64,000 nt of DNA, taken from assembly GCA_002811645.1 (NCBI GenBank), contig PDIP01000010.1:1-64000 (forward strand), given 5' to 3'. The notes under the pieces are model-generated. The model was not told where the DNA came from. It saw only the letters and a list, made by a program, of their open reading frames with translations, and ran no database searches. Of the stretch, positions 1 through 64,000 are shown in pieces. This DNA is from Corallochytrium limacisporum Hawaii. Lineage: Eukaryota; Protista; Pluriformea. Within the stretch, counting starts at the first letter, position 1. Every line of letters begins with the position of its first letter. The position numbers were made by a program, and so were the translations under genes.

Positions 1-450
1 GAAAAAAAAAGGAAAGGGGGGGGGGGGGGGCCTTTGGTCTGGGTCGGGCCTGCGCTATTTCCCGGCCCCGAGAAACCCGCCCCCGGGCGAAGACAAGGAG
101 GAGGGAGAGGAAAAATGGCAAGAGATTTTGTGAGCGAGCGCCAACCCCTCCCCCCGACTTTTTCTCTGCACCACCGTCAAGGCGGGAGCGGTGTTCCTTC
201 CTGAACTCTTCGGATGGAAAAGCGGGCGTTTAGGGAAGGGCCGGACTCCGGTCCCAGTTTTTCGAAAGCGAGATGGACCCATGCAAATTCGGCAGCGGAC
301 CCGTCATTGGCGATGGGTCATGAGGGCGAGGGGCATATTAAGGTATCGTGTGTGTAGAGGAGTCATCGCAATGTTTATAGATGCTTTTTTAGTCGTGATG
401 ATAAATACGACAGTCTTGAACTGTTTCTGTGACGGAAGCAAGCTTCGGGT

Positions 451-3400
451 TTATATGTCTTTCTTGAGCGCTGCCTGTTCTTTGATCTGGTCGTTTGCCT
501 TCTCGTTCCCGTTTCCGGCCATCTTGTTCTGCAGATGGACCTGCTCTAAGACCTTTGTGGCCAAAAACTTCTCACGAGCAATCTTAACCTGCACCCGACG
601 AGGGACGTCAGGGATGAAGAAGTCAATCAGAGCCAGGAGACCAAAGATCACATGCTCAATAATGAGAATGGCCGCTACCTGGGTGATGCGGAGCTGCCAG
701 AAGAAGCGCTCATTGGCATCCTTGTAGGATTCGTAGTAGCAGTCTTGGCTGACTGGGAACTCCGCCGGAGTGGCTAGTGCGTACTTGACATTCAAGTATC
801 CGTCGTACGAGTCATCGTTCCAATGATAGTAGAATCGACTGCTCGTGTACTCTGACGTGAAAGCGACAATTAGCGCATTGGATATTACGGCCAGCCGACT
901 CATGACCGCCAGCACCGGATACCACGTACCAATACCGCTCGCCCGCAAGGGCGGTGCTCGCTTGGTGGTCACCAGGAACTTCTGGGCATCGATGCGAATT
1001 TCAAAGATATTGTTCACAAGGCCCAGGATGGCACCGAGTGGGAAAGCAGCCGCAAAGAGGATGGCATAGCCAAACTGAATCATAATCTCAAGATACTCAC
1101 CCTGGACTGTTGATGCAGGTGCCAGCACGGCATCGCGTTCCCAGGGGCTGCCGCCCTTCATCTTTTCAATCTTTTCGGCCTTGACACGGGCCAGGTAAGG
1201 CAGACCGACCTCAATAATGTTGCCGACAAAGACCTTTCCACCAAAGATAATAAGCATGGTCACGTATGTCTCAAACATGCATCCATAGGATCCACAGCCG
1301 CCAATACGGAGACCAAATATCTCAGCCTCAGAACCAGGACGATTACTGAGGTTGCCAAGAATCAGAGCGACGTATAGAATGGGCGCGTAGTTCACAACAA
1401 AGTAGAAGATGAACAGCTTCATGACCAGTGAACGATCGTAGTCACTCTGAAGACGCCAATTCTCGTACTCCGTCAAGATAAGTGCAAAGTAGGCCACGAC
1501 GCGCTCCATGATGAGAATGAAGAGTAGGGAAATAACAGCTGAAATGATGCCCGCCGCCAGACTACTGTCGTCAGCGGACTCATCGTAGAGGCTTCCGTAA
1601 ATTGCCGCTCGCATGGCCGCGTTTAGTACCAGATAGAGCACCACAATGCCAACAAAAATAATGCCAACAACGAGAGAACCGCTTACCTTGAGCATACGTT
1701 GTGGCCAAGACAAAACCGGACGATTCTTGCCCGTCACTGGGTCAACCTCCTCATGTGTTGACTGGAAGGCCGGTCGCTCCCTATCCCTTGAGTGGGTTTC
1801 CAAAACATCCCACTCATAGCCAAGCTGATTCTGCTTCCGCTTCCAGAATTCGAGAAATGCCACCGCCCAGATGGCTGCAAACAGGCCGACCGCGGCACTT
1901 GATGCGTTGTCGTTGAAGGTACTCAGCTTCGATCCCTTACATTCAGCATCGCTGAGGGTAATGAAGTCGCCGCCTTCGACTTGGGGACACAGAAGCAGGT
2001 CTGAAGCGCAAATCTGATCAGTTATTGCCGAATTGTCCACCTGAGAAATTCCATACACGGTAACAATGAGAGCCAAGATGGATGCAAAAGCCAACCAGCC
2101 CGTGTAAAAGCCAATCCATGCAAAGTAGAAAGCTGTTCTAGAACCAAAATATTCTCGAATTTCCCAGTGAGGCTGCATCCTGAAAAGATTCTTGTATGAT
2201 GCCCACGCGTCATAGAGCATGCGGCGATCACTTTTACTGTGCTCCTCATCGAGCCCGTGCTCCTTACCAACACTGCCTTCATGAAGAGGAAAAGCGGAGG
2301 TATAGATGCCAAAACCGAGTAGACCTTGAATACTGATGTGGTTGGACTGAGGGCCCCAGCGCTTGCTGTCGAGAATATTGTATGCCAGCAGAGATCTCTG
2401 CGCGTACGTGAAGAACGCATCCTTGTCCTCACTGCCGACGAAATCGTCCAGGCGATCGCGACGGAATTTGGCGCTATAGACGCCATCCTGTTCTTCAAGT
2501 CTGCGCGTTATCCGCAGCTTGACAGCCAGTTCAAACATTTGATCTGCTGTCTTCCTATACAGGCGGCGACTGGCACCAAAGAAGCCCGGTAATTCGTCAA
2601 GGTCCTTCTTTCCGAGATCATCATCAACGTTGTGAATGGGTTTCTTCAGCTCAATACGTTCTGCTTCCATGGCGAGCGCTTCGAAAGGAAAGTGAATTTT
2701 GACATACATCCAGCGACCATCCCGATCAAGTTCTCTGTGGATGTATGCCTTCTGTCCCTTAATTAACCTCTCTTCGAACCTACGGCGGATCTTCGCAAGC
2801 TTATCCTTCTTCTTGCGGTGCCACATTAAAACGTAGTCAATTCTACTGCCGTCAGGCATATGATTGAAAATTTCAGGACCATCTTCACGAACATCGTAGC
2901 TTCTGGAGTCCAATGGATCATACTTATGGCTCCAATACTGGTTTGGGGAGAGGTAGCCCGGCTCTCCCTCTTGGTAACGGCTCTGCAGCCTTCTGCCAGT
3001 CTCGTCTTTGAATTGATCTGAATTTACAGAGGCAGTATCACTGTCAATGTCTTCCATAGTTTGTAAAACTTCCTGTTGTTTCAAAGAAGATTGGCGCAAC
3101 GGAACGCTACTTAGTTCTTCAGCAGGTGAAAATGGTCCCCCGGTAGCGTCAGGAGACAAGTACGTGTCGCCTGATGGTCTTCGCTCGGGCGATCCACCTG
3201 CAGGCGCGTATAGTTCGTAAGGGGAGTGTGGTCTTGGAGGTTCAGCAGGAGGTAGAGGAGAACTTGCACCCCCATACGCGGGTTCCTGCGGCGGCGGTGG
3301 TGGTGCATGCGAAGGATACCCAGGTTGCTGATAGCCCGGCGGATGTGGAGGATAGCCCTGTTGCGGTGGATAGCCCTGGTGCGGTGGATAGCCCTGCTGC

Positions 3401-3501
3401 GGTGGATAGCCAGGTTGATGGGGAGGATACCCCGGATTCTCATTACTTTGGCCACCGACGTTCCAGCCTGGAGCCGGTGGTTGGTTGTACGGGTCGGACA
3501 T
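451..3501 (-). CDS. Anoctamin/TMEM16 family Ca2+-activated channel/scramblase
   Basis: 1016-aa ORF. Contains 'RIDYVL', 'IREYFGSRTAFYFAWIGFYT', 'FLEFWKRKQ', and the Ca-binding segments 'EYLEIMIQFGY' and 'NNIFEIRIDAQK'. About 10 hydrophobic helices and a Pro/Gln/Tyr-rich N-terminus. Confidence 0.95.
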   Translation of the reverse strand: MSDPYNQPPAPGWNVGGQSNENPGYPPHQPGYPPQQGYPPHQGYPPQQGYPPHPPGYQQPGYPSHAPPPPPQEPAYGGASSPLPPAEPPRPHSPYELYAPAGGSPERRPSGDTYLSPDATGGPFSPAEELSSVPLRQSSLKQQEVLQTMEDIDSDTASVNSDQFKDETGRRLQSRYQEGEPGYLSPNQYWSHKYDPLDSRSYDVREDGPEIFNHMPDGSRIDYVLMWHRKKKDKLAKIRRRFEERLIKGQKAYIHRELDRDGRWMYVKIHFPFEALAMEAERIELKKPIHNVDDDLGKKDLDELPGFFGASRRLYRKTADQMFELAVKLRITRRLEEQDGVYSAKFRRDRLDDFVGSEDKDAFFTYAQRSLLAYNILDSKRWGPQSNHISIQGLLGFGIYTSAFPLHEGSVGKEHGLDEEHSKSDRRMLYDAWASYKNLFRMQPHWEIREYFGSRTAFYFAWIGFYTGWLAFASILALIVTVYGISQVDNSAITDQICASDLLLCPQVEGGDFITLSDAECKGSKLSTFNDNASSAAVGLFAAIWAVAFLEFWKRKQNQLGYEWDVLETHSRDRERPAFQSTHEEVDPVTGKNRPVLSWPQRMLKVSGSLVVGIIFVGIVVLYLVLNAAMRAAIYGSLYDESADDSSLAAGIISAVISLLFILIMERVVAYFALILTEYENWRLQSDYDRSLVMKLFIFYFVVNYAPILYVALILGNLSNRPGSEAEIFGLRIGGCGSYGCMFETYVTMLIIFGGKVFVGNIIEVGLPYLARVKAEKIEKMKGGSPWERDAVLAPASTVQGEYLEIMIQFGYAILFAAAFPLGAILGLVNNIFEIRIDAQKFLVTTKRAPPLRASGIGTWYPVLAVMSRLAVISNALIVAFTSEYTSSRFYYHWNDDSYDGYLNVKYALATPAEFPVSQDCYYESYKDANERFFWQLRITQVAAILIIEHVIFGLLALIDFFIPDVPRRVQVKIAREKFLATKVLEQVHLQNKMAGNGNEKANDQIKEQAALKKDI
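3307..3432 (-). repeat. Coding tandem repeat (18-bp unit) encoding GYPP(H/Q)Q in the anoctamin N-terminus
   Basis: Repeated 'ggatagccctgNtgcggt' on the + strand, translating to GYPPHQPGYPPQQGYPPHQGYPPQQGYPPHPPGY. Confidence 0.9.
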
Positions 3502-4242
3502 GGCGAGTTGTGTATTGTGGAATGTTACTATGACCTTTACGTGAACTTCATCGCAAGCCCCATGTTATTTTGTACACCCGGACGGTACGATCACAGTTCA
3601 TTGAAAATTGAAAATGAACAGATCTTTTGCCTGAAATATCATGCAACTTAAAATGAAACCCATTCACGAATGCACCCGTTGTGCCGACGAGTAAGACGTA
3701 AAAGGCATCGCTAAAGCCAACGTACGTCAGTTTCCTCCTTCGCGGTGGGTCCGCGGCCTTTTGAGGTGGGCTGGTTTCTCATACAAATTCCAAGGCCCCC
3801 CCCCCCTTCTTCTTTACTTCCCTTTCTTTGGAGCGCTCGGCGCGCAGACCGAAGCGCTCCCACTACCGGCGGTAAGCGCCGGAGGGACCGAGGAACCTCA
3901 CCAGTAGAAACGGCACAAAAAACCAAATAAAAAAGGGATTATTTCGGTGGGAGAGACGCACCCGTCCGTAGAAACTTTTTTCTTCGCCAGTCTTAGTTGC
4001 CAAGGGCTCTGTGGTTGGGAGGCATTTCCCCCCCTTGAAATTTTCGAAATTGCCTTTTGGCTGGGCCGCGGGACGAGCCCGTGTAGGGGGGGGGTTTGGC
4101 TAAAGATCAAAGGAAATCGGCTCACGGGGCCTTGATGACGGTCACGAACTGAACGGGGGGCGAGTGCATGTATTATGAACAAATTTGTAAAATGATGGCA
4201 AGGCTGTTTTGTTGTGATAGCCCATTGATAGATGCGTTGCTT

Positions 4243-5442
4243 TTACACTGTCTTGATCCACCTGTTTCGCTCGACCCGTTTGTGCCAGCATTCGAGGTGG
4301 AACATCCGCGTACCCAAGCTGTTGTCGACGTAACAGGCACCGGAGAACCCCTTGTCTGGGTTTTCGATAATGACATCAAAGCACTCTGCGCAACGAGGGC
4401 CCGCAAACTTCTCATAACATTCCCGGTGGTATGGCTTGCCTAAATACATACCGTATTCGCCACTAAAGTCGCGTCCAATGCAAATGAGCTCGCCAGTCTC
4501 CGGCAGGTTGTGCGAATTCCTAGTGTTCCGTTTCATAATCAGGGGATCGCCACAATAAGCACACCGTTTGACATGCATCCTTGAGTAGCACTCCCAGTGA
4601 TAGACCTTGCCAAGTTCGTTGACTGCTTTGTACAGTTCATTCTCTCGGATAGGATTAAAACATTGGGTACAACGAGAGTTGACAACTTCTACAAATCCAA
4701 CTACAATGGGTTGCTGCAATTGAAACAAAGGCCTTGTGTCCTCATACTCCTCAGCCTCCGGAGTAGGGATACGAGGACTAGCTTTCCGCCCTTCCTTGGT
4801 CAGTGCTTCCGGCTCTGGCCGATGCCCATCGTACGCCGGTGGACTTTCGTTCATGACCGTGTCATAAGATGGTGGCATATCACTGGGACGTCCGGCGGAC
4901 GTCGAAGCACCCTTGGATGTAGAAGCACTCGTGTGTGGGGTGGCTACCCACGCTGGGTCTTCCTTGAATAAATTTTCATTGCTTTCACCTACAATTTTGC
5001 TGATCGCCTGGTCAGCAGCAGACCAGTGGTCATCCCGATTCTTCCTATTCGAACGCATACTGCTGCCATAGTTGTATGCTTGTTGTTCCAGTTCGTAGCG
5101 ACGTTGCTGTTCTTCCCATTCCCGCTGGTAGCGATCAGCTTCCTCCTTTTCCTTTTGCTCTCGTAACCGACGTTCCTCTTCATATTTCTTCTGTGTCTTT
5201 TGGTACTCTGTGAGATATTCATTTTCAACAAATGGATTCGGAATTTGACTACTCTTGGCACTTGAAGATCCCGGCAAAGGCTTGCTAAAATCAATCAAGT
5301 CTTGCGGTCGCGGGTCACCCCGCAGACGTGCAAGTGCTCTATCATATGTTCCTTCGACATCGTACGCAACAGAGGCGATGACTTCATCAAATCCGTGCTC
5401 TACAAGCAACTTGATCGCCTCCGATCTTGTGTAGTTCGACAT
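4243..5442 (-). CDS. UBA-like domain + three LIM-like (CxxC...HxxC) zinc-finger protein
   Basis: 399 aa. N-terminal 'AIKLLVEHGFDEVIASVAYDVEGTYDRALARL' resembles a UBA domain. C-terminal fingers are CTQC..HWEC, CAYC..HREC and CAEC..HLEC. Also carries PPSY, PPAY, NPF and LIDF motifs. Confidence 0.8.
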   Translation of the reverse strand: MSNYTRSEAIKLLVEHGFDEVIASVAYDVEGTYDRALARLRGDPRPQDLIDFSKPLPGSSSAKSSQIPNPFVENEYLTEYQKTQKKYEEERRLREQKEKEEADRYQREWEEQQRRYELEQQAYNYGSSMRSNRKNRDDHWSAADQAISKIVGESNENLFKEDPAWVATPHTSASTSKGASTSAGRPSDMPPSYDTVMNESPPAYDGHRPEPEALTKEGRKASPRIPTPEAEEYEDTRPLFQLQQPIVVGFVEVVNSRCTQCFNPIRENELYKAVNELGKVYHWECYSRMHVKRCAYCGDPLIMKRNTRNSHNLPETGELICIGRDFSGEYGMYLGKPYHRECYEKFAGPRCAECFDVIIENPDKGFSGACYVDNSLGTRMFHLECWHKRVERNRWIKTV

Positions 5443-5901
5443 GACTTTTCCCGAGCTGGCTCTGCGTTACGGGAGGCTGATCCAAGTCGTCACCATTGAG
5501 TAAATTAGAGAATTTTTGTACCAAAATATTCTGCGCACAAAGTTGTGCGAGTGAACATCTCTCACCGGATGCGAGGCCCCCAAAACTTTCAGCTCAATCA
5601 AATAAACCTTACACACGGGGACGTCCGGATTGGTTGCTTTTTCCTGTCATGGCCCCGGCCGGATCCAACACCCCCTCCCGCCTGTCCCAACCCTTCCTCT
5701 CCTGCCCTGAGGGGCGTTTTATCGGGCCTGGCCCCTGTGCATTTTACCTTTGCGAACGGTAGCAAAAGATAGGGGAGAGCCTGGCCTCCCCCTTTTTTCC
5801 GGTTTCAACTCCCCATCTGCGTCGCTCTGTCCTGCAAAAGCGAGCGCAGCCCAGATTCAACCCACCCATCCTCTCTGCACCTGCCCCAAATGGGCAGAGT
5901 C

Positions 5902-5914
5902 GTACTTTCAGTAC
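5902..5914 (+). promoter_or_regulatory. GTACWTTCAGTAC intergenic motif, copy 1
   Basis: gtactttcagtac. Confidence 0.55.
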
Positions 5915-6836
5915 CAAGGGACACAGGGCAACGCACGGGGAACGGCATTTATTAACTGAACACCTATATTTAAATCCATTAAATGATATTGTGGCACTTC
6001 CTCTGTGGGTGGCTTTTGTTTTGAACCGTCCACGGTGGCGCGCGTTCAAACGTTCGTTCCGCCATCCATTGTCAAAGTCGCCATGGTCATACTATTACTG
6101 CAGGAAATCAATCACTGCCTGCGATACCATGCATGTGGTAGTGAAACTCTTTAGACCTAGCATGAGCGGAATTCCTACGTTCCATGATATGTCATGACCG
6201 CGTAAATATCGAATGAATGTTAAAGCTCCCGGCAGTTGGTGTCCACATATATACCGCCCTGTTGCTGACTGGTTGATACCCTGATGATGTAGTGTATTGT
6301 TCTGTACGAATAAGGGGTACAGAAAAAGTGTCATTCCGGCACGGGCACCATAGCCAGACTGACACGGAGACAGGTAGCGGAGGCTTTGCTCAGTACACAC
6401 ACCCCGATCAATTTCTCGGAAACCAAAAATCAAAAACACGACATTCATCAATGGGATTCCTCTGCATATCCCCCGTCAGTGCCATAGATACAGTATGAGA
6501 AACGAGCACAGGGTTTGGAACGGACCACCGGACCAGAGACGCCGTGGAGACCGGAAAATAGGCCCGCAATTTTAATTTCCAGAAATCCTCCTTCGGTTTA
6601 CGCGCTTACATATCACATGTGCGTGATCGTCCGCTTGGTCCCGCCTGTGTGTAGGTCGGCGGGGAAGTACGGTACTCACTGTACTGACTTTTACGTCCGC
6701 TGTCGGAAGAAGTAGGGACGCGGGGTGTTGCTCGGTTGTTGCTGCCTGGTCCGTGGCCTGTGTGTGTGGGAGGGTCACCGGGCGCTGGCGTTGTATTGTG
6801 TTTGGGGCCGGGGAAGGAAGGAGGAGAATGGGGGGG

Positions 6837-7062
6837 NNNNNNNNNNNNNNNNNNNNNNNNNNNNNNNNNNNNNNNNNNNNNNNNNNNNNNNNNNNNNNNN
6901 NNNNNNNNNNNNNNNNNNNNNNNNNNNNNNNNNNNNNNNNNNNNNNNNNNNNNNNNNNNNNNNNNNNNNNNNNNNNNNNNNNNNNNNNNNNNNNNNNNNN
7001 NNNNNNNNNNNNNNNNNNNNNNNNNNNNNNNNNNNNNNNNNNNNNNNNNNNNNNNNNNNNNN
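6837..7062. other. Assembly gap (N run) flanked by G homopolymers
   Basis: Run of N bases. Confidence 1.
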
Positions 7063-8112
7063 GGGGGGGGGGAATCCCGAAAAAACGACTCGCTGGTTGC
7101 ACCCCCTTCTCTTTCTGGGAACTCACCAATTTCTTACATAATGTACGGACAATTGACTGGTCATGAGATCAACCAGCGGAGGACGTGAAGCGACTGCAAT
7201 CAACGGCATTAACCAAACATCGAGGGAAGTTGGGAAGGGAACCGTGGTGATTGGGATTGGGATTCATCCATTTCTTTTGTGACGAAGTCTTTCTCTTTGG
7301 TGAGACGGATTGCCCATTGCGGTAGTGAATGTATCGCTCTTCTTCGGGCAGGCAACGGCACAGAAAATTAATTGCTTATCTTGTCCTACCGCGGATGCGA
7401 ATCCTCGGAAGTTCTGTCCATTGTTTTTATAGCATCAGAGCCATTCAAATTGGGCCTGATGATTGAGTGGTGTGGGAGCCAAAACCGCACCAGCCAGTAG
7501 GCTTAGGTAGAACGAAACGGGAAGAAAAGGAGGGCACCAAAAATTCTTGTCGTCCTCTCTTGCGAATCAAAAAAATGAATAACCGGTCTTTGCCCACACA
7601 CATAGTTTTCGGGCCCTTGCAGAAATTAAGCGACACCAGTGCCTCGCAGCCTTGGAATTTTCTTCAGCAAGAGCAAAAAATGGAGTTGAAAACGAAGCAC
7701 TCCGATGGCACTTCTGCCGCAGTCGTGTCCTCCGGTGCTATCTCTCTTTTTTTTTGTTCACCCTTTCTTGACGGTTCTTCTCGTTGCCGATACTCCTGTT
7801 CGCTGCCCACAACCAACTCCCCCTCTCCCGGGTCTCCTTTCCCAGCGGGGCTTGTGCACTGTCTCTTGTGCGTGTGCTGCCCCCCTGCTCCTCCCCCTCC
7901 CCCCCCTCACGCGTTGACTCTGTGCTCGGGTTCGAAAGAGCTCTTTTTCGTTGGAATTGAGCTCGACTCGACTCAAGTGGGTTTTCTCATTGGTAGTGAA
8001 TGTATGAAAGTTGGGATTCCAAGCGTTGGATCATCCTGGGCGCATGTTGGGACTCTGGAGCTCAGGACCTATCAAAACGCAGAGATTTTTTTAGCGACGC
8101 GGTACGCACTCC

Positions 8113-8125
8113 GTACTGAATGTAC
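8113..8125 (-). promoter_or_regulatory. GTACWTTCAGTAC intergenic motif, copy 2
   Basis: gtactgaatgtac on the + strand. Confidence 0.55.
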
Positions 8126-9118
8126 CTAGAATTCTGCTCACCCAAAGGGACCCCGTTTGGTGATTGGAGCGAATAGGAGCCAAGCCTGAGATTACACCTC
8201 ACTCAGTGTTATCGAGAGTGTACTAAATATTCTGCCTCCCAGCCAAGCGCGGTTTCAGAACGGAAGTTTTGACGCTGGTGTGTTCTCGGGTGTTTTTTTT
8301 TGTGTCTTCCTCCTTTTTGGGGGGTTTCTTTTTTTTTTCTTTGTGGTGGATCGCCGACCCCCAAGCTGCCGGTTCCCCCGGCTTTAATCCGCGGGTCTCC
8401 AAGATTCGGGGCGTGCTGTCAGTCGAGCGAGAAAAACGCCAATATTTCTTGGCTGCCGCCCCCTTCTGCGGTGACCGAGGGGTGGCTCCCGAAGTGACCG
8501 CACCATCGGGCGGTTAAAGGTAAGGTTGCACCGCACCGCTTCGTAATACATTTATCATCAGATAAATATGAACTGCGGGACCAGTACGTATCAATAAGGT
8601 GCAGTCCCGCATCCATCGCTCTCTCTCTCTCTCTCTTTGTGTGTTTACTTTTTTATTCGTGGCTCCCTAATTCTTCCCCCGTCGCCTCACCGTTCTCGCT
8701 GTTCCGGAAGGAAAACAGCGGTCGTGGCCCAGCGCATTCCTTCGGACCGTTTTTTGTGCCAAGCCGCCTGGGGAAGGGGGGGGAGGGAGAGACTGCTGAC
8801 AGCCGCAAGGGAGGGGAGGAGGACGGGAAAGGGTGGAGGAGGGGAGGTTTTGTCCTTGACTGTCCACCGTCGCAGTACACAGCAGGAAACCAAATCACGA
8901 CAGGGCCAGCCATTGTGGCTTGTCAGTCAATTTTTTTCTTTTGGGTTCCGCAAGCACGTACCTCACCGAAGCGAAGCTGAGTGGAGCGGAAAGCAGCGGT
9001 TGAAGGAAGGGACTGACTGGGCCGGGCGGGCCTTGAGTGAAACAATGGTCCCATCACACCTAAAAACCTGAGCAGAGGATATCGGGTGGCATACTTGAAC
9101 AAAGGAAGTCAGGATTCA

Positions 9119-9131
9119 GTACTGAATGTAC
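9119..9131 (-). promoter_or_regulatory. GTACWTTCAGTAC intergenic motif, copy 3
   Basis: gtactgaatgtac on the + strand; overlaps the palindrome attcagtactgaat (9114-9127). Confidence 0.55.
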
Positions 9132-11115
9132 ATACATTGACTCAAAAAGTCGTCTACTTGGGCCTTGTCTTAGGCTTGGCACTCACTCGCCCGCGTACCG
9201 CCATTTTCTTTCCCTCGCTTTTTCCTCTTATTTTTTTCTCTTTCTTCCTTCCATTTCTGGTTTCCGGGGCCCCGTTCTCTTTTCGCGCACAAAATACTAT
9301 AGAAAAATACCTGCCCAGACCACCACGTACCCCTCCCTTCCGCAATGCGGCGGGAGGAGGCCCCGCGGAGAGAGGGGGGGGTCCAAGAATTAGAGAGAAA
9401 ACAAAAATTGTTGCAGAACAAAATGTGCCCGCGTCCAGCCAATGTGAGCACAGAATGTAGCGAATGTAGTAGAATTTTCTCTGCCAAAATGTCGGACCCC
9501 GAAGCTTGGAGAAAAGGGGGCGCGGGACGGGGCGGTCGGCTTTTTTTTTTCTCTTTTCTCCTTTTCCTTTAATTTGGTTCCTTTTTTTTTCAAGGTTTTT
9601 ATTTTTTTAGTTTTCCCGTTTTCTGACTCCTCCCCGTTCGAGTTTCCCTGGCATTTTTCATACGAGAGGGCCCCCTCCTCTCCCCTTTCCCTGTGAAAGG
9701 CCGGCCCCCCTTCCCATCCCTTCCCCGGCGTACACACCCCACTGTCCGCCGCTCATTTTGCCGTGGCGGTCTGGCCACACACGGCGGTGTCTTGCCACCG
9801 CCAGCTCGCTGAGAAGCTTTCTGTGTCCACGCTAGTTTTTAAAGCCTTTTGGTTACCGGTGCCCCGGGCAGTGTGCCCTGGGACCCCTTTCTCACTTTTT
9901 TTTCTTCCTTTGCGTGTGTTTGAAATTTTGTCTCACGGAGGGGAGGGAGAAGAAAGAGAAAAATGTATTAAAAAATACCTTCGAAATGATAAGAGAAGGG
10001 GGGAGGGGGGTCGTTTGTAAACTCAGTCCTCTTTGGCGATTTTCTTGGAATTGCAAAGAAAAAGTGAGAGAGGGGGGGCCCAGAGAGAGAGAGGGAGAGG
10101 GGGGGGGCAAGGAAAATAAATGACTGCGGCGGCGCGCTTGGACCACCCCCGCCTTTCCTCGGCGGGGAGAAAAAAAAAGGGGGAGGGAGGCGGGAGTGAA
10201 AGCTTAAAATGCTTCCCCGCGGGGAGCGCAGCTGCTGAATTCGACCGTGGCGGGTGGGTGTGTGTGTGTGTGGGTGTATGCGTTGCGTGCGTTGTTGTGT
10301 TGCTTTCTTTGTGTTGCTTTCTTTAGTTCCAGGAAACAAAAAAAAAAGGGAAACACAAAATGCCACAGTCAATTCTCAGTACACAAGAACGCAAGGGTGA
10401 AAAACTTTCGCCGGGGGAGAACGAGAGAGCGAGAGCGAGAGAGACAGATAGAGAGGGACAGAGAGAGCGAGAGAGAGAGAGTGGTGCCAGCCCATCACTT
10501 CTTTTTTTTTGGAAACCGCACAAGTACAAAGCCGGCCCGTCAGGCGGACAGGACCCCCCTTGCCTATGTATGTTACGTGTGATGGATTGTTTGCAGACGA
10601 ACTGGGCCGGAATGAGGAAAAAAAAAAGAGAAAACGGAGTTTGGTTAAAACGGTGGGTACAACTTAGGGTGGTTTGTCGTGATTCAACATCTTGGTGGCG
10701 GTTTAATTGTTGTTATGCGCGCAGACAAAATATTGGAATGACTTGTTTTGTAAAGTTCTTGAATAGTTTTTTTGCGGCGTACATTACCGTAGTCCGGGAT
10801 ACTACTACTAGCGCAGCAGGGTATTTCCAACAACATAGCCAGGCCTCGATCGGTACATTGACGAAAGGATCTAAAATTACGTTTTAGTATTTTAATACTA
10901 TTACTTGTTTTTGTTCACGGCGGAATTTTGAACAGACTTTGTAAAAACGAAGGAGCATAACACCAGAGAGACTGAGCGACAGACAGAGAGGTTTCGTTTT
11001 ACCAACATGGATATGGCTGTGTAAAGTGCTTAAGCAATTGTATGTAATTCGAATGGTTTTCGAAGACTGAAGTTAAACACACATACAGACATCGTATACA
11101 AATACACGGACAAAA

Positions 11116-12447
11116 ATGTCGGACAACGAAGTGCAAAACGTCCGTCATGCTTTGCAAGCTATCCGCCGGCACGGAGTTGACGCCTTTGACAAGCAGCAGG
11201 TGCAGCAGGTTGAAATGAAAGTTAAACAACTTTGTGCTCGGGGATACACACTCGCAGAACTGGAAGGTGAACCCAACAAGGAAGGAGGTAGTGGCAGCAG
11301 TCCCCAAAGGCCCAACTTGGATTCCGGCGACTTCTCCTTTGATGGTGGTCAGGACATGAACGGGTTCGAAGAATTCATGAAGGAGTTAAACTTTGATCTT
11401 GAGGGCCCTGGGCAAAATTTGAACTTTAACGCCGGTGGCTTGGATCAATACAGCAACCCGAACACTCCTGGCAGTATGAATGAGATGAGCCCAGAATCTT
11501 TCAGCCAGACAAGTCAAGGAGGTTCAAATAACAACGCGACTCGGGCCAGCACCGGCAGCGCTGGCAATCGCACACCACGAATGTCCATTCCCACAGCCGG
11601 ATTGGAACCTGTTCACGAGGAAGGCAGCTATGGCAAGATGCGTACCCCCCGCAGTGAAAAGCGGCTGAGCCGTACTATGCAGCAGCCTTGGGCAGCAAGG
11701 AACAAACGTCTCAGTGGCGATCTGACCAGCCTGGTGAGCCCCCGCGGTCCTCCCCCGCCGGTTCAGCCTGGTGCTGCCGGCGCTATGCGCCGTGGTACCA
11801 GTGTACCGAATTTAATCGGTGCTCAAGGAGGTCTCCCCGGTGCTGGAGGTTCTGCCAATGACCTGGATGCGCTGCTTTACGACAATGTGGACCTCGATCT
11901 TCTGGACCTGCAGAATATTTTGGGCGACCAAGGTCTGGGCGTCGCCGGTGGACCTTCCAACATAACTGAGGAATTGTTCGGTACCGCACCGCACAGCGCT
12001 CGGGGACCGGGTGAACGCGTAAGGCCGCACTCCATTGTTGGAGTCCCAGGACATCAGTACCAGCTGCAAGCGGGAGGACTCCAGCCGCGCGGAAGTGGCT
12101 CTTTCCCCCACGAGCAGGGTGCACAGTCACCACGCAATCTTGGCAGCTTGATTGAGCAAGTCGGTGTGATGGGTCTCAATAATGATGTCCCTAAGCGTGG
12201 ATCACAGAGCGGACTTCCGGGAATGGGATTAGCGCCGCCGGGTATGGGACCTGGACGTGGGGGTCCTCCGAACATCACTACGCACCAGCTGGCTGCTCTT
12301 CCTCCCAAGGAGCGGAAACGTTTGCTCAAGCACCGTCATAAATCCATGCCTGACCTGGTCAACCTGCCCCAGAAGGCAAAGAAACAGGACCTTATCTTCC
12401 ATGATGAGTACGAGAAGATGCACAAGAAGCACGGCAAGAAGACATAA
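11116..12447 (+). CDS. Hypothetical low-complexity (Gly/Pro/Ser-rich) protein
   Basis: 443-aa ORF with an A-rich start context (aaaaATG). Short helical N-terminus and basic C-terminus; no family recognised. Confidence 0.8.
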   Translation: MSDNEVQNVRHALQAIRRHGVDAFDKQQVQQVEMKVKQLCARGYTLAELEGEPNKEGGSGSSPQRPNLDSGDFSFDGGQDMNGFEEFMKELNFDLEGPGQNLNFNAGGLDQYSNPNTPGSMNEMSPESFSQTSQGGSNNNATRASTGSAGNRTPRMSIPTAGLEPVHEEGSYGKMRTPRSEKRLSRTMQQPWAARNKRLSGDLTSLVSPRGPPPPVQPGAAGAMRRGTSVPNLIGAQGGLPGAGGSANDLDALLYDNVDLDLLDLQNILGDQGLGVAGGPSNITEELFGTAPHSARGPGERVRPHSIVGVPGHQYQLQAGGLQPRGSGSFPHEQGAQSPRNLGSLIEQVGVMGLNNDVPKRGSQSGLPGMGLAPPGMGPGRGGPPNITTHQLAALPPKERKRLLKHRHKSMPDLVNLPQKAKKQDLIFHDEYEKMHKKHGKKT

Positions 12448-13364
12448 AGTGGGAACGGTCGATGCATTGCCTTGTTGATTCCGTTCCGCATTCTTTCGTC
12501 TTGCCAGCAAACACGGCCCCGCTACCGTGTAAGGTGCAAGCGGGATAGAACCAGATCCAATGGTCAGAGAGACCTGCATGAACAACGAGCGTGAAGTAAT
12601 GGATGGTTCGATCCGATACAGTAATGAGATGCCTGCTAGTCTTGACGTCGTCAGAGCCCCAAAGCAGCAAATCAACTCACTTGACAGTTTCTTCACGTTG
12701 TTCATCGGGAGCGGTTTATCGTGAGCAGAATACAAAACTTCCCCTCTTTGCAATTGTTACTTCACCATCTTTGACCAAGACTTGTTTACCATGCACCGCA
12801 CAAGGTTATGTTAGCCCCCGTGGTCGGAGTGTCTCAGTGTACCTTATCTCTGACCGATTTGAGACAGCCGCTCTGGACACCTTTCGTCGGAGAGAGGCGC
12901 TATCACCGTTCCCCCCCCCCCCCCTTTTCTGTCCTCTGGCATTGGAAAAGACAGGAAGACGGGGCGGCCGGACACCGCGGGTGGCAGCAGCACACACTGT
13001 CAAAATCGCATATGGGTAGAGGATGAAACGGGTGAAGGAGGGGTCCCTTCCCCCTCCCCCTGGGACGGCCCCCCCGGGGGGGGGGGGTTGGTTTTGGGTG
13101 GGCGGGTCTTTTGGCCCTCCTCCCCCCTGAGAAACATCGGAATATACCTAAATATCAATAACGATTCTCACCAACGGTGTCAAGGTATTTTGTGTCAGTG
13201 TTTTCAATAGTACTATCTGGACCTTAAGACTACATAGACGGCAGCAATATTTTGGAGGATGAGGGTGTCATCTGTTTGTTTCATTTAGGCTATCGATTGT
13301 ATTCTGGTGGCTTCAAATAACGACAGCAGCAAGGACTGGAACATACAGAGAACAACATATCACA

Positions 13365-13568
13365 ATGTCGAAGTCTAAGGTAGACGATGGAATTACTGAA
13401 GAACAGCTACTTGATGATCTGACCGAATTTAACAAGGTCAATGAGACTCTGGACCAGCTGGACAAGGCCGTCAGCGCATTGGAGAACAGGAGTGACTCTC
13501 TGCAAGAGCGTATCCAGAAGGCAATTGCTGCTTCCAACGAAACTGCGAACACTGTGAAAGAGGGATAG
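13365..13568 (+). CDS. BBLN: Bublin / UPF0184 (C9orf16-like) small coiled-coil protein
   Basis: 67 aa. 'EFNKVNETLDQLDKAVSALENRSDSLQERIQK' resembles the UPF0184 coiled coil; start context is cacaATG. Confidence 0.65.
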   Translation: MSKSKVDDGITEEQLLDDLTEFNKVNETLDQLDKAVSALENRSDSLQERIQKAIAASNETANTVKEG

Positions 13569-13712
13569 ACAACATGACATTTGTACCATGGCTCCATACA
13601 TACTGATATTTCCATAACCAATAGAACACCTGTATTACCGTATACGTTTCTGTTTTGCAATCTATTGTGTGTTTTTTTGTCTGATTTCCTTACGTGCCGA
13701 TGAACTACGTTA

Positions 13713-16700
13713 CTACATTTCTCTCTTGCTGGTAGCCATGAAGCCTTGGATCAGTTGATCGTCAGTGTAGTTTCGACCGGGCCGGTAAGGACTTTCCTGC
13801 TGTGAAGGGGCGTAGCTACCTCCACCGTAGCCCTGGAAGCTCTGCGGGCTAGGTCGTCCAAACGACGATGGCGGGTTCGCCATCATCGAATAGTGGCCAT
13901 TCAAGGCGCCCCTGCGTGGCTCCGGAGGTGGTGGTGACATGGAGTGATGTTCTCGCATGTGATCAATAGTCGTACGGAAAATGCCATTGCCTCGCTGCTG
14001 GTGGGCGTGATGCTGATTTTGCGGCTGCTGTATCATTATGCCATAGCCACTGCTCTGGGTCGGCATAGTACGCAGGAGTGCCTGAGGCGATGGCGTACGG
14101 CGGCGGCCACCCACATGTATTCCGGCGACTTCGTGGAATTGCCGCGCAAAGAAAATGAGTCGACGGATGGCCAACACGGCGACGACCGCCGCACGGAAGC
14201 GCTGCTTGGGCGATTCCTGAACAAGGGTTGGTGGGCGTGAGATGCGTTGCAATGTACGCTTGTCCGTTTCTCGGAATTGCGAAATGCACATTAGCAAATA
14301 GCGCTTCTGGTAGCAGAGAGATTTGCGATGGGACTCAGAGCGCATGTACAGGCGTTTGTAGCGGTCACCCCGCCTCTCTTCGCGCTTCAGGGCAACACGC
14401 AGCTCGTGGGGATTCAGGCCTTCCTGCCCGTTTGCACCGTCACTCGCATGATTCCAGAGCCGTTCAAGAATGAGCAGGAACTCCTGATGCCTCGCCAACA
14501 GAGTTTGTCCCTCACCGTGCAGTCGCTGACTATTGTCGTTAACAAACGAACCAGTTTGCATGCCCGCCATTATCTGTGGACCACCCGGAGACACATTTTG
14601 GTTGAAGTCGGGCTTGACGCTGAGGCTCTGGTACGCCGCGGAAGATCGGCTCTTGAGACTCCTTAGAATCTTCGCTATGCTTCGCGCACTGAGATCGACC
14701 GCGTCGTGGGCCAGAGTGTGGCGATCCTTGCCGCGGAAGAGCAAATCTGCCTGCTTTTGCAGATAGCTCAACAGGGTTTCGTAAGACTGGGTCAGGTCCA
14801 CCATCTCTGCGAGGGTTTGCCTGCCTTCCGAAACTATGCGGTTGTCCTTCTGCAGATCACGTTCTTTGTGCTCCAAGTCGCGCATCATAGCATCCAACCG
14901 TCGCGACTGGAGGTCACTTTGTCCCTCGAGGACATTTCGCTCGCCCTCAAGTTTTTCATGTTCAGTCCGACGGCGGTCGAGTTCCGCCTGCATGCGGGTG
15001 CGCTCGTTTGTGAGACGGACCGTCTGTTCATCGCTGATGCGCAGGGCATCACGCATACCGTGCATCTCATCAATCATGCGGGTCAGGCTCTCGGAATAGA
15101 CCTTGAGCTCTTCCTGATGACGTGATTCACTCTCATCCAGGGCGCTGGCGAGATGTTGAACTTGGCGGTGCAGGGAAGCCACGCCATCGCTGCGCTTCTT
15201 GGCCTGTGCAGCGAGTGTGGAGGTGAGCTTCTCCATGGTGTCGGCAGCATCATTCACGGCCCCATCGAATTTCATTTGTCCCCGGTCTGTTTGTGAGTCC
15301 AGGCCCTTGATCGGTGTTACGGATGTCCCACTGGACATCATAGAGGCCGCAGCAGCCACCCGTTGGGAAGCATCGTTGGCGCGCGCCACGGATGTCTTGT
15401 GGCTACTCAACATCTTCGAATGAAGCATTTGCATATCGTCTCGGAGACGATTGACCTGCTGCTGCAGCGGTGTCTTCGGTACAGCTGGACGAAGGTTTCC
15501 ATCGTCGTCGCTCCGCGGGAACGGGCCAGGGGTCACTCCTGGGGTTGCCGGTGCTGTACTTAGGCGGTTTCGCACAGACTTCAGTTCATATTGCAGCTCT
15601 TCGACCTTCTCATCACGGCTCCTGAGTTTCTTGGTCAAAGTTTTAATCTCTGTCTCGAGGTCAGCCACCTTGTCCTCGGTCTGGAAGCGCAGAGCCTTGG
15701 CATTAAGATGGGAGTCCTCCTCCAGGCTGCTTCCACTGGTTACCTTTGCTAACTCAGAAGACTTCTGGTCCAGTTGCTTCTTTAAGGCCTTGACCTCCAG
15801 CTGAAGGCTAGCGGACACATCGCGGTAATTGTCAATGTCTTGTTCAAGCTCAACGATGTGGTTTTGCTTATCATTGACAAGTTGCTTAAGTTGCTTGACG
15901 TTCTGAGTCTTGAGCTCCAGGTTCTGGCTCATCTCAGGTATGTTGCTCATGACCGCCTCAGCCTTGGAGCCGCCTGTTTTGGACCTGGTCATGGACCTAC
16001 CCGCCAGGCTTTCATGGCTCTTGCGTATGGTCCTTCTCAGTTCGGCGATACTATCGTCCAGATTGTCGCTGTCCGACACGGTTGACTGATTTTGTGCGGT
16101 CTCCAACATAAAGTGCTCAATAAGACGTGCTTGCTGGCGAGCTGTGCTCTTGAGCACACCTACGACTTCCACATAGCTACGGAGTATGTCATCGTTGCTC
16201 GCATTGCGCATGTCATCCTGGGCACGTACAAAGCGTGTGGACACGAAGGATGCCTTATCCTTCGGCAACGAACGGTGCACATTGGCAACCTCGTCCAACG
16301 CAACAAAGGAATCATTCAAGGCATCAATCGCATCTGCAGGGGCCGGGCTAGAGCTAACGATAGGGCTGGAGGCCAGGCCAGGTGATTCAATCTGTCCCTT
16401 GGGTGACGGTGCTTCCGTGAAAGTGACAGATTTCCTTTGCTCCGTGATGCCGACATCTCCACCGCCCATGTGCATCGCTGACTTGTCACCCACAGCAGCA
16501 CTGTCCTGCATTTTCGCCCTGTAGTCATCGAGCTCAAACTGCATTGTTTGTAGCTCTTCCTCCATGGTCAAATTTTCTTCACGAGCTTGGCGCAGATCCA
16601 TACGGAGCTCCTCCACGCGCTTCCTTAGAGTGTCGTCACCACGAATGGGCAGAGGAGATGAGCGGCCAGCCAACTCTGCTGCCTCCTTGGCAGCGGCCTT

Positions 16701-19700
16701 GAGATCTTCATTCTCAATTTCAGCAGTTGCCAATTGAGTCTCTAAATCCATTATCTGTCCCCTGGCTTCCCGCAACTCCGCTTTCACTTCTTCCAAGCGG
16801 CGTTTCAAACCTTCTTCTGTGCTCTGGAGGGTAACAGGAGACTTGTTTACCATCTGCAAGTCTTCTTCTTTGGACAGCAAGTCTGCCTTTTCGATCTCCA
16901 GTTCTTCCACGCGGGCCTCCAAGTCCTCGACGGTCTGTCGGGCCTCCCTGAGTTCGCTTCGGGCGGATTCCAAGGGCTCTTTGAGCTTCAGATCGTTACC
17001 CGACCGTGCTTCATGCTTAGCAGTCTCGAGTTCCTCCCTCACTTCTGAGTAGTCCGCTTCCATACTCCGCAGCTCCGCTTGAGCGCTGGCCATCTCCCTG
17101 CGAACAGTCTTTAGCTCGTTCTCAAAGCGGATACGCTCATGTTCAGTCTCACTCTTTTCTTTGCGAAGTTGCTTGATCGCTTCGTTTGCAGCATGAAGTT
17201 CCTCGCGAAGCTTAGATACAGTTCTGCTTAGTTCGTTGTCCATTCCACTTGCCTGAGAATCCTCAGTAGCAAACTCGCCAGAGAGATCGCCTATGATTCC
17301 CTCAGTCTCCAGATTGTACAACGATGCTGGCAGACTGAGACCAGAGATTGCGCCCAAGAGCTCCTGAGAAGCTGCACTTCCCAAATCAGCCACGGATATC
17401 CTGATGGTCTTCATGGCCTGCTGCATTTGCACACGCTCCACTTCCGCAAGCTTCATGCGCTTGTTGTACTCGCGGGTGCGCTCCTCAAGCCTCTTCTCAA
17501 TGTTTTGCACCTGTCGCCAGAGATCCCGAGCAGTAGCCCTACCGCCAGCACCGATGACATCGTCGTCAGCAATGACGGCTTCAGATAGTTCCAGATTCTT
17601 TTGACGAACCTCAAAGTCCTTACGACGGAGCTCTACACGAACCTTCTCCACTTCGGCCCGCTCGTTACGGAGCTGGAGTTGAAGGTTGGAAACCAAGCCA
17701 TCAAGTTCCTTGCACTTGCTCTCGAGAATCCCGGCACTCTGGGCTTGGCGCTGATGTGTCCGGCACTCAGACTGGTGCTGCAGCAGATCGTTCCGTGCAT
17801 CATCAAGTTCTCTCTGAAGCTGTGTCTCTCGGGCCTTCAAGGACTCGTAGCGCTGGTTGAGCGCATTGTAGTCCTGGCGCAATGCGGTCAGCGCGATGTG
17901 GTATTCCTGGCTTTCATCGACTCCACTGCGTAACTTGTCGCTGGTGTTAATGAGAGTGCCGATCTCACGCTGCATGTCATAAACACGGTCTTCCAGCATT
18001 CGGACCTCGTTCCTGTAGTTGTCGTTCTCCACTTCTAACTGCTGCGTCCGATCCTTCATATATTGACTCGCATCCTCAGAACGATCCAGTTCTTCCTGAA
18101 TGATCTTCTGTGCGCGCCTCTGAAGGTCAATTTCTTTGGAGAATTCCGCACGTACGTCAGCAAGCTGTCGCATGTGCGCACTTTCGGCATCCGCCTTCGC
18201 ACGCGAAACCTTTCTGATGGCATCATTCTGCTCGTCCAGCAGGTCCCGAAGCTTTCCAAGCTCTATTTGCAGAAGGCGATTACCATCTGTCACGCGAGAC
18301 ATTTCTGTGGCACTGTGCTGCAGTTTACTTTCGAGAGCACTGATCTGGCCCTTCAGTGCAAAGATTTCTTCGTGGCACTGCGATACTTCATTTCTTGCGT
18401 CCTCAAGATTTTCTCGAGCGTTTCGCAGTAGGCGTTCGGAATTGTTTAGTTCATTGTGCAAACGTTCCCGTTCCTTCGAGGCAATCTCATTTACCTTGGT
18501 GAATTCAGAAGTCTTGGACTGTGAGATGGCCACCAACTCGCGAAGCTGGGTGTCACATTGGTCTGCGCGCTCCTTTTCGTCCTGGAATTGAGTCTGGAGG
18601 GCGTAGTAGGCTCCCTCTGATGCCTTAATGGCCTTGTTCAGACGCTGTACCTCGAGTCTCAGCTTCTCATGGCTGGCCTCCTTACGTTTATTCTCCCGTT
18701 GAATGTCCTTGACCTCGGAAGAAAGTTCCTTCTTCTCCCTGATCTCCTTTGCAATAATGTCCTTGGTTGCACGGAGCTCCGTGCGCATTCTTGATGCCTC
18801 TCTGGTCATCTTGCAAAGCTTGTCAACCACGCTCTCTGGCGCGCCATGGACATTATCAGCATCATTTTCCTCAGCAATGCTCTTGTGGCCCACTTCCTTC
18901 TGAAGCTCATGCATACGAAGAATGATGTCCTGCATGTGATCAAACAAGCCATTTGAATGCTGCGCCAACTCATCCCTTTCAGCCGCCAGGGCTGTACTAG
19001 TTTCTTGCAGTTTGCTGTACTCATCCTTAACCTGGCCGAGCTCTCCTTCCAGATCGACCAGTCTTGCCTTGGTGCTGTTTGCATCCGCGAGCAATTGGCT
19101 ATTCTGATCTCTCAGTTGAGAAGCTTCCGTCTGCAGTCGTGCGTGTGAAGCATGTAAATTGTTTCGTTCGTACTCGGTCTTGTCACTGGTTGACTTCACA
19201 TGATGGAGATCCTTGCGAAGAACTTCCACCTCAATCTCCAGCCTGTGGTACTTTTCGCGTGCTTCATTTGCTTCTTCGTTGACTTTGCGCAGATGCTCTA
19301 ATTCCTTGTTGAGTTGCTCGATGACAGCCTTCTGTCTGTCTGACGTGTGGGAAGTCGTCCTGGTAATTGCCTCGTACTTGCTCTGCAGGCTGGAGTTTGC
19401 AAGCTCGAGGTCCTGAGCCTTGGTCTGCGCATTAGTCAGCTCGGATTGGAGCCGCCTGGTCGCTTCAGACATATCTGCTTCCTTCTTCTTCAGAGATTGG
19501 AGTTCAGACAGTGCAGATTGGATCTTAGTTTCGTACCCACTACCAATAGTACTCAACATTTCGTTCATTTCCTCATTTTGGCGTTTCAAGACATCGTAAC
19601 GAGCATCCAGGGAAGCATACTTCTCCTGCACAGCACGCCTTGCCTCCAATTCTCGCCGTACTTCATTCACGTGATCAGTCTCTAAGTTTTCCAATTGGCG

Positions 19701-21620
19701 GCGCAAACGACCGGCTTCATCATTAGCCTGGCGGAGGCGCAGGCTTAGTGCATCCTTGTCCTGTGCAAGATTCCCGTTCACACTCTGCAACTCATGTGTC
19801 AGCCGGTCAATCTTGTTTTGCATGGTTTCGCGATCGCGCTTCACCCGGTTGCACTCTCGCCTCAAATCGTTGTGTTCTGCACTCAGAGTCTCAAGTTCGT
19901 CCTCTAGCTCAGAAATACGATTGCGCAGAATTGTTTGGTCTGGCGTCCGCGTTGCCAGATACGGAGAAGTCAATTGGTTATGGCTTTGTTGAGCGGGTGA
20001 GTGACTCTCAAAACGTGGTGGTGAGGGCTGGTACAACGGACTGCGAGACTGGTACGAGGGACTTTCATGTTGAGGACTCATTGATCTCTGATGCTCACGC
20101 TCCATTTGCTCAAGTTCTTCACGAAGACGCTCGATTTCATCGTCAGCTTTTTCAGCCTGCGCCTGCAACCGGAGCTGGAGGTTGGCGGCTTCCTGAGCAA
20201 TGTCAGCTGCAGCATCACGCAATTGAGCACCCCGTAACCCGTAAGGGAAAGACTGATTTGAACCCCAGTCCGGGCTTCGGCTGCGCTTACCAGTATCATC
20301 CAACATGCTGAATGCTGCAAGAGCCTCGTAACAATCGTCCACCTGTTGCTGCAGATCTTCAATCTTGAGGTCTAGATTAGCCTTTGTCACGTTCAGAGAC
20401 TCCACGTTGCGATCCAGAGCTTCCTTCTCAATCTTCACAGAGTCCAGTTCAGTTTGTAGCTGCTGAGATTGCTGTTCCTGTGCTTGCAGCCTGAGACGGA
20501 ACTCATTAGCTTCATGTTTGTGCGAGTCGGCCTCGTGCTTGAGATCTGTCAGTTTGTCTTCCAGAGTGTTGTTTGCAGTCCTAGTCTGTCTAAGTTCCGC
20601 CCGAAGCTCATTCATACGCTCTTCGTGCTTGGGATCAATTGCATTACCACGCAGAGACTCGTCCTTGAGCTGATCAAGCGCTTGCTTGAGCTCCATTACA
20701 TCACGACGCAGTTCATAACGCTCTGATTGGAGTTCCTGGTTCTCAGCATGCGCCTTCTGCAGTCCCTCACGCAGTTGCTGGCACTCCCGCTGAAGATAAT
20801 CGAACTCACGCTCCTTTTTCCGCAACCCATCTATGGTGTTCTGTGTGTCTTTCATGGCCTTGTTCACCACACTGTACGACTGGCGATTACTGGCGAGTTC
20901 CTTCTTCATTCTATCAATCTCATCAACCATTTCCTTATTCTCTCGCTCAAAATCCTCGAACCGGTCAAGATCACTACGAGCGATACTAAGCTCCGCCTCC
21001 TTGAACTGTTCAAAGCGCCCACGCAGGTCCTCGTTTTCAAACTGAGCCTCTTCTAGGGCTTCTTGCAAACGCTTTATCTCAGCAGACTCCTCGATACTTG
21101 TACCTCCCACGGGTTCGCTTTGCAATTGCTGCTCCAGTCTACTCATGCGCGTCTCAGCAAGCTCCAGTGCCGATCTGAGCGAATCGTTTTCAGTAGTTAA
21201 TTGCCATGCCTCATCAAGATCTGCCTTTGCATGGTCGAGTTCCATGTCTTTCATATACTCAGTCTTCCGATGCAAAGAGTCGTGCTCCTTGGCCAGGTCT
21301 TGCACTTGTTTCAAAAGTCTGTAAGCAAGGGCAGTATCTCCTTGCACCTGCTTTGTTAGCACTGTGCTCAACTCCTCTAGCCATGGCTGACCAATTGTGC
21401 TTAGAACCGTGCGACCACCTTTCCGCTTTGTCCCGCTCAATGGTGTGGACGCGAACGTGACGTTTGCCTTTTGCGGTGTCGCCCAGTTTTCTTTGTCCTG
21501 CTTCGGTGTGTAGAACTGCGATTCGTCCTTATTTACAGGAGCACCCTCACGCTTCTCAAGGGCTTGCCTTGCTTTCGCAAGTAGCTGCTTCTTATTTGTC
21601 GGTGATACCATGGCGGTCAT
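13713..21620 (-). CDS. Pericentrin/AKAP9/Pcp1-like giant coiled-coil protein with C-terminal PACT domain
   Basis: 2635 aa of heptad-rich sequence. PACT signature 'KRLYMRSESHRKSLCYQKRYLL' is followed by the calmodulin-binding-like 'PKQRFRAAVVAVLAIRRL'. Confidence 0.88.
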   Translation of the reverse strand: MTAMVSPTNKKQLLAKARQALEKREGAPVNKDESQFYTPKQDKENWATPQKANVTFASTPLSGTKRKGGRTVLSTIGQPWLEELSTVLTKQVQGDTALAYRLLKQVQDLAKEHDSLHRKTEYMKDMELDHAKADLDEAWQLTTENDSLRSALELAETRMSRLEQQLQSEPVGGTSIEESAEIKRLQEALEEAQFENEDLRGRFEQFKEAELSIARSDLDRFEDFERENKEMVDEIDRMKKELASNRQSYSVVNKAMKDTQNTIDGLRKKEREFDYLQRECQQLREGLQKAHAENQELQSERYELRRDVMELKQALDQLKDESLRGNAIDPKHEERMNELRAELRQTRTANNTLEDKLTDLKHEADSHKHEANEFRLRLQAQEQQSQQLQTELDSVKIEKEALDRNVESLNVTKANLDLKIEDLQQQVDDCYEALAAFSMLDDTGKRSRSPDWGSNQSFPYGLRGAQLRDAAADIAQEAANLQLRLQAQAEKADDEIERLREELEQMEREHQRSMSPQHESPSYQSRSPLYQPSPPRFESHSPAQQSHNQLTSPYLATRTPDQTILRNRISELEDELETLSAEHNDLRRECNRVKRDRETMQNKIDRLTHELQSVNGNLAQDKDALSLRLRQANDEAGRLRRQLENLETDHVNEVRRELEARRAVQEKYASLDARYDVLKRQNEEMNEMLSTIGSGYETKIQSALSELQSLKKKEADMSEATRRLQSELTNAQTKAQDLELANSSLQSKYEAITRTTSHTSDRQKAVIEQLNKELEHLRKVNEEANEAREKYHRLEIEVEVLRKDLHHVKSTSDKTEYERNNLHASHARLQTEASQLRDQNSQLLADANSTKARLVDLEGELGQVKDEYSKLQETSTALAAERDELAQHSNGLFDHMQDIILRMHELQKEVGHKSIAEENDADNVHGAPESVVDKLCKMTREASRMRTELRATKDIIAKEIREKKELSSEVKDIQRENKRKEASHEKLRLEVQRLNKAIKASEGAYYALQTQFQDEKERADQCDTQLRELVAISQSKTSEFTKVNEIASKERERLHNELNNSERLLRNARENLEDARNEVSQCHEEIFALKGQISALESKLQHSATEMSRVTDGNRLLQIELGKLRDLLDEQNDAIRKVSRAKADAESAHMRQLADVRAEFSKEIDLQRRAQKIIQEELDRSEDASQYMKDRTQQLEVENDNYRNEVRMLEDRVYDMQREIGTLINTSDKLRSGVDESQEYHIALTALRQDYNALNQRYESLKARETQLQRELDDARNDLLQHQSECRTHQRQAQSAGILESKCKELDGLVSNLQLQLRNERAEVEKVRVELRRKDFEVRQKNLELSEAVIADDDVIGAGGRATARDLWRQVQNIEKRLEERTREYNKRMKLAEVERVQMQQAMKTIRISVADLGSAASQELLGAISGLSLPASLYNLETEGIIGDLSGEFATEDSQASGMDNELSRTVSKLREELHAANEAIKQLRKEKSETEHERIRFENELKTVRREMASAQAELRSMEADYSEVREELETAKHEARSGNDLKLKEPLESARSELREARQTVEDLEARVEELEIEKADLLSKEEDLQMVNKSPVTLQSTEEGLKRRLEEVKAELREARGQIMDLETQLATAEIENEDLKAAAKEAAELAGRSSPLPIRGDDTLRKRVEELRMDLRQAREENLTMEEELQTMQFELDDYRAKMQDSAAVGDKSAMHMGGGDVGITEQRKSVTFTEAPSPKGQIESPGLASSPIVSSSPAPADAIDALNDSFVALDEVANVHRSLPKDKASFVSTRFVRAQDDMRNASNDDILRSYVEVVGVLKSTARQQARLIEHFMLETAQNQSTVSDSDNLDDSIAELRRTIRKSHESLAGRSMTRSKTGGSKAEAVMSNIPEMSQNLELKTQNVKQLKQLVNDKQNHIVELEQDIDNYRDVSASLQLEVKALKKQLDQKSSELAKVTSGSSLEEDSHLNAKALRFQTEDKVADLETEIKTLTKKLRSRDEKVEELQYELKSVRNRLSTAPATPGVTPGPFPRSDDDGNLRPAVPKTPLQQQVNRLRDDMQMLHSKMLSSHKTSVARANDASQRVAAAASMMSSGTSVTPIKGLDSQTDRGQMKFDGAVNDAADTMEKLTSTLAAQAKKRSDGVASLHRQVQHLASALDESESRHQEELKVYSESLTRMIDEMHGMRDALRISDEQTVRLTNERTRMQAELDRRRTEHEKLEGERNVLEGQSDLQSRRLDAMMRDLEHKERDLQKDNRIVSEGRQTLAEMVDLTQSYETLLSYLQKQADLLFRGKDRHTLAHDAVDLSARSIAKILRSLKSRSSAAYQSLSVKPDFNQNVSPGGPQIMAGMQTGSFVNDNSQRLHGEGQTLLARHQEFLLILERLWNHASDGANGQEGLNPHELRVALKREERRGDRYKRLYMRSESHRKSLCYQKRYLLMCISQFRETDKRTLQRISRPPTLVQESPKQRFRAAVVAVLAIRRLIFFARQFHEVAGIHVGGRRRTPSPQALLRTMPTQSSGYGIMIQQPQNQHHAHQQRGNGIFRTTIDHMREHHSMSPPPPEPRRGALNGHYSMMANPPSSFGRPSPQSFQGYGGGSYAPSQQESPYRPGRNYTDDQLIQGFMATSKREM

Positions 21621-21823
21621 TGCAAGCTTCTTTCACATTATGATGTTGGCTCACCCGACAGCAACGTGCTGGTTTACATGTCTTGGCTATGTGTGCCGTT
21701 CTGCAGTTGCGAGAGTGATGGAACATGCGCAGTGGTAGCCTCTGTGCTTAAGTACCACGTCAGTGATAATCTGCCAAGATCTCTCGAAAAGAGTCGTAAT
21801 CATTCCGTCACATTCCCATGTTG

Positions 21824-21868
21824 CTGTAGTTAGCACGCGCATCCGTTCGGCGGTTCGTTCGGACTCAC
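21824..21868 (-). other. Predicted 45-nt 5'UTR intron of the PACT gene
   Basis: Minus strand reads GTGAGT...GTGCTAACTACAG: canonical donor, CTAAC branch point and CAG acceptor. Confidence 0.7.
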
Positions 21869-22426
21869 CCTCCAAAGTGCGGGAGAAACTTGAAAATACT
21901 GTGCAAGGCGCGAAAACCAGGAATTTGAAGGAAAAGCGGCCCCGAGTGCCCAGGTCGGCTCTCCGCGGGGGATCAAGAAAGCCACCCTACTTACTATTTT
22001 TCTCTGGGCTTTCGTGTTCTCTTCATCAGGGATGGGCAGCGATTTGTTGCGAGCTCCCGTTGCGATGGTTTCGCGCCTGTATTTCGAAAGGAGACCGAGT
22101 TCCTGACTGGTGAAGGAAACCTGGAGAGGGGAGTCCAAATACTGCCAAGACGATTTTTCAAGGGTGGGTGGCTGTAAACTGGGTCACCTGGGCATTATTG
22201 ACCGCAGATTGATCTCAATGCAAATCTGGTGGATAGTAAACATGGATGAAAAATGTGTATAATATTTTTGTGAGTTCTTCAACGGATCTTAAATTTTTGG
22301 TCTGGGTTCATAATGAAGCAGCATGGCTGTGCTCCTCATGGCCCTGGACGAGGATCTACATGCTCCACAATGGAGCAAACACATGGATCTAAATGTAGTT
22401 TGTGAATGTGATACAAGTGGGATGCT

Positions 22427-24274
22427 TTACATACCGTTGTACGCGGGGCCACCGCCACCCTGAGGAGCAATCCAATCAATGTTCTGGGTAGGATCCTTAA
22501 TGTCGCAAGTCTTGCAATGGACGCAATTTTGGGCATTGATGACCAGGTGGCGATTACCGTTCTCGTCCTCAGGGTATTCGTATACACCAGCAGGGCAGTA
22601 GTACTGCTCTGGGCCACCGTACTTCGCCAGGTTGACGCTCTCTGGAACGTCATCGTTGCGCAGGGTTAAATGGGCGGGTTGGTCATGGTCATGGTTGGAA
22701 CCAGCCAGTGCAACACTGGACAGCAGATCAAAGGTTAATACACCATCGGGCTTTTCATACTCCTTGGGGGTAACCTCAGAGATGGGCTTCAGGTGCTCGT
22801 TGTCAGATGTTTTGTGGTGGAAAGTCCAGGGCTCGTTACCACGAGTGACCAGGCTCGTAAACCCGCTGTAGGCAATCATACCGAGGGCACCCAGAGGCGT
22901 GTGGAAAGAGTCTCGCACGTTCCGGACCTTGTAGAGCTCTTCCCATGTCCAACTCTCCTTCATATTGTCCTCATAGGCAACAGGGTCAATGGTGGTTTCA
23001 ACACCCTCGGCCTTCATGATGTCGTCATAGGAGGATTCAGCGCAGACCATACCGCTCTTCATGGCGTTGTGGGTACCCTTAATCTTAGGCAGGTTGAGGA
23101 AACCAGCAGTGCAACCGATTAGAGCGCCACCTGGGAAATGCAATTGCGGAATGGATTGGAAGCCGCCCTCGTTCAGCGCACGAGCGCCATAGCCGATACG
23201 GGTACCACCCTCGAGGAGGTTAGCCATCATCGGGTGGGTCTTCCACTTCTGGAATTCCTTGAAGGGAGACAGAGTGGGGTTCTCGTAGTCGAGACCGACA
23301 ACCATACCCATGGCAACAAGAGGACCGTCGTCCAAGTGGTACAGGAAGGTACCTCCATAGGTATGCATGCCCAGAGGCCAACCCAAGGTGTGCTCAACCC
23401 GGCCTGGGATGTGTTTTTCAGGGTCAATCTCCCACAATTCCTTGATACCGATACCATACGACTGAGGGTCAGAGTTAGCGCGGAGGTCGTACTTCTTGCA
23501 CAGCTGCTTCGTCAAATGTCCATGGCAGCCCTCAGCAAATACGGTCAGCTTTCCACGAAATTCCATACCACGTTCAAAGCCATCCTTGGGAGAGCCATCC
23601 TTAGCAATACCGACATCGTTGGTGGCAACGCCCGCAACGCTACCGTCCTCGCGGAAGAGAATCTCGTTACCGGCAAAACCGGGGTAGACCTCAACCTCGA
23701 GTTCCTCGGCCTTCTCCCCCAGCCATCTAGTGAAGTGTCCCAGACGCACAATGTAGTTGCCGTGGTTATCGACAGGAGTTCCCTTCAGCAAAAAGTCTGG
23801 GATCTTAAAGTTTCCACCTTCCCACAGAATCTGAAAATGGTCCTCAGTGACAGGAGTCTTTAGCGGGTGGTCAGGGTCAGACTCCCATTCGGGCAAAAGT
23901 TCGTCAAGGGCGTGAGGTTCGAGGACAGCACCACTGAGGGTGTGGGCACCGATCTCTGCGGCTTTCTCAATAACGCAAACGCGGATTTCCTCTCCCCGTT
24001 GCTGCGCAATTTGCTTGTACCTAATAGCAGCAGCAAGACCAGCAGGACCGCCACCGACAATTACAACATCCGCCTCCTCCGCGAATCGTTCCATGTCAAC
24101 CTCACCCCAACGGGCATCGTTCTCCCGTGGGTGTTGATACCAATGGGTCGTCTTGGCCATCTTTGCGGCGCTGAAAGAGAAAGAACGAGCAGCGGTCCTG
24201 GTGACCACGGTCGAGTTGTTGACCGCGGCCCTCACCGCGCCGGTAGTCAGGTTCTTCAATGCCGAGCGAAACAT
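22427..24274 (-). CDS. ETFDH: Electron transfer flavoprotein-ubiquinone oxidoreductase, mitochondrial
   Basis: FAD motif '[15 protein letters not shown]', 'GAHTLSGA', 4Fe-4S ligands 'CPAGVYE...[13 protein letters not shown]', and the terminal 'GGGPAYNGM'. Has an N-terminal transit peptide. Confidence 0.97.
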
Positions 24275-25876
24275 GGTGACTGAATACTATCAGGCCGATC
24301 CAGTTCGATACGAAGGCTGCAAAAATATGGTTAAATTATTGCCATGCGAACGAGCCTCCAAATATCTTCTTCTGGATCCTGCCGTGATTGAAATCAGGCT
24401 CGAAGCAGGGCCACCTCCTACTGTTATGCCGTGTCCATCGGCCGAAAACGACTACAAAGCAATTGCAAAAAGTTTCTGTTTTCTCAGGGCGGATGCAGCT
24501 AAAAACGGCTCCCAGTGGGGCGAGCGTGAATTTGGGGGGCCCTCCCCTGGGTCCCGTGACTACAGGAATAGGCCTGCAGATGTGTGCCGTAGGGTCAATA
24601 ACAGTAGCACTCAGGCAGTCTAACTAACCCCGAACTGTGATATCCTAGGCGTGGGGCCTGCCCTGTTCCCGGTGGTAGGGACTGTTGTGTCCACTACCAC
24701 TGTCCCTGCTCTCTGCTTTGTGGGAGTGTGCACGCACAGTGCAGATGGTGCTGTCTGTTGCGCTTGGCTGTATACTAAAACCTTCTCCCTACACGGATCA
24801 GTTCCCATCTCCATCGCCCAGTGCCATTGTTGTTGTACTGCTCCGTTCGCTTTACCGGGGGTCAGCAGGCGCCCTCCTTTACCATTGAAACTTCATAGAT
24901 CTAAGTGTGGAGCCGGTGCAGGCCTGCGCGTTGTGGTGCCCTTTTCACGGGGCCAAAAATTTCTCGTTCCTCACAAAACAGTGCAAATATCGATTTCGAA
25001 TCCCCCTTTTTCACACACCCGAGCGATATCCCACAGAACCCCACAAGAAACACCAACACACCACCAACGCTCAGCGGAAAGAGCGTTCGTTCTTTAGAGA
25101 AGAGAATGGGAAAGAAACAGACAATCCATGTGATTAACCCCGGCCACAACAATACCATCCCGTAAGCGGGCGGGCGTTAGGCTCAAATGGCGAGGGCCAC
25201 GGGTGGGTTAGCGGGAGCGGAGAAAATAACATCCAGGTACACCTGCTGTCTCGTGAATCTTCAAATTGTTCTCATATGATGAGTGTGATTTGGGAATGAC
25301 GTTGACCTATCCACCGATCGTATCTATCTACACGACCGCAAAGTAAATGTTTACTTTGCAGGCATGACCGAATAGTTCGGGCATTTCACCCGCCGGCGTG
25401 CGAATATGCGAGGTGTCCAGGGGGTGTGCCGCGGTCTGGCAATGAAAACATTACTGAGAAGCAAAATTTGTTGGCAGTAGGGAGACTTCCACATTTTCTC
25501 CCCCCCCTTCGCGTTCCTTGTAGTACGCACTAGGTGCGCGTGGAAGTGGGCAGCACATGAAAGTGATACGTCCCTCACGGAAGAAGCGTGCATTCCATAT
25601 TTGAGCAAGAACTGCCCAGGAACAGCGGGGGAGAGGGAGAGCTGGTGGCGCACTGCAAAACATAGAAGGCTGGAGCTTTTACCAGGGGCAGTGCCCATGT
25701 ACGTAGGGGGGACGGATCAATATGAGATGAAGGGACAAGGGATATCAGTGGACATGGGAATGAAGTTTATGTGGGTTGGATTGGAATGGACGTGTCCACT
25801 AAAGCTGGCTGTATTGAGATCAGGTTTCGTTAGAGACGTTGCATTCCATTGGCCGTGTGGCGAAAGACCGAAGCAT

Positions 25877-27241
<1,365 letters not shown>

Positions 27242-28440
27242 TTAGATGAATACACTAGCTTAAAGCCGCAAAGATGTGTTATAGTAGCTTATGATGAGCT
27301 GTAACACAATAGTGAGCGGTTACAAAACTGTGTGTGAGCAGAAATTATTCCTTCAAATAGGTGTCAGTAAAACCAGAACCTAGGAAGCACTAGCACTACA
27401 GCTCGCACACCTCGTTCGTCGTCTTGGCACTGCTCTGTCGCTTCTCCAACAGCTCTTCCCAACATTTGGCAAGAGCTCTATGCCTGCTCCACATAGGGGC
27501 ACACAGCACAATATGACGGCGCTTGGCGCATCGCGTCAGGAACAGCTATGCAACAAAAGAAAAGTAGGCCACCGAATACACCGTCCTGACAGGGTCCGTC
27601 CGACTGTTGCTACCGATCGCGAACTCTATACTGAATGTACCGAAAGATTCTGACAGACGATAACTATCCAAGAAACAAGCGAAGGAAGGGAGCAGCATTG
27701 AAGAGGTTGTGCTTTACTCCGAATACATAATGAACGGCACCTTCCGCAGAGGACACCTCGGTGAACACACACAGCCTCCACCATGCGCTGTCTTCTGTGC
27801 GTCTGTGAATTCTCTGGCGCTTCCAAAGTTTCAGTACTTGTACCATGGGAAGAATCAGAACACAGGCGCGCAGTCTTCACTTGGCTTGATCAGTTCAGTG
27901 GGCCATATTTTCAATGGTGAATGTAGTGTGCTCTCCTCTGCACAGGCAGGTAGCAGTTCTCACAGTCCCACCGATTATGTGGGTGCGGTGTATTTAGTAT
28001 GGAAAAGGTGTGTGGCGCCTTTTTGGTCTTCCCCCACTTTCCGGGCCCTTGAACCGATCGGCGGCCGCCGATATTCCGTGCTTGCTTTGGCCCGCCCCTT
28101 TCCCTTCACTATAGATACTATACTGACATATTTCATAACTACGAAGTAAACATGCTGGCGCGACCGTGACTAAGTATTGCAAACGGGAAAAGGGGGGGGA
28201 GACAAAAAGGGAGCAGAAATTGTGACGCAGTCCGATACCAGCCGCGGCTCAGCAGCACGCCTGCTCCACAGAATGTCGTTTTCATTCGGTAGTTCATTTA
28301 CAATTGAAGTTCCGTCAAAGCAAAACAAAGGGATGTCAGCCACTCCCCCCACCCAGGGTTCTTTCCAAGTTTTGGCGCGGAAAATCTGGATGGTGGTGGG
28401 GGTTCAATCCTGCTTGTTTACGGATTCTGGTACCATTTCG

Positions 28441-28453
28441 GTACATTCAGTAC
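28441..28453 (+). promoter_or_regulatory. GTACWTTCAGTAC intergenic motif, copy 4
   Basis: gtacattcagtac. Confidence 0.55.
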
Positions 28454-28924
28454 TGGGCTGATCTTCCCTGCGGGGAGGAACCAATTCATTTATGGCGCGA
28501 AAAGTGAGTACACACACTCCGCCCAGACTAACCTACTGTGCGTACACAATGATCTGTCACTTGCTGGGTCACCCCACACAAATTGGGTGGGAGAGGATGG
28601 CTCGGTAAGAAAATCAATTCTCAATCATTTGCCAAGTGGTGATTAATGTATCAGAGTCCCGAACCAAGATCTTGGCCGTGATTCATTAGATTCTGAAGGT
28701 AAAAGTACCAGACGACCACGTACGTTGAAGACGCGCGCATTTCGTAAAAAATGAACACGAGAAATGTGTACGAGAGAACCCAGGAGAGCCAGCCACCCAG
28801 GGGGAGCGGGTTGGGGCTGGGTCTCCCCATTCACACCGTTTAACACATTTACGTTCTTTTGTATAGCAATATATTTACAATCTACTCAGGCCTGAGGCTC
28901 CCTCTCAACTGACACACAGATTTA

Positions 28925-29938
28925 CTATAGACTTCCTCCTTCCTCAGTATTTGGTATAGAGGTCGCAGAGCTGCGCACCGAGCGAGATGTGACGGAAGCA
29001 GCCTGCTGCGGACCAGACTTGAAAGCGACGTGGCCGTGGAGCGACTCTTCCGGTTGGGCCAGCGTGGACAGGGTGCTAAAGTTACTGTTCAGGTTAGCCA
29101 GTTTCATGGCAAGTTTGTTGGTGCGGAGATCGATAGCTTCGCCATCACCATCATCATCCTTCGGAAACAGGGCCAAGATTCGTCGGGCCAAGCTGTCTTC
29201 TGTGAGTTTCTTGGACTTCCGTCGTGGCTGTTGGTATTCTTGAAAGTCACGGGGCGACATCGGAGGCGTGGTCTTCGGCGTAGCAAATGTCGGAGTGCCC
29301 AGAGGATCGTCAGAAAACGATGCCCCTTCCTGCATACGTCGTCTTATCTGCGCAAAGGCTTTCAAGGAGTACTCATGGACGATGTGAGGCAGCTGGATGT
29401 TAAACAGATCTCTCAAGGAGTTCTCAATGTTATTCTGCAGCATCTCCTTGATACTAGGTTGGTCGTCGAACGGTGTTTGAAGTGCTAGTCCTTTCAAAGG
29501 ATCGTTCTTAAACGACAACGTCACGCCTCTGTCGATATCAACATCTAGTGTATAGATTGCGCTCAGTTTCAAATCTGAAATGCGCAGCTGGATGGGCAAA
29601 ATCAATGGTTTTGAAGCTGCCAGGACGCCCGTGCTGTTATGTTGCTGACGGCGCTTCATGGGGTGCACAGGATTCACTTGCGCCCTTGTTGATATCATGA
29701 GCGAGGCATCGCCATGATATGCCAGCTTCAAAATGCCCCGAAAGTGAGTTTCTGAGAGATCCCCGACGTCCAATATTTCGATGTCTGGTGGGACGGTGCC
29801 AAGTTCGAGCTTGATAACTTCTATCTTGTCTACGACCTCAGGGGGTCGGTCTCCTGCATTTAGTGACTTATTGAGCAGCTCACTAACGAAGCTGACTTGC
29901 TCTTCAGCCCATTCAGGCCAATTGAACATAAACGACAT
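28925..29938 (-). CDS. MDM34: ERMES subunit Mdm34 (SMP-LTD domain)
   Basis: 'MSFMFNW...LNKSLN...VVDKIEVIKLELGTVPPDIEILDVGDLSETHFRGILKLAYHGDA...VTLSFKNDPL' matches the Mdm34 N-terminal SMP domain. Confidence 0.9.
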   Translation of the reverse strand: MSFMFNWPEWAEEQVSFVSELLNKSLNAGDRPPEVVDKIEVIKLELGTVPPDIEILDVGDLSETHFRGILKLAYHGDASLMISTRAQVNPVHPMKRRQQHNSTGVLAASKPLILPIQLRISDLKLSAIYTLDVDIDRGVTLSFKNDPLKGLALQTPFDDQPSIKEMLQNNIENSLRDLFNIQLPHIVHEYSLKAFAQIRRRMQEGASFSDDPLGTPTFATPKTTPPMSPRDFQEYQQPRRKSKKLTEDSLARRILALFPKDDDGDGEAIDLRTNKLAMKLANLNSNFSTLSTLAQPEESLHGHVAFKSGPQQAASVTSRSVRSSATSIPNTEEGGSL

Positions 29939-30268
29939 TTGTGCAGAACTATGCTGCAGCCGTTAGACTTCACCTCATATTTCAAACGCCTCGGATTCAT
30001 GTATATGGCACCTGCATCACGTTCATATACAAACGAACTTTAGTATGAAAATTCCACGACAAGATTGGTGGAAATAGCTTTACACTTTCCTCAAGGAATG
30101 CCTGCTGAGGGTTCCGCAATTGAAGCACAATCCCTCCCCCTTCCGGGTCCGGAGGGGTTGGGGTGTTGGGCCCTGCGTTCTCCTACAGCCCCGCGTGGAA
30201 AGTGCGGGTCTCCTGCCTGCGCAGCAAACAGCATTGAGAACATAAGCTGAGTGAGGCGACATCATAAG

Positions 30269-30318
30269 GTACATAAACAACTAAAATGTCCATGTCGTAC
30301 ACCTTTGTTCTCTATCAG
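30269..30318 (+). other. Predicted 50-nt 5'UTR intron of ELP2
   Basis: AAG|GTACAT...ACTAAA...cctttgttctctatCAG, with a pyrimidine tract before the acceptor. Confidence 0.55.
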
Positions 30319-30399
30319 ACAGCAAGTTTCGAAATGGAACACAACGGTCGCACAGTGTCGTTCAAGTTAGATAATGTATGAACGAGACCAACGTGAGGT

Positions 30400-32946
30400 A
30401 TGAACGGCTTTCCGCGGCCACTGTTTGTGAGCAGTGCCTGCAATAGACTTTCAGGTTGTTTAGATTGGATCGACTCGGATGACTCCAATTATGGGCGTAA
30501 CTACATTGCCTATGGGTCAGAAAAGGCAGTACTCGTCTTAGATGCACCTGGGCCCGCAACAGTCTCCAGGGGAATCAAAGCGATCCTTCATGGCCATAAG
30601 CAAGACGTCACAACAGTACGCTGGCACCGCCCTGGATCTGGGCACTCTCCAATCCTTTTATCTGCTAGTGCGGATGGAATTGTTCGATTTTGGGTCGTAA
30701 GTGAATCCCATGGCAATGTCGTACAGGAATGCTCTGGTGAGCTCCTGAGTCATGAAGATGTTGTGTCCGATATTTCTTCCGTTGTGATCAATCGCGCAAA
30801 GTCCTTTCTGGTCGGAAGCTGTGGTGGAGACGGGAAAATACTCTTAGCGGTGGTACAGATAGATACCGATGGTACCTGTACCATTGCAGAAGACGCAAAG
30901 TATGAAATTCGAATGGAAGGATTGACATATCCCTACACCCTTGCGATCTGTGGTAGTATTGGAAATGGCAAGAAATTCCTTGTGGCAGCCAGCACGCTTG
31001 ATAGTCACATACTTCTGTATACAGCTGCACTAAACGAAAATGGCACAGGCATTGACATGGTCAAGAAGACGGCTGTACTAAGGGGACACAAGGCATGGAT
31101 ACCTCAAATGTGTTTTAGCCCGGTGTGGAACGGGGAAATTTTACTGGCAAGTGCATCTCAGGACAACATGTTGCGCTTGTGGCACATTCGTCCAAAGCAA
31201 GATGAAGATAAATCATCCGATGGCGTGCCTCAGAATGATCTGGAGAGGAAATTAAACCAGTTGGCCATCAAAGCGAAGGAATCAGACATTGGAGAATTTG
31301 GATCCAGAGAGTACGTCATCAGCATTGAAGCAGTACTTGCAGGCCATGATGGGTGGGTCACCGGAGTACGTTGGATCCACCCAAAGGGCAAGGACCTCAA
31401 AAAGGATGATCTGAGAATCTTGACTGCATCAATGGACCGTACTATGATGATTTGGGCTCCTGAAATGGTTGAATCTGCTGGATCTACGAATACCTTGTGG
31501 ACATCTGCCACCCGTGTAGGTGAAATGGGAGGCAACACCTTAGGATTCTATGGGTGCTGTGCGTCTACGGATGCCAGTGTGATTCTAGCTGCTGGATACC
31601 ATGGCGCACTACATGCATGGGGTAAGACGGGTGGCAGTGACTATGTTCCCATCCAGGCTCACGGCGGTCACTTCGGCCCTGTTACGGACCTTTCCTGGGA
31701 GCCGGAAGGTCGCTACTTGCTGACATGCAGCTCAGATCAGACGACACGACTGTTCTCGTATTGGCCGAGCGAAAAGGTATGGTCTGAATTTGCCCGTCCC
31801 CAGGTTCACGGACATGACCTTACCTGCGTGGCGGCCATTGATGGTGATACTTTTGCCTCTGGCGCTGAAGAAAAGGTCATTCGCACCTTTGTGGCTGGAT
31901 CCTCTGCATTGACCCTCCTGGAAAATGTCGGTAGATGTACACCACAGTTTTCGCGCCGTAGAGACGCTCCGCTCGGTGCCCATGTACCTGCCCTTGGATT
32001 GAGCAACAAAGCTGTTCTTGATGAGAATGACGAACAGATTGACGAGAGCAAGAACACGTCAATCACCAATGCGGGAGACTTCAGTGCAGAAGATCCGGCT
32101 GGATCTCACTTCACCTACAAAGAACTCAAGGAACCTCCATTGGAGGAGCACTTGATTCAAAACACTCTCTGGGCAGAGACTTCGAAGCTCTATGGACACG
32201 GCTACGAACTGGTTGCGCTAGCCGCGAGCCAGAGTAGAAAGATTCTTGCAAGTTCTTGCCGAGCAACGAAGTCTGAGCATGCAACTATTCGTCTGTGGAA
32301 TGTAGCCACGGGTGCACAGGTCGGAAATCTAAGCGCCCACAATCTCACCATTGTTCAGCTCTGCTTCAGTCCGGATGATCGATACTTGCTCGCAGTTTCG
32401 CGTGACCGGCATGTATCAGTCCATCGTCGAAAGAATGCTGTATCGAGTGACGGGGGTGCGACTCCAGATTCGTCTTTCGACCTCGTTGCCCGCGAGAAGG
32501 CCCACAGTCGCATCATTTGGACGTGTGCATGGTGCCACCGTATTGTCGGCAGGAATCTCATGTTTGCAACGGGATCCCGTGATAAAACAGTTGCCATTTT
32601 CATCATTATTGAGTCAACCAACGATGGCGACGTACAGTGCGAAAAGATTGCCACTTACACTGCGGATCATGCCGTGACAGCGATGGATTTTGCACCTGTA
32701 GACCACGAAAGTGACTATGATCTGTTGGCTATTGGACTCGAATCTGGACACATGACCTTGTTGAAACTGCACAACGGTGAATTGACTCCCTTGCTATCCA
32801 CAGACGACAGCACCCGTCACGAGGGCACGGTCAAGCGGCTCGCTTTTCAACCAAACCGTTCCGACTCAAGCGATTCGCTCCTGCTTGCCAGCTGTGGCAA
32901 CGACCACACCACCCGCCTATACAAAGTCGACCGTAACAGCTTGTGA
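30400..32946 (+). CDS. ELP2: Elongator complex protein 2 (WD40)
   Basis: 848-aa WD40 protein with 'RVGEMGGNTLGFYG', 'ARPQVHGHD', 'SGAEEKVIRTF', 'PALGLSNKAV' and 'LIQNTLWAETSKLYGHGYE'. Confidence 0.96.
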   Translation: MNGFPRPLFVSSACNRLSGCLDWIDSDDSNYGRNYIAYGSEKAVLVLDAPGPATVSRGIKAILHGHKQDVTTVRWHRPGSGHSPILLSASADGIVRFWVVSESHGNVVQECSGELLSHEDVVSDISSVVINRAKSFLVGSCGGDGKILLAVVQIDTDGTCTIAEDAKYEIRMEGLTYPYTLAICGSIGNGKKFLVAASTLDSHILLYTAALNENGTGIDMVKKTAVLRGHKAWIPQMCFSPVWNGEILLASASQDNMLRLWHIRPKQDEDKSSDGVPQNDLERKLNQLAIKAKESDIGEFGSREYVISIEAVLAGHDGWVTGVRWIHPKGKDLKKDDLRILTASMDRTMMIWAPEMVESAGSTNTLWTSATRVGEMGGNTLGFYGCCASTDASVILAAGYHGALHAWGKTGGSDYVPIQAHGGHFGPVTDLSWEPEGRYLLTCSSDQTTRLFSYWPSEKVWSEFARPQVHGHDLTCVAAIDGDTFASGAEEKVIRTFVAGSSALTLLENVGRCTPQFSRRRDAPLGAHVPALGLSNKAVLDENDEQIDESKNTSITNAGDFSAEDPAGSHFTYKELKEPPLEEHLIQNTLWAETSKLYGHGYELVALAASQSRKILASSCRATKSEHATIRLWNVATGAQVGNLSAHNLTIVQLCFSPDDRYLLAVSRDRHVSVHRRKNAVSSDGGATPDSSFDLVAREKAHSRIIWTCAWCHRIVGRNLMFATGSRDKTVAIFIIIESTNDGDVQCEKIATYTADHAVTAMDFAPVDHESDYDLLAIGLESGHMTLLKLHNGELTPLLSTDDSTRHEGTVKRLAFQPNRSDSSDSLLLASCGNDHTTRLYKVDRNSL

Positions 32947-33068
32947 GAATCCATTTATTGATTTGTATATTAGATATGCTAGTAGGCATCTAACTATCGT
33001 CTATTTCTAAAGTAGTAATGGTACAATAATTCTAAATGTGTTGATAGATCATAACATTCCTCTACTGC

Positions 33069-35699
33069 TCAGATATGTCTGTGCAACGCAGCAATGGACA
33101 TATCCAAGTGGTGCTCTATGCTATGCACCTTGTTCGCAGTGCATATCAGGTCGCGATTCCAAGACAGGTGGGGCTTGGAACGAGCGTTCGGTTTGCCCTG
33201 GTCGGCTTCAGGCACTTCGTACGTGACTGCAAGGATCTCCTGCTTGACGAAGAGGGAGATGGCATTCTGCAGGATAGCCATGGAAGCGGCCTCATCCACC
33301 TTTTGGCTATTCGAGCCAGCCATGAGTTCCTTCTGCACTCGCAAGAGAAGTTGCTGTTGGTTGACTTTAGCTGTAAGTACAGGTCCCTCATCGTCATGAA
33401 TGTGCGGATGTTTGACGTGCTCTGCGTAGCTCTCGTGGTGCGGTGGGACACCCAGTTCATCGATCAGGGCGGTCAGCATGGCCCGGTAGCCAACCAGGTA
33501 AGGTACGAACTGATACGTCAGCAGACGGATGAAGGCGTACATGTAGATCCGTCGTTCGTCACCAAATCCGCGTTGGTCCCATACCATGTCATTGACGATT
33601 GCCACATTTTCGTCGACCAGAACCAGTCCCTCATCGATGAGGAGGGAGAGATGGGCCTTGACAGACTCTTCAATCGACTGGCACGGCAAACAGAAGCAGA
33701 ACTCGAACGCTAAGTACATGGTCAAGAGTTCAGCATACTCCACGATAGTGTGCAGCTCCGCAGGAATGCCTTGCTCCTGCAAAATTCTGAGGGAAGCAAT
33801 GATAAGTGCATCGTTGCAGAACTGGGCGAATACGTGATTAGCATAGAAGCAAAGGTGCAAAATCTTCTCAGGATCACCCTCGGGCCGGTAGATGGTGTCT
33901 GGGTCCAGCTGCAGGCAGTTAAGGCTATGTTGAAGTTCCGCAACCGCGATTTTATCCGTCGAAGACCCGTCACCGACACGCTGCTGTTGCTTGGTCCCTG
34001 TGGCCTCGCATTCAGCCGTAGCACTCTCAATCAAACCCTTATTCTCACCCACTGTGTGCAAATACCGACGCCCTCTGTTGCGGAGAGACGTGATCAGATA
34101 GGAATTGAAGCCCGCCATGTAGCCGTGTACGGTTTCAACCTTTGGAATGGTATCAGTGTCCATGTCCACGACCCAGAAGTCCCGACGGAAAATCAGTAGA
34201 ATGGCAGCGGTTGTCATTGTGGGCATAATTGTACTGTGAATCGTCGCCTGATGAATTACATGGCGTCCGAGATCCTCAGCGGTACGGATCACAACCTCAT
34301 CAATTTCATCCATGGATGTCTTGTTAACAGCGGATTCCGATGCAGCAATTTGCTTCAGGTTCAGGCGAGGTGCAGGTCCTTCGGATTGGTAGCCATTTGC
34401 TTCGGTGTATGCGGCCACAGCAACAAGAGAGCCGTCACGGCTGAGACTGGAGGGCTGAACATTGCGTACGAAGTCCTGCAGACTGAATGGCATACCAAGA
34501 TCCACAGATATGGGTCCGTAACTGACAAAGCACAGCTTGATCAAGTTCCAGGCGAACCACAGGAAGGTTTCGGGCTTCTTCGGCGTCCCAAGCAGCTCCC
34601 GAGGGTATGCCATTTCCACAATTCGCTCATAGTTTACAGTGATCGGTACAATGTACGGATCAACGACGTCCTTGAACACTGCAAGTTCTACCAGCATACT
34701 CAACATACCCAGCTTCGGCACCAATGGCTTTCCAATGCGACTCCGTCCTCCCTCTGGGAAGAATTCAAGGTTTTCACCGGCAGCCAGGACCTGGTGAACG
34801 TATTCGCTGAAGACTCCTCGATACAGGGGGTCTGTTACAGCAGCACGACCACGGCGGATGAAAAAGGCACCGAGGCGAGTAAAAATTTGTGCTACCACTG
34901 GAACGTTCAAGTTGTCACCCGCTGCAATATGAGGGATTTCCATTCGGCACAAGTATGCGAAATACGAGTTGACCAGATAGTCGAGGTGACTTTTGTGCAA
35001 ACTAACGAAGACAATCGGATGGCCTGCCTTTGAAATTTCCTCCAGCATGAGCATCTTGCGTTCATCAGCGTAAAAGTGACCAAATACGTGTCTGAACAAC
35101 TTCGTCAAAACGAAAGCTGTGACTCTTGCAACATACCAATTCACGCGACCCCGCATGCGTTTGATCATTTTTGTTGCTGACTTTCTTAGCTGCTCCACTG
35201 GCGTTCCTTCCGTCTCCGCAATCTTTTCTATGGTCTTGTCCATTGTATCTGACTCCATAATGAGTTTCACAACGGGAAACTTTCTACCTTGCACTGGTCC
35301 CGCAAAGGAGTGGATTATATCTCCCATGAGGAGGTGCAGTATGCCTCCGAACTTTCTGCGCACGTCGACTCCATACCCCTTTTCCATTCCTGGCATCTGA
35401 TCGCCATATGACTCCGGTCCCACAAGGTGCCTCATTTTTCCAAACGATCTCGGAATACAGTGATAACATGAGGCACGGAAGTTTCCGCTGCTGAGTGAGA
35501 ATCCATTCTGTTGCAAATGTTGGTACAGTGTACTAAGATTCTCGTCTGATGCGAATGACTCTGTGCTAGAGTGCATGCCTCGAGGGGTCTTGAACCCGAA
35601 ATTGACTAGATTCGGGGCGAGTGATAGTTTTTCCTCCCGTCGGAGGATGGTGTGTGAGGTCTCATCGCTTCGTGGAGTTGTGTCCTGGTTCGGTGCCAT
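33069..35699 (-). CDS. Glycerol-3-phosphate / dihydroxyacetone-phosphate acyltransferase (GPAT/GNPAT, PlsB family)
   Basis: Acyltransferase blocks HKSHLD (HX4D), 'AAGDNL', 'GAFFIRR' and 'FFPEGGRSRIGKPLVPKLGML'. Confidence 0.9.
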   Translation of the reverse strand: MAPNQDTTPRSDETSHTILRREEKLSLAPNLVNFGFKTPRGMHSSTESFASDENLSTLYQHLQQNGFSLSSGNFRASCYHCIPRSFGKMRHLVGPESYGDQMPGMEKGYGVDVRRKFGGILHLLMGDIIHSFAGPVQGRKFPVVKLIMESDTMDKTIEKIAETEGTPVEQLRKSATKMIKRMRGRVNWYVARVTAFVLTKLFRHVFGHFYADERKMLMLEEISKAGHPIVFVSLHKSHLDYLVNSYFAYLCRMEIPHIAAGDNLNVPVVAQIFTRLGAFFIRRGRAAVTDPLYRGVFSEYVHQVLAAGENLEFFPEGGRSRIGKPLVPKLGMLSMLVELAVFKDVVDPYIVPITVNYERIVEMAYPRELLGTPKKPETFLWFAWNLIKLCFVSYGPISVDLGMPFSLQDFVRNVQPSSLSRDGSLVAVAAYTEANGYQSEGPAPRLNLKQIAASESAVNKTSMDEIDEVVIRTAEDLGRHVIHQATIHSTIMPTMTTAAILLIFRRDFWVVDMDTDTIPKVETVHGYMAGFNSYLITSLRNRGRRYLHTVGENKGLIESATAECEATGTKQQQRVGDGSSTDKIAVAELQHSLNCLQLDPDTIYRPEGDPEKILHLCFYANHVFAQFCNDALIIASLRILQEQGIPAELHTIVEYAELLTMYLAFEFCFCLPCQSIEESVKAHLSLLIDEGLVLVDENVAIVNDMVWDQRGFGDERRIYMYAFIRLLTYQFVPYLVGYRAMLTALIDELGVPPHHESYAEHVKHPHIHDDEGPVLTAKVNQQQLLLRVQKELMAGSNSQKVDEAASMAILQNAISLFVKQEILAVTYEVPEADQGKPNARSKPHLSWNRDLICTANKVHSIEHHLDMSIAALHRHI

Positions 35700-37074
35700 T
35701 GTGACAGTGCTCCGGACAGTCCAGTTCTTTCCGTTCGACTTCCACTAAACTACTTCTAAACAACGTTACGAATCCAATAATGACATGCTGGACGTATGTG
35801 AAGTAAAATTTCTTTATCAAGACGGGAAACGTTCCCGCTCTGCTAATCTATTCAGTCCCGAATCTATGGTAATACTACATCTATTGAGCCACGATCCCTA
35901 GGTGGGTGCGTGATAAGTCACAGCCATCCGTAATACCTGTTCACAGAAAAGAGTAGCTGCTCCCAAATAATCCCAATCCTGCCCAAACCGTCAACCATCA
36001 ATATCACGAAACCATGGACTGGGAGCAAACTCTCCCTGAACACGCGATGCGAATCCAGTCGCCTAAGCCTGGCTATAGCGACATCTCATCAGCGTGCACC
36101 CCCCCCTGCCCTCTCTCTCTCCCAAGCCACTTGCCGGTGGATCTCAGCAGACCCTCACACGCAACACCAACTGAGCCACGTAACCTCCGCCCCCCCCTCT
36201 TCTCTTCCACTCTGCACTCCACCTTTAAACCACCGTTGAGGAGGGCGAGGAGGAAGGGACAACGCTTTTGCCCTCTGGACAAAATAAAAAAATTGTTCCC
36301 AAGCGCAAAACTCACCAACAACAAAACCCCCCCCCGGGGGGGGGGGTGGGGTGTTCGGGAAAAGGGAGGGTCTCAACTGCTGGCTCCCAGTGTCCTCTGC
36401 TGCTTCTTCTCCTCACACTTTTGTTTCTTCTTCCCCTCCCCCCCCCCTCCCCTCCTCTGCGGGAGGTCTTGGCCCCCTCGGGCCCAAAAACCGTGGACTT
36501 CCGGTCCCGTTCTGTGAAAAGAATACTTCCGCACGGTGGTGTGGGTGCAAAAGTGACATTTTGCCCTATCTTTTCGTTTGTAGTCTGTTTGTTGCCCTCC
36601 TTCCCCTTCCCTTTTTTATCCCTCCCCCCCCTTTGCCTTTGCTCCCCTAGCTCGACGTGAAGATGGGGAGAGAGAGAGAGAGAGCAAAGAGGAAGAGGAG
36701 GAGACCCCGTACTTTTGGTTTCATTGTGTAAATGTTGGTGCGCAACGGGGACACCACATGCACACACACACACATCACCTCAACACATGACGGTCCACAC
36801 CACCACTTTTTTTTGCTTGGGTCCCTGTTGCCCCGCGCCGCACTGCTTGGATCGCATCTTTTAAAGCGACCGATGGACGGATTTGTGGGTCTCTTAAGTT
36901 CTCATCTCTCACTCGCACTTGTGTGTTCCGTGGCTGCATTCCCCTTCCTAAGGAATTCTTTGAAGAATTCCGGTACTTTCACTACCGCGTCCCCCAGTAC
37001 CGCACACGACGCGTGCGCCGGAGCCGTTTCCTCCCTCCCCTCCCCGCCCCCCCCCCAGCGCCAATTTTTCTATT

Positions 37075-37159
37075 NNNNNNNNNNNNNNNNNNNNNNNNNN
37101 NNNNNNNNNNNNNNNNNNNNNNNNNNNNNNNNNNNNNNNNNNNNNNNNNNNNNNNNNNN
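37075..37159. other. Assembly gap whose two flanks are near-identical (probable contig overlap)
   Basis: 'gagccgtttcc...cccagcgccaatttttctatt' occurs both at 37021-37074 and from 37160 onward. Confidence 0.95.
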
Positions 37160-38160
37160 GAGCCGTTTCCCCCCTCCCCCCCCCGCCCCCCCCCCAGCGC
37201 CAATTTTTCTATTCTTAGGCAAACCCCTGCCGTTCCCTTTCAAGCAAAGAAAAACAGAGAGACGAACCGGGAAGGGGGGGGATGTGGCTGATTCTTTGCC
37301 TTTTCTTTCACGCAGTGGCATTCCTTCCATCTTTCTAAACGGAAAATAAAAACCTCGTGTCCTTCTTGGCTTCACCACCGATGGTGAGAGTCATGTCAGT
37401 GAGTTTCCCCGCAGTTGCCTCTCCCCTCCTCCCCCCCTCCCCTTGGAGGGAGGGGTGCCTTTCGGTTGTCGGTCTTGCCTCCTTGTGCTCAGTTGTCACA
37501 GTTTCACACTGCCTCTTCCACATCCCCCCCCCTTCACCTCTTTCTTTCCCTCTGCCCCCGGGGGGGGGGGCAATGCACGGCAAAGCGGCGGAGGTGTCCG
37601 GACGGTGCGACCGTCTCCAAGTCGGCGCGGTGGCGTGTTTCCTCGGTAGGTTCTGAAAAAGATTATTGCATCGACTGGGCATGCATGACGCATTCTTATG
37701 AACCATAAAAATAAAGGAAGGGGTCTTGTCAAGGCAATTGATGTTTCCTGTAGATAGGAGTAGTATTAATATCGTTGGAATGAACTCTGTTGTGCTTTGT
37801 TGGGAGGGGTTCGCGTCCAATTGATGTGATCCGACAGCTTAATCGACTGGCTATCCACGGAGATATAAAGTATTGTCCACAGCGATATGGAAAATATCAT
37901 ATGTTCGAATACGTTGACGATGATGTGGCATGCTCTATGTGGATATTAGAAACCTGTCCAATAAATTTTACCTTCGTCCGGATCATGTTGCCGAAACATT
38001 GGCGAATGTCCATCAAGTAGGGCAAATTTTGAAGGGTACTAGTGGAAGAGGATGAGCGCAGTGTATGGGAGTCTATTTTCTATGCGGATCCGCAAAGATG
38101 GGGTCGGAGAGAATCGCTGCCTAAGAGATGCTTACCGTTTGGGCAGTGTTGCGTTCACTT

Positions 38161-40815
38161 TCAAATGTACTTGTCGGTTGACCCGGGAGGCGGTGCCGGG
38201 GCAATGTAGCCTTCGTGATCTTCCGCGAGCTTTCCATGTACAACATCACTGCCGGGGGAGCGTGCGATGCCATGCAATTGGAGCTTTTCTTTGTGTCGGG
38301 CCTTGCGGCGAAAGGCTTCGAGCGAAAGATTCTCGTCTCCGGCTGCCCGAGGCAAGACACTGCTAAGGTCTTGAGCAACGATAGCACTAAGAGATCTTTG
38401 TACAGTTGGATCAATCGCTGCCTGGGCGAGGAAGCGGTACGTTGCACCATTCAGTGACCATTCTTTGGAGGTCATGTTCATGTAGCCTGGATGGGCATAA
38501 CTAGGTTCAACATTCTGTGGAAGGTGTACCGAGCCATCTATAGTTACGTCTTTGTGGTCACCAAACGACTCGGTGGTGCTGTCCGGACGAAATTCAACCC
38601 GCAGTGCATCTTCCACTGTGAGATATGCAAATGCAGCCTCAGTGATGTCCACGGATGTGTCCGGGTGGTCACGATCTTTGATCCACCTTACCGCCGTCAG
38701 GGACGCTAGGAATCGGCGAATCGGCACGTTACGCTCAGTGCTCCGCCAACGGATCAAAAGGCCGGTTCTCTTGAATCCTTCCGCTGCCTCTGCCATCGTT
38801 CGAATCATCAAGTGCTCCACTCCACGGTGTAATACGCGACAGCTCATCAGAAATATGTCTGTGACAGCATATCGATGGTCCAACGGATCAGGCATCACCG
38901 AGAGCAGTCCCACGAGGCCGTAGTACCCAAACCGATCTGAGACGTGGACTATCCGCGTGATAGCGCGACCTTCTGCTTCCTCCACAGTGACACGCATTTT
39001 CATCTCTACCTCAGTCCGAGGGTCCTTGCAAGCGTTAAACTGATTTGTCCGATCAGTCAGGGAGGCCATACGCGGAAGATCGGCCGGTTCTGGCGCTGCT
39101 ATAGTAATCCTAAGTCCGAGATTCTGAAAGAAGGCAGACAGGTCGCCTTGGTTTTGCCTCAGAAGCTCCCGCCGCTTTCGTTCGTCCGCGTACTGGTCCG
39201 CCCTCCTTTTCGTACCCGTTGCAGCACCGCGGCTTATGGACTTTGCCTCTGAGTGCCGCTGATCGAAGCACCAGCAGCTGTCTATGAAAGCGGTTGTCAT
39301 CTCTGTTGTGAATGCAAAAGATGTCATACCCAAGTTTTGAAAAATAGAGCTCACTTCTTCCCCTTCCATGGGATTGTCGTCGACAAAGACAGCACCTGAT
39401 GCACTTAGGTTGAGCTCGTTGAGAATGTTGTTGACGTTAGTTGATTTTCGGTCATGATTGATGCGATAGGTGGTCACATCATCCCAATTCAAAATCATGC
39501 CGCTGCTTTTCCGCTGCTCAAACACATCAATTACGTCACTTGTCTTTGAATTACGACTGCACAGGGCCACTAATCCGCCCTCGTCTTGAACGAATCGCAC
39601 AGCGCGTTGTTGGATCGCCTTGTGACATTCTTGAAAGTCTAGCTCTGAAGGAGACACCTCACCACAGGCTCCCTTCCACATCGTGTTGTCACAGTCCAGA
39701 ATCATGACCTTCAAAATGGGTTTGTTCACTTGGTGGAGACAACGAAGAGTCTCTAGTGCGATCGTTAGCGAGTACTCCAAACTAAACGCTTCGTGAATGG
39801 CAACATCCCGTTCCCGACTAGTGTGCTGATCGTGAATAGGCTGAACGAGCTTCGCTGTGATGCCAAGATCCAGAAGATTCCTGACGAGGACCGACGAAGC
39901 ATTCCAGAGAATTGGTCCGATCTTGGAGCTAGCCCCATAGTCGAAAGGTACCATAACGAGAACAAAAGCTGATGAGCACTGGCCTAATACGTTAATCTGG
40001 AGTTCGCGTACCCATTCCTCAATCTTAGAGTGAACGTACGATCTGAAGCCAGCCAATGCCTTCCTCTCTAAGATGACATCAGGACACGCATCTAGTTCAG
40101 ACGCCAAGCTATATTTGACTTCTGGGTGTGGAAAAACTAGATCCTCAATACGTACTAGGTTGATGTGGATACAATTTCCACCATCGTCTGTTGAGAATAA
40201 TGTGCCGTATTGAAGGAATTGAACCAAGAGAGCTGTGCCGAGAATTCTACGCTGCGCCCACTCACACAGTAAGCGAATCGTGTCAGTGGCAAACGTGGCA
40301 CCAACACGGCATTCCCCAAAAACCTTCCAATCACTGACTTTTCGATTTGCAAAACTGGACACCGGAATTTCAAGATCGACGGCTGAATCCGAGCCATCAA
40401 TCATTCCCGCCAACGGGGGCGCATTGTTTGTTTCAGCACCGTGTTCTAATAGACTGCTATCATCATATGTCGCAAAGAACTGCACATCGTATCCTTGGGA
40501 TAAAGAAATGCCTTTCTTGGGCCCATAGTCTTCTGGTCTACGAACTTCAAGAATTGAAATCTTTGTTGCGTTGTAATATCTACGTGTATACCTGGCCAGG
40601 TCCGCGGGTTCACATCCAACGGTGAACTCAACATAGGATCCGATAGGTATTGGTGTCTTCGGATTGTCTATAGGCTCTACTAAATCATTGTACTTGAATG
40701 ATACGTGCTGTCCATTGTTGGCATCAACCAAACCCTTATCATCGGGTTCGATAAAGCCCTGACCTAATCGGCGAATCCACTTGCGAACCCTCCCGGTGCA
40801 AACCTTACCCTCCAT
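38161..40815 (-). CDS. Cold-shock-like domain fused to an FkbH-like (HAD-IIIC) glyceryl-transferase/phosphatase
   Basis: N-terminus 'TGRVRKWIRRLGQGFIEPDD...GSYVEFTV' is CSD-like. HAD motifs are 'ILDCDNTMW', 'LCSRN', 'RINHDRKS' and 'FVDDNPME'. The FkbH C-terminal domain has 'LTDRTNQFN', 'SDRFGYYGLVG' and 'FLMSCRVLHRGVE'. Confidence 0.88.
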   Translation of the reverse strand: MEGKVCTGRVRKWIRRLGQGFIEPDDKGLVDANNGQHVSFKYNDLVEPIDNPKTPIPIGSYVEFTVGCEPADLARYTRRYYNATKISILEVRRPEDYGPKKGISLSQGYDVQFFATYDDSSLLEHGAETNNAPPLAGMIDGSDSAVDLEIPVSSFANRKVSDWKVFGECRVGATFATDTIRLLCEWAQRRILGTALLVQFLQYGTLFSTDDGGNCIHINLVRIEDLVFPHPEVKYSLASELDACPDVILERKALAGFRSYVHSKIEEWVRELQINVLGQCSSAFVLVMVPFDYGASSKIGPILWNASSVLVRNLLDLGITAKLVQPIHDQHTSRERDVAIHEAFSLEYSLTIALETLRCLHQVNKPILKVMILDCDNTMWKGACGEVSPSELDFQECHKAIQQRAVRFVQDEGGLVALCSRNSKTSDVIDVFEQRKSSGMILNWDDVTTYRINHDRKSTNVNNILNELNLSASGAVFVDDNPMEGEEVSSIFQNLGMTSFAFTTEMTTAFIDSCWCFDQRHSEAKSISRGAATGTKRRADQYADERKRRELLRQNQGDLSAFFQNLGLRITIAAPEPADLPRMASLTDRTNQFNACKDPRTEVEMKMRVTVEEAEGRAITRIVHVSDRFGYYGLVGLLSVMPDPLDHRYAVTDIFLMSCRVLHRGVEHLMIRTMAEAAEGFKRTGLLIRWRSTERNVPIRRFLASLTAVRWIKDRDHPDTSVDITEAAFAYLTVEDALRVEFRPDSTTESFGDHKDVTIDGSVHLPQNVEPSYAHPGYMNMTSKEWSLNGATYRFLAQAAIDPTVQRSLSAIVAQDLSSVLPRAAGDENLSLEAFRRKARHKEKLQLHGIARSPGSDVVHGKLAEDHEGYIAPAPPPGSTDKYI

Positions 40816-41958
40816 GTGTCTGCTTCGGTCCTTGCTGGACTATAACCATACTGATATCCTGCTCATCATGTCTTGTTATGTATACAAACGTAACGAAACG
40901 ATCACAACTGCAAATACGCAGTCTGTGCGTTCGTAGACTCAAGTCACCTTTTCCTTTCTACCTACCTCTGCACACCGGTTACCTGGTCCCCCTTGCGCTT
41001 GCAGTGCGCGTTCCAGTGCGACCCGCGCTGAAGTTACCGGCGAATCAATAAGACAATCAATATTTACGGCCCACCGCCCCTCCTCCCTTGGTAAGGCACT
41101 GTCGCACTGGGGGTTTTCACGGGTGGGTCTCTTCTAGCCCTCCTCCCCCCTCCTCCGACATTGCACTGCCTCCCCCCACTCTCTTTTGTTCAGGAGCCGC
41201 AATGGCGCCTTACGGTACTGGTTCAGTACTGGGACTTAGGGCTGGCACTCAGCAATTTTTCATCCCCGCCTTCACTACCCGTTGATCCGGTATGCGGGGC
41301 GGCCCCTCCCCCCCCTTCCAAAAGTACCGAAGGACTCAAAAGAGAAGGAGAAGAAAATTTGTTCGTGCGTTCGAAAAAATTGAACTCGTGCCTTCCTCCG
41401 TCTATTCCCTGACTGCCGGCGTCACCCCAATACTGAAAACATGGAGAGAGTTTTCGTCACGCGCGGTCTCGCGTCCCCAAATTGTCTCCTGACCCTCGCA
41501 GACAGCAGACCCGACAACGGGGGGCCTGTCGGAGAAGAGAGGTCCAGAACGTTTCTAGCCCGATTTGAGGAGTGCAAGGAAATTCAGTGGTTAACATCGC
41601 GAAGGGCAAGAATTCGCAGGCCGTTCAGTACCCGCCCTTGGCTCTGCCGCGAGCATAGGGTGGGCACATTAATGTGGGCGGTGTGTCGGTTCTGAGCAAG
41701 GGTCTCTGGACTGAAAGTGGAAGCCGTGCGCGGTCCGTGATACGCGGTTTCGCCGCAGAGTCGGAATCTTGGAGCTTGGGCACTGGCTTTCGAGGGTGTG
41801 CTACAGACCCCCTGTGGATCACGCACGCACATCTATCTTGGCACTGATTACATTCATTGTGTAGAAGGGGAAATTGACAGGAGATTGATAATAAACGGTG
41901 TGATGATACGGAGAATTTTTGTTTCACAGACGTCTCCGTGAGGTACTTAACATCAAGG

Positions 41959-42012
41959 GTAAGCAACATACTCTGCAATTGAGGATTTGTAACATGTCGT
42001 CTGTACCTGAAG
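41959..42012 (+). other. Predicted 54-nt 5'UTR intron of the ABHD gene
   Basis: AGG|GTAAGC...TGTAAC...cctgAAG, ending 34 nt before the ATG. Confidence 0.5.
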
Positions 42013-42046
42013 AGGCTGCGTCCGCAAACTAAAGAAATATACAAAG

Positions 42047-43351
42047 ATGGCGGTGGCATCGGAACACGAACAGCATCCCTTTGCTCCTGCTGAGTGGATC
42101 ACTGATCCCAGCAAAGACATTCCTGGAGGTGCCTCCTGGTTTGGTTTGGACACTACAAATTCGAAAGTGCGAAGGGCTTGGGAAACTGAAAAGAAGGTCC
42201 TGGACATGATGCGAGTGCCGTACCAGCAATTGCATGTCCCAGTCAACAAGAAGGAACAGTACATGCACACCATTGAAATGAAGCCCGGTACGAAGGCTGA
42301 TAAGACTCTGGTGATTTTGCATGGGTACGGATCCGGAGCGTGCTTCTGGTTCAAGACTTTGGAGTTCTTCGGCAGCATGGACGGTCTGAAGGTCTACTCA
42401 GTCGACTGGCTCGGAAAAGGTAGCAGCAGCCGGCCGCACTTCCCAACCTGGAGTCCGGAGAAAGGGGAAGCATTCTTCATTGACGCACTCGAGAACTGGC
42501 GCATCCAGATGGGTATCGACAGGATGATCCTTTCAGGGCATTCACTGGGTGGGTATCTCGTCACCTGTTATGCATTGAAATATCCCATGCGTGTCGAGAA
42601 GCTTGTGTTGGTGAGCCCTGTTGGCATACCTGAGAAGCCAAAGGTACTATTCCCGCAGATCAAGACTGCCAAGGCCCGCATGCTGGTTGGGCTCATGAGG
42701 GTAGGATGGGGTATGAACATTACCCCTGGTTGGATCTTACGGTCTGTCACTGAGGCACGGGGAAGATCGATCGTGGACACATATGTGCAAAGCCGGTTTT
42801 TGGGCTTGAAGGAGCACGAACGACAAATCATTTCAGATTACATGTACGCGATCTCGGTTCTACCCGGTTCTAGCGAATACTGCATGAACAGTATTCTCCA
42901 GGCGGGGGCGTACGCTCGCCAGCCTCTCATCAACCGCATTGAAGATCTGGATGCCCCCGTCACATTCCTGTACGGTGAAGTGGACTGGATGGATTCTTCT
43001 TGGGGCGAAAAGGCCCTCGAAGTTATGAAGGGCGACGGTAAGGTCCATACCGTCCCCCGTGCTGGCCACCAGCTCTTCTTGGACAATCCACTGGTTTTCA
43101 ACGAACTGCTCGCCAGTGAGCTGTGTGAGCATTTCCCAGAGATCATGTGGAGCGACCAGACCAGCGAGATATTGCACACGGAACGTGCCGGATTGACTGA
43201 AGAGCAGATGGAACAGGAAAAGGAAATCATTGACCGCATGATCCGCATGAAGAACCCAGACCCTGATGACATGCTGAATCGTGCCCGTAGCCTGGCGGAA
43301 GACGAGAGTCGCAATCGTAAGAGCAAGGCTGCGCAGCAGGTCCAGAGCTGA
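42047..43351 (+). CDS. ABHD4/ABHD5 (Ict1/Cld1-like) alpha/beta hydrolase / lysophospholipid acyltransferase
   Basis: 'LHGYGSG', 'DWLGKGSSSRP', nucleophile motif 'GHSLGGY', 'LVSPVG', 'FLYGEVDWMD' and C-terminal HX4D 'GHQLFLDNP'. Confidence 0.9.
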   Translation: MAVASEHEQHPFAPAEWITDPSKDIPGGASWFGLDTTNSKVRRAWETEKKVLDMMRVPYQQLHVPVNKKEQYMHTIEMKPGTKADKTLVILHGYGSGACFWFKTLEFFGSMDGLKVYSVDWLGKGSSSRPHFPTWSPEKGEAFFIDALENWRIQMGIDRMILSGHSLGGYLVTCYALKYPMRVEKLVLVSPVGIPEKPKVLFPQIKTAKARMLVGLMRVGWGMNITPGWILRSVTEARGRSIVDTYVQSRFLGLKEHERQIISDYMYAISVLPGSSEYCMNSILQAGAYARQPLINRIEDLDAPVTFLYGEVDWMDSSWGEKALEVMKGDGKVHTVPRAGHQLFLDNPLVFNELLASELCEHFPEIMWSDQTSEILHTERAGLTEEQMEQEKEIIDRMIRMKNPDPDDMLNRARSLAEDESRNRKSKAAQQVQS

Positions 43352-43535
43352 AGCATCTTGTGCTCCATACTTAACCATACATAATTTCCATACAGCATCA
43401 CCAATATACATATCCACCAATTTCAGAAGAGGTCGTCGGATCTTATCCAGAAGAAAGTCTATACATGTATTGCACGAACGAAGAAAAAATTACAATATAA
43501 ATATGGTTACCTTCTGATGGGAACTTCCACAGAAT

Positions 43536-44195
43536 TTACAGCTTCTGGAAGGCAGCAATATCGGTGGACTGGACGTGGTCCTCATCGGACTCAATGTTCT
43601 CTTGCAGGAAGTCAACGCCGACCTTGGCGTCCTCCACAACACAGGTGATCACCAGCTTCTTGATACCGAAACCAATCTCGACAAACTTGCTGGATCCCCA
43701 AACCAGACCATCGGACTCAATGGCGCGAACGTTCTTCTCCAGCTGAGCCAGGTCAGTCTCGTCATCCCAAGGCTTGACATCGATGGTGATCAGAGACTTG
43801 GCAACAACGGCTGGTTTCTTGCTCTTCTTCTCCTGGTAAGCCTTAATGCGCTCAGCCTTCACGCGCTCAGCTTCCTCGTCGTCCTCATCGTCATCACCAA
43901 ACAGATCGATGTCATCGTCATCCTCATCAGCCGCAGCCTTAGGAGCATCACCACCGTAACTGGAAGCATCCTTCTTCTCACCAGCCAGAGAACCGAACTC
44001 AGCCTTGTAGGAGGTGATGTGTGCGTACCAACGGGCAGCGTTCTCGTACTTGCTGGCATCCGGTGCTCCGCTCATGGCCTCGTAGACGGCAACATCAGCT
44101 TGAGAAGGCGCGTATCCCTCAATGTAGGACTTGTCCTCCAGGTAGGAGTTGAGGTGGGCAAGACCCTGGTCGCTCTTAAGATCACTGAAACCCAT
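43536..44195 (-). CDS. EEF1B: Translation elongation factor 1-beta
   Basis: The probable start is MGFSDLKS at 44195; the ORF-track extension is not ATG-initiated. Contains 'DDDIDLFG', '[10 protein letters not shown]' and ends 'DIAAFQKL'. Confidence 0.97.
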
Positions 44196-44205
44196 GGTTG
44201 ATTCT

Positions 44206-44275
44206 CTGTTAGCACAATACGGAAGGCAAACAATTTTGTTTGTACGTCCTGGAAAATTAGTCTCCAGATCCTTAC
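44206..44275 (-). other. Predicted 5'UTR intron(s) of EF-1beta
   Basis: GTAAGG donor at 44275. Acceptors are ACTAATtttcCAG (44249) and GCTAACAG (44206). A second possible donor GTACAA lies at 44245. Confidence 0.65.
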
Positions 44276-45141
44276 TGACGACTACGCCATAAACTAGCTG
44301 TTCGACACAAGCGTACAATCGCCATAGCGCTTTACAATATTAGGGTTGTAACAAAAAGAACTGCCGTGCTTAGCGGGGTCCTCAATTCCAAATTCCCCGT
44401 GTGGCATAGAGTGTGAATAAAGTGCGACCTTCAGCTGTCTTGTTGTCAAACACATTGCGGAACTCTCCTGCTCGGATTCAGAAAACCAACGCTCACCGAC
44501 CAAGTGGTTCAGTTTGCTGGCCTCAGTATTTAATAGAGGAGCAGTGCATCTCCCAAAGGAAACAGGGCACAACGTGAGGAGCACAACAAGAGACGGTTTT
44601 CACAACTCCCCAGTACTTCCTCCCCTACCGCAGGTAACGGTCGCCCGGTCTTTCGGGAAGGAAACAAAAGGCAGGCGCGGGGTCTCAAAGCCCCTGGCTC
44701 TGGCAAGTGTGAGTAATGGCTCTCCGATACACCCTGCATGTCTTCGTTCATAACGTTGGTCAACAAACATCCAATCAGCATCATCAAGCACACCAACTAG
44801 AGCACATTCCCTAAGCCGTAAGGTGAACTGCTTCTTTTTGTGCGGCACAGTTACATATGTATGCACTGGCTAGCTCCTCCAACATGTATCTCTTGACTTC
44901 CAACCCGACATACCCGCGTATGCATGGGTGTATCCCACACTTTTTCGGCTCCCCTCTGATCTGGCTTGGAAGCCCGACGCACGTGGCTGGGTTGGCCCCC
45001 ACCGGGGGGTTCGGTGGAGGGTTTGGGTCGGGGAGCGGATTCTGGAGGCCCCCCCTCCCCCTCCTAGCAAAAAAAAAGAGAGAAGCCACTGGGGAGCGGG
45101 CGCAGGTTGCAGCGGCGAGGCGGCGGCGCGCGTAGCAAGAG

Positions 45142-45144
<3 letters not shown>

Positions 45145-45192
<48 letters not shown>
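45145..45192 (+). repeat. (GA)24 microsatellite in the EF-1beta/ZCCHC9 divergent promoter
   Basis: Perfect GA dinucleotide run. Confidence 0.95.
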
Positions 45193-45195
<3 letters not shown>

Positions 45196-45458
45196 CGAGA
45201 GACCCGCGTTTTGCGATTTCGGCGGGTCCGGCCTGCTTCCTCCGGTGCTGGGGGGAGACAACTGGAAAGGGCCAGGGTGTGTTGGGACGGACTGGTGCGG
45301 GAGGACTTGGGCTCAGAGATCATTTTGGTTCAATGCACCCATAGCCATTGGAGTCGATCCTATGAGCGTCGTATTTCAGAGCCTAAAAGAAGATAGGAAA
45401 AAAGATCCTTCTGGAAACTCAACAAGTAGAGATCTTCACCACATATTGAATAGTGAAC

Positions 45459-46130
45459 ATGACCCGCTATGCTCGCGTAGGGTCGTCGATTGGGTCCCGG
45501 ACCGCAAAGGAGTTCGAGGCCAGCAAGTGGGAAGATTTCCATAAGCAGGGGGCTCCTGGCGAAAAGGATGCAGCTTTCGGTGGAAGAAAGAGGTCAATGT
45601 CCAGGAATCGCCGGGACATCGAGCGGGAAAAGCGCAGGCGTCGACGCCAAAAGTTCAACAGAGACGCGGGTAAGACGTGCTTTAATTGCCGAAAGTCAGG
45701 GCACCGTGTAGAGAACTGCCCAGAAACTGGAAAGAGCAATCTTGCCACCAATGTTTGCTACAAGTGTGGAACACCTGAACACATAACTCGGGATTGCAAG
45801 AGTAGCATTGAGGGCTTTCCATACGCGCAGTGCTTCATTTGCTCAGAGAAGGGTCATCTGAGCTCTGCATGCCCCCAGAATGATCATGGCCTCTATCCCA
45901 ACGGAGGGTGCTGCAAGCACTGTGAGAGCGTGCGACACTTTGCCAAGGACTGCCCTCAGAATCCGCTAAACATAAAGGCGGCTGCCAAGAAGAAGAAGGA
46001 GCTGAAAGAGAGCACTGTGGGCATGGCTGGCGCCTTTCAGAATCCTGACGCACTTGACGATAGCCTTGATTTCAACGACGCACAGGTCGGCCCCATGAAA
46101 AAGAAGTCCAAGAAGAAGATTGTCTTCTAA
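45459..46130 (+). CDS. ZCCHC9: Zinc-knuckle protein ZCCHC9-like
   Basis: Starts MTRYARVG. Four CX2CX4HX4C knuckles, including 'GLYPNGGCCKHCESVRHFAKDCP'; basic C-terminus 'KKKIVF'. Confidence 0.88.
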   Translation: MTRYARVGSSIGSRTAKEFEASKWEDFHKQGAPGEKDAAFGGRKRSMSRNRRDIEREKRRRRRQKFNRDAGKTCFNCRKSGHRVENCPETGKSNLATNVCYKCGTPEHITRDCKSSIEGFPYAQCFICSEKGHLSSACPQNDHGLYPNGGCCKHCESVRHFAKDCPQNPLNIKAAAKKKKELKESTVGMAGAFQNPDALDDSLDFNDAQVGPMKKKSKKKIVF

Positions 46131-46362
46131 ACAACAGCGAACCAGCATCAACTCCATCATGCACAATTCCATTCTCCCCCCAGTTAAAGAAAGCATATAG
46201 TCAAATTATTCATCAATGAGATGATTCGCGTACCACTGGTGGGTACTTTTTGTTCTATTTTTGCATTTCCAAGAGCAGTCAACAAGAACTGCTCATGCGA
46301 AATGCTGTGAAATGTGCAGTCAGTGTCCTGACGTGCCATCCCGTTTCATGTATAGTCATAAA

Positions 46363-47436
46363 TTACTTGTTCTCAGCGTACCAAGACAGACCCTTCTCGA
46401 TGTTCTTGATCAGCTCGGGCTTCAGCTCCTCCAGGCGCCTCTTTTCGTGCTCACTCAGCTCGGGGATACCAGTGTTCTCCTGCACGCCGTCAGGTCCAAG
46501 GATGCAAGGAGTGGAAAAGAAGGGAATACCTTCACATGCGTTGCTCTCGACATAGGTGCATTCAACCATCTTCTCGCCGTTCATGCCTCGCATGAGAGAG
46601 ATGGCAAAGCGGGAACCAGCATAGGCCATGGAGAGAGTGGCAGAACCAGCACCCGCCTTCGCCTGCACAACCTCCGTACCACCATCCTGCACACGCGTGT
46701 CAAGAGCCGCGATCTCGGCATCGCTCATGTTCAGCTTGATCAGTTCGCCACCGGCCTTAGTGGCCTTGCTGAAGACGGGCAGAATAGTCACACCGGCATG
46801 GCCACCAATGACAGGGACCTCGACATTGTCAATGGAATCGACCAGACCCGCCTTTTCGGCGATGAAAGTGTTGGCGCGGACAATGTCCAAAGTCGTCACA
46901 CCCAAGATCTTGCTAGGCTTGTAGACACCCCGTGCCTTGTAGATTTCAGAGGCCAGAGGAACCATAGAGTTCACCGGGTTGGAGACAATGGCCAGCTTAG
47001 CATCAGGGCAGGCGTCAGCAACGCACTCAGTCAGAGATTTGACAATGCTGGCGTTGGTGTTGAACAGATCGTCACGAGTCATACCAGGCTTGCGCGGTAC
47101 ACCAGCAGGCATGACAACAACATCGCATCCCTTCAGCTGCTCCTTCAATCCCGCATCGTCCTCAGAAAAGGTAACCTTTGCCTTGGAGTTGACGTGACTC
47201 AGGTCAGCGGCCACACCAGGGGCACCACGTACGTCATGGATGACCAGGTGGTTGACCAGGGGGCTCAGTTTCAGGAGCATGGAGAGTGGCTGACCAATAC
47301 CACCTCCGGCACCCAGAACAGCAACCTTGAAGGACCGGTCACCGGTCGCCATGCAGCGGACGGCGTTAAATGCCAGCTGCTGGCTCTGCTGGCGCTTGGC
47401 CACACGAGCCACGTGAGAAGTGCTCTGCATCAGCAT
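46363..47436 (-). CDS. MDH2: Malate dehydrogenase, mitochondrial type
   Basis: 'KVAVLGAGGGIGQPLS', 'PAGVPRKPGMTRDDLFNTNA', 'GVTTLDIVRA', 'VIGGHAG' and 'GSATLSMAYAG'; N-terminal transit peptide. Confidence 0.97.
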   Translation of the reverse strand: MLMQSTSHVARVAKRQQSQQLAFNAVRCMATGDRSFKVAVLGAGGGIGQPLSMLLKLSPLVNHLVIHDVRGAPGVAADLSHVNSKAKVTFSEDDAGLKEQLKGCDVVVMPAGVPRKPGMTRDDLFNTNASIVKSLTECVADACPDAKLAIVSNPVNSMVPLASEIYKARGVYKPSKILGVTTLDIVRANTFIAEKAGLVDSIDNVEVPVIGGHAGVTILPVFSKATKAGGELIKLNMSDAEIAALDTRVQDGGTEVVQAKAGAGSATLSMAYAGSRFAISLMRGMNGEKMVECTYVESNACEGIPFFSTPCILGPDGVQENTGIPELSEHEKRRLEELKPELIKNIEKGLSWYAENK

Positions 47437-47458
47437 CTTTGCAAGTACGTATATGTTC

Positions 47459-47569
47459 CTGTTATTTATGTTAGAAACGGTAGGCGGAATGTCAAGGTTG
47501 ACGAGGTCGCAGGATCAATACTGCCCAAGTACCATCTCCGGACGGGTTCACCACGATAAGCAATCATAC
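47459..47569 (-). other. Predicted 111-nt 5'UTR intron of MDH2
   Basis: AAG|GTATGA...TTCTAACataaataaCAG|G, ending 22 nt before the ATG. Confidence 0.7.
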
Positions 47570-49341
47570 CTTATTGCTCCTGGCACAGACACAGTGGTAC
47601 TTCCGCGCAAGAAATCGCTGCAGACCGACAGTTGGTTCATCCTGAATCGATTCGTCTTCCCAAATGGGCTCTCCTCTAACTGCCGTCGTTGCACACCACC
47701 CCACCACCACGCAGACAGCACTCGTGTTTTCGCCTATGTTGTCCCTTTTCCGTCTTGGTGTCGCTGCCGTACTCGTCTGACATGTCCTATGTTTAGAACG
47801 TGCAATAACAAATAAAGCAAAGGGTAAACTGAGTAAACAGCGCAAGATCGGAGAGTGTGAGGTACGTCAAGCCATTGGTTGCTGTCTCAGGCAATCCATT
47901 CCAACACGGAAAGCAATGGTTGGTGGTCCTCCATCACCGACATTTGTTCCCATTACGCACAAGGATCTCCACCCATTGTTTTGAAACTGGACAGAACGCT
48001 CGAGCATCAGTTCCCCGCATCTCCCAATATAATCGGTGTTATGTGTGCCCACCTACACATCACACGGTCAACTCCAAATCAACTTACGACCTCGTCCTGT
48101 AAAGCGGGTTTAGTTCTCTGACTTTTTCCTCTAAAGCTCCACAGCACACCAAACTTCATTTCAACTGCTGTGTGGTCACGGGGTCATGTGCTCGTTTGTG
48201 GGGCCCCAGCAAAGGACAGGGGCTCAAAAAATGCTCCACCGTGACGTTACAAAATCGTACGTTTGCATCCCCTGGCTGCAAGCAGCCTTGGGCTCCACTC
48301 TGCTGCTTCGATATGCCCCCTTATCGTCAACTGTTGGAGATGTGGCACGCGAGCGGCTTTGCTCTCGTCACCCATCCCGATATCTAAGTTCCTATTGTGT
48401 ACATACAAGCAACAGCAGAAGGGACACACCCCCACGGAAGGGGGGCACAACCGAAACACAAGGCCCAGTCACCCACCCAACCCAACCCCCCTTTTTCTCC
48501 GGGCAGGAAGGGGGAGGGTTACCACCAAACCGTGCTTTTGTTTTCCTTTTTCCCTTTGTTTTCATTTTCCAGTGTTTGTTTCCAAAAGACGGGTGGAAAA
48601 GATGGCTTCCGACACCTAAGAATTTATTTCTACAGCCGCTCTCTTTGTCCGACTGGCTGTCAGGCCGCACAGAAGCGGTAAAAATAAAGACAGGGCCTGT
48701 AAGAGAAAAAAAAAAACCCGCCCGATCGTGTCCCGCTCCATCTGGCCCGGAAGTGTGTGGCGAGGTTGGTGAAAAAAAATTTCACCGGGTAAGATTGATA
48801 AAATCAACCGATTGAACAAGCCTGGGGATATTGGGTCGACGCGAGCCCATCGGAGTATGTTGAGAGGGTGAGCGTGCAAAAGGGGAGGGTGGGGGGGGGG
48901 CTTGTTTGGCCAGAGAGAGAGAGAGAGGAGAGCGAGAGAGAGAGATAGATGTGGACACCTACGAACAGACATCGATTACGAAGCCACGGCGAGAGATTAC
49001 ACACGTACGCTTACGAGGAAGCGCATGTCGCTTTCGCTGGTCTTGAAGGTCATCGTTCCAGAATTGCCAGCTGCGTCAGAACTGATACGTTGGGCGTAAG
49101 GTGTTGAGAACTCGGGCCAGTGGGCGGGCTCCGCGTCCGTATGCGCTCGACTGGCTGGGCCTGGCCGGGTTCGTGGGCCTTGCTCGGGAAAGGGTGGGTG
49201 GCGCACATCTGGTTCAACATGGTTTCCCTAGCTGTTACTTTGTGACCGCAATATCTATTTCAAAAAAATATTGGAAGATGTAAAGGGGTTCAGGAGTAGG
49301 AGGTCTATGGGACGATTCACAGAGTCCCATCAAAGCAAGTT

Positions 49342-50091
49342 ATGTGCGAGGATAGTGGTACACCGGGAGTGATCTACCTGTTTACGAAGTATCCTTACCT
49401 TGGAAAGTGCAAAACGCGGCTCGCCAAGGCTGGACTGCAGGAAGAGATCGTGCAGAAGATTGCCCGGGCATTCTTGTTAGATATTTTGCATAAATTTTCA
49501 GAACAGCGCATTCCTGAGGGATGTGACTGGGTCAGGAAAGCAAAGCGAATAGTCCTGTACGCACCAGCAGATGCAAGAGAAGGCTTCGAGGTTCTCCTGA
49601 GAGAGGAAGGAATAGCTTCTCAGTGGTCACTGGCACCCCAAACTGGTGGGTTAGTGTCAGACTTGGGTTCGAAACTTACTGACTGCCTGAAGGCCCATGT
49701 CAGCCGGTTTGGAACAGGCACGGCAGCCATTTTCATTGGGATGGATAGTCCACACTTGGATCCCAGAGTTGTGAACACTGCCATCCGGTCGTGTCAAAGA
49801 GACAATGTGGCATACATTCAACCGGCAACGGATGGTGGGTATGTGATGCTGGCCATCCCGGGTTCAACTGGCGTCACCTGCTTCCAAAACATCCGGTGGT
49901 CGAGTGAGGCAACATGTGAGGATCAGACAGGGAGCATAAAGGAGTCAGGCACAGATTGCAGGGTGCACAATGAGGCTCTCAGGGATGTGGACGATCTGGA
50001 CGATCTTATGGCATTAAAGAGATGGCTTGAGGAGAATGGCAGTCAAGTCGCTCCGCGAAGCCATTTGGCTGTGTCGCTCATCAAATTGTAA
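49342..50091 (+). CDS. TIGR04282/DUF2064 family glycosyltransferase-like protein (GT-A fold, CofC-related)
   Basis: 'LFTKYPYLGKCKTRLA', 'Q..G..SDLGSKL', 'IFIGMDSPHL', 'PATDGGYVML', 'FQNIRWSS' and 'LRDVDDLDDL'. Confidence 0.88.
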   Translation: MCEDSGTPGVIYLFTKYPYLGKCKTRLAKAGLQEEIVQKIARAFLLDILHKFSEQRIPEGCDWVRKAKRIVLYAPADAREGFEVLLREEGIASQWSLAPQTGGLVSDLGSKLTDCLKAHVSRFGTGTAAIFIGMDSPHLDPRVVNTAIRSCQRDNVAYIQPATDGGYVMLAIPGSTGVTCFQNIRWSSEATCEDQTGSIKESGTDCRVHNEALRDVDDLDDLMALKRWLEENGSQVAPRSHLAVSLIKL

Positions 50092-50236
50092 GTTCATAGC
50101 ATTGAATATCTTTGACACTATTGTGGCATAGTCCATCTATATACATACGATCATTCACAGCATATCGGTCAGCCCACCAAGGACTTGCCGACAACTCGTG
50201 CTACGGATGGGAGAAGCACGTCTTGTGCCGGAGGCT

Positions 50237-50991
50237 TTAGACATGTGAGTTTCGGACGGGGGACATCGTTTGTACTGATCCTCTCTGGCGTTGCATGGAT
50301 ACGATAGGTTGTGTCCATAGCATGCGCTGCTTCTTCTCTTTCAGAGTGCGAGCCTCCTTGGCCCTGGCACTCGTGGTCGTACCTGTGCGACCAGATATGG
50401 CCCGGCTCCTGGCAGGGTCGAGTAAGTGCTCGTGGGCCTTCCGATGTTCCATGCGCTCTTGTACCTGAGTTCGAAGGCTCTGAAGCTGAGGGTCAGGGGA
50501 ATTTTCACGAATGGTGGCCGTGTTCTCGACCTTCACAGTACGGCGCTGTATCTCTCGAGTCTGTCCGAGCGCCACCTGGTCTTCACGATGACGTGCGATG
50601 GCGTCAAGACGACGAGACACATCCTTATCCTTCTCCACTTTGGTCTGCATTATCCTTTTAGGACGTTCCTGGGTCTCTTGCTCTGCCTTACCTTCCAGTG
50701 CCTTTAGTCGTGTCTTCAATTCTACGAGGGACATTTCTGAGAGCCCTGCTCAAGTAATCTCCAGCACCCTGTACAAATCTCTGTAGTGAAGATGAGATAT
50801 GCAGGATCTGTGATTTGGTTTCCCTTGAGATAGCGCTCCGCAATGTCCTCGACGGACACCAGGTTGATGTCATTATCGTCCATGGGATCGCACGAGTACA
50901 CATGTTTAGGGTTTGCTTCATTTAATATGTTCTGACAGCCTTCTATGAGGCGCCGAAATCCTGCCTTTGTCTTGCCATTACAGTTTACCAT
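50237..50991 (-). CDS. Hypothetical protein (two overlapping ORFs, joinable by a 29-nt intron at 50746-50774)
   Basis: ORFs 50722-50991 and 50237-50734 overlap in different frames. Removing GTACAG...GAGCAG gives one 241-aa ORF with a coiled-coil-like C-terminal half. Confidence 0.45.
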
Positions 50992-52097
50992 AGTGAGCTA
51001 GCCACCTTGCGTACCAAACCCCAATGCTCTGTCAATATACACATGAGCATGTACGACGTTTTCTTCAACACCACGCCTGGCGCATGAACCGCCACTGGGC
51101 ATACCGAAGGTGAAAGATCTCAAATCCCATTATTCTACCTCTAATCCCCCGCACGCAACAGTCGCAGGCGCACGAATGTGCGGATGTGCAGCCAGGTGTG
51201 CCCTGTGTGCTCAACGACCGGCGAGTCCACATGGGACCGGGGGAAGACCCGCCCAGTGCGGTGCCGGGTCCCTTTCCCCCTGTGAGGCTCGGACCACCCT
51301 AGCAACTTACCCGTAGACTACTGGCGGGCTTTCCCTGCCCGGTGAAGAAGGCTGCCCACTGCTCAGTACCGACTGGACCTGCACCGGGACGCGGTGCGAA
51401 AAAGCTGGGCGAAATTGGAGTTAGGGTATCAGTTTGTATTTCCATATTCTTGGGCCCTTTTAATTGCTTTCCTTTTTTTTCCGCAAACCCGGGTTCACCG
51501 CCGCACTCCGCCCCCCCCCCCACCTCCCTTCCGAAAACAATGGCCTCCATTGTTTATGTACCGCAGCAGGGGTTTCTTTCCCGTCGTGCCACTCCCGTTG
51601 TTGGTGCAAATTTTCTTATTGGGCGGTAAAACTTCGTGGGGAACGGTGGCCATAGACTAACTACCGGGTATAGGTAGGAGGTTTTGTATCCACGGCTCTG
51701 GCCCCCGAGTACCCCGCTCGCAGTTGCGCTTCGTTCTCGGGCTCTTGTGGATGGGCGGTCCGCTTTCAGCCTATTCGGACGAGAACCGGGCTCTCTAAGC
51801 CAGCTGCGAAGACCCTAACCTGGCGGTGGCGGTGGCGGTGGACAAGTATGGCGAATGCATGAAATATGTGACTGGTGTATGGTATTGCTATGGCCTACTT
51901 GAGGTATACATGAAGGAGCATGATGCAGGTATTATCATTTACTTTGCAAAGACTGTCGATCGAGTTCGAACAACTCAGAGCACACTTACAATAATTATGG
52001 CTGGGAAAGAGTTGTACGGATAAAATTTTTGGAACCGTTCGGGCTTCCATGAGAAGATATATAGAATAGTATAGTAGATCAAAAAAATTTGATAAAA

Positions 52098-53312
52098 ATG
52101 TCTGCGATGATTAGGCACGGACTTGTGCGGCTTAAGAGTCGGTCACAACGAATAGTGTCAAAGAGCTCATTGCTAACGCTCCCGTACCCCATGGCCCCTG
52201 TGGTGCGGCCAGCAGTCGGAAAAGGCACCATTGAAATCGTTCGGCATATGACTTTGTGGGGCGCGACGCCTCCGGGATTTACTCCAGCTTCAAGAAGTAA
52301 TTTTTTCAGTGGTTCTCATGTCGACAAAATGTCCCACAAACGGACAGACGCAGATTGGATTAAGGCACAAAAGTACTCTCCTCGGGTCAGATTCTTACTT
52401 TTCGCGGCATTAAAGCCAATGCTTGCTGAGGTGTCCGATCCGGTTGACAGCAGACTGGGACGCTTCAGAACTATCGCGTGGGCGACATTAGATGAAGTAC
52501 AGAAGGTCGTGGACCTGGAAAGTGCGGTAACAGTCTTCCTTGGCACGGAACGGGCGTCTGGAAGACCGCTGTTCTGCTTAGATCTCACCGGTGGTGCTAG
52601 TGCTCCAAGTCCTCTGCAGGATGGCGTTCAGCCACAACTTTTTGAAAACGATGAACGTAAATTCAGGTCTATGTTGCCAACGGCTTTCCAACTTAGCAGC
52701 CAGGACGCTGGTGTGGTGGCCTTTGCGCGAAGCATGCTTTGTTGGCACGCTGACAACACATATTGCCCTGTCTGCGGTAGCCGCACTGCCATTTTTGATG
52801 CTGGTTTCCGTAAGAAGTGTGTCAGTCCAGGATGTGCAGGTCGTCGTGGTTTAAGCACAGCCCATCCTCGAGTTGATCCAGTAATGATTGCCCTGGTTGT
52901 GTCACCCGATGGTGATCGGTGTCTGCTGGGCCGCTCAAAGAGCTTCCCTCCGGGTCTATACAGTTGCCTCAGTGGCTTTCTTGAACCTGGCGAATCTCTG
53001 GAGGAGGGTGTACGTCGCGAAGTGTACGAAGAGAGTGGCGTCCTGGTAGGTCCGGTGCAGTACCACAGCAGTCAGATGTGGCCCTTTCCGTCATCGCTGA
53101 TGCTGGGCTGTCTTGCTTTTGCTAAAACGGACGTGATCAAGGTCGTGGAAGACGAGCTAGAGAGTGTTCGGTGGTTCACTCACCGGGAGGCAGTGTCCAT
53201 GTTCAAACCGCAGGAACGGAGCCAAGGTGGCTTGCATTTGCCGCCATCACAGGCCATTGCACACCAGCTCATCAAGAGTTGGGCGACAGCAGGTATCAGC
53301 AGGGTGATCTAG
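52098..53312 (+). CDS. NADH pyrophosphatase / NAD-cap hydrolase, NudC (NUDT12/13) family
   Basis: Zinc ribbon 'YCPVCG...KCVSPGC', 'HPRVDPVMI', Nudix box 'GFLEPGESLEEGVRREVYEESG' and 'SQMWPFPSSLMLGC'. First ATG is at 52098. Confidence 0.93.
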   Translation: MSAMIRHGLVRLKSRSQRIVSKSSLLTLPYPMAPVVRPAVGKGTIEIVRHMTLWGATPPGFTPASRSNFFSGSHVDKMSHKRTDADWIKAQKYSPRVRFLLFAALKPMLAEVSDPVDSRLGRFRTIAWATLDEVQKVVDLESAVTVFLGTERASGRPLFCLDLTGGASAPSPLQDGVQPQLFENDERKFRSMLPTAFQLSSQDAGVVAFARSMLCWHADNTYCPVCGSRTAIFDAGFRKKCVSPGCAGRRGLSTAHPRVDPVMIALVVSPDGDRCLLGRSKSFPPGLYSCLSGFLEPGESLEEGVRREVYEESGVLVGPVQYHSSQMWPFPSSLMLGCLAFAKTDVIKVVEDELESVRWFTHREAVSMFKPQERSQGGLHLPPSQAIAHQLIKSWATAGISRVI

Positions 53313-53416
53313 AAATCGCTCTTAAGTATTAGAATGAATATTGCATCGTTCGATTGGTGCTGTATGGCTTTCCTTATATTGCATTTTGATTTGTTTTCCA
53401 GTTTCTGCCCCCGTGC

Positions 53417-56400
53417 CTAGACCAGCAGGTCGGCGGCACGCACCATAGCCGGGGAAGATGGCGTTTCGGCGTTGCCACCGCGGCTGGGGGTGGAGAGGGC
53501 AGGCTTGGAGGGACGGCCCTGGTTGTTCTGTACAACGGCATGATCACGCGCTTCGTCTTCAATGAAGGCTAGGGCATTGTCACGGGTGATGCAGTCAATG
53601 TGTGAAATCTTGTTACGGAAAGTAATGCCGTAGAAGTTATCAGCACACTGAAGCATTTCTGGACGGAACGTGGTGGTGATGAACTGGGCGTTGTCACTCT
53701 GGCGCTGAATCATAGCGGCGACTGATGTACGATGAGCTTGATCCAAAGCAGCGTCAATCTCATCAAACAAATAGAACGGAGCAGGGTCACAACGCTGAAT
53801 GGCAAAGATCAAGGTCAAGGCAACCAAAGTCTTCTGACCGCCAGAGAGCTGCTGCATCATTTGGGTTTCATCATTGCGTCCAGTGAAGCTGATCTTAACA
53901 GCCACGCCCACGTAGCTGTCGACGCGGTTCTTTGCGGCAGCAGTCTTCTTCCGACGACGCTTGCGCCGTGCCTCCTCATGGTCCGCTTCTTCGCCATCTT
54001 CGGCTTCTTCCTCAGTGGGTAGTGCCCTGCGCTGCATCACCATCTCAGCCTTGCCGCCAGGAACCAACTCAGCGAAGCAATCACTGAAGTTTTTGGCGAC
54101 CTGCTTGAATGTACGTGTGATGGCCTCATCCTTTTGATAGTCGAGATGCTGAATGAGCTCATGAATAGCCCCGTCGGCCTCATCAAGTTCTTCCTTGCGG
54201 CTAATAATGTCTTCACGCTGCTGGCTGAAAGACTTGAACTGCTCGATAGCCTTTTTGTTGACATGGCTGTACTTCTTTAGCCTCTCGTTGACATGCTGTA
54301 GCTTCTTGTGAAGGTTTTCAACCGAGGTGTTCTGGTACTGCTTGTAGTCGCTCTGGAGGGGACCTAGGTCACGAATGCTGCGTTGCAGTTCTTCCTTGCG
54401 CTGCTGTAAGTTCTGCTGGTTAGCAGAGTTCTTCTCTATCAGCTTGGATTGACTACCCTCTTCGTTTTCTGTCTCGGCCAAACGTTCCCGCAAGCGCTCA
54501 ATCGTTTTCTTTCCATCGTTAAGCTTGGCGTCGAGTTCAGAGGACTTCTTGGAGAGAGCAATGCGCTTCTGTTCAGTTCTGCTGAGCTGGTTAGAGATCC
54601 GCTGAAGCTCGTCACGCTTGATACTCGCTTCACTGTTTGCAAGCCGCATCTCAATCTCATTCAGGTCAGCCTGTTGTTGGTTGCGACGCGGGATGTAGTT
54701 GTTGTTGAGCTCTGCTGCCAGTTGCATTTTCTTGGTATCCAGAGATTCCTTTTGAGCGTTGATCTGCAGCAAAGCTGCATTCGCACTCTGCAGTTCCTCT
54801 AGGATGTTGTTGAGCTCCTGTTGTTCCTCGGCAGTGAGTGCGTTTGACATCTCACTTCCCATTTCCTTTGTATGGCGTCCAATGGCATTGGAAAGATCAT
54901 CTACCTCAGTAGATAGTCCCTCCAGGACTTGACGCTGTTGCTCGATGTTTGCATTGAGCTGAGGAATGACGGAGTCCTCAATGTTTGTCATCTTCCGCAT
55001 GAGCTCCGAGGTTGCAGCCTGCAAGGCCTCACGCTGCTGGCGGAGTTTCTGCAGGCTGGTCTGGGCGTTCGTGGTTTTTTGGCTCAGTTTCATCAGCTCT
55101 TCCTGGAGCTTTTCCAGTTCTTGGGAGAGCATTTCGTGCTCAACCCGGGTCTCTTGAACACGCTTTGAGCATGCGATACGAGACCGAGCAAAATCAGTAT
55201 GACCACCAGTAATTGCACCCTTACGGTTGTGACGATCGCCATCCAACGTAATACCATCAAGGTCGTGGCTTTTCACATACTTTGAAGCAATCTCCAGATT
55301 CCTGCAAATCAAGGTACGTCCGAAGACTTCATGCACAGCACGTTCGATCTTGCGGTCATACTTCAGTTTCTTAATCAAAGGAATAGCATCGGACGCATTT
55401 GGGTAGTTGAAGTGGCGAGGCCTAAGACGATTTAGAGGCATAAAGGTGACGCGTCCATGCTGACGACGGCGTCCGTCTTCTTTACCCATGAGCTCCAAAA
55501 TGCGGGCTGCTACGTCGTCACTATCGACCACAACATTGAACAAGTCACCTCCGCCACTGACTTCAGCGGCAGTCGCAAACTCATCGGAACATGAGATGAG
55601 TTCAATAAGTGGTCCATGGTAGCCCTGAATGTTGTGTTCCTGCACGATGCGCTTCACATTCCGCAACCCAAGAATCACAGCATGAGTAGTGGTACGTTCC
55701 AAGTTCCTTTCCGCATCTTCCAACTGGTCCTGGGATTCCTTGTTACGGCTCATGAGGTCACTCTCCTTCTCCTGCAGATCCTGGCGTGCTTGCCGCAGTT
55801 CTTCGTACTGCGAATTTGCCAGCTTGAGATCGTCACCGAGACGCTGCACTTCTTTGCGGTTGGTCTGGAGCTCATCCTTGATTTCCTTAACAGTCTGCTT
55901 GTTTTCTTCGACTTGCGAAGTCTTTGTCGAGATGTCTGTCTGATACTCTGCAATTGCTGTGTTCTTTTCTGCCAGAGACTGCTGAAGTGACTTAATCTCA
56001 CCTGACAGCCACTGGTCACGGTCTGCCTTGTTCTTGAACTGGCTGTTACGAGACTGTTTGGCGAATAGAACATCCCTCTTCTGCTGTAGGGTACGCACAA
56101 CAGAGCTCTGCTCTGCCTCTTGCGCATTAATGCTTTGGAGCTTGGGCTCGACTTGTGCAATGTGGCGCTTGCGACTGTCAATCATGTTGTCCAGCTCCCG
56201 GATGCTGCCCCGCAGAGTCATGGAGGCTTGATTGTCTTCACCCTCACGTTCCTCAATATCAGAAACTTCGTAGGACACCTTGGTTCGTTCCTTTAACTGT
56301 CTATCCAATGCAGATGCTGTGCTCTCGAGCTGCTGCTGTACGTTTCCAATATTGTCCTGCAATGAACTCTTCTGGATCTCTAGCTGGGCAATCTGTTGAC

Positions 56401-57190
56401 GGAGCTTCTCGGATTCTTCATAGTTCTTCTCTCCTTTCTTCAAAATCTCCGTCCTCTCAAATTCGGCATCACCGAGCCGCTGAGTAATTGCAGCGAGTTC
56501 TTTCTTATATGTGACATACTCAATACATGATTTGTCCCTTTCAAGTTTGATGTACTTGTCCAGTTCATCCTTTTCTGCGTTCAATTCTCCGAGACGTTCT
56601 TCGATGTACTCAGCGAGGCCTTCGATCTTGGCGCGCTTTGCTTCTGTCTCGTCTAAAATCCGCATACTGTTTTCTCTCTTTTGGTCGTATACAGTGGTAC
56701 CTGCAACTTCCTTTAGAAGGTCAAGGCGGTCTGCATCCTTGGCAGTGGCAAGAGCGTTGATCTTACCCTGTTGAACAATATAATAGGGATTCGAACGCGA
56801 AAACCCAGCTGCTTCCAAGAGGTTTTCCACTTCCTGCTTTGTGATGTGGCGCTTGTCAAGGAAGTACTCATCCTTCTTGGCACCAATGGAGCGTCGTAGT
56901 GTAACTTCCTGTTTATCTACCGGCAGACGTCCATCACTGTTATCAAAAACAATTTCAACGTATGCTGACATTGCTGCCGCTCCCGCACCCTCGTGAAGCA
57001 GAGCCTGACGTTCTTCACTACGGAGGTTGTTGTAGGCATCCGACAGGACAAACCGAATGGCGGAGAAGAAATTGGATTTGCCACTACCATTGCGTCCTAC
57101 GACTACGTTGAACTTCTCACTAAAAGGCTCAACTTCCAGGACGTCCTTGTAGGACTTGAAGTTATTAATAATAACTTGCTTAATATACAT
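53417..57190 (-). CDS. SMC3: Cohesin subunit SMC3
   Basis: Probable start is MYIKQVII at 57190. Walker A 'GRNGSGKSNF', acetylation loop 'SIGAKKDEY', hinge domain, signature 'LSGGQKT' and Walker B 'FYLFDEIDAALD'. Confidence 0.98.
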   Translation of the reverse strand: MYIKQVIINNFKSYKDVLEVEPFSEKFNVVVGRNGSGKSNFFSAIRFVLSDAYNNLRSEERQALLHEGAGAAAMSAYVEIVFDNSDGRLPVDKQEVTLRRSIGAKKDEYFLDKRHITKQEVENLLEAAGFSRSNPYYIVQQGKINALATAKDADRLDLLKEVAGTTVYDQKRENSMRILDETEAKRAKIEGLAEYIEERLGELNAEKDELDKYIKLERDKSCIEYVTYKKELAAITQRLGDAEFERTEILKKGEKNYEESEKLRQQIAQLEIQKSSLQDNIGNVQQQLESTASALDRQLKERTKVSYEVSDIEEREGEDNQASMTLRGSIRELDNMIDSRKRHIAQVEPKLQSINAQEAEQSSVVRTLQQKRDVLFAKQSRNSQFKNKADRDQWLSGEIKSLQQSLAEKNTAIAEYQTDISTKTSQVEENKQTVKEIKDELQTNRKEVQRLGDDLKLANSQYEELRQARQDLQEKESDLMSRNKESQDQLEDAERNLERTTTHAVILGLRNVKRIVQEHNIQGYHGPLIELISCSDEFATAAEVSGGGDLFNVVVDSDDVAARILELMGKEDGRRRQHGRVTFMPLNRLRPRHFNYPNASDAIPLIKKLKYDRKIERAVHEVFGRTLICRNLEIASKYVKSHDLDGITLDGDRHNRKGAITGGHTDFARSRIACSKRVQETRVEHEMLSQELEKLQEELMKLSQKTTNAQTSLQKLRQQREALQAATSELMRKMTNIEDSVIPQLNANIEQQRQVLEGLSTEVDDLSNAIGRHTKEMGSEMSNALTAEEQQELNNILEELQSANAALLQINAQKESLDTKKMQLAAELNNNYIPRRNQQQADLNEIEMRLANSEASIKRDELQRISNQLSRTEQKRIALSKKSSELDAKLNDGKKTIERLRERLAETENEEGSQSKLIEKNSANQQNLQQRKEELQRSIRDLGPLQSDYKQYQNTSVENLHKKLQHVNERLKKYSHVNKKAIEQFKSFSQQREDIISRKEELDEADGAIHELIQHLDYQKDEAITRTFKQVAKNFSDCFAELVPGGKAEMVMQRRALPTEEEAEDGEEADHEEARRKRRRKKTAAAKNRVDSYVGVAVKISFTGRNDETQMMQQLSGGQKTLVALTLIFAIQRCDPAPFYLFDEIDAALDQAHRTSVAAMIQRQSDNAQFITTTFRPEMLQCADNFYGITFRNKISHIDCITRDNALAFIEDEARDHAVVQNNQGRPSKPALSTPSRGGNAETPSSPAMVRAADLLV

Positions 57191-57227
57191 CTTGTCACCG
57201 TTCGGACAGTATGCTTGAATCCCGAAT

Positions 57228-57622
57228 CTATGCCATTTGTTGTGTAAAAGATCTCTCTTGGAGCAAGCATCTGCCCTGGTCTCCCAAATAGTTGTATACA
57301 AAATACAAACCTGGTCATTTATGTATCAGTCCCTGAACTCTTCAATTAGCTGGAATGTACAACACTGGTCGCGTCCCACTTCCCTTGGGCTCGAGTCATT
57401 GATATTTCCTTACCCTGGCGATGGGGGGCGAGTTGAGTCTCAAAGCTCCAGCCAGTACAACTTTTGCCTCCACCTTGGCGCCAAATCTCTGGACAGCTTC
57501 GAGAGGAGAGGGGAGGAAACACTGGTTCCCCACCTAGACTACTGCGGATAGTAGGGCGCGAAATGTGAAAAAAACTCGGCCGAGGACGAATGCGGGAGGG
57601 AGCGACAGAGACCGAGACTCAC
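57228..57622 (-). other. Three predicted 81-83-nt 5'UTR introns of SMC3 (57542-57622, 57333-57413, 57228-57310)
   Basis: GTGAGT...ccgCAG; GG|GTAAGG...GCTAAT...ttCAG|G; CAG|GTTTGT...caTAG. Confidence 0.55.
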
Positions 57623-57644
57623 CGGCCGATTTCGCGCGCGGAAA
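57475..57644. promoter_or_regulatory. Cluster of E2F-type sites upstream of SMC3
   Basis: TTGGCGCCAAA (57475-57485), GGCGCGAAA (57555-57563) and TTTCGCGCGCGGAAA (57630-57644). Confidence 0.6.
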
Positions 57645-57911
57645 GTCCCTTGCGTAGAAGGGGGGGGGTAAGATCGGGGAGGAGGTCGTGCGGAGAAAGA
57701 ATCAATAGGGCTCATCGGCGATAATTGGTGGAGGAGGTGTGTGAGTGGTTACACACTGTGATTGGGGCCGCTGACTTCAACAGTGACCAGGTTCGCATCC
57801 TTCACTCGAAGGCTTGGCTAATATGCAGTTTCAATAATTGACAATATATGTAGGTGTTCCATGTTCGAACTTCTTTACTATAGTTTGTATTGGAATGCAT
57901 GTGAACGACCC

Positions 57912-58802
57912 TTAGTGGGTCTTCTCCTTGGGGATGGTCAGGCGGTCCATGATGAAATTGCGGACGTAACGAGGAGAATGGCCCATAACCAGGTAGGCAA
58001 TAAGCTCTCCCCAGGAAGGCAGAACCATAAATTCACCAGTTTCGCTGGCGACGAAGCCAGCGCGGACAGCGTTGATGGATTCCATCACGAAACCAGGCAT
58101 CCTAAACAATAGGGTGTCGCTGTGGCCAGAGCGGCTTCCGAACTCAGTGTGCATAGCACCCGGGCAAAGACAGGTGACCTTGACTCCCTTTGGGGCCAGC
58201 TCGTATGCAACAGCCTCAGACAGGGACACAACATAGGCCTTGCTGGCAAAGTATACAGCCTGGTTTGGGGCGGGGATGAGACCACCGAGAGAGGCAACGT
58301 TCAGGACACGGCCCTCACCACGGGAAACCATATCGGGAATGAACTCATGCATCATCTCGGTCAGGGCAGTAGCGTTCAGGTTGATCATCTCAGCGGACTC
58401 CTTATCGCCCATGGAAAGGAACCTTACGTTGGCACCATAGCCCGCGTTGTTGACAAGCTTGTGGACAGTCAGGTTCTTCTCGTCAACCTTTTTCTTCAAT
58501 TGAGCGGCAGCTCCAGGGGCAGAAAGGTCACAGGCAATAACGTGGGCCTTAATGTTCCAGCGTTCCTCGAGGTCAGCAGCAATTTCTTTCAGTTTGGACT
58601 CGGTGCGTGCCACGAGGATCACATCGTGACCAGTCTTGGCATAGAGATCAGCAAACTGCTTACCCATCCCGGAGCTGGAGCCAGTGATCAAGGCAGTAGT
58701 GCCCGGAGCAACCTTCTTGCGCAGAGTAGCGGAGTACTCCTGGGCCCGGAAGGCAGAGACTATGCCGAACAGGAAGAGAGCGAGTAAAATATACATGTAC
58801 AT
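57912..58802 (-). CDS. Classical short-chain dehydrogenase/reductase with N-terminal hydrophobic anchor
   Basis: 'ALITGSSSGMG', 'VNNAGYG', 'NVASLGG', catalytic 'YFASK' and 'CPGAMHTEF'. Confidence 0.93.
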   Translation of the reverse strand: MYMYILLALFLFGIVSAFRAQEYSATLRKKVAPGTTALITGSSSGMGKQFADLYAKTGHDVILVARTESKLKEIAADLEERWNIKAHVIACDLSAPGAAAQLKKKVDEKNLTVHKLVNNAGYGANVRFLSMGDKESAEMINLNATALTEMMHEFIPDMVSRGEGRVLNVASLGGLIPAPNQAVYFASKAYVVSLSEAVAYELAPKGVKVTCLCPGAMHTEFGSRSGHSDTLLFRMPGFVMESINAVRAGFVASETGEFMVLPSWGELIAYLVMGHSPRYVRNFIMDRLTIPKEKTH

Positions 58803-59314
58803 GTTGAAAGGTCTATGCGTTTCGATGTGAATGAACAGTCACTAATTCTCCACACTAGGTGTTACATAGTGCAATGGACGCGTACAGTATTAAATACCCT
58901 CTGAATTATCAACGTCTCCACGTAAGCACAAGCAAATGGATACTTGTTTGTTTTCACAATAGCCAGTCTGACCACTAGGTGCCGATGAAGCCAGCTATCG
59001 GGCCAATGGACATACCCCCACCCACAATCGCCCACCAAAGACCCGCCCTCAGTTGCGAAGGTCCGGCCGGCTCAGTACGTTATGAACCAAAGCCAAAGAC
59101 CAACTAAGGCAAGTGGTTGTATCCCCCTATCGGAGATCCGCCTCCAACCCAAACTGTTGTGTAGTGATCCGCGAAGGACCGTTTCGTAAAGTCTTCTTTC
59201 CAATATGGAACATATGCAACACACAATTAAGAATTTCTAGGCGTGGTGGAAAACAACAGGTCAGATCGGGATATCTGGTCTTGAGCCACACATTTGTCAG
59301 CGAGAGATTGTGCA

Positions 59315-59327
59315 GTACTTTCAGTAC
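59315..59327 (+). promoter_or_regulatory. GTACWTTCAGTAC intergenic motif, copy 5
   Basis: gtactttcagtac. Confidence 0.55.
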
Positions 59328-60006
59328 TGCTACAAACACAGAACTGAACGCGTGTCAGTGAGAAGCATGATGTACCCACTGCGTGTTTGTGTACAACCTC
59401 CTGTGAAATCTAAAAAAAGCCTGGTACCACAAAACATGCAACCGGCCAATAACTATTCAGCTATACTAGTGCCAGCTTGGTTGAAACCCTCCAGGAGGGT
59501 GTGTCTCGCACAGAGAGCTTGAATTTTTTACATCGACCCGTTGGAACCCGACGGATCGTCGTGCGATGGTGACGAGGAGCTTTTTGCACAAAGGCAGGGC
59601 CTATTTAAATGATACCCTAACTCCGAATAATTGGCCGGAATTAAGATTACACCGGGGCGTTCTTGGAGTGATAGTGAATCTACCAGCCATTCCGAGTCCT
59701 TATCGCGAATGAACTGCGCCCGGACACTTCTTCTTCTTCTCCATCTTTTTTCCCCACTCCGAGCAGCTAGTCTCTTGCCCTAGGCAACAAGTAGCCCATT
59801 CAAATGCCACCCTACTGCTTCAGTATGCAAGTTGGCTGCGGAAAACGACAGCGGCACCGCGCTGATGCTGGCCGGGCCAGAGAAAATTTCGACCATACAT
59901 TGTCTGCTTGGTCAAAACGGGGGACTCGACCTCGAAGGACCCTGCCGCCAGGTCACTGGCCATATTGAGGCGGGTCACGGCACAATTTGAGTTCCAATGA
60001 CGCTTG

Positions 60007-60042
60007 GTATTTATTTCGAAAGCCTTGTCTGATATATTTTAG
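60007..60042 (+). other. Predicted 36-nt 5'UTR intron of the Cys-rich membrane protein gene
   Basis: G|GTATTT...TCTGATatatttTAG. Confidence 0.5.
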
Positions 60043-60164
60043 CCTACCAGATTAAAGACAATACGCAGATATTGTGATAGTCTTGTTCACATGTACCGGG
60101 TTGCGATGTATGTACGAGAATAGTTAAAATCCTCTGCCGTGTAAGTGGCTTTTGGAGAACAGCA

Positions 60165-62255
60165 ATGCTAAGTTGCATTTGTGCCGGACTCCTGGCTGCA
60201 TTTGCAGTTGGAGTTAATGGTGTAACACAACTGATATCTAATGAGGCCGAAAATGGGGAGATAGCGTTTCCCGCACAAGTGGACTCGTATGTATTTTCGA
60301 CAGACTTCAACGGAGCATCGGTGAACCAGTACCCTTTCCTACAAATCCTTGTGAGATGGGAGTTCCTTGATACAATTGGGGATTTTAATGTTACAGTTAC
60401 GGGGCCAGGTGATGTTTCTGGGGACAATGTAACCTTTCCGCTGTCGTCCACTGGAGAACCGAATGCGCTTTTTGGCCAGATCCACCCGATCTATCCAGCT
60501 TCTGTGGGCCAGTATCTCGTCGATATTGGATCCAATGTGGGTAATACAACTTACATGCTGGTTGCAAACATGATCTGTCCACTAGATTTTACGTTAAACC
60601 AATCGACGGGGACAACTTGTGTTCCATGTCCAGAGTTTGCGTCATCCTTCGGATATTCATTTTCTACTTCTGCGTGCCGTTGTAAGCCAAACTTCCTCCA
60701 GACTGTTGCGGACAACGGGGCCATTAAATGTTCTGTTTGCCCGACTGGAGCTGTGTGTGATGATTATGGAACTACAGACCCTGTTGCACAACCTGGATAT
60801 GTGACTTTCGGTGGGCAGATTATTCAATGTCCAAGATCGGACAGCTGCCTTGGTGGACCAGACAATGCGTGTGCCGACTCATACGAAGGTTTGATTTGTG
60901 GCTCATGCTCAGATGACCATTTCATGATATCCCAAGAATGCAAAGACTGTACCAACTCTAGGGCTGTACTCTGGATTAGTATCGCAATTCTGATTGCCAT
61001 TTGGTGCATATCATTTATGTGGGCAAAGATTTGCGGACGATTCGGCGAAATCCCACTTGTCATTCGATACCTCCAACTGGTCTCACTGTTTGCCTTTATT
61101 GACATCGGCTGGCCCGTTGTTATTGATGATACCTTCTCGACTCTCAGCTTGTTTAGACTTAACATTGAGATCAGCCAGTTGGAATGTCTCCTGGAGGGAG
61201 ATACATTCTACTATGTTGCCTTTGCGATAGTTCTTCTCCTCCCAATTATTTGGGGCGCATTCTACCTACTCCTGTTATGGGCCATCTGGATCTTAAGATC
61301 ATTCGCTCGGCATACCGGATGGTCGGCACTGAGAGGAGCCGCAAATGCAGAAATGATGCCTTGGGTTCGCTCATCAGCAAATGCCGGAATTATTCTATAT
61401 GAGGTGCTTTTCGTGCCCTTGTGTGTGATGCTCTTCCAGACAGTCCGCTGTGAGACCATCACAGATCTTAACAGGGAATTTTTGGTAGTATTCCCGGCCA
61501 TAGATTGCAGAACAACTGGCTATAAGGTCATTGAAGCCCTCGCTTACGTGTTCATGGTTGTGTATTTGCTAACGCCAATGGTCGTTTACACATACTATGT
61601 ATATCGATATCGCAGGCTGCTGAAGGATGACAAGAAGCTCTACTCAATTGCTGGATCATTGTATGGGCGATACATGATCAAGTTTGTGTACTGGCCTGTT
61701 GTGGAGTGTATCACGGTCATCATCTTTGTCAATCTGGCTCTGCATCTTCAAGATGAGCCATCTTCGCAGCTCATCAGCGCAGTGGCCGTTTTGATTGCTT
61801 ATTTGGTGGGTGTTCTTATATTTGATCCCTACTTGCATGTCCCAGTGAAGATCACTGCCATTGCATCGGTATCGGCGCTGATTCTTCTCATCATCTACGG
61901 TAATGTGACCGCCACATCGAATACTCGACCCGGGTTCGAGACAATCAGTTTGATCCTCATTGTCTCCGCTCCTGTAGTCGGTGGTGCTTGTGTTGTGTAT
62001 GAGATCTGGAAAGAGTACACAAATGACACCCTTGGTATGTCCTCATTTGACAAGTACCGCATCGGTCTTGGTTTCAAGAAGGCGCACTTCCGAGACGACA
62101 ATCAAGAAGTCTTGCAGTCGCGTAGACGGGAGGAAGCAAACACACGTGCGGAAGAAGAGCGGGCCATGTATCTCTTTGAACAGAAACGCAAAGCTGAGAA
62201 GGATCGAACTCGCCACGATTTCCTTACAGGAACCCTTATACATGACAGTCATTAA
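60165..62255 (+). CDS. Signal-peptide, Cys-rich (GCC2/GCC3, ephrin-receptor-like) ectodomain, multi-pass membrane protein
   Basis: Signal peptide; 'CVPCPEFA...CRCKPNF', 'CSVCPTGAVC' and 'CADSYEGLICGSC...CKDC'; then about 9 hydrophobic segments and a charged cytosolic tail. Confidence 0.85.
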   Translation: MLSCICAGLLAAFAVGVNGVTQLISNEAENGEIAFPAQVDSYVFSTDFNGASVNQYPFLQILVRWEFLDTIGDFNVTVTGPGDVSGDNVTFPLSSTGEPNALFGQIHPIYPASVGQYLVDIGSNVGNTTYMLVANMICPLDFTLNQSTGTTCVPCPEFASSFGYSFSTSACRCKPNFLQTVADNGAIKCSVCPTGAVCDDYGTTDPVAQPGYVTFGGQIIQCPRSDSCLGGPDNACADSYEGLICGSCSDDHFMISQECKDCTNSRAVLWISIAILIAIWCISFMWAKICGRFGEIPLVIRYLQLVSLFAFIDIGWPVVIDDTFSTLSLFRLNIEISQLECLLEGDTFYYVAFAIVLLLPIIWGAFYLLLLWAIWILRSFARHTGWSALRGAANAEMMPWVRSSANAGIILYEVLFVPLCVMLFQTVRCETITDLNREFLVVFPAIDCRTTGYKVIEALAYVFMVVYLLTPMVVYTYYVYRYRRLLKDDKKLYSIAGSLYGRYMIKFVYWPVVECITVIIFVNLALHLQDEPSSQLISAVAVLIAYLVGVLIFDPYLHVPVKITAIASVSALILLIIYGNVTATSNTRPGFETISLILIVSAPVVGGACVVYEIWKEYTNDTLGMSSFDKYRIGLGFKKAHFRDDNQEVLQSRRREEANTRAEEERAMYLFEQKRKAEKDRTRHDFLTGTLIHDSH

Positions 62256-64000
62256 AGAAGTGAATAAATGTAATCGTTTTCATCCCGAGCAGGAACTTGA
62301 GGATGGGCGATCCCCTGTCAGAAATGTAGTAGGTTGAATTGACGGGCCCTCCCGATGCTTACACGCTCGGTCAAAAAGAGACTCCCGATCGTAAGTCTGA
62401 GCCGGTTTTCGGCTCGGTTCCATAGAAATGTGGAGGGGTCGTATCGCCGGAGGCAGAACAAATTCCACCCCACCCGCACCTCCCAATCTAGTACAGACCC
62501 ACAGAAATATCGATACATGCTCAATACTTAAGCAGAAGCAGCTCTCCCCGCCCATTCATCCGAAAAAAATATTGAGTCTAGGCCACCCCCGCACCTCTCC
62601 TCCTCCCCCCGCTCTGCTCGACCAGTGCTCGGTGGTTTCACTATTGCAGGCTGCACAGGCTCTTGCGTGTGAAGGAGGGGCCCAACGTGTGTGCAATGGT
62701 GTTCACCCTGGCCAGTTAACGTGGTCGCGTACTGAAACTTCTCAGGAGACGGGAGATGACCGATCAGTAAGCGGAGGAACAAACTGATAACTGTAAACAT
62801 ATCGATTGTCACAGTTGTCAGGTATGGTCTTGTTCAATTTGTTGTGGTGGGCGGTTAATCATCAATTCAGGCGCAAAATTAGTTGACTTCAAAGAAATAT
62901 TCTGCTGATGCTATTCCTTTTTGTCTCTAGTGCGCCTTGTTACTTTGACCTTTGAAGCTCCTGTCTCATTGATTCGCAGCGCTCAACAGTACCTCAACGA
63001 GGAGCAGCCGTTACCGGCCCGTCGAATGACACCCCACTGTGTCAGTACGGGAAGTGGGGCTCACCTGATTTCAATTTCCTCGCCCTAGCCCCACGGCATA
63101 TGTATTTTGCCCCTACTAAATCTACCAAAAATTGTCCTGGGGTCGACTGGAGGCAGCCCTCCCACTGGGCCCAGGGTAGGCTTGGCCCGAGAGTCGCGGT
63201 GTGCGGCAGCAGCGCCAGAAGCAGGTCGGACAGGAGAAAACTGCGCAGGCCAGGCTGGAGGTTGACTGTTCCGGACTGGGCCCTGGTGCATGTCACCGCA
63301 CCATTCGGCTGAACTGCAGGCGTAGGTACCTGCAGCAAAGGGTGGTGCGACCGTCCCGACCTCGGCTTTCCCGGTCACCCCCATGGCTATACTCAATCAC
63401 CGATATAAAATCTACCTGCCAGTGCTCGACGTTGGATCTGTGACAGGGAACCATAGTCGACCGCAGGGGGACCTCTTTTGGCAAAGTAAGATCTGCAATG
63501 GAATTGCATATGCAAAATTCTGGGAGCCCGCACGGAGCCGGCTGCGCATAGCTGTTTGGTCCTATGTGTCAATTAAGGTGGTAGGTGTTTGGTATTCAAT
63601 GGCCTGAGTCATTTAGTTAGATCATATGTCCTGTGGTGCTTATCTCCTAGATCCCTGATGACAGCAGGATCGAAGTTTGATACCTCCGACCACTAGACGC
63701 CCACCCGAAGTGGCGTCCCCGGAAGGAGGTATCGAGATTTCATCGGTAGTCTCTCATGTTGTTTAGGACTTGTTCTCGAATCATGAGTTACAGTCAACGG
63801 GATATTTATGGCCTCTAATTGGATATAACGTTGGGGCTATGGACCGAATGAAGGACATGTCACAACAACAGTGATGTGGTTCTCACATATGTCCAAAAGT
63901 GAAGAAAAATCGAAGATATTTCGTCCGCGGGTTTGCAATAAACGAAAGGGTGAACCACTAGGCTCATGAAAGACGTAGGCGGTGGGGGCTGCTTTGACGC

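Follow-up and report, generated by a model that had tools for sequence, protein, structure and literature searches.

The open reading frame on the minus strand of positions 38161–40815 of Corallochytrium limacisporum Hawaii contig PDIP01000010.1 encodes a protein in which residues 161–745 are, judging by sequence profiles and a predicted fold, a complete "long" bacterial-type FkbH composed of FkbH_N, HAD-IIIC phosphatase and GNAT-fold domains. From the alignment with relatives, all residues known as catalytic are kept for both half-reactions (HAD Asp374/Asp376 and the putative thioester Cys659). To our knowledge, FkbH enzymes are known only as glyceryl feeders to carrier proteins of bacterial polyketide and non-ribosomal peptide pathways, and here an FkbH that appears catalytically intact is found without carrier or PKS context in a unicellular organism closely related to animals. 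The combination of an intact FkbH without carrier and a private N-terminal domain raises the question of other uses of a 1,3-bisphosphoglycerate-derived glyceryl thioester. The reading favoured here, which we regard as rather probable, is that of a transferred bacterial long FkbH, devoid of ACP and remodelled at both ends, which would pass its glyceryl thioester in trans and has an N-terminus faintly resembling a cold-shock domain (CSD).

Gene and Genomic Setting

The gene consists of one open reading frame of 884 codons plus stop, in need of no introns, with an in-frame stop 8 codons upstream of its ATG; the six-frame genome search with TIGR01686 retrieved it as a single copy (196 bits). The eukaryotic setting claimed by the sequence-only reading was borne out by the genes for tubulin, ETF-QO, eEF1B, SMC and MDH on the same contig. 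Those for eEF1B, MDH and SMC lie on gap-free DNA with the FkbH open reading frame, the eEF1B gene at a distance of 2.7 kb with no gap between. The sole N-run nearby (37075–37159) is outside the open reading frame, and the codon use of the latter is native to the host genome. Because of the gap-free link to eEF1B, the position of the N-run and the native codon use, a bacterial contaminant contig or a chimeric join was ruled out. The open reading frame is a nuclear gene without introns, present once in the genome of a unicellular holozoan. An exact-protein look-up of its product, including for expression evidence, found no record, and the practical value of the protein is modest pending expression and activity.

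The divergent neighbour codes for an alpha/beta hydrolase in which the GHSLG motif is intact and whose PDB matches were generic. Co-transfer of this gene with FkbH was considered and rejected, the likeness of its product to the hydrolases encoded beside the bacterial FkbH protein P0002 being generic. Nothing around the FkbH open reading frame indicates a role in RNA metabolism in particular.

The FkbH Core

The TIGR01686 (FkbH) profile matched residues 366–706 with 193.1 bits (curated cut-off 146.65) and TIGR01681 (HAD-IIIC) scored 42.6 bits (cut-off 35.75), which settled the family assignment proposed earlier. AlphaFold gave a confident model of residues 160–745 (pLDDT 80–97). Residues 161–345 (39781–40335, minus strand, as for all the parts given below) form an FkbH_N-type alpha/beta domain that is modelled confidently. 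In agreement with the previous suggestion that this middle segment corresponds to the N-terminal region of bacterial long FkbH proteins, the sequence from residue 171 on ("VGATFATDTI...") aligned with their extreme N-terminus (residues 7–13). The best structural match of the modelled core, covering residues from about 160 to 520 and thus the FkbH_N domain, was BF1531 of Bacteroides fragilis (PDB 3slr; Foldseek E 1.7e-14, TM 0.69 by target), which was also the only PDB sequence match (E 1.2e-11); however, the identity is only 14%, the 3slr entry comprises FkbH_N and HAD only, and BF1531 is an uncharacterised protein.

The HAD-IIIC phosphatase domain (residues 346–520; 39256–39780) contains the motifs DCDNT (374–378), CSRN (419–422), K457 and FVDDN (477–481), and its residues D374, D376, T378, S420, K457, D479 and D480 match columns that are 94–100% conserved in 88 relatives. 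The GNAT-fold glyceryl-transfer domain (residues 521–745; 38581–39255), the model of which matched GNAT acetyltransferases with E about 1e-6, contains Cys659 (codon 38839–38841) within MSCRV, in a column invariant in the same relatives, and R660, R664, E667 and N696 are likewise retained. The HAD motifs and the conserved Cys read initially from the letters are therefore both in place.

Other conserved positions were changed. Among the 78 positions at least 80% conserved in the relatives, 26 are altered, including W454H, P493Q, R599P and G663H. The RxxGxG loop of GNAT folds binds pantetheine pyrophosphate, and with G663H this motif reads RVLHRG in the Corallochytrium protein. Owing to these alterations, the use of the acceptor may have changed, or the activity may be reduced.

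Relatives and Horizontal Transfer

The nearest relatives of the FkbH core were all bacterial, with identities of 37% or less, and no eukaryotic source was seen among the best matches, as expected for the horizontally acquired enzyme that had been postulated. The closest ones (29–37% identity) were P0002 and bacterial long FkbH-ACP proteins, about 700 aa in length and of the Bryobacteraceae/Solibacteraceae type (P0008, P0010 and P0013, for example), which are collinear with the Corallochytrium protein from FkbH_N as far as the Cys domain extends, the homology spanning residues 171–709. The bacterial proteins start at FkbH_N and end in PP-binding, whereas the Corallochytrium protein has about 160 residues before FkbH_N and no ACP. 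In the phylogenetic tree it was nested within the clade whose FkbH proteins carry a fused ACP, on their side of a split with SH-aLRT support of 100, with P0002, a C-FkbH-ACP-TE protein, as sister and a branch of 1.92 versus a median of 0.43 (about 4.5 times). All the examined members of this clade had the fused ACP.

The bacterial affinity, the long branch and the missing ACP fit a horizontal transfer followed by remodelling, as far as sequence comparison can tell. The gene would have been acquired from the bacterial clade with FkbH fused to ACP and would have evolved fast afterwards, gaining a basic N-terminal domain of about 95 residues and a linker of 65 residues, with an unrelated tail of 139 residues at the ACP position. 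It may be taken as a clean example of how a bacterial gene can be remodelled once it has entered a eukaryote, with the ACP absent and terminal modules gained. In the literature searched, no paper was found linking FkbH to Corallochytrium or describing a eukaryotic CSD-FkbH protein; a plant gene annotated as "fkbH-like" is named, but not analysed, in a Cannabis study.

The Missing Carrier and Possible Acceptors

At the position occupied by ACP in the bacterial relatives, the Corallochytrium protein has the C-terminal tail of 139 residues (746–884; 38164–38580), with helices predicted at low confidence. The whole protein gave no Pfam match to ACP at E ≤ 1, an HMM built from the ACP tails of the relatives scored below zero on it, and the comparison of the tail with ACP by hhalign gave a probability of 0.4%; the last two results led to the rejection of the tail as a degenerate ACP. 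No PKS/NRPS gene was found in the window (the whole 64,000-nt stretch analysed), and none of the PP-binding or ketosynthase matches of the genome was on the FkbH contig, the four PP-binding matches being on contigs C246, C154 (two) and C239. They correspond to a Lys2-like T domain on C246, the pair of T domains in a TE-A-T-T-R protein on C154, and the mitochondrial ACP on C239. The two absences described in the sequence-only reading, of ACP from the protein and of PKS/NRPS from the window, were thus corroborated, and the usual FkbH partner, a cognate ACP, fused or adjacent and mostly in a PKS/NRPS cluster, is absent both in cis and on the contig. Since carrier domains and PPTases are encoded elsewhere in the genome, an ordinary carrier could act in trans. 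A special kinship of the T-T-R part of the C154 protein with the FkbH-T-T-R protein P0003 was rejected, their 28% identity being ordinary for such reductases.

The Corallochytrium protein has the HAD-IIIC and GNAT-fold Cys domains and the catalytic residues in common with the glyceryl-ACP-forming FkbH/OzmB enzymes (TIGR01686) of the methoxymalonyl-ACP, tetronate and glyceric-acid starter pathways of bacteria, from which it differs in its eukaryotic host, the lack of an ACP in cis or adjacent and of a PKS/NRPS context, the extra N-terminal domain and C-terminal tail, and several changed conserved positions, G663H among them. The FkbH/OzmB chemistry leads from 1,3-bisphosphoglycerate to glyceryl-S-carrier (PMC7489565). 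By analogy with these enzymes, the HAD site would take 1,3-bisphosphoglycerate and remove the 3-phosphate, a glyceryl-S-Cys659 thioester would be formed, and the glyceryl group would be passed in trans to a thiol or hydroxyl acceptor; either a carrier domain from another locus (e.g., in the C154 protein) or a small molecule could fill this role.

There is perhaps a minor chance that the enzyme is carrier-free and that water or a small molecule (CoA, a sugar or the hydroxyl of a lipid) takes the glyceryl group from glyceryl-S-Cys, to give glyceryl-CoA, a glycerate ester, or plain free glycerate from 1,3-bisphosphoglycerate. The lack of ACP in cis or nearby and the replacement of the pantetheine-loop glycine would agree with such an activity, and the bacterial members of the clade adjoin genes for glycosyltransferases, a GT4-thioesterase fusion and alpha/beta hydrolases, not PKS genes, which makes glycerate conjugates plausible products. 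The divergent alpha/beta hydrolase neighbour in Corallochytrium would be in line with this; nevertheless, it is not specifically related to the hydrolases beside P0002 (25% identity over 119 residues), gene order in eukaryotes seldom mirrors function, and the examined relatives in the clade all still use a fused ACP.

The N-terminal Domain

Residues 1–95 (40531–40815) form a small basic and aromatic domain, distantly CSD-like (GRVRKW..LGQGFIEPDD..VSFKY..GSYVEFTV..ATKISI), which is followed by an acidic linker (residues 96–160; 40336–40530) enriched in Pro, Gly and Ser, with no homologues and a pLDDT below 35. An exhaustive phmmer search of 1.8 billion protein representatives with residues 1–170 retrieved a sole relative, the 115-aa protein P0051 (EukProt EP00906, RCo047537) from the euglenid Rhabdomonas costata. 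It matched residues 2–86 with 33% identity, at E 2e-13 in the pairwise comparison and E 7e-4 in the search of the whole library. The profile word-search yielded no relative of the domain beyond P0051, so the N-terminal alignment was not deepened past two sequences, and no paralogue was found in the same genome. In contrast to the Corallochytrium protein, P0051 is small and stand-alone; it lacks an enzyme domain and has a leader rich in Gly. Like the N-terminal domain, it is blank in Pfam. As this was the only relative among the 1.8 billion proteins, the fusion of the N-terminal domain with FkbH is unique so far. Of the "new partner" assumed previously, the novelty held, the domain being in no other FkbH protein, while its identity as a CSD depends on remote signals that are weak but consistent.

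The relationship to P0051 bears on the alternative that the frame is open but FkbH activity is gone, the N- and C-terminal extensions being read-through of once non-coding DNA, which we consider very improbable. The very long terminal branch, the change of a third of the conserved positions, and extensions nearly without homologues and of low model confidence would be expected in such a case. On the other hand, an open frame of 884 codons is highly unlikely without selection, all known catalytic residues are kept, the codon use is native, and the N-terminal domain, having a relative in another eukaryote, is not random read-through.

No match to the CSD family PF00313 (gathering threshold 27 bits) was obtained at E ≤ 1 with the whole protein or at E ≤ 10 with residues 1–100 and 1–170. 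With the HMMER filters off, a home-made CSD HMM scored 5.7 bits on the N-terminal domain (P about 1e-3). Comparison of the domain with CSD by hhalign gave P 0.0014 and a probability of only 15–17%, collinear over four strands, a score reached by 1 of 300 column shuffles. Atlas language-model features of the domain gave 0.91, 20 of the 30 matches being CSD. For residues 1–170, tblastn against phages found nothing useful, and neither PHROGs nor the PDB, the latter searched with a profile of the two aligned sequences, gave a match even at E ≤ 10. Whereas the core was modelled with confidence, structure prediction gave no usable fold for the N-terminus: with the alignment of two sequences, residues 1–110 modelled alone gave the domain a pLDDT of 53, the full-length model gave it less than 35, both runs drew a helix at 7–18 where CSD has strand 1, and the confidence for residues 1–155 was unusable. 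At so low a confidence, the secondary structure drawn, which is not that of a CSD, has no weight. The N-terminal OB-fold/CSD of the sequence-only reading was therefore not confirmed in the form proposed: the motif string is present and is statistically nearer to CSD than shuffled controls, but neither the Pfam and PDB searches nor modelling established the fold. A divergent CSD-like small beta-barrel, although weakly supported by these comparisons, is the most likely identity of the domain. In the favoured scheme, of a remodelled FkbH that transfers glyceryl in trans, it would recruit an anionic partner, either nucleic acid or protein, and this is the least secure step of the scheme.

That the N-terminal domain is a CSD that binds RNA, FkbH then sensing 1,3-bisphosphoglycerate as a measure of glycolytic flux or glycerylating RNA or an RNA-bound protein, is very improbable, since the weak CSD-like signals and the GRVRKWIRRLG segment, with five basic residues and Trp13 and Phe21, conserved in P0051, are set against an unproven fold, the replacement of several aromatic nucleic-acid-binding positions of CSD and a gene neighbourhood with no specific pointer to RNA. 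Slightly less credible still is that a true nucleic-acid-binding CSD brings RNA, or a protein bound to it, together with the charged glyceryl-S-Cys enzyme, for glycerylation of a non-carrier target or for coupling of RNA binding to glycolytic flux. We know of no member of the FkbH family that works via RNA or an RNA-bound protein, and the link to RNA is at present a weak similarity.

Compared with CSD proteins (PF00313; CspA, Y-box, Lin28), the N-terminal domain agrees in the order and spacing of the motifs G-x-V-x-x-W, PDD, G-x-x-V-x-F-x-V and A-x-x-I, and in the nine residues from the first Gly to the G-x-G-F-I block. It differs in the partial replacement of the RNP1 and RNP2 aromatics: in CSD, RNP1 is K-G-F-G-F-I and RNP2 is V-F-V-H-F, whereas the domain has L-G-Q-G-F-I, with Gln in place of the first Phe and the second Phe retained, and V-S-F-K-Y in the RNP2 region, the Trp being shifted by one position. 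In addition, eight residues are inserted ahead of strand 3, and the loop that joins strands 4 and 5 is longer.

The FkbH Gene and Its Product

An open reading frame of 884 codons, uninterrupted and without introns, was found at 38161-40815 on the minus strand of the window, its first ATG being preceded by an in-frame stop eight codons upstream. The 24.1-Mb assembly contains no other sequence of the FkbH type. The curated NCBIfam model for the FkbH domain (TIGR01686), whose cut-off is 146.65 bits, matched residues 366-706 with a score of 193, and the cut-off of the HAD-IIIC model TIGR01681 was cleared as well. The whole protein gave no Pfam match at E ≤ 1, and a sequence search of the PDB returned BF1531 (entry 3slr) as the sole match. 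The identification as FkbH is solid; the sequence-only reading, which had placed an FkbH protein in a eukaryote, is confirmed by the TIGR01686 score and by the retention of the HAD motif residues and Cys659.

Residues from 171 to about 709 were collinear in BLASTP with the best bacterial matches. The alignment begins at bacterial residues 7-13, so that the first 160 or so residues are extra, and collinearity from residue 171 identifies as FkbH_N the middle segment previously likened to the N-terminal region of long bacterial FkbH proteins. The full-length AlphaFold model (89-row alignment) showed pLDDT values of 80-97 over residues ~160-745 and poor values outside; the C-terminal tail of 139 residues was of low confidence and matched no recognisable family. 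Foldseek comparison of the model gave 3slr at E 1.7e-14, spanning FkbH_N and HAD, and for the Cys-bearing domain GNAT acetyltransferases (E about 1e-6, TM 0.6-0.65 by target). Among 88 relatives, the columns of the HAD residues D374, D376, T378, S420, K457, D479 and D480 were 94-100% conserved, as were those of the thioester Cys659 and of R660, R664, E667, N696, D627 and N591-Q592-x-N594. The protein deviates at 26 of the 78 positions that are at least 80% conserved in these relatives, including W454H, P493Q, R599P and G663H, the last of which alters the RxxGxG loop at its first glycine.

Probable Bacterial Origin and Absence of a Carrier Domain

Prokaryotic reference genomes encode relatives at about 600 loci, nearly all bacterial; among the loci kept, one belongs to a Promethearchaeota archaeon. 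The best prokaryotic relatives (34-36% identity) came from Acidobacteriota, Verrucomicrobiota, Planctomycetota, Pseudomonadota and other phyla, and none of the 120 best matches in a search with the core only came from eukaryotic source collections. A quick maximum-likelihood search on residues 360-710 (88 rows) gave a split with 100% SH-aLRT between 30 ACP-less proteins of about 590 residues and 58 rows comprising all ACP-fused proteins and the Corallochytrium protein. The nearest row was P0002, a C-FkbH-ACP-TE protein (SH-aLRT 89, not starred); since the terminal branch of the Corallochytrium protein is long, at 1.92 compared with a median of 0.43, the exact placement of the protein is unsure.

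In every match of the nearer bacterial group (P0002-P0022, P0052, P0053 and P0057) the FkbH core is followed by a PP-binding domain, whereas the Corallochytrium protein is without one. Residues 700-884 scored below zero with an HMM built from the last 210 residues of the relatives, and hhalign of the tail against the relatives' ACPs gave a probability of 0.4%; with Pfam also silent, the earlier remark that no ACP motif is visible holds. The comparisons are consistent with a gene that came from bacteria by transfer and then changed rapidly, the ACP being absent from the present protein. The horizontal transfer, already proposed from the sequence, is well supported by the bacterial relatives, the position on the ACP-fused side of the split and the lack of eukaryotic proteins among the best 120 matches.

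The N-Terminal Domain

The cold-shock domain (CSD) previously read in the N-terminus is partly supported, with remote signals in its favour and no match in direct searches. PF00313 did not match isolated N-terminal pieces even at E ≤ 10, and no match came from PHROGs or from a profile search of the PDB. Two AlphaFold runs (pLDDT 53 and below 35, with a helix drawn at 7-18) were too low to count either way. By language-model features, residues 1-95 reached 0.91 with their best clusters (175-180 shared features), CSD clusters making up 20 of the 30 matches; a 170-residue piece reached 0.89. A two-sequence alignment compared by hhalign with 12 bacterial CSDs from genomes was collinear (query 6-67 on CSD 3-53; P 0.0014), and one of 300 column shuffles attained the real score of 21.7 (shuffle mean 10.2, sd 2.4). 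With its filters off, HMMER scored the query at 5.7 bits (P about 1e-3) and P0051, the one euglenid relative, at 0.6 bits (P about 0.04) on the same motifs. By eye, G8-x9-G18-x-G-F-I-x-P-D-D has CspA-type spacing, and G-S-Y-V-E-F-T-V and A-T-K-I-S-I fit CSD strands 4 and 5. The signals are interdependent; on balance the domain is probably CSD-like, and the label "cold-shock domain" expresses a remote similarity, reasonable but unproven.

The family is tiny. Exhaustive phmmer with residues 1-170 against 1.84 billion representatives found P0051 alone (E 7e-4; pairwise 2e-13, 33% identity), a stand-alone protein of 115 residues from the EukProt set of Rhabdomonas costata. A profile search gave no further relatives, and no paralogue was found in the Corallochytrium genome. 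The fusion to FkbH is unique within the collections searched, no second protein combining the two having been found.

A six-frame PF00313 search of the 24.1-Mb genome, in which only the best candidates were scored, gave nothing above 17 bits (E 0.1; best place G000:C39:10945-11058). This holozoan may lack canonical cold-shock, Y-box or Lin28-type domains or have them in very divergent form; the result is a lead and does not prove their absence.

Predicted Activity and Candidate Partners

OzmB reportedly combines phosphatase and Cys-thioester steps in one bifunctional mechanism. Because the residues of both half-reactions are kept, the most likely activity would be formation of glyceryl-S-Cys659 from 1,3-bisphosphoglycerate. 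All functional proposals here are speculation. The main reading is that the glyceryl group would pass to a carrier supplied in trans; a small molecule or water as acceptor is a less probable alternative. A decaying relic is unlikely in view of the open frame of 884 codons, the retained catalytic residues and the native codon use. The RNA-linked target proposed in the sequence-only reading is likewise unlikely.

The bacterial FkbH-ACP proteins nearest the query (loci L113:7552-12973 and L112:10001-14999) lie outside classical PKS clusters. P0002 is accompanied by a PPTase, two alpha/beta hydrolases, a GT2 glycosyltransferase and RND pumps, and the genes after P0010 encode a GT4 glycosyltransferase and a GT4-thioesterase fusion. 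Such neighbours, with no PKS cluster, suggest that the products of the clade may be glycerate conjugates (glycerate-containing glycoconjugates or acyl-glycerates) rather than polyketide extender units.

For a carrier acting in trans, four PP-binding matches were found in the Corallochytrium genome, none close to the FkbH gene. Two are tandem domains of an NRPS-like TE-A-T-T-R protein of 1489 residues on contig C154 (L014:4135-8604, minus strand), a possible trans partner. Its order of thioesterase, adenylation, two PP-binding and terminal reductase domains is unusual, in a genome with very few carrier-domain proteins. A special relationship of its T-T-R part to the FkbH-T-T-R protein P0003 was ruled out (28%, generic only). 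The other two matches lie in a Lys2-like A-T-R protein of 1314 residues (C246) and in an open frame of 129 residues (C239), taken by size alone as the mitochondrial ACP. An open frame of 4310 residues with a ketosynthase match and a PPTase domain (C191) was taken as a fused fatty acid synthase, and two further PPTases are present; none of these is close to the FkbH gene.

Genomic Setting

The contig also carries genes for alpha-tubulin, ETF-QO, a WD40 protein and GPAT. An N-run of 85 bases (37075-37159), a scaffold gap, lies 1 kb downstream of the FkbH stop, between it and the GPAT gene, so that the proposed GPAT-FkbH-ABHD neighbourhood crosses an assembly gap; a second such run is at 6837-7062. 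On the gap-free side, with FkbH, are genes for an alpha/beta hydrolase, eEF1-beta with its eukaryote-specific acidic region (43536-44318), a CCHC protein, malate dehydrogenase and an SMC protein. The GC content (0.50), GC3 (0.51) and codon-usage correlation (0.59) of the FkbH gene are all inside the range of its neighbours. The hydrolase (434 residues, 42047-43351, plus strand) is transcribed in the opposite direction, away from FkbH, with a 1.2-kb spacer between the two genes, and has an intact GHSLG nucleophile motif; its similarity to solved hydrolases and to those beside P0002 is generic only. An open frame of 249 residues at 49342-50091 on the plus strand matches DUF2064 ("conserved in bacteria") at E 6e-16, which makes it a second gene of prokaryotic type; it lies about 8.5 kb away from FkbH, amid eukaryotic housekeeping genes.
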